A stretch of DNA of 64,000 nt. Source: Acidiferrobacterales bacterium. GTDB taxonomy: Bacteria > Pseudomonadota > Gammaproteobacteria > Enterobacterales > Alteromonadaceae. The translations under genes were made by a program, and so were the position numbers. The stretch spans positions 70,069 to 134,068 of the forward strand of contig CAXMOM010000013.1 in the NCBI GenBank assembly GCA_964195425.1, in the 5' to 3' direction. This document shows, piece after piece, positions 1 through 64,000 of this stretch. Positions within the stretch are counted from its first letter, which is position 1; the number at the start of each line of letters is the position of its first letter. The notes beneath the pieces were generated by a model. It did not search any database and was not told the DNA's origin. It was given only the letters and a program-made list of their open reading frames with translations.

Positions 1-1
1 T

Positions 2-2818
2 ATGAAGTCTATTAACTTAGAATGTCCACGGGCAGAAATAGCACATACTTTAGAAAAAGCGCAAGACGTAGTCACTAGAATTGGCTTTCCATGCATTATT
101 CGTCCCTCGTTTACTATGGGCGGTAGCGGTGGTGGTATTGCTTATAACATTGATGAATTTAACGAAATTTGTACTCGCGGTTTAGATTTATCGCCTACGT
201 CAGAGCTGCTTATCGACGAGTCACTCATTGGCTGGAAAGAGTATGAAATGGAAGTGGTACGCGATAAAGCAGACAACTGCATTATTATATGTACCATTGA
301 GAATATTGACCCCATGGGCGTGCATACCGGTGATTCTATCACGGTTGCTCCAGCACAAACTTTGACGGATAAAGAATTTCAGATTATGCGTAATGCTGCA
401 ATAGCAGTACTGCGTGAAATTGGTGTGGAAACAGGTGGCTCAAACGTCCAGTTTGGTATTGATCCTGAAACCGGCCGAATGGTGATTATTGAAATGAATC
501 CAAGAGTGTCAAGATCGTCTGCGCTAGCATCCAAAGCAACGGGTTTTCCCATTGCTAAAATTGCCGCTAAGCTTGCTATTGGTTACACCCTTGATGAACT
601 AGACAATGACATTACGGGTGGCAAAACGCCGGCCTCATTCGAACCTTCTATCGATTATGTAGTGACTAAAATTCCACGGTTTAACTTTGAAAAATTTGCC
701 GGTGCGAACGATCGTTTAACCACGCAAATGAAGTCAGTCGGCGAAGTAATGGCCATTGGCCGTAATCAACAAGAATCTTTGCAAAAAGCACTGCGTGGAT
801 TAGAAGTTGGCGCGACCGGTTTAAACCCAATTGTTGACTTAAACGACCCTGAAGCAAAAAACAAAATCGTGTTTGAATTACGTGAACCTGGTGCTGAACG
901 TATTTGGTACATTGGCGATGCCTTTAGAATGGGAATGACGGTTGATGAAGTCTTTACCTTAACTAATATAGACCGATGGTACTTAGTCCAAATTGAAGAC
1001 ATTGTTAAACAAGAAGCGTTAATTCAAACTTTGGGATTAGGGGGCATAGACGAAGATTTTATGTACGCATTAAAACGCAAAGGTTTTGCTGATGCACGTA
1101 TTGCTGAATTGACCTTAGTCGCTGAAGATGACGTTCGTGGCAAACGCCTTGATATGTCGATAAAGCCTGTTTATAAACGCGTGGATACCTGCGCGGCAGA
1201 GTTCTCAACGTCTACGGCTTACATGTATTCAACGTATGATGAAGAGTGTGAGGCGCAGCCGTCGTCTAAGCCTAAAATAATGATTATAGGCGGTGGACCG
1301 AACCGAATTGGTCAAGGCATTGAATTTGATTATTGCTGTGTACATGCAGCCTTGGCATTGCGCGATGATGGTTATGAAACCATTATGGTCAACTGTAATC
1401 CAGAAACAGTATCTACCGACTACGATACTTCAGACCGCTTATATTTTGAGTCAGTTACACTAGAAGATGTGTTAGAAATTTGCAGAGTAGAGCAGCCTGA
1501 AGGCGTAATTGTGCAATATGGCGGCCAAACACCGCTTAAGCTTGCACGTGCATTGAAAGAAAATGGAGTCAATATAATCGGCACGCAGCCAGATGCAATT
1601 GACCGAGCAGAAGATCGTGAACGTTTTCAGCAAATGGTCAATAAGTTAGGCCTCAAACAGCCCGCTAATGCAACTGTTAGTAATATGGAACAAGCCCTAG
1701 AGAACGCTGAGAATATCGGTTTTCCTTTAGTGGTTCGTCCTTCATATGTATTGGGCGGTCGAGCAATGGAAATTGTGTATGACCTTAAAGATTTAAAACG
1801 CTACTTAACTGAAGCTGTGAAGGTTTCTAACGACTCTCCAGTATTGCTTGATAGGTTTTTAGATGATGCTATTGAAGTAGACGTAGACGCTATTTGTGAC
1901 GGCACAGACGTCGTCATTGGCGGTATTATGGAGCATATTGAACAAGCGGGTGTGCATTCGGGTGATTCAGCCTGCAGCTTACCGCCTTATTCTTTGTCAA
2001 AAGAAATTCAAGATGTAATGCGTAAGCAGGTAGCCCAAATGGCGCTAGAATTAGGCGTTATTGGCCTTATGAATACTCAGTTTGCGATTAAAGACAACGA
2101 AGTTTATTTGATTGAAGTTAACCCACGCGCGGCTAGAACGGTGCCATTTGTTTCTAAAGCAACGGGCGTACCTTTGGCAAAAATTGCGGCCAGAGTCATG
2201 GCGGGGAAGTCCCTTGCTAGCCAGGGAATTACGAAAGAAACTATACCGCCATTTTATTCAGTTAAAGAGGTCGTGTTACCTTTCGCTAAGTTCCAAGGCG
2301 TCGATCCTTTGCTAGGCCCAGAAATGCGCTCAACAGGTGAAGTGATGGGCATAGGGACGAATTTTGAAGAAGCTTATGCAAAAGCAGGATTAGGCGCTAG
2401 TTCACCACTGCCTAAAAAAGGTAAGGTGTTGGTGTCGGTGCGTAATAACGACAAACACCGCGTACTCGATTTGGCCAAAGTGGTAATTGAAAATGGATTT
2501 ACGCTTGAAGCTACCAGTGGGACTGCTAAATTTATAAACGAAGGTGGTTATGAATGTTCAGTCGTCAATAAATTGTTAGAAGGGCGGCCCAATATAGTAG
2601 ATTTTATTAAAAATGGTGCGTACACCTATATTGTGAATACCACAGAAGGGCGTCAAGCCATTACCGACTCTGTCTATATTAGAAGCGAAGCACTATTAAA
2701 CAAAGTGGCATACACCACTACGTTAAATGCAGCGTTTGCGACTATGCAATCAAAAACCGCCGACGCGTATAAAAATGTGAATTCCATACAAGAATTACAT
2801 AAGCAAATTGACGCTTAA
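2..2818 (+). CDS. carB: Carbamoyl-phosphate synthase large subunit (5'-truncated by the window edge)
   Basis: Duplicated ATP-grasp domains ([27 protein letters not shown]), [25 protein letters not shown] and a C-terminal MGS domain. The Met at position 2 is internal. Confidence 0.98.
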
Positions 2819-2875
2819 AAGCCTACCCAGACTAGACCGATTGTTTTATACTACTGTCCTAACAATCAAAGAAAT

Positions 2876-2905
2876 CGAACGCGTTTAGCGTTCGTTTTCT
2901 GTTTT
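2876..2905 (+). terminator. Intrinsic terminator after carB
   Basis: CGAACGC-GTTTA-GCGTTCG stem followed by TTTTCTGTTTT. Confidence 0.65.
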
Positions 2906-3059
2906 ACTGTTGAATTTATATCGTGAAAAATGCTTAGCAATCTCCTTTTATTGCTGAGTGCGATGACTTTTTATATCGCTGTGCAATGCTATATATCACT
3001 ATGCATTACTATGCCGACTATTCAACACACCATAATAAAAGAATGATAAGAGAATAAGA

Positions 3060-3539
3060 ATGGCGACTACATATCCAATGACCCTGTTAGGGGCGCAAAA
3101 ACTGCGTGAAGAGTTAAATGAGTTAAAGTCTAAAGTAAGACCACGGATCATTAAATCTATTGCTGAGGCCAGAGAGCACGGCGATTTAAAAGAAAATGCA
3201 GAGTATCATGCTGCCCGCGATCAACAGAGTTTTTGTGAAGGACGTATTCAAGATATTGAAGGTAAATTGTCTGGCGCTCAAATTATTGACGTGACCAAAA
3301 TGACTAATAACGGAAAAGTCATCTTTGGTGCAACCGTTAGATTATTGAACGTCGATACCGATGAAGAAATTCAGTATCATATAGTGGGTGATGATGAATC
3401 CGATTTGAAAAATGGTCGTATATCCGTTAATTCCCCCATTGCCCGCGGTTTAATAGGTAAAGAACTTGACGATGTATCAATCATTAAAACCCCAGTGGGC
3501 GTAGTTGAATACGAAATAATTCAAGTTGATTATAAGTAA
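3060..3539 (+). CDS. greA: Transcription elongation factor GreA
   Basis: [13 protein letters not shown] motif and [14 protein letters not shown]; lies directly after carB. Confidence 0.97.
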
Positions 3540-3562
3540 AATAAAAGCCAACTATAAATAGC

Positions 3563-5221
3563 CTATATATAGTTATCATTCGCTAACTTTTTAAGCGCAA
3601 GCTCCAATGCTTGCGTTCTGTTATGCACAAAGTCGGCATCGTTGAGCATAGTTTCAAAGCCCATGCGCATTAACTTTTCTTTGTCCTGTGGTCTTTTGAC
3701 TAACATGACTACTTTCTTATCTAAGCTTTGAGCATCTTTTACTAAGTTCTCGATGGTAAGCGCAATGGTATCATCTAAGAACGACACATCACTTAAATCT
3801 ACTATCAGCGCATGATGATCTCCCAAGCTGCCTAGTTCACGTGACAAGGCTTTTGACACGCCAAATATCATAGTCCCACTCAAATAAAAGTAGAGCAGTT
3901 GACCCTGTGCTTTATTAAGCAAACCTTGTTGCTCTTTGGTAAGGGGCAAACGTCCATCTACATCACTAATTGCTTTTATATTTTTTTCTTGAGAGGTACT
4001 GAGCTTCTCAATGGTAATGATGTTCGCAATAAATACACCAATGCCTACTGCAACCACTAAATCGACAAAGACAGTGAGTAGCAATACTGCATACATGATT
4101 AGACTTGTTTGTTTGGATACTTTGTGTGCTCGCTTTATAAAGCTCCAGTCAAGGATATCGATCCCTACTTTAATTGCAATCCCCGCTAATACTGCGATGG
4201 GAATGACCGAAATTAAGGATGATGCGCCAAATATCGCGACGACTAATATCGCCACCCTCGTTAAACCCGATAGTGCAGATTTTGCGCCGGTTTGGATATT
4301 TACCACAGTACCCATTGTTGCCCCTGCGCCTGGTAGGCCACCAAACAAACCTGAGACCAAATTACCCATGCCTTGGCCAATTAACTCTTTGTCTGACTTG
4401 TGCTCACTTCGTGTAAGGTTGTCGGCAATAACAGAGGTTAACATTGAATCAATACAGCCCAGAATACCTAGCACAATACCATCGAGTATCATTGTTTGCA
4501 GTAGTTCAGGGGTAAATGTGGGAAATACTAATGAGGGTAAACTTACATCTATTTCGCCTATACGTTTAATATTAGGGTCGGAAAGTACGTATACAGAAAT
4601 TACTGAAATAACCACAAGTGCTATTAATTGTGGCGGTACCCACTGTTTGATTCTTCTTGGTGTAAAGAAAATTAGCGCTAGCGTTGCCAAGGCCATACCG
4701 GCTTCAGTTAGACTAAATTGTGATAAGGTGTTGGGGAGGTCTGAAATAGCACCAGTAACGCCTCCACTAGGAGCACTAGCGCCTATAGCGGGTGCAAATT
4801 GCATGATGATTAGAATGCAGCCAATGCCGGACATAAAGCCGCTTATCACGCTGTAGGGCATTAGGGTGATGTACTTCCCAAGTTTTAGCATACCAAACAG
4901 TATTTGCGTTAATCCGGCTATCATGACCACAGTAAATGCCATAGCAAGCCCAGTTTCAGGATATCTAGCAACCATCGCCGTGACTACCGCGGCCATAATC
5001 ACTGTCATGGGGCCTGTTGGTTCTGATATTAAGGTAGGTGTGCCACCAAATAATGCGGCAAAGAAACCAATAATAATTGCGCCATATAATCCTGCCTCAG
5101 GACCCGCGCCCGACGCTACACCAAACGCTAAGGCTAGCGGTAACGAAACAATTGCAGCGGTTAATCCACCAAGAATATCGCCTTTTAAGCTTTTACGATT
5201 AATAGTGTTAAAAATTTTCAA
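3563..5221 (-). CDS. SulP/SLC26 anion transporter with STAS domain, BicA-like (probable bicarbonate transporter)
   Basis: GDILGGLTAAIVSLPLALAFG, LISEPTGPMT, GCIDSMLTS, ELIGQGMGN, GAGATMGT; C-terminal STAS domain (IVDLSDVSFLD). Confidence 0.9.
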   Translation of the reverse strand: MKIFNTINRKSLKGDILGGLTAAIVSLPLALAFGVASGAGPEAGLYGAIIIGFFAALFGGTPTLISEPTGPMTVIMAAVVTAMVARYPETGLAMAFTVVMIAGLTQILFGMLKLGKYITLMPYSVISGFMSGIGCILIIMQFAPAIGASAPSGGVTGAISDLPNTLSQFSLTEAGMALATLALIFFTPRRIKQWVPPQLIALVVISVISVYVLSDPNIKRIGEIDVSLPSLVFPTFTPELLQTMILDGIVLGILGCIDSMLTSVIADNLTRSEHKSDKELIGQGMGNLVSGLFGGLPGAGATMGTVVNIQTGAKSALSGLTRVAILVVAIFGASSLISVIPIAVLAGIAIKVGIDILDWSFIKRAHKVSKQTSLIMYAVLLLTVFVDLVVAVGIGVFIANIITIEKLSTSQEKNIKAISDVDGRLPLTKEQQGLLNKAQGQLLYFYLSGTMIFGVSKALSRELGSLGDHHALIVDLSDVSFLDDTIALTIENLVKDAQSLDKKVVMLVKRPQDKEKLMRMGFETMLNDADFVHNRTQALELALKKLANDNYI

Positions 5222-5299
5222 GTAATTCTCTTTGTGTAGAGCAAGCTTTTAATGCTCAAAAAATAAGGCGCTTTATTTGCACCATATTATATATGATTT

Positions 5300-6832
5300 T
5301 TATTTATTGCTGGTCGGTTCAGGTACCAACTTAGCCGCTTTGCGAGAAACCACAATGCCGCCTAAAAAACTGCTTAGCGCAAGTATCCAAATAGGCCAAT
5401 CACCATATCGTCGATAAGGCGTATATCCTTCAACAAGGGTAATAACGTCCTCAAGTACTAGTGCTTCAAATTGTGGTAATTGACTTTGAATGTGCCCTTC
5501 ATGATTAACAATAGCGGTAACCCCATTGTTAGTTGCACGTAATACAGGTAAACCAAACTCTTTTGCACGCACTTGTGCTATTTGCAAATGTTGATGTGGA
5601 CCATGAGAGTCGCCAAACCAAGCGTCATTACTCACAGTTACAATAGCCTGAGATTGTTCAGTCAGGTTGGCAGCAATTTGTTTTGGAAAAGCAATTTCAA
5701 AGCACATTGCGGGAGTGAAAAAGGTATTTCCAGCCACTAGATTTGCTTGAACATAATCACCTCTAGTAAAAGATGACATGGGTAAATCAAAAATAGGGGC
5801 CATTGGCCTTAGTAATGTTTCGAAAGGGACAAATTCGCCTATAGGCAATAAATGGTGCTTTGAAAAGCGCTTACTATGATTTAATTTGTAGGGCTGAGTA
5901 TTGGAGCCAGTATCTATTCCCAATGCAATTAAAGAGTTGTAGGCAATGTCGGTTTGTAAATCATAATTTATTATGCCAGTAATAAGCCCTGTACTGGTAT
6001 TAGTTGCCTTGGTATCTAATGTTATTAGATACCGTTGTACTAGTGATTCTAATTTAGGCACTGCGGCTTCAGGCCATATAACAATGTCTTTGTTCCAAAA
6101 GGGCTCGGTCATTACCATATATTTATCCATCGCCATTTTATCTTTTTTAGGATCAAATCGCATAGATTGCGCAATATTGCCTTGTACCAAGGCAACGGTT
6201 TTAGTTATGCCCGTTGGCGTACTCCACTGTATATTGCTTAATGCTATAGAACTAATGGTAAAAACGAGCGCTGGTATGCCAGCGTGAAGCCATTGTTTTT
6301 GTGCAATACCTATTGCAGCGCTGCAGGTCACTACTATCATAAGTGCACTTAAGCCAATTTCACCAATTATGGGATACCAAATACTAAATATACTGCTCGT
6401 TTGCGAATAACCAATAGACAACCACGGGAAGCCAGTCATTGCCCAAGCGCGTATCCATTCCATAAATAACCAAGCAAAAGGTAGACAAAGCGGCCATAAA
6501 GCAGGCTTAAAAAACCGTGAAGTTAATGCGATCAATGCTGCAGGAAAAAGTGCCAAATAACCACATAGCATTAGCATAAGCATAAGTGAGGCTATAAGCG
6601 GGAGGCCTCCAAATTCGGCTATGCTGACATGAACCCAAGAAATACCCGCACCAAAATAACCTAGACCAAACCACCAAGCACTTTTGAAGGGCGTTGTTGT
6701 TTGGTAGGCAAGTAAGTATATACAGACGGGTAAAACTGCAAAAATAAGGAACCAGTAGTTAAAAGGTGCAAACGCGAAGGTAAGGCTCGCACCTAAACAA
6801 AAAAGTAGTATATTTACAGCTAAGGAAGTCAG
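5300..6832 (-). CDS. lnt: Apolipoprotein N-acyltransferase (start moved upstream to a probable CTG at 6832)
   Basis: Nitrilase triad WPEAA / SKHHLLPIGEF / AMCFEIAF. The frame is open 83 codons upstream of the tracked Met and encodes the typical Lnt N-terminus (LTFAFAPF...FGLGYFGAGISWVHVSI), giving 510 aa. Confidence 0.93.
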   Translation of the reverse strand: MTSLAVNILLFCLGASLTFAFAPFNYWFLIFAVLPVCIYLLAYQTTTPFKSAWWFGLGYFGAGISWVHVSIAEFGGLPLIASLMLMLMLCGYLALFPAALIALTSRFFKPALWPLCLPFAWLFMEWIRAWAMTGFPWLSIGYSQTSSIFSIWYPIIGEIGLSALMIVVTCSAAIGIAQKQWLHAGIPALVFTISSIALSNIQWSTPTGITKTVALVQGNIAQSMRFDPKKDKMAMDKYMVMTEPFWNKDIVIWPEAAVPKLESLVQRYLITLDTKATNTSTGLITGIINYDLQTDIAYNSLIALGIDTGSNTQPYKLNHSKRFSKHHLLPIGEFVPFETLLRPMAPIFDLPMSSFTRGDYVQANLVAGNTFFTPAMCFEIAFPKQIAANLTEQSQAIVTVSNDAWFGDSHGPHQHLQIAQVRAKEFGLPVLRATNNGVTAIVNHEGHIQSQLPQFEALVLEDVITLVEGYTPYRRYGDWPIWILALSSFLGGIVVSRKAAKLVPEPTSNK

Positions 6833-6833
6833 G

Positions 6834-7694
6834 CTAACTCTCCAGTTCTGGCAAGTACACCTTAAGTTGTAATAGGCGCCGCTTGTCAGAATTAGTCACT
6901 TCAAACTGTATATTATCAACATCGATTTTTTCACCAGTTTCAGGCATGTGGCCAAAGGCACGCAGCACAACACCGCCGATGGTATCAGAATTACCTGAGT
7001 TAAAAGATGATTCAAAAAATTTATTAAAATCGTCAACTGGGGTCAGAGCTTTAACTGAATAAGTAGATTTGTTTAGCGGGCGTATATTATCATTTTCATC
7101 TATTTCATCATCGTATTCATCTTCAATTTCGCCTACGATAAGCTCTAATATATCTTCAATGGTAACTAAGCCTGATACGCCGCCATATTCGTCGACCACT
7201 ATTGCCATATGATAGCGTTGTTGCCTAAAGTCCTTTAGCAGAACATCAACCCGTTTGCTTTCAGGCACAATTACCGCTTCGCGAATAACATCTTTAAGTA
7301 CAAAACTTTTTTCGTCGTTAAAGGCATAAGGAAGCAAGTCTTTTGCAAGTAATATACCTTCAATATGGTCTTTGTCTTCACTAATTACAGGAAAACGACT
7401 ATGGGCAGAATCTAATACTAAGGGTAAAAATTGGTCAACCGACTGTTCAATATCAATGGTGATCATTTGCGCGCGAGGTATCATGATTTCGCGGACTTTA
7501 ATTTCACTGACACCCATAACACCTTCAATCATTTCTTTTGTTTGAGGGTCTATTACTTCTCGGGTTTCAGCATCAGAAATTAAATCTGATAACTCTTCTT
7601 TATTTTGCGGCTCTCCTTTAAAGTTGGTCATTAATTTAGCTAACCAGCTTTTGTTAGAAGAACCGTTGGTTGAGTGGGGGTTATCGTCGCTCAT
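6834..7694 (-). CDS. corC: CBS/CorC-HlyC domain Mg/Co transport protein
   Basis: HSRFPV, VVDEYGGVSGLVTIEDILELIVGEIEDEYD; sits between ybeY and lnt as in E. coli. Confidence 0.95.
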   Translation of the reverse strand: MSDDNPHSTNGSSNKSWLAKLMTNFKGEPQNKEELSDLISDAETREVIDPQTKEMIEGVMGVSEIKVREIMIPRAQMITIDIEQSVDQFLPLVLDSAHSRFPVISEDKDHIEGILLAKDLLPYAFNDEKSFVLKDVIREAVIVPESKRVDVLLKDFRQQRYHMAIVVDEYGGVSGLVTIEDILELIVGEIEDEYDDEIDENDNIRPLNKSTYSVKALTPVDDFNKFFESSFNSGNSDTIGGVVLRAFGHMPETGEKIDVDNIQFEVTNSDKRRLLQLKVYLPELES

Positions 7695-7812
7695 TGTTTT
7701 ATTTGCATCTTATGTATAGTGTGTAAAGTTAGTCGGTTTTAGGGTTAAGCATTATTTGCATGCAAAGCTGCAGCCCAAAGTAAAAGTCACATTTAATGTT
7801 GTACCGCTATAT

Positions 7813-8355
7813 TCAACTAATTTGATAAGGGTCGTCAATACCTAATTTGGCTAATATTTTAATTTCAAGGCTTTCCATTTGATCCGCGTCATGACTATCT
7901 ATATGGTCAAAACCAACTAAGTGCAACATACCATGTATGCACATATGGGCCCAATGATGGTGAGGTGATTTGTGCTGTTCGCTAGCTTCATCGCAAACTA
8001 CCTGCGCGCATATAACCAAATCGCCTAAAAATCCACTTTGTACAAAATCAGGTAAATCACTTTCAAAAGACAGTACATTAGTGGGCTTGTCTTTGCCCCT
8101 ATATTGCGAATTCAGAGATTGAGATTCACCAATCGACACAATGCGTATGCTTATTTCCGGTGTTAAATTAGTGGGCTTGTCTTGCAGATTGGCGGTTGAT
8201 TCAAATGTCATTGCATATGCTAAGCCTAACCAAGCAAAAATGGAGTCTTTACTTGGTAAGGATTGCTTGGCCGCTTCCTCGACATCACCGGCAAATTGAA
8301 CATCAACTAAAATAGCCTCGCTCATATCAACCACAGTATCTGTAAAAGTTATCAT
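7813..8355 (-). CDS. ybeY: rRNA maturation endoribonuclease YbeY (start could be the Met at 8325)
   Basis: YRGKDKPTNVLSF and the HGMLHLVGFDH zinc motif. Confidence 0.95.
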   Translation of the reverse strand: MITFTDTVVDMSEAILVDVQFAGDVEEAAKQSLPSKDSIFAWLGLAYAMTFESTANLQDKPTNLTPEISIRIVSIGESQSLNSQYRGKDKPTNVLSFESDLPDFVQSGFLGDLVICAQVVCDEASEQHKSPHHHWAHMCIHGMLHLVGFDHIDSHDADQMESLEIKILAKLGIDDPYQIS

Positions 8356-8364
8356 TGTTCACTT

Positions 8365-9420
8365 TCATTTACCGCTTGGTCCGGTGTAGTCTTTGTTATT
8401 TTGGGCTTGTTTTTCTTGTTTGCTTTTCGCTTGCAATGCGTCTTGCGTCGACTCATAGTCTTCGTATGCTTGAACAATACGAGCCACTACAGGATGGCGA
8501 ACTACGTCGGTAGCGGTAAAAAAATTGAAACTGATATCATTGACATTGTCCAGCACATCAATGGCCTGACGCAATCCGGAGCGTGTGCCCCTAGGTAAAT
8601 CTACCTGGGTAATATCACCTGTAATGACTGCTTTTGAGTTAAAGCCAATACGGGTTAAAAACATTTTCATTTGTTCGACAGTGGTATTTTGTGACTCATC
8701 AAGAATAATAAATGCGTCGTTTAAAGTACGTCCTCGCATATAGGCCAGTGGCGCAACTTCAATTACATTGCGTTCAATGAGCTTTTCGACCTTTTCAAAT
8801 CCAAGCATTTCGAACAATGCGTCGTATAGCGGGCGTAAATAAGGGTCGACTTTTTGTGATAAATCACCCGGTAAGAACCCTAGTTTTTCACCGGCTTCAA
8901 CGGCGGGTCGGGTTAAAAGTATACGTCTAACTTCCTGTCTCTCTAATGCGTCTACTGCACATGCAACCGCTAAATAAGTTTTGCCGGTACCAGCAGGGCC
9001 CACTCCAAATGTAATATCATGGGTGAGAACGTTGGTCACATATTTTGACTGATTAGGGTTTCGAGGTTTTACCACACCACGTTTGGTTTTGATATGGACT
9101 TCTTTCGCATAATCACCTGCTTCAGCTCGTTCTAAGCACTTGGCTTCTTGAATAGCTAAATGCACCTGATTAGGTTCTAAATTCGGAACACTGCCGCGCA
9201 CAGGCTGTGTTTCTATATACAGAAGTTTCAGCAATTCACTCGCGCCATTGGCTTGCAGGGGATCGCCATGCACACTAAACTCATTGTTACGATAATTGAT
9301 TTCTACCCCTAAACGACGTTCTATCTGTTTTAGATTGTCATCAAATGGGCCACAAAGGCTCGACAAACGTTTAGTATCTTGCGGATCTAGTACCACTTTA
9401 TTGCTGACTATTTTACTCAA
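8365..9420 (-). CDS. ybeZ: PhoH-like ATPase
   Basis: GPAGTGKTYLA Walker A, LGFLPGDL, AYMRGRTL, ILDESQN. Confidence 0.95.
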   Translation of the reverse strand: MSKIVSNKVVLDPQDTKRLSSLCGPFDDNLKQIERRLGVEINYRNNEFSVHGDPLQANGASELLKLLYIETQPVRGSVPNLEPNQVHLAIQEAKCLERAEAGDYAKEVHIKTKRGVVKPRNPNQSKYVTNVLTHDITFGVGPAGTGKTYLAVACAVDALERQEVRRILLTRPAVEAGEKLGFLPGDLSQKVDPYLRPLYDALFEMLGFEKVEKLIERNVIEVAPLAYMRGRTLNDAFIILDESQNTTVEQMKMFLTRIGFNSKAVITGDITQVDLPRGTRSGLRQAIDVLDNVNDISFNFFTATDVVRHPVVARIVQAYEDYESTQDALQAKSKQEKQAQNNKDYTGPSGK

Positions 9421-9474
9421 TGAGTTTCCTTTTTTATACTATTTTTACTATGCATATATGTTGATTAAACATCG

Positions 9475-10902
9475 TTACGCAGGCATTATTTGAATCACAC
9501 CGAGTTGATCAGGTGAAGGTTTTTTGGCCATGATGCTTTGAGGAGAAATTGCAACACGCAGACCCATATCTGCTTCACGACGAATCACATCACCACGCAG
9601 GGAGTTGCTATATACCGAAGTAACGGTGACATCAACAAACTCTCCTATCATGTCAGGAGTGCCTACGAAATTAACTACACGATTGTTCTCAGTTCGCCCG
9701 GTAAGCTCCTTCGGATCTTTCTTCGAAGGACCTTCAACAAGAAGACGCTGTTGAGTATCTAACATGTTGCGCGCAATTTGTTGGGCATTTTGATTGATAC
9801 GTTGCTGGAGTATTTGTAGCCTTTGTTTTTTCTCGCTCTCGGGTACATCGTCAACAGCGTCCGCTGCAGGTGTGCCAGGCCTTGCGCTATAAATAAAGCT
9901 GAAACTCATGTCATAACCCACGTAATTGATCAAATCCATGGTGGCCTCAAAGTCTTCATTCGTTTCACCAGGAAAGCCTATGATGAAGTCTGATGACATA
10001 GATAAATTGGGGCGTACTTTTTTTAATTTGCGAATGGTCGATTTATATTCAATAGCAGTGTGGCCGCGTTTCATCAAATTCAAAATACGGTCGCAGCCCG
10101 ACTGCACCGGCAAGTGCAAATGGTCAACTAACTCTGGAATATTAGCGTAGGCTTCTACAATATCGTCGGTAAACTCAACTGGATGAGACGTGGTGTAGCG
10201 AATGCGGTCGATGCCATCAATACTAGCAACGAGTTCTAATAGTTCAGCGAAACGACAAACTGCGCCATCAAAGTGATCGCCTCTAAATGCATTAACGTTT
10301 TGGCCTAACAAATTGACCTCGCGAACACCTTGAGAAGCTAGTTGGGCAATTTCTAACAATACATCATCTACGGGTCTACTAACTTCTTCGCCGCGTGTGT
10401 AAGGCACAACACAAAAACTGCAATACTTAGAGCAGCCTTCCATAATCGATACAAAAGCAGTTGGACCGTCGGCTCGTGGTTCTGGCAAGCGGTCAAACTT
10501 TTCGATTTCAGGGAAGCTAACATCTACTACTGAGCGTTCGCCGCCTTTTATTTGACCGATCATCTCGGGCAAGCGATGCAAGGTTTGCGGGCCAAATACA
10601 ATATCGACGAATGGTGCGCGTTTGCGAATTTCATCGCCTTCTTGGGATGCAACACAGCCGCCCACACCAATTATTAACTCTGGCTTGTCTTTTTTTAGAT
10701 TTTTCCAGCGTCCCAATTGATGAAACACTTTCTCTTGTGCTTTTTCGCGTATAGAGCATGTGTTAAGTAAAATAACGTCGGCATCTTCGGCTTCAAGCGC
10801 CATTGTGTAGCCGTGAGTTGCATCGAGTAGGTCGGCCATTTTTTCCGAGTCATACTCGTTCATTTGGCAACCCCAGGTTTTAATAAATAATTTTTTGCTC
10901 AT
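9475..10902 (-). CDS. miaB: tRNA-i6A37 methylthiotransferase MiaB
   Basis: [12 protein letters not shown], radical-SAM CxxxCxxC (CSKYCSFC), TRAM domain. Confidence 0.98.
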
Positions 10903-11143
10903 TTCACTTCATCAACAATGGGTTAGTCGGTTGGTATAATAATACCTGTGTATCAAATTGTCTTAACTAATATAATTATACGTAATGGCCTACAAAAAAG
11001 ACCTACGTGATGCCTAGATTGTCTTTCAAACCACCACATAAAACAGCGCTATATTTTACCTGCAATTTAGTCACAAGGATAGTGTTAATGGGGTTTTAAC
11101 TAGATTTCAAAAAGAGTTGTGTAACAAAATGTGGGGCCTTAAG

Positions 11144-12013
11144 TTACCATCCCCATTTTTGTCTAAGTGTCATATTGCCTGCCCATAGTAGAAATATCAT
11201 TCCAACTGCTAAATTAACACCAATGTTTTGTTGCCAAAAAAAGGTCCCTAAAACAGCTGCAAAAACAACACTCGAGTAGCCTAGCAAGCCTATTTTTACT
11301 GGAGATGCATACTGATATGCCTTTGTCATAAGGAGTTGCCCAACCACGGCTAAACTGCTCATAATGACAATAAGCCACCAAGCATCGCTGGGAATAGGCT
11401 GCCAATACAGTACCATAATGGGAAAACTGACTACCGTTGACAGGCTTGTAAAGTAAAACACAATGCGTATTGCAGGTTCTGTATCTGACAGTTTACTTAA
11501 AGTGCATTTTGTCGTGGCAACCAAGAGGGCGCAGCACAACCCTACAGCGGCAAAAGCCCATTTAAATTCTGGGTTTTGATTAGACAGATCGAGAATAAAA
11601 AGTACGCCTATAAAGCCTACTCCTATAGCGACAACACTTTTTACGCTAATGGCCTCTTTTAACCAATAGTGAGCAATAACGGGAATGAAAAAAGGTGCGA
11701 TTTTCAGCGCTAACACCGCCGATGTTAATGGCAAATTAGCCAGCATATAAAAAAAGCAATACATGCCGGTGAGGCCTGTTAGTGCTCGAAAGAAATGCAA
11801 ACCGAGGCGACCAGTGTTGAGTAAAGAAAATTTTCCTTTCGCGACCCAAGGTAGTAATACCAGCATGGCAAACAGGTTTCTGAAAAAAATAAGTTGGGAT
11901 TGATTAAGTGTTTCGCTTAAATACTTTATAAGCCCGCCTACGCCTGCAAACAGGGCTTCAGCTGTAACAAGAATGAGGGCGCCAATATAGACAGATTTGA
12001 CTGGTGTATGCAT
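11144..12013 (-). CDS. EamA/DMT-family inner-membrane transporter
   Basis: About 10 hydrophobic helices, QLIFFRN motif, two EamA-like repeats. ATG at 12013 preferred over TTG at 12040. Confidence 0.85.
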   Translation of the reverse strand: MHTPVKSVYIGALILVTAEALFAGVGGLIKYLSETLNQSQLIFFRNLFAMLVLLPWVAKGKFSLLNTGRLGLHFFRALTGLTGMYCFFYMLANLPLTSAVLALKIAPFFIPVIAHYWLKEAISVKSVVAIGVGFIGVLFILDLSNQNPEFKWAFAAVGLCCALLVATTKCTLSKLSDTEPAIRIVFYFTSLSTVVSFPIMVLYWQPIPSDAWWLIVIMSSLAVVGQLLMTKAYQYASPVKIGLLGYSSVVFAAVLGTFFWQQNIGVNLAVGMIFLLWAGNMTLRQKWGW

Positions 12014-12210
12014 TCCAAAGAGTGTAGCACAAAGACCCAAGTCAACCCATACGAAACATGTGAGGATAACTTAATTGAAGGTATGTAAAAAGACGTAAAC
12101 GATTTAGAAAAGTGATTGATTTAGAACATTTAACTAGTATCTAGGGTATGGCATAATGTAAGTATTAAGTTAGCGCTTTTTGCTAGGTTACCTAGGGAAA
12201 CAAAATAATT

Positions 12211-13413
12211 ATGCATAAAACAAATTTCGATTGCTGCGTGATTGGCGGTGGTATGGTGGGTGCAGCTTTAGCACTAGGCCTAGCTAAGCAGTCATACAAA
12301 GTTGCATTAATCGAAAAGCAATCGTTAGCACCATTTGATAGCGCCCAAGCACCTGATATTCGCTTGTCTGCGCTGAATATGCATTCGGTAAAATTAATGT
12401 CGACTTTGGGCGCGTGGCAGCATATGCAAAAAATGCGTTATAGACCCTACGATACTTTAAGCGTTTGGGACGGTGAAAGTACTCATGTTCACGGTAAAAT
12501 TTCTAATAACAAGGGTATTACACAATTTACTGCGGCTGAAATTAACCAACCATTGTTGGGCTACTTTGTTGAGAACCGTCTTGTTCAACTTGCCCTATAT
12601 GAAGAGATACAAGCAAATTACAGTAATGAAGTTACGTGTATACACGAGCAAGCTGTTACCGATATAGATGTTAACGAGGGTAGGGTCTCTCTTAGCAGCG
12701 GTCAGGTGATTGAAGCGGCTATTGTTTTGGGCGCCGATGGCGCAAATTCTCAACTTAGACAAGCGGCAGGAATTCCCACAAGCGGTTGGCAGTATGCACA
12801 AAAAGCAAACGCTGTACTCATCAAAACAAAAAACAGAGTGCCTGATGAAACTTGGCAGGCATTTTATGCTACTGGACCTCGTGCTTTGTTGCCTATGCAC
12901 GACAACTACGCATGCTTGGTTTGGTATCATGATGCACAGCAAAGTGAATGGATTCAACAAGCCCCTGTGGATGAGCTAAAAGCCTCTATAAAGGAGCACT
13001 TCCCTGATTTGATAGGTGATTTCGATATTGTAAAAGTACTTGGCTTTTCGCTTACCCGAATGCATGCTGGCCGCTATGGACAGGGCAGGTCGATTATTGC
13101 TGGGGACGCTGCCCACACTATTAACCCCTTGGCAGGGCAAGGTGTAAATTTAGGCTTTAAGGATGTGACTGCTATTTTGGATATTATCAAATTAAATGGC
13201 TTACAAAATCCACAGGCGATAATTAAGTCCTATGAACACAAACGTCGTGTGCCTAATTTACTAATGATGTCTACGATGGATGTGCTCTATCAGAGTTTTT
13301 CAACTTCCTTTATACCTATGAAAATTGCCCGTGGCATTGGACTTAAGCTCGCCCATAACGCTGGCCCTGTTAAACAAATGGCGCTTAAATACGCAATGGG
13401 CTTAGCCCCGTAA
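12211..13413 (+). CDS. ubiF: FAD-dependent ubiquinone-biosynthesis hydroxylase (UbiF type)
   Basis: GGGMVG, GADGANS, GDAAHTINPLAGQGVNLGF; lies between miaB and the Gln/Leu/Met tRNA operon as in E. coli. Confidence 0.85.
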   Translation: MHKTNFDCCVIGGGMVGAALALGLAKQSYKVALIEKQSLAPFDSAQAPDIRLSALNMHSVKLMSTLGAWQHMQKMRYRPYDTLSVWDGESTHVHGKISNNKGITQFTAAEINQPLLGYFVENRLVQLALYEEIQANYSNEVTCIHEQAVTDIDVNEGRVSLSSGQVIEAAIVLGADGANSQLRQAAGIPTSGWQYAQKANAVLIKTKNRVPDETWQAFYATGPRALLPMHDNYACLVWYHDAQQSEWIQQAPVDELKASIKEHFPDLIGDFDIVKVLGFSLTRMHAGRYGQGRSIIAGDAAHTINPLAGQGVNLGFKDVTAILDIIKLNGLQNPQAIIKSYEHKRRVPNLLMMSTMDVLYQSFSTSFIPMKIARGIGLKLAHNAGPVKQMALKYAMGLAP

Positions 13414-13539
13414 GAAATTCCAATATTGTACTATGTGTTTACCTTGGCTTATTATTACTATTATGTCGCTAGACTATTGATATTATGACTAATCCACCGC
13501 ATATAATAAACAATCTAAGTTTGTTCTAAAGAGGTATGT

Positions 13540-13713
13540 ATGTCAGTTTTCGTTATTTTGGGAGTTTTGTTTTTAGCCATGGTCATACTTATTCCGCTGT
13601 TGGAAAAGTCGGGTAAACGCATGAGTGATGAAACCACAGCTAAGGTATCTCGTTGGATATTTCCATTGTTAATTGTTGCAATACTTGTAGGATTATTTAG
13701 TACATTTTTGTAG
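13540..13713 (+). CDS. 57-aa small membrane protein not in the ORF track
   Basis: GAGG SD then ATG. Translates as MSVFVILGVLFLAMVILIPLLEKSGKRMSDETTAKVSRWIFPLLIVAILVGLFSTFL*, two hydrophobic helices joined by a charged loop. Confidence 0.7.
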   Translation: MSVFVILGVLFLAMVILIPLLEKSGKRMSDETTAKVSRWIFPLLIVAILVGLFSTFL

Positions 13714-13805
13714 CTAGACTTGTTTTTAGGGTATTTTGTAGAAGTTCTAGCGCGCATCCATATTATGCAAAATTCTCTTTATGGATAGCCATACTAAGTA
13801 TATCC

Positions 13806-13839
13806 GCGACTCATCTCATCTGGTGAGTCGCTTTATTTT
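13806..13839 (+). terminator. Intrinsic terminator between the small ORF and the convergent symporter
   Basis: GCGACTCA-N10-TGAGTCGC followed by TTTATTTT. Confidence 0.55.
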
Positions 13840-13863
13840 GGTAAAGTTTAATCGCACAACTTA

Positions 13864-15345
13864 TCAACCCCTGCCTTGCCAAATTTCCTTTTCTTCTAGC
13901 TGTCCTTGAATTAAGCAGTCTTCTTTTGTAAAGGTGATTTTTTTATTCGCTTTGCGTTTCTCTCGATAATCATTGGTAACCGCTACAATTGTGGGAGTCA
14001 AAATAACAATTGCGATTATATTAACCAGTGTCATAAGACCTAGTGCCATATCTGCCATCGCCCATACTACCGGTAAAGAGGCTACCGAACCCCATAAAAT
14101 CATTCCCAAATAGCCAGCGGTGTAGAAGCGTCGCCCAAATTTATTGTCGAGTTTAAACATGTGTAAATTACTTTCGCCGTAAGCATAGTTTGCGACTACT
14201 GAGGTAAAGGCGAATAAACAAATAGCGGCTGCAACAAAGTCACTGCCTACAACCCCTAAATGAGCTTCCATCGCTGTTTGGGTAAGTCTAATTCCTTCCA
14301 TTTCGCCAATCCCTGTTTGGGTGCCTAGCAAAATAATAAAAGCAGTACAGGTACATAGCACCATGGTGTCGATAAATACTCCAAGCATCTGTACATAGCC
14401 TTGCGAGGCCGGATGATTTGGCTCAGGTGAGGCGGCCGCTGCAGCGTGAGGCACGCTACCTGACCCCGCTTCATTTGAATACAGACCTCGTTGTATACCG
14501 TTTTTAATAGCTGCGGCTAAGGCGCCTGCACCAGCTTCTTGAAGGCCAAATGCGCTAGTAATAATGTCATACAGTACAGAGGGAAGTAATTGGATGTTAA
14601 TAATAGTAATGACCAATGCTACGGTCACATAGGTTATGCCCATGAAAGGAACCACATATTCGGCAAAGCGCGCAATTGCTCTAAGTCCACCTACTACAAT
14701 AAGTGCGGCTAACACAATAATGCCTAAGCCAGAGTAAATAGTCGGTAGCTGATAGCTGTTATTTAAAGCATCAGCAATAGTGTTTGCTTGAACTGCGCTA
14801 AATACAAAACCGTAACCAAAGAATAAGCAAAGCGCAAAAATAAATGCGAAGGCCTTATTTTGAATCCCTTGCTGAATGTAATATGCAGGCCCACCACGAT
14901 ACTGGCCGTTGGAATCTTTGATTTTATATACTTGCCCCAGGACGCTTTCAGCGTAGCCCGTTGCCATACCTAAAAGTGCAATTACCCACATCCAAAAAAT
15001 AGCACCTGCGCCACCTAAGGAAATTGCCACCGCGACGCCCGCTAAGTTACCCGTGCCAACGCGTGCAGACAAACTGGTGCATAGCGCTTGAAAAGAGCTA
15101 ATGCCGGCTTCATCGGAGTTTGTGCTTTTGCGCATAAGCGAAAACATGTGTTTAAAGTCGAATATTTGAATAAACTTTAATCGCCAGCTAAACCAAATGC
15201 CGGCTATCAGCAATAGGAATATTAGAATGCCATAAGTCGTTTGATCTCCCCACAGCCAATAATTGACAATGCTTACTGCATAGATAATCGCGTTTTGTAT
15301 GGGGATGAGGATATTTTCTAGAATCGAAGTGATAGTTTCATTCAT
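13864..15345 (-). CDS. Alanine/glycine:cation symporter (AGCS family, AlsT-like)
   Basis: SLSARVGTGNLAGVAVAI, GGPAYYI, RGLYSNEAGSGS, FAFTSVVANY. Confidence 0.92.
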   Translation of the reverse strand: MNETITSILENILIPIQNAIIYAVSIVNYWLWGDQTTYGILIFLLLIAGIWFSWRLKFIQIFDFKHMFSLMRKSTNSDEAGISSFQALCTSLSARVGTGNLAGVAVAISLGGAGAIFWMWVIALLGMATGYAESVLGQVYKIKDSNGQYRGGPAYYIQQGIQNKAFAFIFALCLFFGYGFVFSAVQANTIADALNNSYQLPTIYSGLGIIVLAALIVVGGLRAIARFAEYVVPFMGITYVTVALVITIINIQLLPSVLYDIITSAFGLQEAGAGALAAAIKNGIQRGLYSNEAGSGSVPHAAAAASPEPNHPASQGYVQMLGVFIDTMVLCTCTAFIILLGTQTGIGEMEGIRLTQTAMEAHLGVVGSDFVAAAICLFAFTSVVANYAYGESNLHMFKLDNKFGRRFYTAGYLGMILWGSVASLPVVWAMADMALGLMTLVNIIAIVILTPTIVAVTNDYREKRKANKKITFTKEDCLIQGQLEEKEIWQGRG

Positions 15346-15507
15346 AGGATAGAACTACTATTTTTTATTATTTTTCTTAGAGGTTATTTCTATTGTGCAA
15401 GATTTTTAGCACTTTCACCACGCAAAATCATTAAACAGGAGAAAAAAATAATGTAGAAAGGAAAATTAAGATGATTTAAGGAAGCTATTTTTACAAGCCT
15501 TAGATAC

Positions 15508-15536
15508 AAAAACGCCGGTCTTAGACCGGCGTTTTT
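15508..15536 (-). terminator. Terminator of the tRNA operon
   Basis: AAAAACGCCGGT-CTTAG-ACCGGCGTTTTT perfect inverted repeat, 5 nt past the last tRNA. Confidence 0.85.
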
Positions 15537-15541
15537 AAAAA

Positions 15542-15617
15542 TGGCTGGGGTAGCAGGACTTGAACCTACGAATGACGGGATCAAAACCCGTTGCCTTACC
15601 AACTTGGCTATACCCCA
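15542..15617 (-). tRNA. tRNA-Gln (UUG)
   Basis: TGGGGTATAGCCAAGTTGGTAAGGCA...; anticodon arm ACGGG-TTTTGAT-CCCGT; GTTCAAGTC T-loop; encoded CCA. Confidence 0.97.
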
Positions 15618-15659
15618 ATAAAAGTCAGCCTAAAGTAGACTGACTTTTGTTGGAAAAAA

Positions 15660-15735
15660 TGGCTGGGGTAGCAGGACTTGAACCTACGAATGACGGGATC
15701 AAAACCCGTTGCCTTACCAACTTGGCTATACCCCA
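15660..15735 (-). tRNA. tRNA-Gln (UUG), identical copy
   Basis: Same 76-nt sequence as 15542-15617. Confidence 0.97.
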
Positions 15736-15778
15736 ATAAAAATCAGCCTAAAATAAGCTAATTTGTCTTGGAAAAAAA

Positions 15779-15854
15779 TGGCTGGGGTAGCAGGACTTGA
15801 ACCTACGAATGACGGGATCAAAACCCGTTGCCTTACCAACTTGGCTATACCCCA
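15779..15854 (-). tRNA. tRNA-Gln (UUG), identical copy
   Basis: Same 76-nt sequence. Confidence 0.97.
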
Positions 15855-15858
15855 GCAA

Positions 15859-15943
15859 TGGTGCGGAAGGAGAGACTTGAACTCTCACGCCGTGAAGCAC
15901 TGGAACCTAAATCCAGCGTGTCTACCAATTCCACCACTCCCGC
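15859..15943 (-). tRNA. tRNA-Leu (UAG)
   Basis: GCGGGAGTGGTGGAATTGGTAGACACG; anticodon arm CTGGA-TTTAGGT-TCCAG; long variable arm; CCA. Confidence 0.96.
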
Positions 15944-15969
15944 ACGGGAGTACTCTAACAGATATAAAA

Positions 15970-16046
15970 TGGTGGCTACGGCGGGACTCGAACCTGCGAC
16001 CCCATCATTATGAGTGATGTGCTCTAACCAGCTGAGCTACGTAGCC
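15970..16046 (-). tRNA. Elongator tRNA-Met (CAU)
   Basis: GGCTACGTAGCTCAGCTGGTTAGAGCA; anticodon arm CATCA-CTCATAA-TGATG; paired G1-C72; CCA. The order Met-Leu-Gln matches E. coli metT-leuW-glnU. Confidence 0.95.
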
Positions 16047-16076
16047 TTTCTTTTACTCTGTTTCTGAGTGGCGCGT

Positions 16077-16105
16077 ATTATGCTTAGTTGAACTCTAAGC
16101 GTCAA
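16077..16105 (-). promoter_or_regulatory. Sigma70 stable-RNA promoter of the tRNA operon
   Basis: TTGACG-N17-CATAAT followed by the GC-rich discriminator ACGCGCC; A/T tract upstream. Confidence 0.8.
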
Positions 16106-16402
16106 CCGTTTTTTGCCAAAAATAGAGCAAAATAAGGCTGTTGATTACAAACTAACCAACAAATACAATAATTTTAGTACTTAGCCTGCACTTTTAGGCG
16201 AAATACCATACTTGATATAAAAATTAACAAGCTGTACTTTAATTTCGTCGACTAAGGTAGCCGCGCTAGTTTAGCGTCACATGATGGAAGTGGAAAAGGA
16301 ACTAAGAATACAAAAAGGATGAGAATGCTAAAATTAACGTTCAGACAAGAGAGTTTTGTTTAAAGTGTATAAGACAAGCAGCGAGGTGTTTGTGGCGGGC
16401 AG

Positions 16403-16435
16403 AAAAAAGGGAAGCATTTACTATGCTTCCCTTTT
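16403..16435 (-). terminator. Terminator after ychF
   Basis: AAAAGGGAAGCAT-N5-ATGCTTCCCTTTT with a U-tract on the minus strand. Confidence 0.8.
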
Positions 16436-16437
16436 AA

Positions 16438-17529
16438 TTAAACGTTAAAGCGGAAATGAATCACATCACCGTCTTTTACAATATATTCCTTGCCTTCCAG
16501 GCGCCATTTTCCAGCGTCCTTAGCCCCAGACTCGCCTTTGTTGGTAACATAGTCATCAAAACCTACGATTTCGGCGCGAATAAAGCCTTTTTCAAAATCG
16601 GTGTGTATTTTACCCGCGGCTTGTGGGGCAGTTGAGCCCTCAGGGTAGGTCCATGCTCTCACTTCTTTTACGCCTGCCGTAAAGTAAGTTTGTAAAGTAA
16701 GTAAATCATAGCCCGCACGAATAACGCGGTTTAAACCAGGTTCATTTAATCCAAGCTCTTCCATAAACTCTTGTTTTTCTTCTTCATCAAGTTCAGCAAT
16801 ATCAGATTCTATTGCAGCACAAACACTCACTACCGCTGCATTTTCGCTTTTGGCAATGGCAACAACTTGATCAAGGTAAGGATTATTTTCAAAGCCTTCT
16901 TCATTTACGTTGGCAATATACATGGTTGGCTTCAGTGTTAAAAAGTTCATATAAGAAATTGCCGCATGTTCTTCTTTGGTCATAACGAGCGATCTTAATA
17001 GCCCGCCATCATTAAGATGAGGTAATACTTTTTCTAAGACTTTCATTTCAAACTTAGCGTCACTTTCACCGCTTTTAGCTCTTTTTCCTACTCGATGCAT
17101 CGCTTTTTCAGTCGTTTCTAAATCGGCTAAGCCTAATTCTGTATTAATAACATCAATATCTTCTTGTGGGTTAACTTTACCCGCTACATGAATTATGTTT
17201 TCGTCATCAAAGCAACGTACCACGTGACCAATAGCATCGGTTTCTCTAATGTTAGCCAAGAATTTATTGCCTAAACCTTCACCTTTAGATGCGCCAGCCA
17301 CTAAACCTGCTATATCCACAAACTCCATGGTAGTCGGAATAACACGTTGAGGGTTTACAATTGCGGCCAGTTGGTCCAAACGTGTGTCGGGCACAGGTAC
17401 TATGCCTGTGTTTGGTTCAATTGTGCAGAATGGGAAGTTTGCAGCTTCTATCCCTGCTTTAGTTAATGCATTAAATAGAGTCGATTTACCGACGTTAGGT
17501 AAACCTACTATGCCACATTTGAAACCCAT
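16438..17529 (-). CDS. ychF: Ribosome-binding ATPase YchF
   Basis: [34 protein letters not shown]-terminal TGS domain (HFRFNV). Confidence 0.98.
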
Positions 17530-17580
17530 AATTACCTCTGTTTAGATTGTTTTGTTCACACAGTTATATGCCATTACTGA

Positions 17581-18165
17581 TTATTCGGCCTTAAAACTGT
17601 GTAACCTTTGTTGTGCTTTTGTCAGGTCTTGCTCATAAAGTATTGGTATGCAGCGCATGGCTTCATCAATAGCATCTTCGATGCGATCGTAGTCAACTTT
17701 AGGTGCTTTTGATAATACGTGGCCAGTGACTTTGCTTTTATGCCCTGGGTGGCCAATGCCGATGCGTAAGCGCAAAAATTCACGTTGATTGCTCATGCAA
17801 CTAACAATATCTTTTATGCCATTTTGGCTTGAACTACCGCCAATTTTGAATTTCGCAATACCGGGGTCAAAATCTAACTCGTCATACGCTACCAGCATTT
17901 CATCAATCCCTATTTTATAGAATTGACAAATAGCCGCAACAGACTTGCCGCTTAAATTCATAAACGTAATAGGGATGAGAAGACGAACATCTTGGCCAGC
18001 AATTGTGCCGCGGCCAGTAAAACCAAAAAACTTAGCGTCGAGTTTTAGGTTTATGGCAAACCTCGAGGCTAAGTTTTCTACAAATTGTGCACCGGCATTA
18101 TGCCGTGTTTGATGATATTCTGGACCTGGATTACCCAGGCCCACAATTAAACGTATAGTCGACAC
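17581..18165 (-). CDS. pth: Peptidyl-tRNA hydrolase (variant active-site loop)
   Basis: IVGLGNPG, TRHNAG, FMNLSG, LRLRIGIGHP. GTG start 3 nt after the rplY stop. Confidence 0.95.
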   Translation of the reverse strand: MSTIRLIVGLGNPGPEYHQTRHNAGAQFVENLASRFAINLKLDAKFFGFTGRGTIAGQDVRLLIPITFMNLSGKSVAAICQFYKIGIDEMLVAYDELDFDPGIAKFKIGGSSSQNGIKDIVSCMSNQREFLRLRIGIGHPGHKSKVTGHVLSKAPKVDYDRIEDAIDEAMRCIPILYEQDLTKAQQRLHSFKAE

Positions 18166-18168
18166 CGA

Positions 18169-18834
18169 TTATTCCTTGGCGTCTTCTTCTCCTGCAACGT
18201 TTGGAGCATTCGGAGCTACTGGGGCTGCGTCATCTTCTTCGGCAGCCTTAACTTTCGCTAGTTTAACAGTAACTACCGGTAAATCGTGTTCCTCGCCCTT
18301 TGATAATTCAACCGACTCAACACCTTTCGGTAAGGTAATGTCAGAGATATGCAGGGTTTGGCCTAATTCAACGTTAGCTAAGTCAACTTCAATGTACTCT
18401 GGTAAGTCAGTTGGTAAACAAGTGATTTCCATTTCATTCATGCTGTGCTCTGCGTGACCGCCTTCAAGCTTGATAGAATCTGCATTGTCTTCATTGATAA
18501 AATGAAGAGGCACGTTAGTGGTTAATTTCTCACCGGCTACTATGCGTAAAAAATCCATGTGCGTAACTTTAGGCTTAAAAGGGTGACGCTGCATGTCTTT
18601 AAGTAGCGCTTCTTCTTTTTTGCCATTAATATTGATTGTTAGCACGTGTGAGTAAAAAGCTTCAAAATCTTGTGCTTGAATTACTTTATTGTGATCGAGT
18701 GTAAGCGATACTGGCTCTTTGCCACCACCGTAAATAATGGCTGGTACTTTTCCTGCATGACGAAGGCGGCGGCTCGCACCTTTCCCTGAGTCAGTACGGA
18801 CTGTAGCATCCAAAGTAAATATTCCATTAGACAT
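18169..18834 (-). CDS. rplY: 50S ribosomal protein L25 (long Ctc form)
   Basis: [26 protein letters not shown], plus the C-terminal beta domain. Confidence 0.97.
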
Positions 18835-18890
18835 TATATGTCTCCAAATTTTGTATTAAATACGATTACGTAAGTAATATGATTAAGTTG

Positions 18891-18915
18891 GTAGTTTTTT
18901 GCGACCAAAAACTAC
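18891..18915 (-). promoter_or_regulatory. Hairpin in the rplY 5' leader with a GGUCGC loop (candidate L25 autogenous-control element)
   Basis: Minus strand reads GTAGTTTTT-GGTCGCA-AAAAACTAC, 57-81 nt upstream of the rplY ATG. Confidence 0.5.
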
Positions 18916-19055
18916 GTGATATATGTTGATATAATCCTATTGCTTGAATGCTACATTTTGCAAAGAGCGTGAATAAAATGTCACAAACATCCTAGAAAAA
19001 CGATAACAAAAAAGGCCGGAAAATAAAAACGCCGCTCGTTCTAAAACGGCGGCGT

Positions 19056-19084
19056 ATATTATCATTGACAATGCACAGGTACAA
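19056..19084 (-). promoter_or_regulatory. Putative rplY-pth-ychF promoter
   Basis: TTGTAC-N17-TAATAT followed by GC-rich ACGCCGCC. It abuts a hairpin (19026-19055) that could also terminate the upstream gene. Confidence 0.5.
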
Positions 19085-19112
19085 TCTGAAATTACCTAAA
19101 TATAGTTAATAT

Positions 19113-19586
19113 TTACATGGTTGGGTTTGTATTGAATACTTTTGACGCATCTAGGACTTTTATTTCTAGTACTTTTACTAGCTTACCAAATTGTTGTGTT
19201 GTGGCCCGGTCCGTTATGAGCTCCACTTTCATCTCAACGATTAATCCATTTTTACGGTGCTCACTTTTTAAACCTGATGGCATATATTTATCGCCGTTGT
19301 TTGCAATGAAGCCATAAAAACCGCCTTCAAATGTTTGATAGAGTATTTGGCCGGTAATAATCATTTGTTTTTTTTCCTTGATTTTAGTGTCAATGCCTTC
19401 TACCAATTTAATGTGTGTTTTATTAATAAGGTCTTCTTTATTTACACTATTTACAGGTTCAGAGTGAGCTAATTCTGTACTGCCGTCTTTTTGCTCACTA
19501 CTTCCGCACGCAGACAAACCTATTACAATTAATGCTAGAGCTAATCCTTTCAATAGTTTTGCCATGTATTGGTTTAAGTTGCTCAA
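19113..19586 (-). CDS. Hypothetical lipoprotein (start TTG 19586 or ATG 19565)
   Basis: Signal peptide KLLKGLALALIVIGLSAC with lipobox LSAC; small beta-rich C-terminal domain (ILYQTFEGGFYGFIANNGDKY). Confidence 0.75.
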   Translation of the reverse strand: MSNLNQYMAKLLKGLALALIVIGLSACGSSEQKDGSTELAHSEPVNSVNKEDLINKTHIKLVEGIDTKIKEKKQMIITGQILYQTFEGGFYGFIANNGDKYMPSGLKSEHRKNGLIVEMKVELITDRATTQQFGKLVKVLEIKVLDASKVFNTNPTM

Positions 19587-19703
19587 TATTTACTGTCCTT
19601 TAAGTCGCTTTTAAAAAGAGGATTACTAATTACTGTCCATTGCCCACAAGTATTAGGTCAGTATAGTCACTTTTAGTTCCCCACTTAACAAACGAGGCGA
19701 AAT

Positions 19704-19731
19704 AAAAAAGGCTTATCTTTCGATAAGCCTT
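19704..19731 (-). terminator. Terminator after prs
   Basis: AAGGCTTATC-TTTC-GATAAGCCTT with a U-tract on the minus strand. Confidence 0.8.
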
Positions 19732-19754
19732 CTAAAAATATCAGCGAGTAACAA

Positions 19755-20702
19755 CTAATATTCGAACATGGCCGAAATAGACTCTTCGTTACTAATGCGA
19801 CGGATCGTTTCAGCAAGCATTTCAGATAAGGTAAGTTGTTTCACTTTCTTTATTTTTCTCATCTCAGCAGACAATGGAATACTGTCAGTAACAATAATTT
19901 CATCTATTACCGAATCTTCTATATTCTTGGCTGCATTACCTGAAAACACGGCGTGTGTTGCATAAGCATATACGCGTTTTGCGCCATGGGCTTTGAGTGC
20001 TTCAGCGGCTTTTGCTAGGGTACCACCAGTATCAATCATGTCATCAACAATTATGCAGTCACGATTTCGAACGTCGCCAATAATATTCATTACTTGCGCA
20101 ACATTCGCTTTTGGTCGACGTTTGTCAATAATGGCTAGGTCGGTATCATTGAGTAGTTTTGCGGTTGCTCTTGCTCTAACAACACCACCAATGTCAGGCG
20201 ATACAACTACGGGTGAATCAAAATCCCGTTGGAACATATCGTCAAGTAAAATGGGCGTGCCAAAAGCGTTGTCTACAGGTACATCAAAGAAACCTTGGAT
20301 TTGCTCGGCGTGCAGGTCGACGGTAAGTACTCTATCAACGCCAACATTTGATAAGAAGTCAGCGACGACTTTGGCCGTAATCGGAACACGGGCAGAGCGC
20401 ACACGGCGGTCTTGTCGGGCATAACCAAAGTACGGGATTACCGCTGTAATGCGGCCTGCTGATGCTCGCCTGAAAGCGTCAATCATAACGATTAGTTCCA
20501 TTAGATTGTCGTTGGTAGGCGCGCAGGTTGATTGAATAATAAATACGTCAGAACCACGTACATTTTCGTGAATTTCAACGCTAATCTCACCGTCACTAAA
20601 GCGACCACAAGTAAGATTACCTAATTTAGTATACAAACGTTCGGCGACTTTCTGGGCAAGTTCAGGAACGGCGTTTCCTGTAAAAAGCTTCATATCAGGC
20701 AC
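19755..20702 (-). CDS. prs: Ribose-phosphate pyrophosphokinase
   Basis: [39 protein letters not shown]. Confidence 0.98.
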
Positions 20703-20732
20703 AAGTGATTCCTCGGTACATGTTAACTATAT

Positions 20733-20807
20733 TGGCTGGGGTAGCAGGACTTGAACCTACGAATGGCGGGATCAAAACCCGCTGCCTTACCACTTGGCTA
20801 TACCCCA
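20733..20807 (-). tRNA. tRNA-Gln (UUG), variant copy between ispE and prs
   Basis: 75 nt; anticodon arm GCGGG-TTTTGAT-CCCGC; CCA. Confidence 0.96.
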
Positions 20808-20840
20808 ATAATTCGGTACAAGGGCGACATTGATTGCAAC

Positions 20841-21716
20841 TTAACTAAATTCAGCTAGTTTGGCATGCAATGGCGACACGTCAACGCCTTTAGCTATAAA
20901 GGCTGTGACTCCATCAGGTAACTGTTGTAATACGTCTGTTGCACTTTCAAGAGTAGCAAATTTCGCAAAAACACTCGCACCTGTTCCTGTCATTCTTGAC
21001 GGGGCGTAGTGTAGCAATCTGTTGAGTAAACTTGCAACCTCAGGTTGCAGATTACACACTAATTTTTCACAATCATTTTTCGTTAGAGCGAACTTATAGT
21101 CATTAATATCAAGTTTACACGAGTTTCTCGGTAAATCAGGATGCGTGAAAATGGCGTGTGTAGAAATATGCTGAGGTGGTGTAGCGACCAAATAATAGGC
21201 TGGTGAAATTTGAGTATTGGTAAGTTTATCGCCAATGCCCTCAGCAAATGCAGAATAACCATTTACAAAAACCGGTACGTCAGCCCCCAAAGATTTCCCC
21301 AATGCAAGTAGCGCTGTTTGGCCCAATTGGCAATGCCACATGCTATTTAATGCGACAAGTACGGTGGCTGCGTTTGAAGAACCACCCCCTAGGCCACCAC
21401 CCATAGGAATACGTTTTCGAAGATATATATTTGCCCCGATAGACGAGTTTGGACGATATTCTAGCAGTAGCCGTGCTGCTTTATAAATTAGGTTATCTTC
21501 CGTATTAACGCCTTCAATGCTGTCGGCAAGTGTAATTTTTGATGAGTCGTTTATTTCTATTCCAATTTGATCGCCATGATCGAGTAATTGAAAGAGTGTT
21601 TGCAATTCATGATATCCGTTCTCATAGCGGCCACAAATATGTAAAAATAAATTTATTTTTGCTGGACTAGGCCACCATTCAACATTTGCTTGGCTCACCA
21701 GTTTTAATGACTCCAT
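20841..21716 (-). CDS. ispE: 4-diphosphocytidyl-2-C-methyl-D-erythritol kinase
   Basis: PSPAKINLFLHI, KRIPMGGGLGGGSSNAA, LGADVPVF, MTGTGASVF. Confidence 0.97.
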   Translation of the reverse strand: MESLKLVSQANVEWWPSPAKINLFLHICGRYENGYHELQTLFQLLDHGDQIGIEINDSSKITLADSIEGVNTEDNLIYKAARLLLEYRPNSSIGANIYLRKRIPMGGGLGGGSSNAATVLVALNSMWHCQLGQTALLALGKSLGADVPVFVNGYSAFAEGIGDKLTNTQISPAYYLVATPPQHISTHAIFTHPDLPRNSCKLDINDYKFALTKNDCEKLVCNLQPEVASLLNRLLHYAPSRMTGTGASVFAKFATLESATDVLQQLPDGVTAFIAKGVDVSPLHAKLAEFS

Positions 21717-22453
21717 TCACTTATTCTCATTTTTATCGTGGATTGATTAGCAGAGTTAAACATACTGATTTGCTTAGGCAATTGGTATTGAATGTTGTTA
21801 ATTGTAACGTTTTTGTAGCTAGTGTAGTCAATAGTCCATTGATCGCAGTTATTATTTTCCACGCCGTTTTTTATGTCATCGTTTGCGCAAATAGGTTTTA
21901 TTTGTTTTATGAGTCCATTTTCATAGCGAGTTATTTGCGGCTTAGTAGATGCACTGCTGCTCTGATCCGCAGCAATGTTACTACCCGCGCGTCCATCCAC
22001 TGAGGCTGCGCCTTTTACCCAACTACTTAGAGGCTCTAAGGGAACTTGCCAGCCTGTTGTTTGATAAATCAGCATAGATGGCGATGGGCCTTGATATTCT
22101 TTGCCATCGGCAAATAATGTGGCAACTTGTCCATCAAACGACAGTGAGGCCAAGTTAATTCCTAGTACATTAGATAAACCAAACTGCATATTGGCGTTGT
22201 TTTGCTGCCAATTCATATATGCGCTTTTACGTTGGGTAGCGCTTATCCATGCAATTTTACCTTTTAACTTCCACTGGGTAAGTTGCGTTAAGTTATTATT
22301 TAACTTAATTACGGCCTGACTTTCAAGGGGCGGCTTAACGGTGCAAGCCATTAACCAACAAGTCATAAAAACGGTGGCAATTAACTTTATATGGCTATGG
22401 TTTAAGGGCTCATGTTTTAAACGCATTGGTGTATACATGTTCTGAAATTTCAT
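21704..22453 (-). CDS. lolB: Outer-membrane lipoprotein insertion protein LolB (exact start uncertain)
   Basis: Lipobox LMAC, WKLKGKIA, TGWQVPLEPLSSWVKG, LP..I...KMRISEW; lies between hemA and ispE. Confidence 0.88.
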   Translation of the reverse strand: MKFQNMYTPMRLKHEPLNHSHIKLIATVFMTCWLMACTVKPPLESQAVIKLNNNLTQLTQWKLKGKIAWISATQRKSAYMNWQQNNANMQFGLSNVLGINLASLSFDGQVATLFADGKEYQGPSPSMLIYQTTGWQVPLEPLSSWVKGAASVDGRAGSNIAADQSSSASTKPQITRYENGLIKQIKPICANDDIKNGVENNNCDQWTIDYTSYKNVTINNIQYQLPKQISMFNSANQSTIKMRISEWSH

Positions 22454-22543
22454 GTTAATTCGTCTTTGGGCTCGTAAGTTAACTCTTTTTATATGTAAAC
22501 ATACAAGAATAAGCGATTTTTTTCTAACCTTAATGTGTATTTC

Positions 22544-22572
22544 TTTAAATGTCGGTCACTTTTGACTACAAT
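22544..22572 (+). promoter_or_regulatory. Putative hemA-prfA-prmC promoter
   Basis: TTTAAA-N17-TACAAT followed by GCGC. Confidence 0.45.
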
Positions 22573-22610
22573 GCGCTGTTAATAAATAACCCTACTAGAA
22601 ACGACAATAC

Positions 22611-23873
22611 ATGAGTTTTATTGCCATTGGCATAAATCACCAAACTGCTCCCGTTGCTATACGCGAAAAAGTGGCTTTTACGCCCACTACGCTTGTGGGT
22701 GCTCTAAAAGATTATGCCGGGCGAAAAACACAGGCTGAGATAGTTATTTTATCTACTTGCAATAGAACGGAAGTATTTGCCAACAGTGAGCAAGTCAGTG
22801 CGCAAGAGTTATCCGCTTGGCTTGCTGATATACATCAAATAAATATTGCATCGCTAGGTCAATATCTATACAGCTATGAAAATACAGACGCGATGAATCA
22901 CTTGATGCAAGTAGCTTGTGGTTTAGATTCTTTGATTTTAGGTGAGCCGCAAATACTTGGGCAGGTGAAACAAGCGTTTTCGGAGGCAAAGCATGTCGGT
23001 ACTGTTACTGGTCATTTCGAGAAAATTTTTCAAAATACATTTGCGGTCGCCAAAAAAGTGCGTACGCAAACCGATATCGGCGCTAATGCTGTTTCGGTAG
23101 CATATGCCGCAGTGCAGCTTGCCAAGCAGATATTTTCAAATTTATCTAAAAGCCATGTCATGCTAATTGGTGCAGGTGAAACTATAGAGTTAGTGGCAAA
23201 GCATTTAGCCCAATATGATTTGAAAAAAGTTACTGTTGCAAACCGAACTCTTGCCAACGCTCAAGCGCTGGCCGACACTATACCGACTGCGTCTGAAGCC
23301 ATCACTATTAGTGAAATTCCAGAACTATTATCAAAAGCCGATATCGTGATTAGCTCTACAGCTAGTGCCTTGCCTATTTTAGGCCAAGGTACGGTAGCCA
23401 GTGCATTGAAAGAGCGCAAATATAAACCCATGCTAATGATTGATTTAGCGGTGCCGCGGGATATTGAAGAGCAGGTTTCTGATATAGATGATGTATACTT
23501 ATATACCGTAGACGACCTGCAGCATATTGTGCAGCAAAATGTGGCAAATCGTGAACAAGCCGCAAGTGAAGCAAATGAGATTATACAGCAGTACGCGTCA
23601 GCGTTGGCCCTATCGTTAAAACAGCATAAGAAAATTGACTTGATAAAGACCTACAGAGATGATGCTGAAATAACGCGTCAACAGCTTGAAGAAAAAGCCC
23701 TCGCAAGACTTGCGCAAGGTGAGGCGCCAGAAAAAGTGTTGCAAGAATTAAGCTATAAATTGTCTCAGGCCATGATGCATAGTCCTACAAAGGCTATGCA
23801 AAAAGCTATTGTCGATCCAAAAGCAAATGCTCTAGATGTACTTCAAGACATATTTGGCCAAAGTAATAAATAG
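22611..23873 (+). CDS. hemA: Glutamyl-tRNA reductase
   Basis: STCNRTE, GLDSLILGEPQILGQVK, GAGET, DLAVPRD. Confidence 0.98.
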   Translation: MSFIAIGINHQTAPVAIREKVAFTPTTLVGALKDYAGRKTQAEIVILSTCNRTEVFANSEQVSAQELSAWLADIHQINIASLGQYLYSYENTDAMNHLMQVACGLDSLILGEPQILGQVKQAFSEAKHVGTVTGHFEKIFQNTFAVAKKVRTQTDIGANAVSVAYAAVQLAKQIFSNLSKSHVMLIGAGETIELVAKHLAQYDLKKVTVANRTLANAQALADTIPTASEAITISEIPELLSKADIVISSTASALPILGQGTVASALKERKYKPMLMIDLAVPRDIEEQVSDIDDVYLYTVDDLQHIVQQNVANREQAASEANEIIQQYASALALSLKQHKKIDLIKTYRDDAEITRQQLEEKALARLAQGEAPEKVLQELSYKLSQAMMHSPTKAMQKAIVDPKANALDVLQDIFGQSNK

Positions 23874-23989
23874 AATTAACAAATAGAACATGAATACTAG
23901 GTGAACACAAAATTGTGCTTGGCAATTTTGTCACCACATTCACATTGAGGTGTCCTTCAATAAAAAGGACAGCCACATTAAGGAAATAC

Positions 23990-25075
23990 ATGAAAGACTC
24001 GGTTGAACAAAAACTTGAATCGTTAGTTGAACGCTTCGAAGAAGTGCTGGCGCTGTTAGGCGAACCTAGCATCATCAATGATCAAGATAAATTTAGAGCA
24101 CTATCAAAAGAATATTCAAAGCTAGAAGAAGTGGTTACGCAATTTAGGGCTTTTAAGGGTGCGCAAGAGGATATTGCTTCTGCACTAGAAATGATTCAAG
24201 AAGAAGATTCTGAAATGCGCGAAATGGCGCAAGAAGAGCTCAAAGAAGCTAAGAAAAACAGCGAACAATTAGAAACAGATTTACAAATACTTTTGCTACC
24301 GACAGATCCTGATGATGACAATGACTGCTTTTTAGAAATAAGAGCAGGCGCGGGCGGGGATGAAGCTGCTATTTTTGCGGGTGATATGTTTAGAATGTAC
24401 TCTCGCTACGTTGAAACACAAGGCTGGCGCTTAGAAGTGATGAGCTCTAATGAAGGAGACCATGGTGGTTACAAAGAGGTAATAGCCCAGATTACCGGCA
24501 ATGGCCCTTATGGAATTTTGAAGTTTGAATCGGGCGGACATCGTGTGCAGCGTGTGCCTGAAACTGAATCTCAGGGACGCATTCATACATCGGCTTGCAC
24601 GGTAGCTGTGTTGCCAGTAGTGCCTGAATCGGAAGCAATTGAAATTAATCCTTCTGATTTGCGCGTTGATACTTATCGAGCGTCTGGTGCAGGTGGACAA
24701 CACGTTAACAAAACCGATTCGGCGATTCGTTTAACACATATACCTACGGGTGTGGTGGTTGAGTGTCAGGATGAGCGTTCGCAACATAAAAACCGCGCAA
24801 GAGCGATGTCGGTACTGCAAGCAAGGCTTAACAATATAGAAAAAGAAAAGCGTGATGCCGAAGAAGCCAGCACGCGTAAAACCTTAGTGGGCAGTGGTGA
24901 CCGTTCTGAGAGGATTCGTACCTATAACTTCCCGCAGGGGCGAGTATCTGATCACCGAATCAACCTTACTTTGTATAAGCTTGATGATGTCATCGCTGGT
25001 GACTTAGGAGCATTGCTTGGCCCTATTCGCCAAGAGCATCAGGCTGATTTACTTGCTGCGCTTGCTAACGACTAG
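23990..25075 (+). CDS. prfA: Peptide chain release factor 1
   Basis: PETES-type PxT loop, [19 protein letters not shown]. Start set to the ATG at 23990 after an AAGGA SD. Confidence 0.98.
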
Positions 25076-25962
25076 TGGCCTCATTAATTAATGTTGGAAT
25101 AAATGCTGCGGCGAGTATACAAGTCATACTCGCTGACGCTGCTATGCAGATTAATGCGCAAACTGAGCTCACATATTCTCACCCAGCATTAGAATCACGC
25201 TTTTTATTGCAGTTTGTGATAGATAAAAACCACGCTTGGCTAATAACGCATGCTGATGAGTGTTTGTCGGCAGAGCAGTTTGTACACTTTTATAAGCTTT
25301 TAAATGAGAGGCTGACTGGAAAGCCAATTGCTTTCATTTTAGGCACGCAAGATTTTTGGAATTTAAGCCTTAAAGTAGCCGATTGCACGCTAATTCCTCG
25401 TCAAGATACAGAGTTACTCGTTGAAATCGCTTTATCTTTATCATTGAAGGATAGCGCCAATGTGCTTGATTTAGGTACTGGCACGGGAGCAATAGCATTA
25501 GCGCTTGCTAAGGAAAACCCAAACTGGACGTTAACGGGACTTGACCGAGTGCAAGGGGCTGTCGAACTTGCTACTGAAAATGCTGCTTTGAATCATCTTA
25601 AGGTCAAATTTTTACAAAGTGATTGGTTCAGTCAATTATCAAGAAAGCACTTGAGTAGCTACGATTTAATTGTTACCAACCCGCCCTATGTCGAAGCCGA
25701 TAGTGACTATCTTATGCAAGGTGATTTACGTTTTGAACCCATCTCTGCGCTTGTTGCCGGAGATGATGGCTTGGCCGATATTCGAACGATAATTGAGCAG
25801 TCTACACAATATTTGCGCATAAACGGCTATTTGCTAATTGAGCATGGCCATACTCAAAGTGAGGCTGTTCAAGCATTGCTTTGCGCAGCAGGGTTTAATC
25901 AGATAAAGTCCTGCGAAGATTACAATAAGATGCCAAGAGTTACTTTAGCTTGTTGGTCTTAA
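25075..25962 (+). CDS. prmC: Release-factor glutamine methyltransferase
   Basis: LIPRQDTE, LDLGTGTGAIA, NPPY. GTG overlaps the prfA stop. Confidence 0.95.
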   Translation: MASLINVGINAAASIQVILADAAMQINAQTELTYSHPALESRFLLQFVIDKNHAWLITHADECLSAEQFVHFYKLLNERLTGKPIAFILGTQDFWNLSLKVADCTLIPRQDTELLVEIALSLSLKDSANVLDLGTGTGAIALALAKENPNWTLTGLDRVQGAVELATENAALNHLKVKFLQSDWFSQLSRKHLSSYDLIVTNPPYVEADSDYLMQGDLRFEPISALVAGDDGLADIRTIIEQSTQYLRINGYLLIEHGHTQSEAVQALLCAAGFNQIKSCEDYNKMPRVTLACWS

Positions 25963-26066
25963 ATAATCTAAATCAGTGACTTCGGGGTAATAAATAACAA
26001 CTAGGAAATAATCTTCTAAGACTAAAAAAAACGCTAAAACTAAAATAAAACAAAGGAAAAATTATC

Positions 26067-26510
26067 ATGTACGAAATAGTAAAAAACGCTCACATTACAA
26101 TAATTCTCTTAACCGTGGTTGTCTTTTTGATCAGCTTTGTGCTCACCATTAAAATCTCCGATAAGGTCAACAACAAGTTGTTAAAGATTGGCCCACATAT
26201 CTTGTATACCTTATTTATTATTACCTTTCTCTATATGGTCGGTCACAGAGTGAGTAATGAGTTACCGCTGTCTTATAGTTGGGCGTTTTCTAAGCTTGGG
26301 GGTTTTGTGTTTTATGTATTGTCTATTACGCTCGCGCTTAAATGGGCGAAAAAGAATATATGGCGATTTGTTGGCCTCATAAGCGCGATTTTTTGGTTGG
26401 TAATGAGCGTTAGGCTGGGTTATTCCAAGGCGCTTATGGTAAAAATTGCGAGTAATAACACAAATTCTTATATAGAAGTTGCACAGTCTTACGCATTAGC
26501 AATTTGCTAA
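26067..26510 (+). CDS. ychQ: SirB2/YchQ-family membrane protein
   Basis: Four TM helices, VKNAH, KIGPHILYT; conserved position between prmC and kdsA. Confidence 0.75.
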   Translation: MYEIVKNAHITIILLTVVVFLISFVLTIKISDKVNNKLLKIGPHILYTLFIITFLYMVGHRVSNELPLSYSWAFSKLGGFVFYVLSITLALKWAKKNIWRFVGLISAIFWLVMSVRLGYSKALMVKIASNNTNSYIEVAQSYALAIC

Positions 26511-26539
26511 CTATCAATATAAACTTCAACATCGTATAA

Positions 26540-27412
<873 letters not shown>

Positions 27413-27462
27413 TAACAGATAGCGCCGCGCAAGTGGTGAACGGAATCCGTTTTAAGACATAT

Positions 27463-27501
27463 AAAAAAAGGCTAAGTGATTTACCACCTAGCCTTTTTTT
27501 T
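27463..27501. terminator. Bidirectional terminator between kdsA and IDH-A
   Basis: A7-GGCTA...TAGCC-T8 between convergent genes. Confidence 0.75.
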
Positions 27502-27537
27502 ATTGCGCTTTTTATAACGCTTTATATTGCGGTAAAG

Positions 27538-29814
<2,277 letters not shown>

Positions 29815-30410
29815 CTACTGCCAGCAACTAGGCTTCTTGATTAGGTTATTGCTTCCGTTTTGGATTATATACCGCAAGAATATTAACAGCTCATATTAGG
29901 CGGTAATTTTATATGAAAACCGAACATTTTTACAGCCCGTAATCCCAATAGAAAATACTTTTTGGAGAAAAAGGGAGTATTTTGCTGCTTATATTATCTG
30001 TTTTAGCCTTTAATCGTTCAATGAACACTAGCGCGGATGTTTTGAGTTGTTTAAGCGCTTATCAAAATACCTTTACTCACTCAAAAATATGAACAAAAAA
30101 TCTACTTATCAAAATTTATTCTATTTCACTACAAAGCATTTGAGTTCTCAAATGTTTCGCCACAAGATGTGAATTTTGATTAAGTAGCTACTTAAGCCTT
30201 ATATTCATTGCTATTGTTTGTTTGTGTCATGTTTGCTATGTTTTACATGACTGTAATGATATAGATTTGATGTCAGGTTTCGCCAATTTTGTCTAATATG
30301 CACTGCTCTAATATGTGCGTATAAGCGCTATCGCCAGCTGGATTAGTGTCGATTCTTAGTTCAGTCTCAGCCTTTATTCAGACATTTACTCAAGCAAGGA
30401 ATTAATTCAG

Positions 30411-32645
30411 ATGTCAGATAACAAACAAAAGATTATTTACACTTACACCGACGAAGCGCCATTGTTAGCCACAGCTTCGCTACTACCGATTATCCGAAGA
30501 TTTACTGCAGCGGCCGACATAGAAATAGAATTGAGCGATATTTCGGTCGCTGCACGTGTATTAGCCGAATTCCCTGAGTATTTAAGTGAAGAACAGCGAG
30601 TTCCTGACAACTTAGCCGAGCTTGGTCTACTTACACAAGAGCCGAATACCAATATAATCAAGTTGCCGAATATCAGTGCTTCTGTACAACAGCTTAAAGG
30701 CTGTATCAAAGAACTACAGGGCAAAGGTTATGCCATTCCTAATTTTCCTGATGATCCCAAAAGTGATGAAGAAAAAGACCTCAGGCAACGCTACGGTAAG
30801 AGCCTAGGAAGTTCTGTTAATCCCGTTTTGCGTGAAGGCAACTCTGATCGCCGTGCACCAAAAGCGGTTAAAAACTTTGCACGTAAGCATCCGCACTCTA
30901 TGAGTGAGTGGAAACAATGGTCACGTACGCATGTTTCGCATATGCACAAAGGTGACTTCTACGATGGTGAGCAATCTATTACGCTTGACCAAGCACGCAA
31001 CGTTCGTATGGAGCTATTGGCAGACGATGGCAGCATTACGGTGCTAAAAGCTGAGCTTTCCCTTCAGGATAGCGAAGTTATTGACTTAATGTTTATGAGC
31101 AAAAAGGCACTCTGTGATTTTTATGAGCGAGAAATGGAAGACTGTCGTGAGTCAGGTATTTTGTTCTCTTTGCACGTAAAAGCCACCATGATGAAAGTTT
31201 CTCACCCTATCGTGTTTGGTCACGCGGTTAAAATTTATTACAAAGAAGCGTTTGAAAAACACGGTGCTTATTTTGATGAATTAGGGATTAACGTAAATAA
31301 CGGCATGGCAAGTTTGTATGAAAAGATAGCTGAACTGCCTGCCAGTAAACGTGAAGAAATTGAGCGCGACTTGCATGCTTGTCAGGTTCATCGTCCGCGC
31401 CTTGCAATGGTCGACTCTTCAAAAGGCATTACTAACTTCCACTCACCAAGTGATGTGATTGTTGATGCGTCTATGCCGGCAATGATCCGTTCAGGAGGTA
31501 AAATGTGGGGCGCTGATGGCAAAAATTATGACTGTAAAGCCGTAATGCCTGAGTCTACATTTGCTCGCATATACCAAGAAATGATTAACTTCTGTAAATG
31601 GCATGGTAATTTTGACCCAACCACCATGGGAACAGTGCCCAACGTAGGCTTAATGGCACAAAAAGCAGAAGAGTATGGCTCTCATGACAAAACCTTTGAA
31701 TCTGCTGATGCAGGTATCGCGCGTATTGTTGATGTCGACAGTGGTGAAGTGCTGCTAGAACAACGAGTGGAAAAAGGTGATATTTGGCGTATGTGTCAAA
31801 CCAAAGACTTGCCTATTCAAGATTGGGTTAAACTTGCTGTGCGCCGCGCACGTGATTCAGATACGCCAGTCGTATTTTGGTTAGACCCATACAGACCACA
31901 TGAGAATGAGCTAATTAAAAAGGTCAGAACGTATCTGAAAGATCATGATACCCATGGTCTTGATATTCAAATTATGTCGCAGGTACGTGCAATGCGATAC
32001 ACACTAGAGCGTGTGGCACGAGGCCTTGACACTATTTCTGCAACCGGCAACATTCTAAGAGACTACTTAACCGATTTGTTTCCGATTTTGGAATTAGGTA
32101 CTAGCGCGAAAATGTTGTCTGTAGTGCCGCTTATGAAGGGTGGTGGCTTGTTTGAAACGGGCGCCGGTGGCTCTGCACCTAAGCATGTTCAGCAGTTGCT
32201 TGAAGAAAACCATTTACGTTGGGATTCGCTGGGTGAATTTTTGGCCTTAGCCGTTTCTATCGATGAATTGGGTCAGAAACATAAAAACAAAAAAGCTAAA
32301 ATTTTAGCCGATACACTTGATGTTGCCACTGGACGCTTACTTGAAAACGACAAATCACCGTCGCGTAAGGTAGGAGAAATAGACAACCGAGGTAGTCATT
32401 TTTATCTAAGTTTATATTGGGCTGATGAGTTAGCTAAGCAAAAAGATGATGCTGAGTTGTCATCGCAGTTCACACTTTTGTTTACGCAATTGAGCGAAAA
32501 TGAACAGGCTATTATAAAAGAGTTGAATGAAGTGCAGGGCAAAGCCGTTGATATTGGAGGTTACTTTTTAGTAGACCCTCAAAGATGTGCCAAAATAATG
32601 CGACCTAGCGATACATTCAACAACATACTGGACGCAGCAAAGTAA
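30411..32645 (+). CDS. icd: Monomeric NADP-dependent isocitrate dehydrogenase, copy B (mycobacterial Icd2-like subtype)
   Basis: [65 protein letters not shown]; AAGGA SD. Confidence 0.96.
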
Positions 32646-32758
32646 ACATTGTGCCTAAAATTTATTGGTATATTTCAAGATCCTTTGCCAAGCAATAGTA
32701 TCTTGGAATACCCGATAATATTGCCCAATCAAGTCAAGACGTGAGTTTTTTCACCGCG

Positions 32759-34054
32759 TTATCTTTTTGTATCAGCCGATTGTAAAGGGTAAACACTTTG
32801 CTCTCCCAAACCTTTTAAATTGTGTAAGCAGGGTGGCTCATAAGCAAAGTATTGTGCAGTGGCTTTGTATAGTGCTTCGTCTACGACAATTTGATTAGGC
32901 TGCGCTATCTTTTCTAAGCGGGCGGCTCTAATAACGGTTTCCCCCCAAATGTCGAAGTTTGGATTGTTTGGGTCAAATACGCCACACGTAATGGGACCAA
33001 AAGCTGCACCTATTCTTATGTCAACAGTTGAAGAGCTTAGCAACTGTCTGCACGCCTTAATCAATTGCAGCGCAATAGTCGAATTGGGCTCATGTTCACT
33101 CTGGAATCCCAATAGCAGTATATACTGATCTCCGTTTGTTTTGATTCGTTTAGCATCAAAGGCTTCTACTGCGTGATCATATGCGGTAAATAAGCCATAA
33201 ATTGATTGCCAATTCAGTGGCGTTGAGTCGTCGTGTCCCATACTTGTTAGTGTCGTGAAATCGACAATGTCCAAAAACACCACACCCATAGCAAAACAGT
33301 TTTGCATACTGCTTGCATCATCCCTAGGCAAATTTGCGTTATAGATTGATGACATCTTAGCTGAATCATTTGTCAGCAAACTAAGTAGGGGAGGCACTAA
33401 CTGTGCCGGAAATAGTTTTCTCAATAACCGAGATTGCGTCGCTTCATATTCTTTCAATTGCTGCCAGTTGTTACCAAGAATATTGCGAACAAATAAAGCG
33501 CAAACCACACAGGATAAGCCAAACACCCATGTGTTTATTTGGGCAATACCACTTAAGTAAGCTACTTCCTCTGTAGTATTATGGATTGTAGTACTAAGGG
33601 TTTCGATAGGCGTTTGCTGGTGCATAATAACAAATAAAGCAAGTTGAAGGATGATTGTAAAACCTAGGGCAATATGTTCATGGTGGTCAAAGATATAGCA
33701 GCTAATAAACATCGAAAGTAAAAAATAGTATTCCAAATTAACGTTATAATGCCAAAGCCAGCAAGCCACGAGTATATAACTATAGAAACTAATGAGCAGT
33801 AACAATTTTGCTGACTTTCCTGCTTTGCGTTTTAGCAAAAGTAACACGTGGACAAATAGTAATAGATGAACGCATGTATTCGCAATATGCAGCAATAAGG
33901 TATGTGGCGAAATAGGAGAATAAAACGGTGGCGCCCCGGTTAATTTAATCGACTGGAGTAAAATCACAACAATCATGGCTTGGCATATACGCAGTATTAT
34001 ATGTTCACGTTGCAAAAGAGAATAGTTAGTTTGCCACTTTGTTTGCAATAGCAT
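32759..34054 (-). CDS. Membrane-anchored class III adenylate/guanylate cyclase-domain protein
   Basis: About 6 TM helices, CTE-like SRLLRKLFP, VVFLDIVDFT, IKTNGDQY, IRIG...GP...G, FDIWGETV, LKGLGE. Confidence 0.85.
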   Translation of the reverse strand: MLLQTKWQTNYSLLQREHIILRICQAMIVVILLQSIKLTGAPPFYSPISPHTLLLHIANTCVHLLLFVHVLLLLKRKAGKSAKLLLLISFYSYILVACWLWHYNVNLEYYFLLSMFISCYIFDHHEHIALGFTIILQLALFVIMHQQTPIETLSTTIHNTTEEVAYLSGIAQINTWVFGLSCVVCALFVRNILGNNWQQLKEYEATQSRLLRKLFPAQLVPPLLSLLTNDSAKMSSIYNANLPRDDASSMQNCFAMGVVFLDIVDFTTLTSMGHDDSTPLNWQSIYGLFTAYDHAVEAFDAKRIKTNGDQYILLLGFQSEHEPNSTIALQLIKACRQLLSSSTVDIRIGAAFGPITCGVFDPNNPNFDIWGETVIRAARLEKIAQPNQIVVDEALYKATAQYFAYEPPCLHNLKGLGEQSVYPLQSADTKR

Positions 34055-34254
34055 CGTCCTTGAAGTTTTAACTCATTTTTCAGCACACGAGCTTATATTA
34101 AATAGCGCTTGATATGTACTTGAGCTAAAGGACAGTTTTATACTACTTTTTAGAATTTCTATTATTGTTGAGCTTTAATTTGTTATTTTAAAAATAAGAC
34201 ACTCGCTAATACCTATAGTGGCGTATTAGTATAATTAATAGCAGCTACTAAAAT

Positions 34255-36350
<2,096 letters not shown>

Positions 36351-36356
36351 ATAGGT

Positions 36357-37517
36357 TTAAGCGCGCTTAAGTTGTTCTTGGTTTTTATCGTCTGTTTTAA
36401 TGTAGCCGTCAATAATACCGCCACCTAAACATACATCGTTACTGTAAAATACTGCAGATTGCCCGGGCGTGACTGCTTTTTGAGGCGATGTAAACATAAC
36501 CTTTGCTGTGCCATCGCCGTTGGGAATAAATTCGCACGGAATATCGGTTTGTCTATATCTTGTTTTTACAGTCATGTGCATGGCTTGTGTAGGACCTACT
36601 CGGTCCACAAAGTCCAATTGTGTTGCTATTAGACCAATCGAATACAAGCTAGCATGATCGCTGCCTTGAGCCACAATAAGCACGTTGCGGGCGATGTCTT
36701 TCTCTACAACATACCAAGGTTCATCACCATGTTCTTTTTTGCCGCCAATTAATAAGCCTTTTCTTTGGCCAAGTGTATGGTACATAAGACCGTTGTGTTT
36801 ACCAATTTCTTCGCCATCAATGGTTTCAATAAGCCCTGGAGAAGCCGGTAAATACTGTGACAAAAAGTCATTAAATTTACGTTCGCCAATAAAGCATATT
36901 CCAGTGCTGTCTTTTTTGTTATGCGTAAGTAAGCCATGTTCTTTTGCTATTTCTCTTACTTGGGGCTTTGGTAAATGCCCAATTGGAAATAAGGTTTTTG
37001 CAATGTGTTCATGACTTAATGTATATAAAAAATAACTCTGATCTTTGTTATCATCAGCGCCTCGTACCATTTCCCATTTATCATCGACCAATCTTCGTTG
37101 GGTATAATGACCAGTGGCAATATAGTCTGCACCTAAGTCTTCGGCTGCAAATTCTAAAAAGGCTTTGAATTTGATTTCTTTATTGCACATTATATCTGGG
37201 TTAGGCGTCCTGCCTGCTTTATATTCTTCTAAAAAATATTCAAATACACGGTCCCAGTATTCGGCAGCAAAATTGATGGTGTGTAAATAAATGCCAAGTT
37301 TATCCGCTACTGCTTGTGCGTCGGCCAAATCTTCCGCTGCTGCGCAGTATTCGTCATTATCATCTTCTTCCCAATTCTTCATAAACAAGCCTTCAACAAT
37401 ATAGCCCTGTTGTTGCAACAACAAAGCAGAAACCGAGGAGTCGACGCCGCCCGACATGCCAATAATGACTTTGGTGTCACCAGCAGGTTTAGATAAATGG
37501 GTATTGATGTTTTGCAT
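36357..37517 (-). CDS. mnmA: tRNA 2-thiouridylase MnmA
   Basis: [36 protein letters not shown]. Confidence 0.98.
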
Positions 37518-37695
37518 AGTTTAAGAGTAAGAGCTCAATGGTAAATTAGATATTGTCATTTACGACACTATATAGGTAATGTTTAAGCGCTTTATAGACG
37601 CTATCTAGACATCATATAGTCGCTGGATATAATATAAAGAAGTAATAATATAAACATAAATGATTCGGGCACACAGTATAGCAAATCTCTCGTTT

Positions 37696-38346
37696 TTAGC
37701 CATCCCCTGAAATTGATAAAAATTCGCCGTTTTTAATCCCATCTATTGTCCAATTCCCAATTCTGTAACGAATTAAGCGTAAAGTAGGGTGCCCAATATT
37801 TGCGGTCATTCGCCTTACTTGTCTATTTCTACCTTCACTAATAGTAATGCTTAGCCATGTTGTAGGAATATTTTGACGTTCACGAATAGGCGGGTTTCGC
37901 TGCCATATTCGTGGTGATTCCATGTAGCTGATTTTTGCAGGTGCCGTCATGCCATCTTTCAATTGCGCACCTTTTGCTAAGGTATTTAATGCCTGCTCGC
38001 TTGGAACTCCTTCTACTTGAGCCCAGTATGTTTTGCTAGTTTTATGCTTAGGTGAGGTAATCTGATTGGCAAGGGCACCATTGTTTGTTAACACTAAAAG
38101 ACCTTCACTGTCGTAATCTAACCTACCTGCCGCGTATACATTAGGTATATCAATAAAATCTTTGAGTGTGGTTCTGTTATTTTCGTCAGTGAATTGGCAC
38201 AGTACATTGAACGGTTTGTTGAATAAAACAATACGCGGAGGTTCGTTCAAGACAAGCTCTTTATTTTTTTGATAGGGCTTACTTTTTTTGCGTTTTGACG
38301 CCGATACTGCGCTAAGGGGGGAAGAAATTCTTTGCTGTGCTTTCAT
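37696..38346 (-). CDS. rluE: 23S rRNA pseudouridine synthase E
   Basis: LFNKPFNVLCQFTD, AGRLDYDSEGLL, EGRNRQVRRMTA; upstream of mnmA. Confidence 0.9.
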   Translation of the reverse strand: MKAQQRISSPLSAVSASKRKKSKPYQKNKELVLNEPPRIVLFNKPFNVLCQFTDENNRTTLKDFIDIPNVYAAGRLDYDSEGLLVLTNNGALANQITSPKHKTSKTYWAQVEGVPSEQALNTLAKGAQLKDGMTAPAKISYMESPRIWQRNPPIRERQNIPTTWLSITISEGRNRQVRRMTANIGHPTLRLIRYRIGNWTIDGIKNGEFLSISGDG

Positions 38347-38399
38347 TAGATTAAAATAACATAATTAAGTAAAGACTAGTCTACCTAACTATTAGGCAT

Positions 38400-38429
38400 A
38401 AAAAAAGCAGAGTTGAGTCCGCTTTTTTT
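38400..38429 (-). terminator. Terminator downstream of cspD
   Basis: GCGGA-N6-TCTGC stem followed by a U-tract on the minus strand. Confidence 0.55.
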
Positions 38430-38537
38430 AAGTAAGCTTTTTAAGTATACGTCTCGGGTATACTCACTACATCGTGATCACATCGAATTTACGTTGAAAA
38501 CGCCTAAGCGCATTGCTACTTCGCGTACTGTTAAAGC

Positions 38538-38762
38538 CTATCTTTCTGGCTCCTCAATGTCAGGCAATCCAATGTTTTCAGCGTGTAGGCCTTTGGGGCC
38601 CTCTTGCACTTCATAAGTAACTTCTTGGCCGGCTTTCAAAGATCGATAACCGTCCATCTGAATAGTTGAATAATGTGCAAATATATCTTCGCCGCCGTCT
38701 TCTGGGACTATAAAGCCGAAACCTTTCGCGTTATTAAACCATTTTACTCTGCCAACTGCCAT
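38538..38762 (-). CDS. cspD: Cold-shock-domain protein CspD
   Basis: VKWFNNAKGFGFI, IFAHYSTIQMDGYRSL; divergent from clpS. Confidence 0.96.
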   Translation of the reverse strand: MAVGRVKWFNNAKGFGFIVPEDGGEDIFAHYSTIQMDGYRSLKAGQEVTYEVQEGPKGLHAENIGLPDIEEPER

Positions 38763-39003
38763 TCTAGTATTTCCTATTCCTTGAAATCTTAACTATTCGT
38801 CTCCATTGATCAATCTAAATGGGGTAACATGAACCATGAAGTGAAAAGTGGTATGCAGCACGATTACCACCTATAGTATAGAGTAGTTATGTTAAGCGGA
38901 ATTTGTCAAGTGAATATCGACTTTATCGATGAATAAAGTAATTAAATCCGAATAATTAACTAAATCTGTGGTCTTAAGCAGTAGTTTTCTATTATAAGTA
39001 AAT

Positions 39004-39324
39004 ATGAGCAAAGATATTATTAACATAGAGCGCGAAAAGCAGCTCGACAAACAACGACAGAAAACATCGCCTCCGCCGATGTATAAAGTAATGCTAAATA
39101 ATGATGACTACACGCCAATGGATTTTGTGGTAGAAATACTAACAACATTCTTTTCGATGGATTCTGAGAAGGCGAGTCAGACAATGTTAACAGTGCATTA
39201 TCATGGGAAAGCAGTTTGTGGCATATATACTGCAGAGATTGCAGAAACTAAAGTCATGCAAGTGAATCAATATGCTCGTAAACATCAACATCCATTGATG
39301 TGTACGATGGAACCAGCGCAATAG
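39004..39324 (+). CDS. clpS: N-degron adaptor ClpS
   Basis: [29 protein letters not shown]. Confidence 0.97.
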
Positions 39325-39332
39325 GGGTACAT

Positions 39333-41606
39333 ATGTTAAATAAAGATTTGGAACAAACGCTTAATGAAGCTTTTGTTTTTGCGCGTCAACAACGTCATGA
39401 GTTTATGACGGTCGAGCATCTTCTGTTGATGTTACTCGACAATACCGCCGCTAGTGAGGCACTTAAAGCCTGTGGCGCGAAAGTAGATCTGTTACGTACT
39501 GAGCTAACCGATTTTGTTAATGAAACTACACCGCTACTTAGTGAAGACGACACGCCTGATCGCGAGACTCAACCTACGTTAGGCTTTCAGCGTGTTTTGC
39601 AACGCGCAGTTTTTCATGTTCAGTCGTCGGGCAAAGGTGAAGTAACCGGCGCAAATGTACTCGTTGCTATTTTTAGTGAGCAAGAGTCACAGGCCGTTTA
39701 TATTCTCAAAAAAGCAGACGTAACACGCCTAGATGTTGTGAACTACATTTCTCATGGGGTCAGCAAAAATCCCGATGAAGACGCACCTTCAGAAGATATA
39801 AATGAAGAAGCGGGTGGCGAAACCGAAGAAAACCAATCTATGCTGTCAAAGTATGCAACCAACCTAAATGTTGCCGCAAAAGAGGGCAAGATCGATCCGC
39901 TAATTGGCCGAGATATGGAAGTTGAGCGCAGTATTCAAATTTTATGTAGACGTCGAAAGAACAATCCATTGCTTGTGGGCGAAGCGGGCGTTGGTAAAAC
40001 TGCAATCGCTGAAGGTTTAGCTTTTAGAATTGTGAATGATGATGTACCTGATGTTATCGCGCAAAGCACCATCTATTCACTCGATTTAGGCGCATTATTA
40101 GCAGGCACTAAGTATAGAGGCGATTTCGAGAAACGCTTAAAAGGCATTTTGAATGAGCTTAGTAAAGATGCCGATGCAATATTATTTATAGATGAAATCC
40201 ATACTATTATCGGCGCCGGAGCAGCATCGGGCGGCGTAATGGATGCATCTAACTTACTTAAGCCTAAATTAAGCAGCGGTGAGTTACGCTGTATGGGGTC
40301 TACTACTTATAAAGAATACCAAGGTATTTTTGAAAAAGACCGCGCATTAGCGCGTCGATTCCAAAAAATTGATGTTGTTGAGCCGAGTGTAAGTGATACG
40401 ACTAAAATACTGATGGGCCTTAAATCGCGTTATGAAGAGCATCACAGTGTGCGCTTCACACAAAAAGCTTTGCAAGCAGCTGCTGAGTTATCTGCCAAAT
40501 ATATTAATGAACGTAAATTGCCCGATAAAGCGATAGATGTGATTGATGAAGCCGGCGCAAGTCAGCGTTTGTTACCTCCGTCTAAACGGAAAAAGACTAT
40601 TAATGTGAGCGATATAGAGCTCATTATTTCAAAGATAGCGCGTATTCCTGAAAAATCAGTGTCGGCGTCTGACAAAACCGTGCTGAAAAATTTAGGCCGT
40701 AATCTTAAATTGGTTGTGTTTGGTCAAGATGAAGCGATTGAACAAATGTCGTCAGCTATTCAATTATCTCGCTCTGGACTAGGTAATGAGACTAAACCTA
40801 TTGGTAATTTCTTGTTTGCTGGCCCAACGGGTGTAGGCAAAACCGAAGTTACTCAACAGTTAGCTAAAATTATGGGGGTAGAATTAGTTCGTTTCGATAT
40901 GTCGGAGTACATGGAGCGTCATTCGGTTAGCCGCTTAATTGGCGCACCTCCTGGCTATGTTGGTTACGATCAAGGTGGATTGTTAACCGATGCTGTCATC
41001 AAAAATCCATACTGTGTAGTACTTTTAGATGAAATGGAAAAGGCCCACAGCGATATCTACAACATCTTATTGCAAGTTATGGATCATGGCACATTGACTG
41101 ACAACAACGGCCGTAAAGTAGATTTCAGAAACGTGGTCTTAGTTATGACGACTAACGCTGGTGTACAAGCCACTGTGCGCAAGTCTATGGGCTTTAAACA
41201 GCAAGACCATAGCAGTGACGCAATGTCTGAAATTAATAAGACCTTCACGCCAGAGTTTAGAAATCGCTTAGACAGCATTGTGTGGTTTAACCATTTAGAT
41301 GAACAAGTCATTATGCAAGTAGTCGACAAGTTCATTATTGAGCTGCAAGCGCAACTCGACGCTAAGGGTGTTTCCTTAGAGGTGACTGATAAAGCTCGCG
41401 AGTATATGGCCGAGAAAGGTTACGATAAGTCAATGGGAGCGAGACCTATGGCACGATTAATTCAAGAAGAGTTAAAGCGTGAACTAGCATCTGAATTATT
41501 ATTTGGCACATTGGCAAATGGTGGTGAGGTGAAAGTAGGGCTGAAAAACAAAAAGCTTACGTTTACTTATAAAACAATTGAAAGTGCTAAGAGCGAAGAA
41601 GTGTAA
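39333..41606 (+). CDS. clpA: ATP-dependent Clp protease ATPase ClpA
   Basis: [10 protein letters not shown], two AAA modules ([16 protein letters not shown]), [11 protein letters not shown]. Start set to ATG 39333. Confidence 0.98.
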
Positions 41607-41626
41607 TACTTCTTCATTCTCAAACC

Positions 41627-41658
41627 AAAAAACGCTGTCGTAATGACAGCGTTTTTTT
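41627..41658. terminator. Bidirectional terminator between clpA and infA
   Basis: AAAAAACGCTGTC-GTAAT-GACAGCGTTTTTT. Confidence 0.85.
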
Positions 41659-41735
41659 GAATTTTTTAAAGCCGTTTTTGAATATTAGGCTTATCTCAAG
41701 TGGACTACCTCAGCTGGGCAGCGAACACTCAAATA

Positions 41736-41954
41736 CTAACGAGCACGGTATATAATGCGGCCTTTACTAAGGTCGTAAGGCGTCATTTCGACGGTTACCT
41801 TGTCTCCAGTAAGAATACGGATATAGTTCTTGCGCATTTTTCCAGAAATGTGCGCGGTAACAACGTGTCCATTTTCTAACTCTACGCGAAACATGGTGTT
41901 AGGAAGTGTGTCTTGCACGGTTCCTTCCATTTCAATACAATCTTCTTTTGCCAT
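41736..41954 (-). CDS. infA: Translation initiation factor IF-1
   Basis: [28 protein letters not shown]. Confidence 0.99.
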
Positions 41955-42164
41955 CTAAGTGGGTAACCTCGGTTTATAGTAAATTTGCTATTTCTGCCAT
42001 TATTAAGCAGGTTATGGATAGATTTTTACTTGCGTAATTACCAATCCAAGTATTTGTATACGTACTTGCGTAAATATGAACGCGCGAACGATACGCGAAA
42101 ACCGCATGATAGTAAAGTTTTTCCTGTGCTAATTGACGCTAAATATATATGCTTTAGCGGCGTT

Positions 42165-42896
42165 TTATTTCGTGTTAGTAAGACTTGGCGATGTTGCTAC
42201 GGATAATTTATTTTCATTAAGAACCCATTTGTTTTGCTGATACCGCTGATGTGGATAAAACTTGGTTTTATAGTTCATTTTACTGCATTCATCTATTTGA
42301 TAACCTAGGTATAAGTATTCCAATTCTTGCTGTTGGCACAATTTAATTTGCTGCAAAATAAAATATGTCCCTAAAGATTGTTTGTTTAAGCTAGGGTCGA
42401 AAAAAGTGTACAAAGCAGATAAACCGGTTTTTACTTTGTCTGTAACCGCGACGCCTATTAGTTTGCCGTCTATTCTTCCTTCTATAAATATTGGTGATTG
42501 CCAATGGCAGTGTATGAAATTACGATATTGATCGTACGTGGCAGGAAACATTGCACCATCTTTATGGGCAACGCTAATATACTTTTCGTATAGGGGGTAA
42601 TAATCGTCGCGTTCACCTTCACGCACCTTAATTGAGATGTTTGTGTTTTTGCTTAAAACGCGTTTTTGGCTTTTACTAGGAGTAAAATTGTTAGCGACAA
42701 CCCTCAGCGACTCGCATGCGTTACATGCTTTGCAATGTGGTCGGTAAAGTTGCTCTCCGCTGCGCCTAAATCCCGCTTGAATCAACAAGGGATAATGTTC
42801 TGAAAGGGTCTCTACCTCTTCCATACATACAAGTAGTTGTTCTTCCGAGTCAGCAAGGTAATTGCATTTAAAAGCTTGGGTTACGCCAAACTTCAC
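42165..42896 (-). CDS. bpt: Bacterial ATE1-like aminoacyl-tRNA-protein transferase (Bpt, Asp/Glu leucyltransferase)
   Basis: CNYL, GFRRSG..YRPHC..C..C, SALYTFFDP, YLGYQI..C.KMNYK; adjacent to aat. Confidence 0.9.
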   Translation of the reverse strand: MKFGVTQAFKCNYLADSEEQLLVCMEEVETLSEHYPLLIQAGFRRSGEQLYRPHCKACNACESLRVVANNFTPSKSQKRVLSKNTNISIKVREGERDDYYPLYEKYISVAHKDGAMFPATYDQYRNFIHCHWQSPIFIEGRIDGKLIGVAVTDKVKTGLSALYTFFDPSLNKQSLGTYFILQQIKLCQQQELEYLYLGYQIDECSKMNYKTKFYPHQRYQQNKWVLNENKLSVATSPSLTNTK

Positions 42897-42965
42897 AGAG
42901 AAGAACTCATGATGATAAGTAAGTTTTTGGCTAGCATAAATTTACCATTAAGGTGTTCTATACCA

Positions 42966-43706
42966 TCATACTAACGATAAATTTTGTGGCTGCCAACAAT
43001 CTACAAGCGTTTGATGATCTTTAAGTAAGCTTAAAAATTCATTGCGTTGTATTGCGATACAACCTAATCGCTCTAAATGTGGGTTTACTAATTGGCAATC
43101 AATTATAGACATATTATGCGCTCGCATATGCAAAGACAGTGCTAAAAAGGCTGCTTTACTGGCATCTGTTTGTAAGTGAAACATGGACTCTCCACAAAAA
43201 ATGCCGCTTACCACAACGCCATATAGCCCGCCTACTAAATCGCCTTCGTGGTTGGTTATTTCAACTGAATGCGCATACCCCTGTAAATGCAATTTTTTGT
43301 ATGCATTTAGCATGTCATTGCTTATCCATGTATTGGTATGGGTGGGAACTTCATCTTCTACAATAGCATGTGGATCGCGACGAGCTACGCTTGAACATTG
43401 TTCAATAACCTCGTTAAATCGAGCATTTAAACTCGCTTTATAGCCATATTTCCGGATACTTTTTTTTAGCGTTTTATTGGCATTAAATTGGTCGGCGTGA
43501 ATAATTGCACGCGGTGTAGGTGACCACCATAAAATTGGTTCTTCAGCGTTATACCAAGGGAAAATCCCTTGTTTATACGCGGCTACTAACCTTGCTGGTG
43601 AGAGGTCACCACCAAAGGCAAGTAAGCCGTTTGGTTCTTCAAGTGCAAAATTCACCGAAGGAAAGGAAAGAGTGTGGTTGAGTTTAAACAACTCAATCAT
43701 GTACAT
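42966..43706 (-). CDS. aat: Leucyl/phenylalanyl-tRNA-protein transferase
   Basis: GLLAFGGDL, GIFPWY, AHSVE, GESMF, DCQLVNPHL. Confidence 0.96.
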   Translation of the reverse strand: MYMIELFKLNHTLSFPSVNFALEEPNGLLAFGGDLSPARLVAAYKQGIFPWYNAEEPILWWSPTPRAIIHADQFNANKTLKKSIRKYGYKASLNARFNEVIEQCSSVARRDPHAIVEDEVPTHTNTWISNDMLNAYKKLHLQGYAHSVEITNHEGDLVGGLYGVVVSGIFCGESMFHLQTDASKAAFLALSLHMRAHNMSIIDCQLVNPHLERLGCIAIQRNEFLSLLKDHQTLVDCWQPQNLSLV

Positions 43707-43732
43707 CTCCTTTCACAAACCGCTTAATAATC

Positions 43733-44752
<1,020 letters not shown>

Positions 44753-44947
44753 TCAATGTAATTTCTTATACTCAATTCTACTATACTAAACAATTAATGT
44801 GTTTATTAATTGGCGTCGCTTTTTAACCTTTCTTTACGTAGCAATATTTATACAGTGGCAAATGCTAATTCTTTAAGATTACCGTAAACCACGTTTTTTA
44901 TGCTAATATTAGAGGGTATACAAAACAACATTATTGATTATTAAACG

Positions 44948-45391
44948 ATGAATACAATTGTTTCATATTTGAAATCTGGCCAAGAGTATATGCGTATTTG
45001 GCCTATGCAAAAGCAGCTATATGCGTTATTCCCTGAATGCAGGATTATTGCAGCCACTAAATTTTCGATGAAAGTTATGCCTGCTATTGCGGTAATTGTG
45101 GTTGCCATGCAGTTGCAGTATTTGGGTTCTGAGGTGTTGCCTCAAGCAATTACTATGGGCATCTTTTTTCTGAGTTTACCGCTCCAAGGTATATTATGGT
45201 TGGGGCATAGAAGCGAGCAGGAGTTGCCACCTCAAATATGCAGTTGGTATAAAGATATTTATGCAAAAATGCAGCAACAGGGGTGTCAATTGCAACGTCA
45301 AAGCTTTAAACCTACGTTTAAAGAATTAGCAGTATTGCTACGCACAGCCTTTAAAGAGCTTGATAAGGCCTTTACCAAAAGTTTGTTTTAA
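44948..45391 (+). CDS. yfbV: YfbV/DUF412 membrane protein
   Basis: GQEYMRIWP..KQLYALFPE.RII, SLPLQGILWLG.RS. Confidence 0.85.
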   Translation: MNTIVSYLKSGQEYMRIWPMQKQLYALFPECRIIAATKFSMKVMPAIAVIVVAMQLQYLGSEVLPQAITMGIFFLSLPLQGILWLGHRSEQELPPQICSWYKDIYAKMQQQGCQLQRQSFKPTFKELAVLLRTAFKELDKAFTKSLF

Positions 45392-45528
45392 GCGTTTATT
45401 AGTCTGCTCCCCAAAACAAAACCCTAATAGAAAGCGCTGATAACCCCAGCATAGAGAAGCAAACATCAAGCGCATCAAATTGCTTCAACAGCCAAAAAAA
45501 ACCGCGGCATTAAAGCACTCATTGTCAC

Positions 45529-46038
45529 TTAGGCTACCTGGGTTAATGTTGTATTACATTTTCTGCAGATATAAGACTGCTTTTTATTTAGCACTTTGTT
45601 GTGTCTGGTCAACGATAACGGTACTTGTTGACATGCACATTCGTAGGTTATCTGGCGCATAGTAACTGCACTTACATCTAAGGTATGAGTTACCTTAGGT
45701 GCTAAATCAAATACCGCTAACATAACTTTTTGCCATTCAATACCATGGGGCTTTACCCCTAATCCATATAACTGATAAACCATAATGTGCGCCAATTCAT
45801 GGGCAATAATATGGGATATGAAGTACTCGGTGTTTTGCGAATATAAAGTAGGGTTGATTTTTATAATGTTTTTTTGAAGCAGGGCGCTTGCCGCTATCCT
45901 CCCTCTTTGGTTGTAAGCTAAACTGGGCTGCCTAAACAATCCAGCAAATTCATTTACCGCCGATTTTTTTATCGCAGAGTCGAAAAGTAAATTTAGCCGA
46001 GTTTGCGCTTCTTTTTGTAAAGTAGTGGATAGGTTCAT
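45529..46038 (-). CDS. sprT: SprT-family zinc metalloprotease
   Basis: HELAH, PHGIEWQ, YECAC, Y.CRKC. Confidence 0.9.
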   Translation of the reverse strand: MNLSTTLQKEAQTRLNLLFDSAIKKSAVNEFAGLFRQPSLAYNQRGRIAASALLQKNIIKINPTLYSQNTEYFISHIIAHELAHIMVYQLYGLGVKPHGIEWQKVMLAVFDLAPKVTHTLDVSAVTMRQITYECACQQVPLSLTRHNKVLNKKQSYICRKCNTTLTQVA

Positions 46039-46060
46039 TATTACTATTATTATTTAGGCT

Positions 46061-46091
46061 AAAAAAAAGAGCCTATATAAAATAGGCTCTT
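46061..46091 (-). terminator. Terminator after sppA
   Basis: AAGAGCCTAT-N5-ATAGGCTCTT with a U8 tract on the minus strand. Confidence 0.75.
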
Positions 46092-46115
46092 AAGGCATTT
46101 TAATCAATATAAATA

Positions 46116-47987
46116 TTAGTCAATCATTGTACATTCTATGCAAAGTACATAAGCTGCCATTGGGTCGTTTAGCTTAGTTATAAATGCAGTTTGCGCATCT
46201 ACTTCTTTAACCAAGTTCATTAATGGGCTAGGTGTATAATTAATATTTAAGCCTGACATAAGCGAGCTTGCATTATTAAGTAAGTTTGCCCACATTTTTT
46301 CGTCTTCAGTTAATTCACGTTCAATATAAATCTGTTTGAAGTCTTCCAACTCAGCCATTTTAGCAGCATAGGCAACAGCTTCTTCAAGGCCACCGAGTTC
46401 GTCTACTAAACCAAGTTCTAATGCTTGGCTGCCGACCCAAACACGACCTTGTGCCACGTTGTCTACTTCTTCTAGTGTCATACCGCGCTCTTGCGCGACC
46501 AATGAAATAAAACGCTTATATCCACGTTCAATATTCATTTGTAACAAAGACTTATATCCTTCAGCCAATGGACGATTTGGTGCCATTCCAACTAGTTCAT
46601 TGGTTGATACGCCGTCACTATTAACACCTAGGTAATTAAAAGAATTCTCAAAGGTGGCTAGCATACCAAAAATTCCAATTGAACCAGTTATTGTGCTGGG
46701 TTCTGCAAAAATTCTATCGGTACTTACTGAAATCCAATAGCCGCCCGACGCTGCAACACTACTCATCGAGGCAATTACAGGTTTACCGGCAGCCTTTAGT
46801 AATTCAACTTCTTGACGAATAACTTCAGATGCAAATGCACTTCCGCCGCCAGAATCTACTTGTAATACAACCGCTTTTACAGTGTCGTCGTTACGGGCTT
46901 TACGCAATAATTTAGCGGTGCTGTCGCCGCCAATAGCGCCTGGGTCTTGTTTACCATCTAAAATAGTACCTTTCGCAACAACAACCGCTATTTTGTCACC
47001 GCTTCCTTGATTGGAGGTGGGGAATATAGGTTTGAGCATTTTTAAATATGACCGGTAAGACACTTGATTAAATGTTTCTCCCTCTTCGGCTAGGCCTAAA
47101 AGTTCAACCATTTCACTGCGAAATTCAGCCCGTGTTCTCAAGCCGTCAACCCAATTGTTAGACAGCGCATACTGCGCGAAGTCGCCTTCAACTGCAGTAA
47201 ACTTGGTAAGTAGGTCAGTGAAGGTTTCATCGAAATTTTGTTCATCAAAACCACGTGTTCCGGCGACATCTGTTTTAAACATGCTCCACAGTTCGTTGAG
47301 CCAAGCTTCATTTGCTATTTTTGCTTCAGGTGACATGTCATTGCGTAAATAGGGTTCTACTGCTGACTTGAATTTACCGACTTTAAATACATGAGTCGAA
47401 ACTTTAAGCTTCTCTAATGCTTCGGCAAAGTATGTGCCATAGCGAGTGTAGCCTTCCATAAGTAAGGCACCCATAGGGTGCACATATACGTTGTCAGCAT
47501 GACTCGCCAGATAATATTGTGAACGACCAAAATAGTCGCCTATGGCATAAATAGGCTTGCCCGATGTTTTAAAGGCTTGTAGTGCTTCGCCTACTTCTTT
47601 TAGCTTATCCATACCGCCGCCGCCAAAACCATCAAGCTCTAAGACTATCGCATCAATGCGTTTATCTTCTGCGGCGTTTTCGATGACATTTATGAGGTCG
47701 CGAAGTAATATTTCTGGATCATCTTGCCCTTCACCAATTGCTTGTGAAATAAATACTTTGGCCGGATCTACCCATGTCTTTTGAATCACTATATTGCCTG
47801 TGAGATTCAATATAAGGGCACTGCTTTGAGCGACTTTAGGCGTTTGTGAACCAGAATTAGATATGCCAATTACAACGGCAATAATGATAATTAAAAATAA
47901 GATGTTCAGCAGCAAACGGCGGCCGAAGTTGAGACCATTCCAAATTCCTAAAAACAATGACTTGGTAAAACTACTTTTTCCTGACAT
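46116..47987 (-). CDS. sppA: Signal peptide peptidase SppA (protease IV, 67K type)
   Basis: N-terminal TM, GKFKSAVEP, DSGGGSAFAS, AASGGYWIS, ITGSIG, QGRVWVG. Confidence 0.96.
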   Translation of the reverse strand: MSGKSSFTKSLFLGIWNGLNFGRRLLLNILFLIIIIAVVIGISNSGSQTPKVAQSSALILNLTGNIVIQKTWVDPAKVFISQAIGEGQDDPEILLRDLINVIENAAEDKRIDAIVLELDGFGGGGMDKLKEVGEALQAFKTSGKPIYAIGDYFGRSQYYLASHADNVYVHPMGALLMEGYTRYGTYFAEALEKLKVSTHVFKVGKFKSAVEPYLRNDMSPEAKIANEAWLNELWSMFKTDVAGTRGFDEQNFDETFTDLLTKFTAVEGDFAQYALSNNWVDGLRTRAEFRSEMVELLGLAEEGETFNQVSYRSYLKMLKPIFPTSNQGSGDKIAVVVAKGTILDGKQDPGAIGGDSTAKLLRKARNDDTVKAVVLQVDSGGGSAFASEVIRQEVELLKAAGKPVIASMSSVAASGGYWISVSTDRIFAEPSTITGSIGIFGMLATFENSFNYLGVNSDGVSTNELVGMAPNRPLAEGYKSLLQMNIERGYKRFISLVAQERGMTLEEVDNVAQGRVWVGSQALELGLVDELGGLEEAVAYAAKMAELEDFKQIYIERELTEDEKMWANLLNNASSLMSGLNINYTPSPLMNLVKEVDAQTAFITKLNDPMAAYVLCIECTMID

Positions 47988-48117
47988 TACTATTTACCTT
48001 TTTTATTCTATTACTGCGTAGTTTACTAAAACCAACATAAGTACACAGTGTTAAATTGTAATAAGTTGTTACTACTTGTATTGATAAAATACCATTACAC
48101 CCTTTTTCGACACTTAT

Positions 48118-48354
48118 TTATCTTGATTTGGGTGATTTGGGTGATTTGGCCTCTCTATTTGGGCAGGCAAGATGTATCCAGTTTTTGAGTAAAGCGGCAA
48201 TAGATTTATGGTCATTGCTTGCCAGAGCCATCAGTAATGCTCCCTTGCGAACTGAATGTTTTACCTTGCCTTGGTGTTTACGCATTATATTGTGTAATGC
48301 TCGTGCCATTTTAAAAAGGTTCCTTGTCCTTGGTTTGCTACTTGTTATCGGCAC
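48118..48354 (-). CDS. Small basic hypothetical protein (start uncertain: GTG 48354 or ATG 48309)
   Basis: Only substantial ORF in the sppA-ydjA gap on the sppA strand; contains MARALHNIM...SIAALLKNWI. Confidence 0.5.
   Translation of the reverse strand: MPITSSKPRTRNLFKMARALHNIMRKHQGKVKHSVRKGALLMALASNDHKSIAALLKNWIHLACPNREAKSPKSPKSR
48124..48149 (+). repeat. 9-bp tandem repeat (TGATTTGGG x ~3)
   Basis: TGATTTGGG TGATTTGGG TGATTTGG; encodes KSP repeats at the C-terminus of the small ORF. Confidence 0.85.
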
Positions 48355-48549
48355 TTTGTGTAAAGTCTTTTGTAATGTTTTAGTTTGATTTATGTATTCG
48401 CTTATAAAAACTATTTTGTAGTAATATTCGTAATTCTATACTCTGTCGTTCTGTATTCGCCTATATGTAATCAAAACAGGCATGCTATTGCAAAGTTGGC
48501 AGGGCTAATTATCGCCATTATTATAAGCATTATTTTTTAAGGAAACCTT

Positions 48550-49101
48550 ATGCAAGCACTAGAACTATTACTTAACAGACGCTCACAGCCGCGGCTTCAA
48601 GTTCCAGCACCACACGGTGAATCCCTAAGTAATATCATTCAAGCTGGTTTGTGTGCACCCGACCATAAATGTTTGGCACCTTGGCGGTTTATTGTTTGTA
48701 CTGACGATGGCTTAAATAAATTAGGCGGTATTTTTGAGCAAGCTGCAGTAAATAAAGGTGCTGGGCCAGAATCTATTGAGCGAGCCCCTCAATTACCAAT
48801 GCGCGCACCTATGGTAATTGTGGCAATTTGTAATTATACCCATGATGAAAAAGTACCTAGAGTAGAGCAAATTGCCTCTACTGCGTGCGCGGTGCAAGCT
48901 ATGCAAATGGCTGCTATTGCGCAGGGCTTTCAAGGTATCTGGCGTACTGGTTGGTATGCGCAAAATAATGATGTTAAAAAGGCTATGAAATGTAAAGAAG
49001 AGGACGAAATTTTGGGATTCTTGTATTTAGGCTCTACACCATTAAATGTGATGCCTCGTAAACCAAGAGATACTGCTGACTTTGTGGAAACTTGGAATTA
49101 A
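48550..49101 (+). CDS. ydjA: NAD(P)H nitroreductase, YdjA family
   Basis: LLNRRS, APDHKCLAPWRF, RAPMVI, GFQGIWRTG, GFLYLG; divergent from sppA as in E. coli. Confidence 0.9.
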   Translation: MQALELLLNRRSQPRLQVPAPHGESLSNIIQAGLCAPDHKCLAPWRFIVCTDDGLNKLGGIFEQAAVNKGAGPESIERAPQLPMRAPMVIVAICNYTHDEKVPRVEQIASTACAVQAMQMAAIAQGFQGIWRTGWYAQNNDVKKAMKCKEEDEILGFLYLGSTPLNVMPRKPRDTADFVETWN

Positions 49102-49214
49102 CGATAAGCAAAATATTTTGCGGTTTTTGACTGATAGTCTTTGTAAGGTTCTAGCTTATCTATTTGAATTTGACCGTCTGTGATTATGTTAATACTGCCT
49201 AAGTTATTTTATGT

Positions 49215-49250
49215 AATGCTGAACAAGCTACGTGTAGTTTGCTCAGCATT
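49215..49250. terminator. Long hairpin between convergent ydjA and the oxidoreductase gene
   Basis: AATGCTGA...GCTA-CGTG-TAGT...TCAGCATT, followed by TTT on the plus strand. Confidence 0.5.
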
Positions 49251-49303
49251 TTCTGAGGACAATACTTTCCCGCTAGCTCAAACTAGCATAGGTTCAAGAA
49301 ACT

Positions 49304-50488
49304 TTAAGCTTCAACCTTAAATACTAAACCTGCATTTTTTTCTAGTCTTTCAATGAGTGCATTTCCTAAGGCTGGTGCACTGGTATAAAAACCACCTGTT
49401 AAACCATCTTGAAGGTGACCCAAGCAGATTGCACTTTCTGTAATCATGCGAGAGGTTGAGCCGTAGCCTGGGTCCAAGTGTCCAGCAACGCTAGTACTAT
49501 AAGTTTCACCATTTTCATGCTGGCCTGTAAATAGCACGTCATAAAAGCCATTCTCACGTTCTTCTTTACTTGGTCCCTCACCGGGCTTAGGACCGTTTTT
49601 GTCACCTAATGATTTATCGTTTGCGACATGGTTTGCAATCGCTTCGCCTTTGTCCCCAGGACCGGTAAGCATCATTTCATCGTACTTAAATGCTTTACCG
49701 TATTCATAGTTCAATAAATAATTTGAGCGGTGAACATTTTTAGTATTAATAGCCGCCATTATAAAAGGGGCTGCCCACGACTGCAGTGATTCGTCAAAGT
49801 AAGGTTTGTCGCCTCGGGGTTGTTGGGTCAATACTTCAGATGTCGCTAATGAATAAGGGTTAATAAGCGCTTGCATTATTCTTTTATCTTGCTTGGCAGC
49901 TACCATTGTTGCTTGTAAACTATATGCAGTGCCACCAGAAAAAGTCCCCTGCATTTTCCTTACACGCCCCTTCACATAGCTAAGGGCGCTGCCTGCTGCT
50001 TGTTTTACATGTTGTTGTAAGTGATAAACACCCAAATCAAATGGTATTGAATCAAAACCACACGAAAATACAATAACGGCACCTGTTTCATTAGCCGTGC
50101 TTTGATACTTCGCAATCATTTGATGCATCCAAGCAGGCTCACCGCATAAATCGACGTACCCGGTGCCTGAATCAACGCAAGCTTTTAACAACTTCTCGCC
50201 GTATATTTGATAAGGACCAACCGTTGTTAATACGACTTTTGTTTGCTTAACTAAAGACTGCATGCTTTCTTCGCTGTCGCTGTCGGCAACGATAAGGTCG
50301 ATGTCTTTACTTATTTGCATTTCGTCACGAACGAGTTCGAGTTTCTCTTGGCTACGGCCAGCCATGGCCCAAGATACTTTCTCACTAGCATTTGCGCCGT
50401 ATGTGTTTTGTAAGTATTCAGCCACTAAGCGGCCGGTAAAGCCAGTGCTACCGAAAACAATTATGTCGTATTGCGGGTGATCGCTCAT
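49304..50488 (-). CDS. Saccharopine dehydrogenase-like NAD(P)-binding oxidoreductase (trans-acting enoyl-reductase family)
   Basis: FGSTGFTG, AGRS, TTVGPYQIYGE, YVDLCGE, CGFDSIPFDLG, DPGYGSTSRM. Confidence 0.85.
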   Translation of the reverse strand: MSDHPQYDIIVFGSTGFTGRLVAEYLQNTYGANASEKVSWAMAGRSQEKLELVRDEMQISKDIDLIVADSDSEESMQSLVKQTKVVLTTVGPYQIYGEKLLKACVDSGTGYVDLCGEPAWMHQMIAKYQSTANETGAVIVFSCGFDSIPFDLGVYHLQQHVKQAAGSALSYVKGRVRKMQGTFSGGTAYSLQATMVAAKQDKRIMQALINPYSLATSEVLTQQPRGDKPYFDESLQSWAAPFIMAAINTKNVHRSNYLLNYEYGKAFKYDEMMLTGPGDKGEAIANHVANDKSLGDKNGPKPGEGPSKEERENGFYDVLFTGQHENGETYSTSVAGHLDPGYGSTSRMITESAICLGHLQDGLTGGFYTSAPALGNALIERLEKNAGLVFKVEA

Positions 50489-50578
50489 AGTATTCTTCCT
50501 TTAAAGTATTGTTAGAATTTACAATTACGTTAAAAGATATACGAAGATGCTATAAAAAAGATAATTATTTTGTTTGAT

Positions 50579-50607
50579 ACATGCCTATCAATAATTGATA
50601 GGCATGT
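50579..50607. promoter_or_regulatory. Perfect 14-bp-arm palindrome (operator candidate)
   Basis: ACATGCCTATCAAT-A-ATTGATAGGCATGT. Confidence 0.45.
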
Positions 50608-50692
50608 TTGGTAGAGGCAAGTTTTAAGTGTTTATTATCTTCGTGCATTTTTACATGAAGCTAATTTATTATGCATAATTTACCTAAACGTT

Positions 50693-52129
50693 TTACGAAA
50701 CAGTCACTACTTTACATACGTTAGTAGCACCAGTAGTTTCCATTTGATCGCCGTAGGTTAGTATGAACTTATCACCTACGTTTAAAATATTGTTCTCTCT
50801 TAGCGCCACTACTACCTCACGCGTTAAATAACCCGGCAGACAATCAGTAGAATCAAAATATACTGGCGTCACACCGCGGAACAACGACATTATATTGAGT
50901 GTGGTGATGTGGCGAGACATTGCAATAATGGGCAATCCCGTGGTAATTCTCGACATAAGCCTAGGTGTTGTTCCACTCTCTGTTAAGCCTACAATTGCTT
51001 TAATGCTTGGCAGATGGTTTGCGGCGTAAACCGCAGACATTGCTACTGTTTCACTTACATCACTAAAGTTTTCGTCAATTCTATGTTTAGAACTTTTAAC
51101 GCTTGAGTGTGTTTCTGCGCCTTCGCATACTCTGGCCATTGCTTCCACAGTCTCTACTGGAAACTTACCCGCTGCTGTTTCAGCCGACAACATTACCGCA
51201 TCGGTTCCGTCCAATACTGCGTTGGCTACGTCCATTACCTCAGCTCGAGTAGGCATTGGACTCTCTATCATCGACTCCATCATTTGTGTGGCGGTAATAA
51301 CGATTTTATTAAGCTGACGAGAGCGTGCAATAAGTTTTTTCTGTACCCCTACTAATTCAGCATCACCAATTTCTACGCCTAAGTCGCCGCGAGCAACCAT
51401 TACTGCGTCTGACGCGCTAATAATGTCGTCTATCGCTTCATCTGTGGCTACAGTTTCTGCGCGTTCAACTTTCGCACATATTTTTGCGTAGCAACCGGCT
51501 GCTTCCGCTAGGCTGCGAGCATAGTCTAGATCTGCGCCAGAGCGTGGAAAGGAAATAGCTAAATAGTCAACTTCCATTATAGCGGCTGTTTTTATATCTT
51601 CTTTGTCTTTCTCTGTCAGTGCTTCAGCAGATAATCCGCCGCCAAGTCTATTAATACCTTTGTTGTTTGATAGCTTGCCTGCAACGGTTACTATGGTGTT
51701 AACTTTTCTACCTTCAACCGAAATAACTTTTAGTTGAATACGGCCATCATCAAGCAGCAGAATATCGTCTTCTTCGACATCATCGGGCAAGGCTTTGTAA
51801 TCTATGCCAACGGCGCTCTGGGTGCCATCAAGTTTGCCTAATTCTGCGTCTAGGACAAATTCTTGGCCCATTGTTAATATGACCGAATCATTTACAAAGC
51901 GCGACACACGGATTTTAGGGCCTTGTAAATCACCTAAAATGCCCACATAAACGCCCAATTTTTTTGCTACCTCACGTACCCGTTGAGCTCGCTCGATATG
52001 ATCTTGTGCGCTGCCGTGTGAGAAATTCATTCGCACTACATTAGTACCAGCTTTAACAATGGCTTCAATCATTTCGGTGGTGTCGGTTGCCGGCCCAAGA
52101 GTCGCCAAAATTTTAGTTCTTCGAGACAT
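50693..52129 (-). CDS. pykA: Pyruvate kinase II
   Basis: [45 protein letters not shown]; zwf-hexR-pykA synteny. Confidence 0.97.
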
Positions 52130-52240
52130 TACTTTTACTCTCTATTGGTTTTTTTTTAATGATGTTGCACATAAATAAATATTGATGATTAGTCGTATTG
52201 TGTAAATACAATCTTGGCGTTAGCTCTTCAAGTTAACTCT

Positions 52241-53095
52241 TTAAGCGTTATCTTTTCCATATCGAGAACCTCTCAACGTGTCTTTGACCCGTTTCAAATT
52301 TTCTCTAAACTTGTTGCCTCTGCGCAAAGTAAAGCCGGTTGCGAGCACGTCAATTAAGGTTAACTGAGCGATGCGTGAAGCCATTGGCATATATAAATCG
52401 GTATCTTCGGGCACTTCTAAAGACAGCACATAGTTACATTCTTTGGCTAAAGGGGTATCTGCACTCGTAATGCCGATGACTGTAGCGTCGTTTGCACGTG
52501 CTATTTGTGCTACATCCACTAAACTTTTCGTTCGCCCTGTGTGAGATATGAAAATGACTACGTCGCCTTCACTGCTGTTCATACAACTCATTCGCTGCAT
52601 TAAAATATCTTCAAAATAAATAACAGGGACATTAAACCGGAAAAACTTGTTAACGGCATCATGGGCAACAGAAGAAGACGCGCCTAGTCCAAAAAAGGAT
52701 ATTTTTTTAGCTTGCGTAAGTAAGTCTACCACTCGGTTTATCATGGCAATATCTATTGATTGACGCGCCACTTCAAGCGAGGCCATTGTAGATTCAAAAA
52801 TTTTGTTAGTGTATTCAGTTGGGCCATCAAACTCATCGACGTGTCTGTTTACGTAAGGTGTGCCGTTGGCTAAACTTTGCGCTAAGTGTAGTTTGAAATC
52901 TGGGTAGCCTTTGGTGTCTAGTCGTCTACAAAAGCGATTCACCGTAGGTTCACTTACATTTGATAGCTTAGCCAGAGTAGCGATACTAGAATGAATGGCT
53001 GACTGCGGATTAGCCAGAATAACTTCTGCTACCTTTTTCTCGGACTTACTAAACTCAGACATGTCCCGCGATATTTTTTCTAGTACGTTCATCAT
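52241..53095 (-). CDS. hexR: RpiR-family regulator HexR
   Basis: HTH (VSEPTVNRFCR) plus SIS domain (FFGLGAS, ISHTGRT); divergent from zwf. Confidence 0.95.
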   Translation of the reverse strand: MMNVLEKISRDMSEFSKSEKKVAEVILANPQSAIHSSIATLAKLSNVSEPTVNRFCRRLDTKGYPDFKLHLAQSLANGTPYVNRHVDEFDGPTEYTNKIFESTMASLEVARQSIDIAMINRVVDLLTQAKKISFFGLGASSSVAHDAVNKFFRFNVPVIYFEDILMQRMSCMNSSEGDVVIFISHTGRTKSLVDVAQIARANDATVIGITSADTPLAKECNYVLSLEVPEDTDLYMPMASRIAQLTLIDVLATGFTLRRGNKFRENLKRVKDTLRGSRYGKDNA

Positions 53096-53375
53096 TTTGC
53101 ATCAGGTATTAAGTGAATAATGTTAGGTATGATAGAGCTAATTTCTAGTTTTGTCATATTTGTTGTAACTTTTTGACCAAAAAACTGAAAGTTTACTTAA
53201 CCGTTTATCTTTTTAAGGTTGGTTTTTGTCCTTAATGAGGTGTCTGTTATCATTTATTGTTTTCACTTAAAGTATTGATATTATAGGTTATAACGTTCAT
53301 TTTTTGATACTGATTTATATGATACTCGACACCTTTTGATGAAATGGTCATAATTGTTAAATATGTAAAATTATT

Positions 53376-53390
53376 TGTAATTTTACTACA
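53376..53390. promoter_or_regulatory. HexR operator upstream of zwf
   Basis: TGTAATTTTACTACA fits the TGTAAT-N3-ATTACA type palindrome. Confidence 0.75.
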
Positions 53391-53474
53391 TTTGTAGTCT
53401 ACTATAACCAATATCACTGTAAATTAATGCATTGTGAATTTTTTACACAGTGCGTACATTATTTGAGGCCAATA

Positions 53475-54971
53475 ATGGTTTTAGAAAAAAAATATGACCC
53501 GACAGACTTTGTCTTGTTCGGTACCCTAGGCGACTTGGCTAGGCGCAAACTACTTCCTTCGTTATATCAGCTTGATAAAGCTAACTTATTACACGAAAGC
53601 TCAAAAATTATTGGTGTAGCAAGACAAGATATTAGCGTTAGTGAATATGTTGAAAAAGTCCGCGAAAATTTCATTAAGTTCTTAGGCGAAGAAATCTGCG
53701 AAGACACATGGAAGCGTTTTGTAGAAAGGCTTGATTTTGTTACCGTTAATTTAACCGATACTTCAGACTACAAAAATCTCTGTGAACATGTCGATTCTAA
53801 AAGAGTAATGGTCTGTTATTTTGCAACATCGCCGTCCTTATTTGGCGATATATGCACAGGCATGGATTTGGCAGGTATTATAGACGACAGTGTACGAGTG
53901 GTGCTTGAAAAACCCATTGGACACGATTTTAAATCGTCAGAAGTGATTAATAATCAAGTGGCTGAGTTTTTCACAGAACGACAAATTTATCGTATAGACC
54001 ATTATTTAGGTAAAGAAACGGTTCTTAATCTAATAGCGCTGCGATTCGCAAACTCTATTTTTGCCACAAACTGGGACCATAACTGTATTGATCACGTGCA
54101 AATTAGCGTGTCAGAGTCAGTGGGAATTGAAGGTCGTTGGGGATATTTTGACGGTGCTGGCCAAATGCGCGATATGGTGCAAAACCACTTACTTCAAATT
54201 CTTTCGCTGGTTGCTATGGAGCCGCCTACTACTTTGGATGCCGACAGCATTCGCGATGAAAAACTCAAGGTTTTAAAAGCACTGCGCACTATAGATGCAA
54301 GTAACGTCAGTCAAAAAACGGTTCGCGGCCAATATAGTACAGGCTTTGTTGAAGGGCAAGAAGTGCCCGGTTATTTAGAAGAGCCCGACGCAAATGAAAA
54401 AAGCACCACTGAAACTTTCGTCGCGATAAAAGCTGAAATAGATAACTGGCGCTGGGCAGGCGTTCCTTTCTACTTACGTACTGGAAAGCGATTACCCGCT
54501 AAAACCAGTGAGATAGTCATTTATTTTAAACGTCAGCCACACAATTTATTTAGTGATAGTTTTGCGAATCTGCCTGCAAACAAGTTGGTTATAAGACTCC
54601 AACCCGAAGAAGGCGTTGAAGTAACAGTGATGAATAAAGTGCCAGGACTGACTAGTACTGGGTCAATGGATTTGCAGAAAAGTAAACTTGATTTGAGTTT
54701 CTCTGACGAGTTTGGTGAACACCGAATTGCAGATGCATATGAAAAGCTACTACTTGAAGTAATGATAGGAAACCAAGCCTTATTCGTGAGGCGTGATGAA
54801 GTTGAACAAGCATGGAGTTGGGTCGATTCTATTATGTCTGCTTGGAATAGTAGCAACGAACAGCCAGAGCCTTATCAAGCGGGTACATGGGGACCTGTTT
54901 CCTCTATAGGTCTGCTAGCACGTGAAGAGCGTAGCTGGTATGAAACTAAAATAAAGAAAAAGAAGAAGTAG
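53475..54971 (+). CDS. zwf: Glucose-6-phosphate 1-dehydrogenase
   Basis: FGTLGDLARRK, EKPIG, RIDHYLGKE, RDMVQNH, YLRTGK. Start set to ATG 53475 after a GAGG SD. Confidence 0.98.
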   Translation: MVLEKKYDPTDFVLFGTLGDLARRKLLPSLYQLDKANLLHESSKIIGVARQDISVSEYVEKVRENFIKFLGEEICEDTWKRFVERLDFVTVNLTDTSDYKNLCEHVDSKRVMVCYFATSPSLFGDICTGMDLAGIIDDSVRVVLEKPIGHDFKSSEVINNQVAEFFTERQIYRIDHYLGKETVLNLIALRFANSIFATNWDHNCIDHVQISVSESVGIEGRWGYFDGAGQMRDMVQNHLLQILSLVAMEPPTTLDADSIRDEKLKVLKALRTIDASNVSQKTVRGQYSTGFVEGQEVPGYLEEPDANEKSTTETFVAIKAEIDNWRWAGVPFYLRTGKRLPAKTSEIVIYFKRQPHNLFSDSFANLPANKLVIRLQPEEGVEVTVMNKVPGLTSTGSMDLQKSKLDLSFSDEFGEHRIADAYEKLLLEVMIGNQALFVRRDEVEQAWSWVDSIMSAWNSSNEQPEPYQAGTWGPVSSIGLLAREERSWYETKIKKKKK

Positions 54972-54979
54972 GCTTATTT

Positions 54980-55672
54980 ATGGCGTTAGTTTTACATCGA
55001 TTCACTACACCGGATGCGTTAAATAAGGCATTTGCAAAGCAAATAATTAACTCACTCAGAAAGGCTATTGCAGCAAAAGGGCAAGCTTCACTGGTAGTAA
55101 GCGGAGGGTCAACACCTAAGCCACTATTTGTGGCTTTGTCTGAAACAGCTTTTGAATGGGATAAAGTTGTCGTAACTTTAGCCGACGAAAGATGGGTAGA
55201 TGCAAACCACGCAGACAGTAATGAAAAATTGGTGCGCGAAAATTTGTTGCAAAACAAAGCATCGGCAGCGACTTTCGTTAGTTTAACGACCCGTCAAGCG
55301 AATGCAGAAGATGCCGAGTCTGAAATAAGTCAACGTATTGATAATATGGATGAAAACTTCGATGTTGTTATTTTGGGTATGGGTGAAGACGGTCACACCG
55401 CATCACTTTTTCCATGCAGTAGCCAATTAAGTGAAGGTCTTAACTTAAGCCGTGAGTTAAGTGTCATCGCTACGCAGCCGACTTCCGCGCCGCATCAGCG
55501 TATGTCAATGTCGCTGGCTAAAATCATCAGTGCAAAAAAAGTGTTTTTACACTTAACAGGCCCTAAGAAAAAAGCGGTATTAGAAGACGCCTTAGCAAAC
55601 TTTACCGAATTAGAAAAGCCCATCAAAGCAGTGTGCAACCGCGCTACTGTGAATTTGATGTGGGCACCGTAA
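54980..55672 (+). CDS. pgl: 6-phosphogluconolactonase
   Basis: SGGSTP, DERWV, LGMGEDGHTASLFP, QRMSMS. Confidence 0.96.
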   Translation: MALVLHRFTTPDALNKAFAKQIINSLRKAIAAKGQASLVVSGGSTPKPLFVALSETAFEWDKVVVTLADERWVDANHADSNEKLVRENLLQNKASAATFVSLTTRQANAEDAESEISQRIDNMDENFDVVILGMGEDGHTASLFPCSSQLSEGLNLSRELSVIATQPTSAPHQRMSMSLAKIISAKKVFLHLTGPKKKAVLEDALANFTELEKPIKAVCNRATVNLMWAP

Positions 55673-55681
55673 GGATTTCAT

Positions 55682-57523
55682 ATGAATACTATTATACAAG
55701 AAGTAACGGACCGGATTATTGCTCGCAGTAAAGTCTCCAGAGCCGCCTATTTGGCAAAAATTGAACGAGCACGTAAGCAAGGGCCGCTTCGAGGTGAGCT
55801 TTCTTGTGGCAACCTTGCACATGGTTTTGCAGCGTGTGGTAAAGAAGATAAAGCCGATCTGCGCAGCATGGTCAAAGCTAACATTGCCATTGTATCGTCA
55901 TACAACGATATGCTTAGTGCCCACCAACCCTATGAAGACTATCCGCAAAAGTTAAAGAAAGCTATTTCAGAAGTTGGCAGTGTGGCGCAATTTGCCGGCG
56001 GCGTCCCCGCTATGTGCGATGGGGTGACTCAGGGCAATCCAGGCATGGAATTAAGCTTAATGAGCCGCGATAACATCGCAATGGGAGCAGCCATTGGTTT
56101 GTCACACAATATGTTTGATGGCGCGTTAATGCTGGGTATTTGCGATAAAATTGTACCTGGCTTGTTATTAGCGGGCTTGAGTTTTGGCCATTTACCGACC
56201 ATTTTTGTGCCCGCTGGCCCAATGCCATCTGGTTTGCCGAATAAAGAAAAAGCACGTATTAGACAAGAGTTTGCCCAAGGTAAAGTAGGCCGCGAGGAGC
56301 TTCTCGACGCTGAATCTCAGTCATACCATTCCGCTGGCACCTGTACCTTTTATGGCACAGCAAATAGTAATCAATTAGTGGTTGAAGTCATGGGGCTTCA
56401 TTTGCCGGGCTCTTCATTTGTGAATCCGGGTACTGAATTAAGAGAAGCATTAACCAATGCTGCCGCAAGACAAGTTACGCGATTAACCGATTTGGGTGAC
56501 AACTACATGCCCATTGGTCATATAGTAGACGCAAAGTCGATGGTTAACGGTATTGTTGGCTTATTGGCCACTGGAGGCTCTACAAACCACACTATGCATT
56601 TAGTCGCTGTAGCGCGAGCCGCTGGCCTTATTGTAAATTGGGACGATTTTGCTGATTTATCAAAGGCAACACCTTTAATTACTCGCATATATCCAAACGG
56701 CTCAGCTGATATAAATCACTTCACTGCAGCAGGCGGTATGTCGTTATTGTTTAAGCAATTACTAGATAAAGGCTTGTTGCACAACGATGTAAACACAATA
56801 TGTGGTTTTGGCCTTGAGCGATATACACAAGAGCCGCGCATGATAGATGGCGAGCTTATGTGGGTCGATGGTGTTGCTGAGTCCTTCGACAAAGAAGTCG
56901 TTGCCGATATTAACAAGCCGTTTCAACCAGATGGCGGTTTGTCAGTGCTGTCGGGTAATTTAGGCCGTGCGGTAATGAAAACATCAGCACTACGTGAACC
57001 ACACTGCAAAATGAAAGCACCAGCCATTGTATTTGAAGACCAATATGCTTTAGACGCTGCATTCCAATCGGGAGATCTTGATAAAGACTGTATTGTTGTT
57101 GTTCGTTTTCAAGGTCCCGCCGCGCTTGGTATGCCTGAATTGCATAGATTAACGCCTCCTCTAGGTGTACTGCAAGACAGAGGATTCAAAGTAGCGTTGG
57201 TGACTGATGGTAGAATGTCGGGAGCGTCTGGTAAGGTTCCAGCGGCTATTCATTTAACGCCAGAAGCATTTAAAGGCGGTCTTATTGGTAAGGTAAATAC
57301 CGGCGACATCATAGAAATTGACACGCTCACCGGTGAGCTTACGCTGCATGTTAGCGACGCTGACTTAGCTGCACGTGCACAAGCGACTATAGATTTAACG
57401 CTAAGCCACCAAGGCATGGGCCGAGAATTCTTTGCGGGAATGCGTTCAACGCTAACCGGCGCAGAAGAAGGCGCTTGTTCTTTGTTTGTTGAGCAAGACC
57501 GTCTCGATTCAGGGTCACTCTAA
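55682..57523 (+). CDS. edd: Phosphogluconate dehydratase
   Basis: [44 protein letters not shown]. Confidence 0.98.
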
Positions 57524-57524
57524 A

Positions 57525-58493
57525 GTGTCTCAACGTTTTGTCGCCGATGTGGGCGGCACTAATATAAGATTAGCGCTATTAGAAAATGGCAGAATAGCTA
57601 AAATAGAAAAGTACCTGTGCGTCGATTTTGAAACCATCGGCGATGCTATTTTGCATTTTCAAAGAAATAATATAGACGCTCATTTTAGCTCCGGTTGCAT
57701 CGCTATTGCTTGTCCGGTCAATAACGACATGGTGAAAATGACAAACCATTCGTGGGTGTTTTCAAAAACCGCCCTCAAAGCACAGTTAGACCTCGATAAC
57801 TTATATGTAATCAACGATTTTACTGCCGTAGCGCATTCACTTCCCACCTTGAATCACAACCAAGTGATACAAGTTGGCGGTGGTAGCGCTAAAGAGCATG
57901 GCAACATTGCAGTATTTGGTCCGGGAACGGGTTTGGGCGTAGAGCACTTAACGTGGACAACTAGCGGTTGGAAAACACTTGATGGTGAGGGCGGTCACAT
58001 CGATTTTGCACCTACTGACGACACCGACATAATTATTTGGCAATATTTGCAACAAAAATTCGGCCGCGCGTCTGCCGAAGAAGTATTATCTGGTCGTGGT
58101 ATTGTCAATATTTATACGGCCCTTTGTTTGCATCATGGTCAAAAAATTGCCCTTAAAGACCCGTCGCAAGTTACCGCCGCAGGTTTAGATAATTGCGACG
58201 ATATGGCGGCCTTAGCTATAAAACAATTTTGCCGTGTAATGGGCAGTTTTGCCGGTAATTTAGCGTTAAACCTTTGCACTACCGGCGGTATATTCATCGG
58301 CGGTGGAGTGACTAGTCACTTAGGTGATTACTTCTTAAAAAGTGAGTTTAGGGAGAGATTTGAGGCGAAAGGGGAGTTTGGTCAATATGTCCAAGAAATC
58401 CCGACTTATTTAATAAAAGAACCAGACCATGGCTTGTTAGGAGCTTTGGCTTATCTTACACAACACACTCAGAGAACGAATGATGATGAATAA
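57525..58493 (+). CDS. glk: Glucokinase
   Basis: ADVGGTNIR, INDFTA, GPGTGLG, GEGGH. Start set to GTG 57525. Confidence 0.95.
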   Translation: MSQRFVADVGGTNIRLALLENGRIAKIEKYLCVDFETIGDAILHFQRNNIDAHFSSGCIAIACPVNNDMVKMTNHSWVFSKTALKAQLDLDNLYVINDFTAVAHSLPTLNHNQVIQVGGGSAKEHGNIAVFGPGTGLGVEHLTWTTSGWKTLDGEGGHIDFAPTDDTDIIIWQYLQQKFGRASAEEVLSGRGIVNIYTALCLHHGQKIALKDPSQVTAAGLDNCDDMAALAIKQFCRVMGSFAGNLALNLCTTGGIFIGGGVTSHLGDYFLKSEFRERFEAKGEFGQYVQEIPTYLIKEPDHGLLGALAYLTQHTQRTNDDE

Positions 58494-59118
58494 TTGGACA
58501 ATCACCTCAGCGGATGTATTTAGTCAGGGACCCGTGGTACCTGTACTTGTGATAGAAAAAGTAGAAGATGCCTTACCTATTGCCAGAGCTCTTTTGGAAG
58601 GTGGTATAAATGTACTTGAAGTAACTTTGCGTACGCAAGCTGCACTAGCCGTCATAGAAATTATTGCTAAAGAACTGCCAGAGGCTTACATTGGTGCGGG
58701 TACCGTAACTAACAGAGAGCAATTAAAAGCCGTTACTGATGCAGGCGCTAAGTTTGCTATTAGCCCTGGCTTAACCGCTGATTTGTTAGCCGCTGGACGT
58801 GAAGGCACTATTCCGCTTATTCCTGGTGTATCAAACATTTCTGATTTAATGAAAGCAAATGATGCCGGTTACGATCATCTTAAGTTTTTCCCAGCAGAAG
58901 CCGCTGGCGGCGTAAAAGCACTTAAGTCGATAGGAGGTCCTTTTCCTAATACCGTTTTTTGTCCTACTGGCGGCATAGGCCCAGATAACTACAAAGAATA
59001 CCTAGCATTGCCAAATGTGCGCTGTGTTGGCGGGTCGTGGGTTGCTCCCAACGACGCGATTGAAAACAAGCAGTGGCACATACTAACTGAGTTAGCAAAA
59101 CTCGCAATATCCATTTAA
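58480..59118 (+). CDS. eda: KDPG aldolase
   Basis: LEVTLRT, GAGTV, ISPG, LKFFPAE, FCPTGGI. Confidence 0.97.
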   Translation: MMMNNWTITSADVFSQGPVVPVLVIEKVEDALPIARALLEGGINVLEVTLRTQAALAVIEIIAKELPEAYIGAGTVTNREQLKAVTDAGAKFAISPGLTADLLAAGREGTIPLIPGVSNISDLMKANDAGYDHLKFFPAEAAGGVKALKSIGGPFPNTVFCPTGGIGPDNYKEYLALPNVRCVGGSWVAPNDAIENKQWHILTELAKLAISI

Positions 59119-59178
59119 TAGTGGATAAACGCTTTTTGGTGGCTCATGTTTTAGCACATGAGTAATATTTGTTTGAAT

Positions 59179-59213
59179 AAAAAACCCGACTGCAATAAGC
59201 CGTCGGGTTTTTT
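59179..59213. terminator. Bidirectional terminator between eda and yeaD
   Basis: AAAAAACCCGAC-N11-GTCGGGTTTTTT. Confidence 0.85.
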
Positions 59214-59267
59214 GTATCTTAGCGGTACATCTTTGCATATATGACTTCAAAGATGTTTAAAAGATGT

Positions 59268-60236
59268 TTAAAAAATCTTTTGTGACAGCTTGTGAATCTG
59301 ATTAGCTACCAGTAACAATGGGTGCTCGGCATTTGCAGTATTAGCAGCCTCTATACAGAGCATTGTTCTATAGCCATTGTTTTCCATATCGTTCATGCTT
59401 TTAGACTTATCTTTCCATGGGTTCCATACAACGGTCGAATCATGGCCACTTTGTTCAATTCTTTGCATAGTCGAGTGTGGTTGAACGGGGGAATCGCTGC
59501 CGCCAGATTTAATGATTTTTATCGTTTGTTTACGTGAGTAGTGGGCGTGCTGAAAAGCATGGATTCTATCCACCTCTTGGGTAAATCTATACTCGTTCGG
59601 GGCGTCATTATTGGTGGTGCTTGTCAGCTTATCATCATAGAGTGTATTCGCACCTTTGAGTATAATTTGACTAATATTGTCGACTAAAAAGTAGGCATGC
59701 AAAGCTTGCGTTAGTGCAACAGTTTCCTCGCCTTTATTTATGGTGATAATATCGACGGTAAGGGTGTCAGATAAGGTCACGACCAGTTTCATATCGATAT
59801 TTGAATAACCATATTGTTTTGTATTAAAAGGCCTTAGAGTTACTTTAGTATTTATCACCTTATTGCTGTCACTTGTTTCTTCTACTTGCACTAATGCATA
59901 CATTTGAGTACGCGCATATCCATGACTAGGATAATCATCCTGAGTAGCATGGCTGCCGAACCACGGCCAACAAATTGGAATGCCGCCTCTTATTGGTGTT
60001 TTACCATCAAAAATAGCGAGTTTACTCAGCCATAATCTTTCTTTGTTATCAGACTTGTTTACATACGACAAAATATGTCCACCAAACATACTAATTACTG
60101 CGCTACCATATTGGTTTTCTATTGCTAAGCATAAGCCTTGTTCTTGCGTATGCTGAACAATTACGCTGCTTGCTTCGCTAATGATTGACTCGATCTCGTT
60201 CAACATGTCTGCCTGATGCTTAGGGTTACTTTGCAT
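59268..60236 (-). CDS. yeaD: D-hexose-6-phosphate mutarotase
   Basis: GGHILSY, IRGGIPICWPWFG, HGYART, ALHAYF, VVWNPW, MLCIEAA. Confidence 0.9.
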   Translation of the reverse strand: MQSNPKHQADMLNEIESIISEASSVIVQHTQEQGLCLAIENQYGSAVISMFGGHILSYVNKSDNKERLWLSKLAIFDGKTPIRGGIPICWPWFGSHATQDDYPSHGYARTQMYALVQVEETSDSNKVINTKVTLRPFNTKQYGYSNIDMKLVVTLSDTLTVDIITINKGEETVALTQALHAYFLVDNISQIILKGANTLYDDKLTSTTNNDAPNEYRFTQEVDRIHAFQHAHYSRKQTIKIIKSGGSDSPVQPHSTMQRIEQSGHDSTVVWNPWKDKSKSMNDMENNGYRTMLCIEAANTANAEHPLLLVANQIHKLSQKIF

Positions 60237-60339
60237 ATGGTTATGTCCAAATTAATTAGAAATGCTTTTTGTAAGCTCTATAATATTTTAATATGTCGTT
60301 TTCTTTACGGCAAACCCAACTATAGTAAAAATTTAGTAT

Positions 60340-60367
60340 AAAAAAAGCGACTAGGGTCGCTTTTTTA
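60340..60367. terminator. Terminator after gapA
   Basis: A7-GCGAC-TAGG-GTCGC-T7. Confidence 0.8.
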
Positions 60368-60394
60368 TGCAATGTATAGTTTACGCTATCACTA

Positions 60395-61424
<1,030 letters not shown>

Positions 61425-61470
61425 AAATTATGCACAATATTTAGTAATAATGCAAAATAATATTAACATC

Positions 61471-61485
61471 TGTTGTTTTATTACA
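61471..61485. promoter_or_regulatory. HexR operator 2 in the gapA/malQ spacer
   Basis: TGTTGTTTTATTACA (reverse complement TGTAATAAAACAACA). Confidence 0.6.
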
Positions 61486-61655
61486 TATGTTAAGTGCTAA
61501 ATAGCTTTTGCAATCGTATTCACTTTAGTATTCTGTCAACTTGATTAATAATGAGCCCATAGCAACACAATAACGTAACAAATTTAACTTTCGCTCTCGA
61601 GAATTGGGTTTTAGCCCGCCTTAAGAGAGCAAATACCACCCAGGAACTTTATAAA

Positions 61656-63887
61656 ATGACACAGCTAGTTGACTATTTAATTAAGCAAAGAGGAATTGGC
61701 TCTAATTTTGTAGACGCATGGGGAAAACCTGCGACCATAAAACGCGAAACACAGCAAAAGCTTCTGCAAGCCATGGGATACTTGGTAGATGATGAAAGTA
61801 TGCTTACCGCACAGCTTGAAGCCCAAGCCGCTGAATACTGGTTGAATCCATTGGCACCTGTCATAGTTGTAAGGATTGGCGATGTCCTGCGTATTCATAT
61901 GCGCACATCAATCGATAACGCTGCCAAGCTACATTGTGTAAAGTTTGTATTGGAATCGGGTAAATCGGTAACGTACAAGTTTGCCCCCGTAGATACGATG
62001 CTATTGGCATCTCAAGAAATCGACGGTTTGGAATGGCAAGAATACGGAATCGAATTGCCAAAAAGTGTTCAAAAAGATATTTATATGGGTAAAGACAAAG
62101 CCCTTGGCTATCACAACTTGCAGCTTTTGCTGGGCCGGAAAATCGTTGCAAGAAGCCGTTTTATTGTCGCACCAAACCGTTGCTTTATTCCCGACGCGAT
62201 TGAACAAGGCAAAAAAATATGGGGATTGAGTGTACAGCTTTATTGTTTGCGCAGTGAGCGTAACTGGGGGATTGGCGATTTTAGTGACCTTACCACATTA
62301 GTAAAGGAATCGGCTGTTTTAGGTGCTGATTTCATTGGCCTTAATCCGATCCACGCTTTATATCCGGCAAATCCAGATATCTGCAGTCCTTATGGGCCAA
62401 GCTCACGCCGATGGTTAAACTCCTTATACATTGATGCTACCTGCATTGAAGGGTTTGAATCATCGAGCGTACAAAAATGGATGCAAGAAAACGCCATAGA
62501 GCAGAAATTAGATGAACTTCGCGCAACAGATTTTGTTAACTATTCAGGTGTAGCTGAGATTAAGCACAAGGCTTTGGAGTTAATATTTGCTGAATATAAG
62601 AAAAAATATCTAGGCAAAAAAACAGCGCAGAATGAAGCCTTCAAAACCTTTATCAAAGAGGGCGGGACAAGCCTACAAACCTTAGCCATTTTTGAAGCAT
62701 TACAGACCACTTTAAAAAATGAAGGCAAAGAATGTTGGGGATGGCCTGCATTCCCGCAAGAATATAGCAGTGCAGATTTACCCGAAGTTGCAAATTTTGC
62801 GAAAAAAGAAAAGAAACTGGTTGAGTTTTATGTGTTCTTGCAATGGAAAGCTGCCGAACAATTTGCTGCAGCAAGCAATGCTTCCATCGACGCAGGTATG
62901 GAAATCGGTTTATACCGCGACTTAGCGGTGGGCGTAAGTGACGGTAGTGCAGAAATTTGGGGAAATAAAGACTTATATTGCACTGATGTAAGTGTTGGGG
63001 CGCCGCCAGATATACTCGGACCTTTAGGTCAGAAATGGGGATTACCTCCTATGGACCCCAACGTTTTACTTGAGCAACAATACCAACCTATTATCGATTT
63101 GTTTGCCTCAAACATGCATGGGTCTGGCGCGCTGCGTATTGACCATGTTATGGCCTTATTGCGTTTGTGGTGGGTGCATAAAGATGACGATGCAACCGAA
63201 GGCGCATATGTCAATTATCCGGTAGATGATTTGCTTGCCATTTTGGCACTAGAAAGCGTTCGTAATAAAAGTTTGGTAATAGGTGAAGATTTGGGCACGG
63301 TCCCCGATTCGATCCGTGATAAATTGCAGGCCAATGGCATGTATTCGTATAGAGTCTTCTTTTTTGAACAAGCAAAAGACGGCGGATTCTTCTCCCCTTC
63401 ACATTACCCAATACAGTCTATGGCAACGTTAACCACTCACGATATGCCAACCTTAAGCGGTTATTGGCACTGCGATGATTTAGCCTTAGGAAAAGAAGTT
63501 GGTTTATACCCAGATCCTGAAATGTTGAGTGGTTTGTATGATATTCGCCATGAAAATAAGCAGCATATACTAGATAGCTTGCATGGACATGGCTCCATTT
63601 CTAGCGAAATCAGCGACGACGTTCATCACGTAGGTATGACAAGCGAACTCAATTCTGGCATGCAAACCCACATGGCAGCAGGTTCAAGCGCCTTGCTTAG
63701 CTTGCAACTAGAAGATTGGTTGCAAATGGATAAACCTGTTAATATTCCGGGTACTTACAGTGAATATCCTAATTGGCGTCGTAAACTCACTCTGAATCTG
63801 GAAGATGTTTTTACAAAACTTGAAGTCAGAGCACTTGCGAAGCAATTAAGTGAACGCCGCAAGGGTGCCAGTAGTCAAGTCGATTAG
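61656..63887 (+). CDS. malQ: 4-alpha-glucanotransferase (amylomaltase, GH77)
   Basis: WGIGDFSDL, GLNPIHAL, LYRDLAVG, GAPPD, LRIDHVMAL, GEDLG, THDMPTL, NWRRKL. Confidence 0.97.
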   Translation: MTQLVDYLIKQRGIGSNFVDAWGKPATIKRETQQKLLQAMGYLVDDESMLTAQLEAQAAEYWLNPLAPVIVVRIGDVLRIHMRTSIDNAAKLHCVKFVLESGKSVTYKFAPVDTMLLASQEIDGLEWQEYGIELPKSVQKDIYMGKDKALGYHNLQLLLGRKIVARSRFIVAPNRCFIPDAIEQGKKIWGLSVQLYCLRSERNWGIGDFSDLTTLVKESAVLGADFIGLNPIHALYPANPDICSPYGPSSRRWLNSLYIDATCIEGFESSSVQKWMQENAIEQKLDELRATDFVNYSGVAEIKHKALELIFAEYKKKYLGKKTAQNEAFKTFIKEGGTSLQTLAIFEALQTTLKNEGKECWGWPAFPQEYSSADLPEVANFAKKEKKLVEFYVFLQWKAAEQFAAASNASIDAGMEIGLYRDLAVGVSDGSAEIWGNKDLYCTDVSVGAPPDILGPLGQKWGLPPMDPNVLLEQQYQPIIDLFASNMHGSGALRIDHVMALLRLWWVHKDDDATEGAYVNYPVDDLLAILALESVRNKSLVIGEDLGTVPDSIRDKLQANGMYSYRVFFFEQAKDGGFFSPSHYPIQSMATLTTHDMPTLSGYWHCDDLALGKEVGLYPDPEMLSGLYDIRHENKQHILDSLHGHGSISSEISDDVHHVGMTSELNSGMQTHMAAGSSALLSLQLEDWLQMDKPVNIPGTYSEYPNWRRKLTLNLEDVFTKLEVRALAKQLSERRKGASSQVD

Positions 63888-63966
63888 GTATCTCGATTGG
63901 CTATGTTTAATCGAAACAACATACTAACCAACAGTAGAGCGACAAGCACAATGAAGAGGTTTTTAA

Positions 63967-64000
63967 ATGCATTTTGAGCAACAACTTTTAGATGGTCGCT
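63967..64000 (+). CDS. 5' end of the next gene (MHFEQQLLDGR..., possibly glgB by context)
   Basis: GAGG SD then ATG, open to the window end; too short to identify. Confidence 0.35.
   Translation, partial: MHFEQQLLDGR

Follow-up and report, generated by a model that had tools for sequence, protein, structure and literature searches.

A SulP transporter of a Glaciecola-like marine bacterium belongs to a gammaproteobacterial sister clade of cyanobacterial BicA1 and is a candidate bicarbonate importer

In this study we analysed a gene at positions 3563..5221 on the minus strand of a 64,000-nucleotide stretch of DNA (the window) from a Glaciecola-like marine bacterium, whose genome is rated 100% complete. 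According to its open reading frame and translation, the gene has a TTG start and one stop codon and encodes a BicA1-like SulP/STAS anion transporter of 552 aa. On one side carB (2-2818) and greA (3060-3539), both on the plus strand, converge on it; on the other side lnt (5300-6583) lies upstream on the same strand as the transporter gene. These coordinates and strands agree with the statement of an earlier note, made from the letters alone, that the gene is convergent with carB-greA and that co-transcription is not implied. The stop codon of lnt and the start of the transporter gene are separated by a gap of 78 nt, in which a simple consensus scan marks a terminator-like hairpin with a T-run (5267..5283, minus strand); this suggests that transcription of the miaB-phoH-ybeY-corC-lnt string does not simply continue into the transporter. 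A promoter scan of the same gap gave no sigma-70-like site, no Rfam family matched within 2700-7000, and the antisense open reading frames at 4011-4856 and 4866-5225 had no Pfam match.

The protein consists of a transmembrane transport domain (residues 12-378, 4088..5188 on the minus strand; Pfam PF00916 Sulfate_transp, E 8e-91) and, towards the C-terminus, a STAS domain (residues 439-526, 3644..3907 on the minus strand; PF01740, E 6e-9), the architecture expected of a BicA protein of about 550 aa. The Pfam family Sulfate_transp as such covers many substrates. Reading frame and domains together confirm the intact SulP and STAS transporter that had been read at this place, and all six peptides quoted from it are present, at residues 33-48, 58-74, 254-267, 298-312, 351-366 and 447-462. 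The closest structure is that of Synechocystis BicA (6KI1, E 4e-153), matched over 391 residues (3-393) without a gap, and the STAS domain matches the BicA STAS structure 6KI2 with E 4.7e-17. An AlphaFold model built from a 12-row alignment (mean pLDDT 61, pTM 0.56) was too poor for a fold search; it was also unnecessary, since the sequence match to 6KI1 is ungapped.

How close is the protein to BicA itself? On the NCBIfam BicA model (NF050096) it scores 804.8 bits and covers model positions 2-545 of 547, but it misses the curated equivalog cut-off, which is set at 880 bits for the whole protein. Five cyanobacterial proteins reached 965-1021 bits on this model and five gammaproteobacterial ones 821-866; every gammaproteobacterial protein scored falls under the cut-off, and none of the 151 same-family or 201 class genomes holds a protein of at least 880 bits. 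The scores on other models are much lower, with 244.3 bits on the generic sulP model (TIGR00815, cut-off 380; the broad Pfam Sulfate_transp family does match) and 233.6 bits on the DauA model (NF008660, cut-off 614). Its identity to 16 cyanobacterial BicA proteins above the NCBIfam BicA cut-off is 58-61%. Its transport domain contains EPTGP with T69 in TM3, D258 and T262 in TM8, and in TM10, at residues 298-306, the BicA1-type motif GAGATMGTV with T302 and G304, where the variable position is a glycine and not an arginine; T69, D258, T262 and T302 stand at the same residue numbers as in BicA. The residues E67-P-T69-G-P, D258, T262 and G-A-T302-M-G304-T are invariant in the alignment (48/48 gammaproteobacterial and 16/16 cyanobacterial rows), and GAGATMGTV is found in 31/31 fetched top-scoring family proteins (774-869 bits), whereas E. 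coli DauA and the genome's second SulP have different residues at 258, 262 and 302. In BicA, D258, T262 and T302 coordinate Na+ and T69 belongs to the substrate site (bioRxiv 10.1101/2022.06.08.495363). Bicarbonate uptake in E. coli needs the glycine in the TM10 motif, and an arginine there abolishes it (PMC13588710). Model scores, structure match and alignment thus bear out the earlier reading of a protein that is BicA-like over its whole length with the Na+ and substrate motifs intact.

In a tree of 79 proteins (quick LG+G4, SH-aLRT support) the transporter falls into a gammaproteobacterial clade (support 99) that is sister to cyanobacterial BicA1 and does not lie inside the BicA1 group. Both are part of a BicA clade with support of 100 and a branch of 0.57, far from E. 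coli DauA and from the other SulP of the genome, so that the expected grouping with BicA, and not with DauA or generic SulPs, is upheld. Among the outgroup cluster representatives, the nearest (38-44% identity) have the GATMRT motif of the BicA2 type; hence the clade seems to be flanked on either side by relatives whose motifs match those of the bicarbonate transporters BicA1 and BicA2, the outgroup by motif match only. Among the searches made, the gammaproteobacterial clade appears to be the closest relative of BicA1 outside the cyanobacteria. Its members include Glaciecola, Alteromonas, Neptuniibacter, Marinomonas, Vibrionaceae, Moritella, Psychromonas and others, and the gene was found in 36/151 sampled genomes of the same family (24%) and in 7/200 other gammaproteobacterial families sampled. 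The gene had been presented as an oddity in a heterotroph; this framing goes too far, given how widespread the clade is among marine Gammaproteobacteria. Whole-word literature searches for BicA returned no paper on the clade in Alteromonadaceae or Vibrionaceae, and in the literature searched no transport assay was found for any of its gammaproteobacterial members.

From the sequence, residues, phylogeny and gene order computed here we infer substrate, ion coupling, direction of transport and physiological role: the protein is probably a BicA-type, Na+-coupled bicarbonate importer that serves general bicarbonate supply and is not coupled to CarAB. It would work as a SulP/SLC26 elevator transporter with a STAS domain. 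By analogy to Synechocystis BicA, two half-helices, TM3 and TM10, would hold the anion between their N-termini (T69, A301/T302), D258, T262 and T302 would bind Na+, and G304 would give the TM10 motif GAGATMGTV its 'active' form. Uptake might be powered by the sodium-motive force of the marine bacterium, in seawater where bicarbonate far exceeds CO2, and the imported bicarbonate would supply PEP carboxylase, carbamoyl-phosphate synthase, acetyl-CoA carboxylase and other bicarbonate-using carboxylases. PEP carboxylase, a beta-carbonic anhydrase and NqrA are encoded in the genome. The importer would work beside the cytoplasmic beta-carbonic anhydrase, not as a substitute for it; that such an enzyme is already present speaks against an importer. 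RuBisCO large subunit, DabA, SbtA and alpha-carbonic anhydrase were not found in the genome. The host is thus a heterotroph, as had been assumed, as far as the missing RuBisCO large subunit can tell, and with RuBisCO, DabA and SbtA all absent from the genome the transporter does not appear as a component of a RuBisCO-serving carbon-concentrating mechanism. Since neither RuBisCO nor a carbon-concentrating context was found, the physiological need is likewise something that we infer. A cluster of neighbouring genes labelled 'ABC_tran+NMT1_2', which resembled CmpC/NrtC beside the gammaproteobacterial transporter genes, was set aside, as its gammaproteobacterial members are ABC ATPases of 232-342 aa that were probably grouped through the shared ATPase domain only.

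It might be possible that the protein has the same fold and belongs to the same clade but carries another substrate, such as sulfate or a small oxyanion, with the BicA-like motifs being features of the clade and not determinants of specificity. The score below the BicA equivalog cut-off would fit this, as would the names of close relatives in the databases, which read only 'SulP family inorganic anion transporter' or 'sulfate permease', and the substrate range of SulP proteins is hard to predict from sequence (PMC10880623). Sbp/CysP, the sulfate-binding component of the ABC uptake system, was looked for in the genome and not found, so that a SulP could in principle carry sulfate. However, CysZ (175 bits) and CysN are present, which gives sulfate uptake another route, and a generic SulP paralogue that is near-universal in the sampled family genomes is available as well. 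An essential sulfate route would hardly be confined to 24% of the family genomes, and the complete Na+ and anion signature is that of BicA1, unlike DauA and the generic SulP. In addition, a beta-carbonic anhydrase gene is the divergent neighbour of the transporter gene in two lineages, Catenovulum/G057 and Grimontia/Enterovibrio. Weighing these points, we regard a substrate other than bicarbonate as unlikely.

Somewhat less likely still is that a Na+/bicarbonate carrier mainly keeps ion or pH balance, by buffering the cytoplasm or by cycling Na+ together with antiporters, instead of serving carbon supply. Recurrent partners of the gene are indeed Na+/H+ antiporters of the NhaA, MrpA and NhaS3-like kinds: NhaA lies directly upstream in Agaribacter, Glaciecola and one genome of the same genus, and MrpA adjoins the gene in two Glaciecola MAGs. 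These neighbours, which count in favour of bicarbonate import as well, parallel the Na_H_Exchanger/Mrp (NhaS3/Mrp) genes located after bicA in 22 cyanobacterial loci, although no such genes follow the gene in the window. Moreover, the genome already has a beta-carbonic anhydrase to make bicarbonate from respiratory CO2. In cyanobacteria, however, the antiporter linkage is usually read as a means to export the Na+ that enters with bicarbonate, and carbon supply is the accepted role. The carbonic anhydrase neighbours in two lineages point to carbon chemistry, and the window gives no sign of pH stress. As a point against the importer reading, carbonic anhydrase and antiporter neighbours occur in only a minority of loci, which does not include this window.

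The earlier note had proposed a specific role in feeding CarAB. CarB consumes bicarbonate, and adjacency to carB-greA was seen in 15/80 named loci and in 8 of the best 30 family loci. The 15 loci all belong to one Alteromonadaceae subgroup (Glaciecola/Alteromonas/Opacimonas), whereas neither carB nor greA occurs within 4 kb of the gene in any gammaproteobacterial locus outside the Alteromonadaceae or in any of about 45 cyanobacterial loci. We compared the positions of greA and lnt in 151 genomes and fetched six regions that correspond to the slot between them. Here corC-lnt and greA-carB abut directly without a transporter in three genomes, other, unrelated small open reading frames fill the slot in three more, and in another two genomes the gene remains beside lnt, with greA on a different contig. 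The linkage is therefore not conserved, and the position next to carB-greA looks like that of a gene inserted, or kept, in a variable slot between convergent housekeeping blocks rather than a sign of functional coupling. A possible second link to pyrimidine synthesis, an amidohydrolase between lnt and the transporter in three relatives, turned out to be a Xaa-Pro dipeptidase, which is not a pyrimidine enzyme. With the genes convergent and greA in between, a bicarbonate importer functionally tied to carbamoyl-phosphate synthase, its carAB neighbourhood selected for that purpose, is largely refuted by the gene-order data and very improbable; the apparent coupling to carbamoyl-phosphate synthesis is an artefact that arises from conserved gene order.

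Returning to general bicarbonate supply, the gammaproteobacterial sister clade of BicA1 as a whole could be a working Na+/bicarbonate uptake system of marine heterotrophs, perhaps acquired from cyanobacteria in ancient times, a view that we hold only tentatively. Such an acquisition is possible because a deep-branching Thermostichus-type protein lies outside both the gammaproteobacterial and the BicA1 clade. If the idea is true, the clade could both mark and determine heterotrophic (anaplerotic) dark uptake of dissolved inorganic carbon (DIC). Anaplerotic DIC fixation in the ocean is increasingly viewed as significant. For Alteromonas-like bacteria, heterotrophic dark DIC uptake is now reported to be quantitatively important. 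One paper (PMC13447088) focuses on Alteromonas and PEP carboxylase; a term search of it gave no mention of transporters or carbonic anhydrase. The motif-complete and clearly delimited BicA-type clade is a ready candidate for the step by which DIC enters marine Gammaproteobacteria. For the window itself the outcome mainly corrects the earlier reading: the gene is real and resembles BicA, but within its family it is nothing unusual.

Among known systems, E. coli DauA (YchM), a C4-dicarboxylate SulP, has the SulP and STAS architecture in common with the window transporter, but it is only 26% identical, has E258, C262 and I302 at the site positions and is a far outgroup in the tree. For marine heterotrophs, SulP-type bicarbonate importers that feed anaplerosis had been put forward before (PMC3595038); for transporters such as DDD_2127 of Nonlabens dokdonensis the proposed role is the same, namely Na+-dependent bicarbonate import for anaplerotic carboxylases. 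Together with the SulP DIC transporters of autotrophic Proteobacteria (PMC10880623) we group them as the closest known systems, on the understanding that these assignments concern other SulP lineages and are set beside our clade by their descriptions. A related bicarbonate transporter of the SulP family, BicA2, is that of Prochlorococcus and marine Synechococcus (PMC13588710), with the same TM3/TM8/TM10 framework. BicA2 has a G where the window transporter has E67, and its TM10 motif is the arginine form, GAGATMRTV, which is inactive in E. coli (PMC13588710), whereas the window transporter has the glycine form. Cyanobacterial BicA1 differs in passing the 880-bit cut-off and in forming a clade separate from the gammaproteobacterial one, and yet Synechocystis BicA1 (sll0834, 6KI1/6KI2) has most in common with the window transporter: architecture, length, the motifs EPTGP and GAGATMGTV, and the residues T69, D258, T262, T302 and G304.

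The transporter gene is a single unbroken ORF of 552 codons with a TTG start (3563-5221, minus strand), and its N-terminus, with a TTG or GTG start, is common to the query and its same-genus relatives. All six peptides quoted in the earlier note were found in it (residues 33-48, 58-74, 254-267, 298-312, 351-366 and 447-462). Pfam assigns a Sulfate_transp domain to residues 12-378 (E 8e-91) and a STAS domain to residues 439-526 (E 6e-9); two plus-strand ORFs that overlap the transporter gene (4011-4856 and 4866-5225) matched no Pfam family, and an Rfam search of positions 2700-7000 matched no family. As previously described, carB (2-2818, plus strand) and greA (3060-3539, plus strand) converge on the minus-strand transporter, while lnt, corC, ybeY, phoH and miaB lie upstream on its own strand. 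The 78 nt that separate lnt from the transporter start hold a hairpin with a T-run that resembles a terminator (5283-5267, minus strand), which speaks against simple read-through from lnt; promoter calling in this gap returned none. The true start of lnt (region 5300-6900, minus strand) probably lies upstream of 6583, since the ATG-started ORF has 427 aa and the open frame around the match 531 aa, with frames of ∼500-560 aa in relatives.

Judged by its sequence, the query is a member of the nearest non-cyanobacterial sister clade to BicA and has retained all residues of known importance. We built a quick IQ-TREE phylogeny (LG+G4) of 79 proteins: the query, 19 proteins from genomes of the same family, 28 named non-cyanobacterial (mostly gammaproteobacterial) loci, 16 named cyanobacteria and 13 representatives of 50%-identity clusters, with E. 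coli DauA and the second SulP of the host as outgroup. The BicA clade (SH-aLRT 100, branch 0.57) comprises the representative of the Thermostichus / Synechococcus JA-2-3B'a cluster, cyanobacterial BicA1 (support 94) and a gammaproteobacterial group of 49 rows that includes the query (support 99); the branches of DauA and the second host SulP are more than 3 long. The same gap appeared in an exhaustive search of 50%-identity representatives, with one at 55% identity (609 bits) and the next at 45% (463 bits). Hence the query does not cluster with dicarboxylate or sulfate SulPs, the placement that the earlier note had set against its own reading. A signature of 13 site residues, read off a MAFFT alignment of the 79 proteins in the tree, is identical in 48 of 48 gammaproteobacterial rows, in 16 of 16 cyanobacterial rows and in the Thermostichus-type representative. 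One cluster representative, P0125, falls inside the gammaproteobacterial group on an end branch of 2.28; because it is just 44% identical to the query despite its full BicA1 signature we regard this placement as unsafe, and P0125 may represent either an offshoot that evolves fast or an artefact of tree placement. We also noted a copy with 89% identity to the query, nested in the Glaciecola group, on a contig labelled as a Flavobacteriales MAG (locus L038, JBNMPD010000029.1); this most likely reflects mis-binning of a Glaciecola contig and not a recent transfer.

On the NCBIfam BicA equivalog, cyanobacterial proteins score 965-1021 bits and gammaproteobacterial ones 821-866 bits, and the curated cut-off of 880 bits falls between the two. 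That cut-off is missed by the query (805 bits) and by each of the 36 top-scoring family proteins (774-869 bits), so the query should not be classed as a BicA equivalog. Sources naming its close relatives use only ‘SulP family inorganic anion transporter’ or ‘sulfate permease’. Its nearest matches are proteins of Glaciecola, Agaribacter, Ningiella and Alteromonas, with 95% identity to one Glaciecola MAG. Matches of 774-869 bits occur in 36 of the 151 sampled family genomes (24%). A second SulP tier (470-569 bits on the BicA model), absent from the host genome, was found in about thirty other family genomes (for example G148:C224:2712-4301 and G131:C14:70955-72544), and a generic SulP (∼200-300 bits) in nearly all 151. 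Among 200 other gammaproteobacterial families, represented by one genome each, seven gave a match at E ≤ 1e-200. A pattern scan of species genomes returned at least 570 relatives, the best 80 of which include Neptuniibacter, Marinobacterium, Marinomonas, Grimontia, Enterovibrio, Pseudoalteromonas rubra, Moritella, Psychromonas, Motilimonas, Marinicella and about 45 cyanobacteria.

We searched the whole assembly of the host (4.54 Mb, 73 contigs, rated 100% complete). It has one clear copy of beta-carbonic anhydrase, PEP carboxylase, NqrA of the Na+-pumping NADH:quinone reductase, CysN, CysZ (C19:123680-124333) and a second SulP of the generic DauA-like type (C3:12775-13872); searches of this assembly for the RuBisCO large subunit, DabA, SbtA, alpha-carbonic anhydrase and an ABC sulfate-binding protein (Sbp/CysP) found none. 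On balance we favor a BicA-type elevator transporter whose likely role would be Na+-driven HCO3- import supplying carboxylases. BicA has been described as a dimer (bioRxiv 10.1101/2022.06.08.495363). Bicarbonate would bind between the half-helices of TM3 and TM10, with Na+ held at D258, T262 and T302 and import powered by the sodium-motive force. In alkaline seawater the imported bicarbonate would be used by PEP carboxylase, CarAB and acetyl-CoA carboxylase, among other carboxylases, with the beta-carbonic anhydrase equilibrating it with CO2. That the substrate is another anion seems unlikely: this reading is weakened by the site signature, by the presence of CysZ and a universal generic SulP, through one or both of which sulfate probably enters the host, and by the patchy distribution of the BicA-like gene. 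A role in pH or Na+ homeostasis is a rather doubtful reading.

In cyanobacteria, a PF00999 Na+/H+ exchanger follows bicA in 22 loci, and about 19 have Mrp antiporter subunits close by. Of the gammaproteobacterial clade, two Agaribacter loci, two Glaciecola loci and one same-genus genome have NhaA as the immediate upstream gene in the same orientation, MrpA adjoins the transporter in two Glaciecola MAGs, and beta-carbonic anhydrase is a divergent neighbor in the Catenovulum/G057 and Grimontia/Enterovibrio lineages. NhaA, MrpA and beta-carbonic anhydrase are partners expected for a Na+/HCO3- symporter; their associations occur in a minority of loci and none within the window.

Coupling specifically to CarAB, as the earlier note proposed from the carB-greA neighborhood, is very improbable. 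When the linkage was counted, greA and carB followed the transporter in 15 of 80 named loci (the best 80 of at least 570; 4-kb flanks), all of them Glaciecola, Alteromonas or Opacimonas and usually in the order corC-lnt-transporter-greA-carB; the 4-kb flanks of the remaining gammaproteobacterial and cyanobacterial loci in this set held neither gene. Within flanks of 1.5 kb, both genes are present in 8 of the 30 best loci of the family. We compared greA and lnt positions in the 151 genomes and fetched six regions. In three genomes (G144, G115, G064) corC-lnt abuts greA-carB without the transporter, 178-671 bp separating the matches, and in three others (G048, G020, G141; loci L119, L120, L121) the slot holds unrelated small ORFs of 139-300 aa, so in Alteromonadaceae this junction behaves as a general site of insertion or variation. 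In G131 (same genus) and G146 the transporter is still beside lnt, with greA on another contig. From these gene orders the transporter occupies a variable slot at the convergent junction of two housekeeping blocks, and that it lies beside carB is a matter of inherited gene order and no evidence of coupling. An amidohydrolase in the slot of three relatives, considered as a pyrimidine enzyme, proved to be an Xaa-Pro dipeptidase. In two Neptuniibacter loci (L053 and L057, ∼1-5700) the BicA-like gene is divergent from miaB-phoH-ybeY-corC, the housekeeping string of the window, but sits at its opposite end, with lnt absent; the arrangement may be coincidental or left over from a shared ancestry of the locus.

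Genome papers on marine heterotrophs have already put forward Na+-dependent bicarbonate import of SulP or SbtA type as a supply for anaplerosis, for example in Nonlabens (PMC3595038) and, with SbtA, in SAR11 IIIa (PMC10030771), and SulP DIC transporters are known from autotrophic Proteobacteria (PMC10880623). Our literature search for this gammaproteobacterial sister clade of BicA1 found no paper on it among those searched, and a recent study on dark DIC fixation in Alteromonas (PMC13447088) has none of the transporter or carbonic-anhydrase terms looked for in it. The locus is of modest interest as a clearly bounded candidate, open to testing, for the entry of DIC into marine heterotrophs, and not for its carB neighborhood.

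The likeness to BicA itself was borne out by structures, models and site residues. Of the solved structures, 6KI1, the transmembrane domain of Synechocystis BicA, matches best (E 4.2e-153), gap-free over residues 3-393 with 70 identities within the first 102 columns, and the BicA STAS domain 6KI2 is matched as well (E 4.7e-17). On NCBIfam models the query scores 804.8 bits as BicA equivalog versus 244 for generic sulP and 234 for DauA. The residues reported to coordinate Na+ in BicA, Asp258, Thr262 and Thr302 (bioRxiv 10.1101/2022.06.08.495363), carry the same numbers in the query, as does T69 of EPTGP. Its intact TM10 motif, GAGATMGTV, is the BicA1 form, the glycine of which is required for HCO3- uptake in E. 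coli and is replaced in BicA2 by an arginine that abolishes uptake (PMC13588710). The next-nearest cluster representatives mostly carry G67 and R304, a BicA2-like pattern, and DauA and the second SulP of the host depart from the query signature at 258, 262 and 302.
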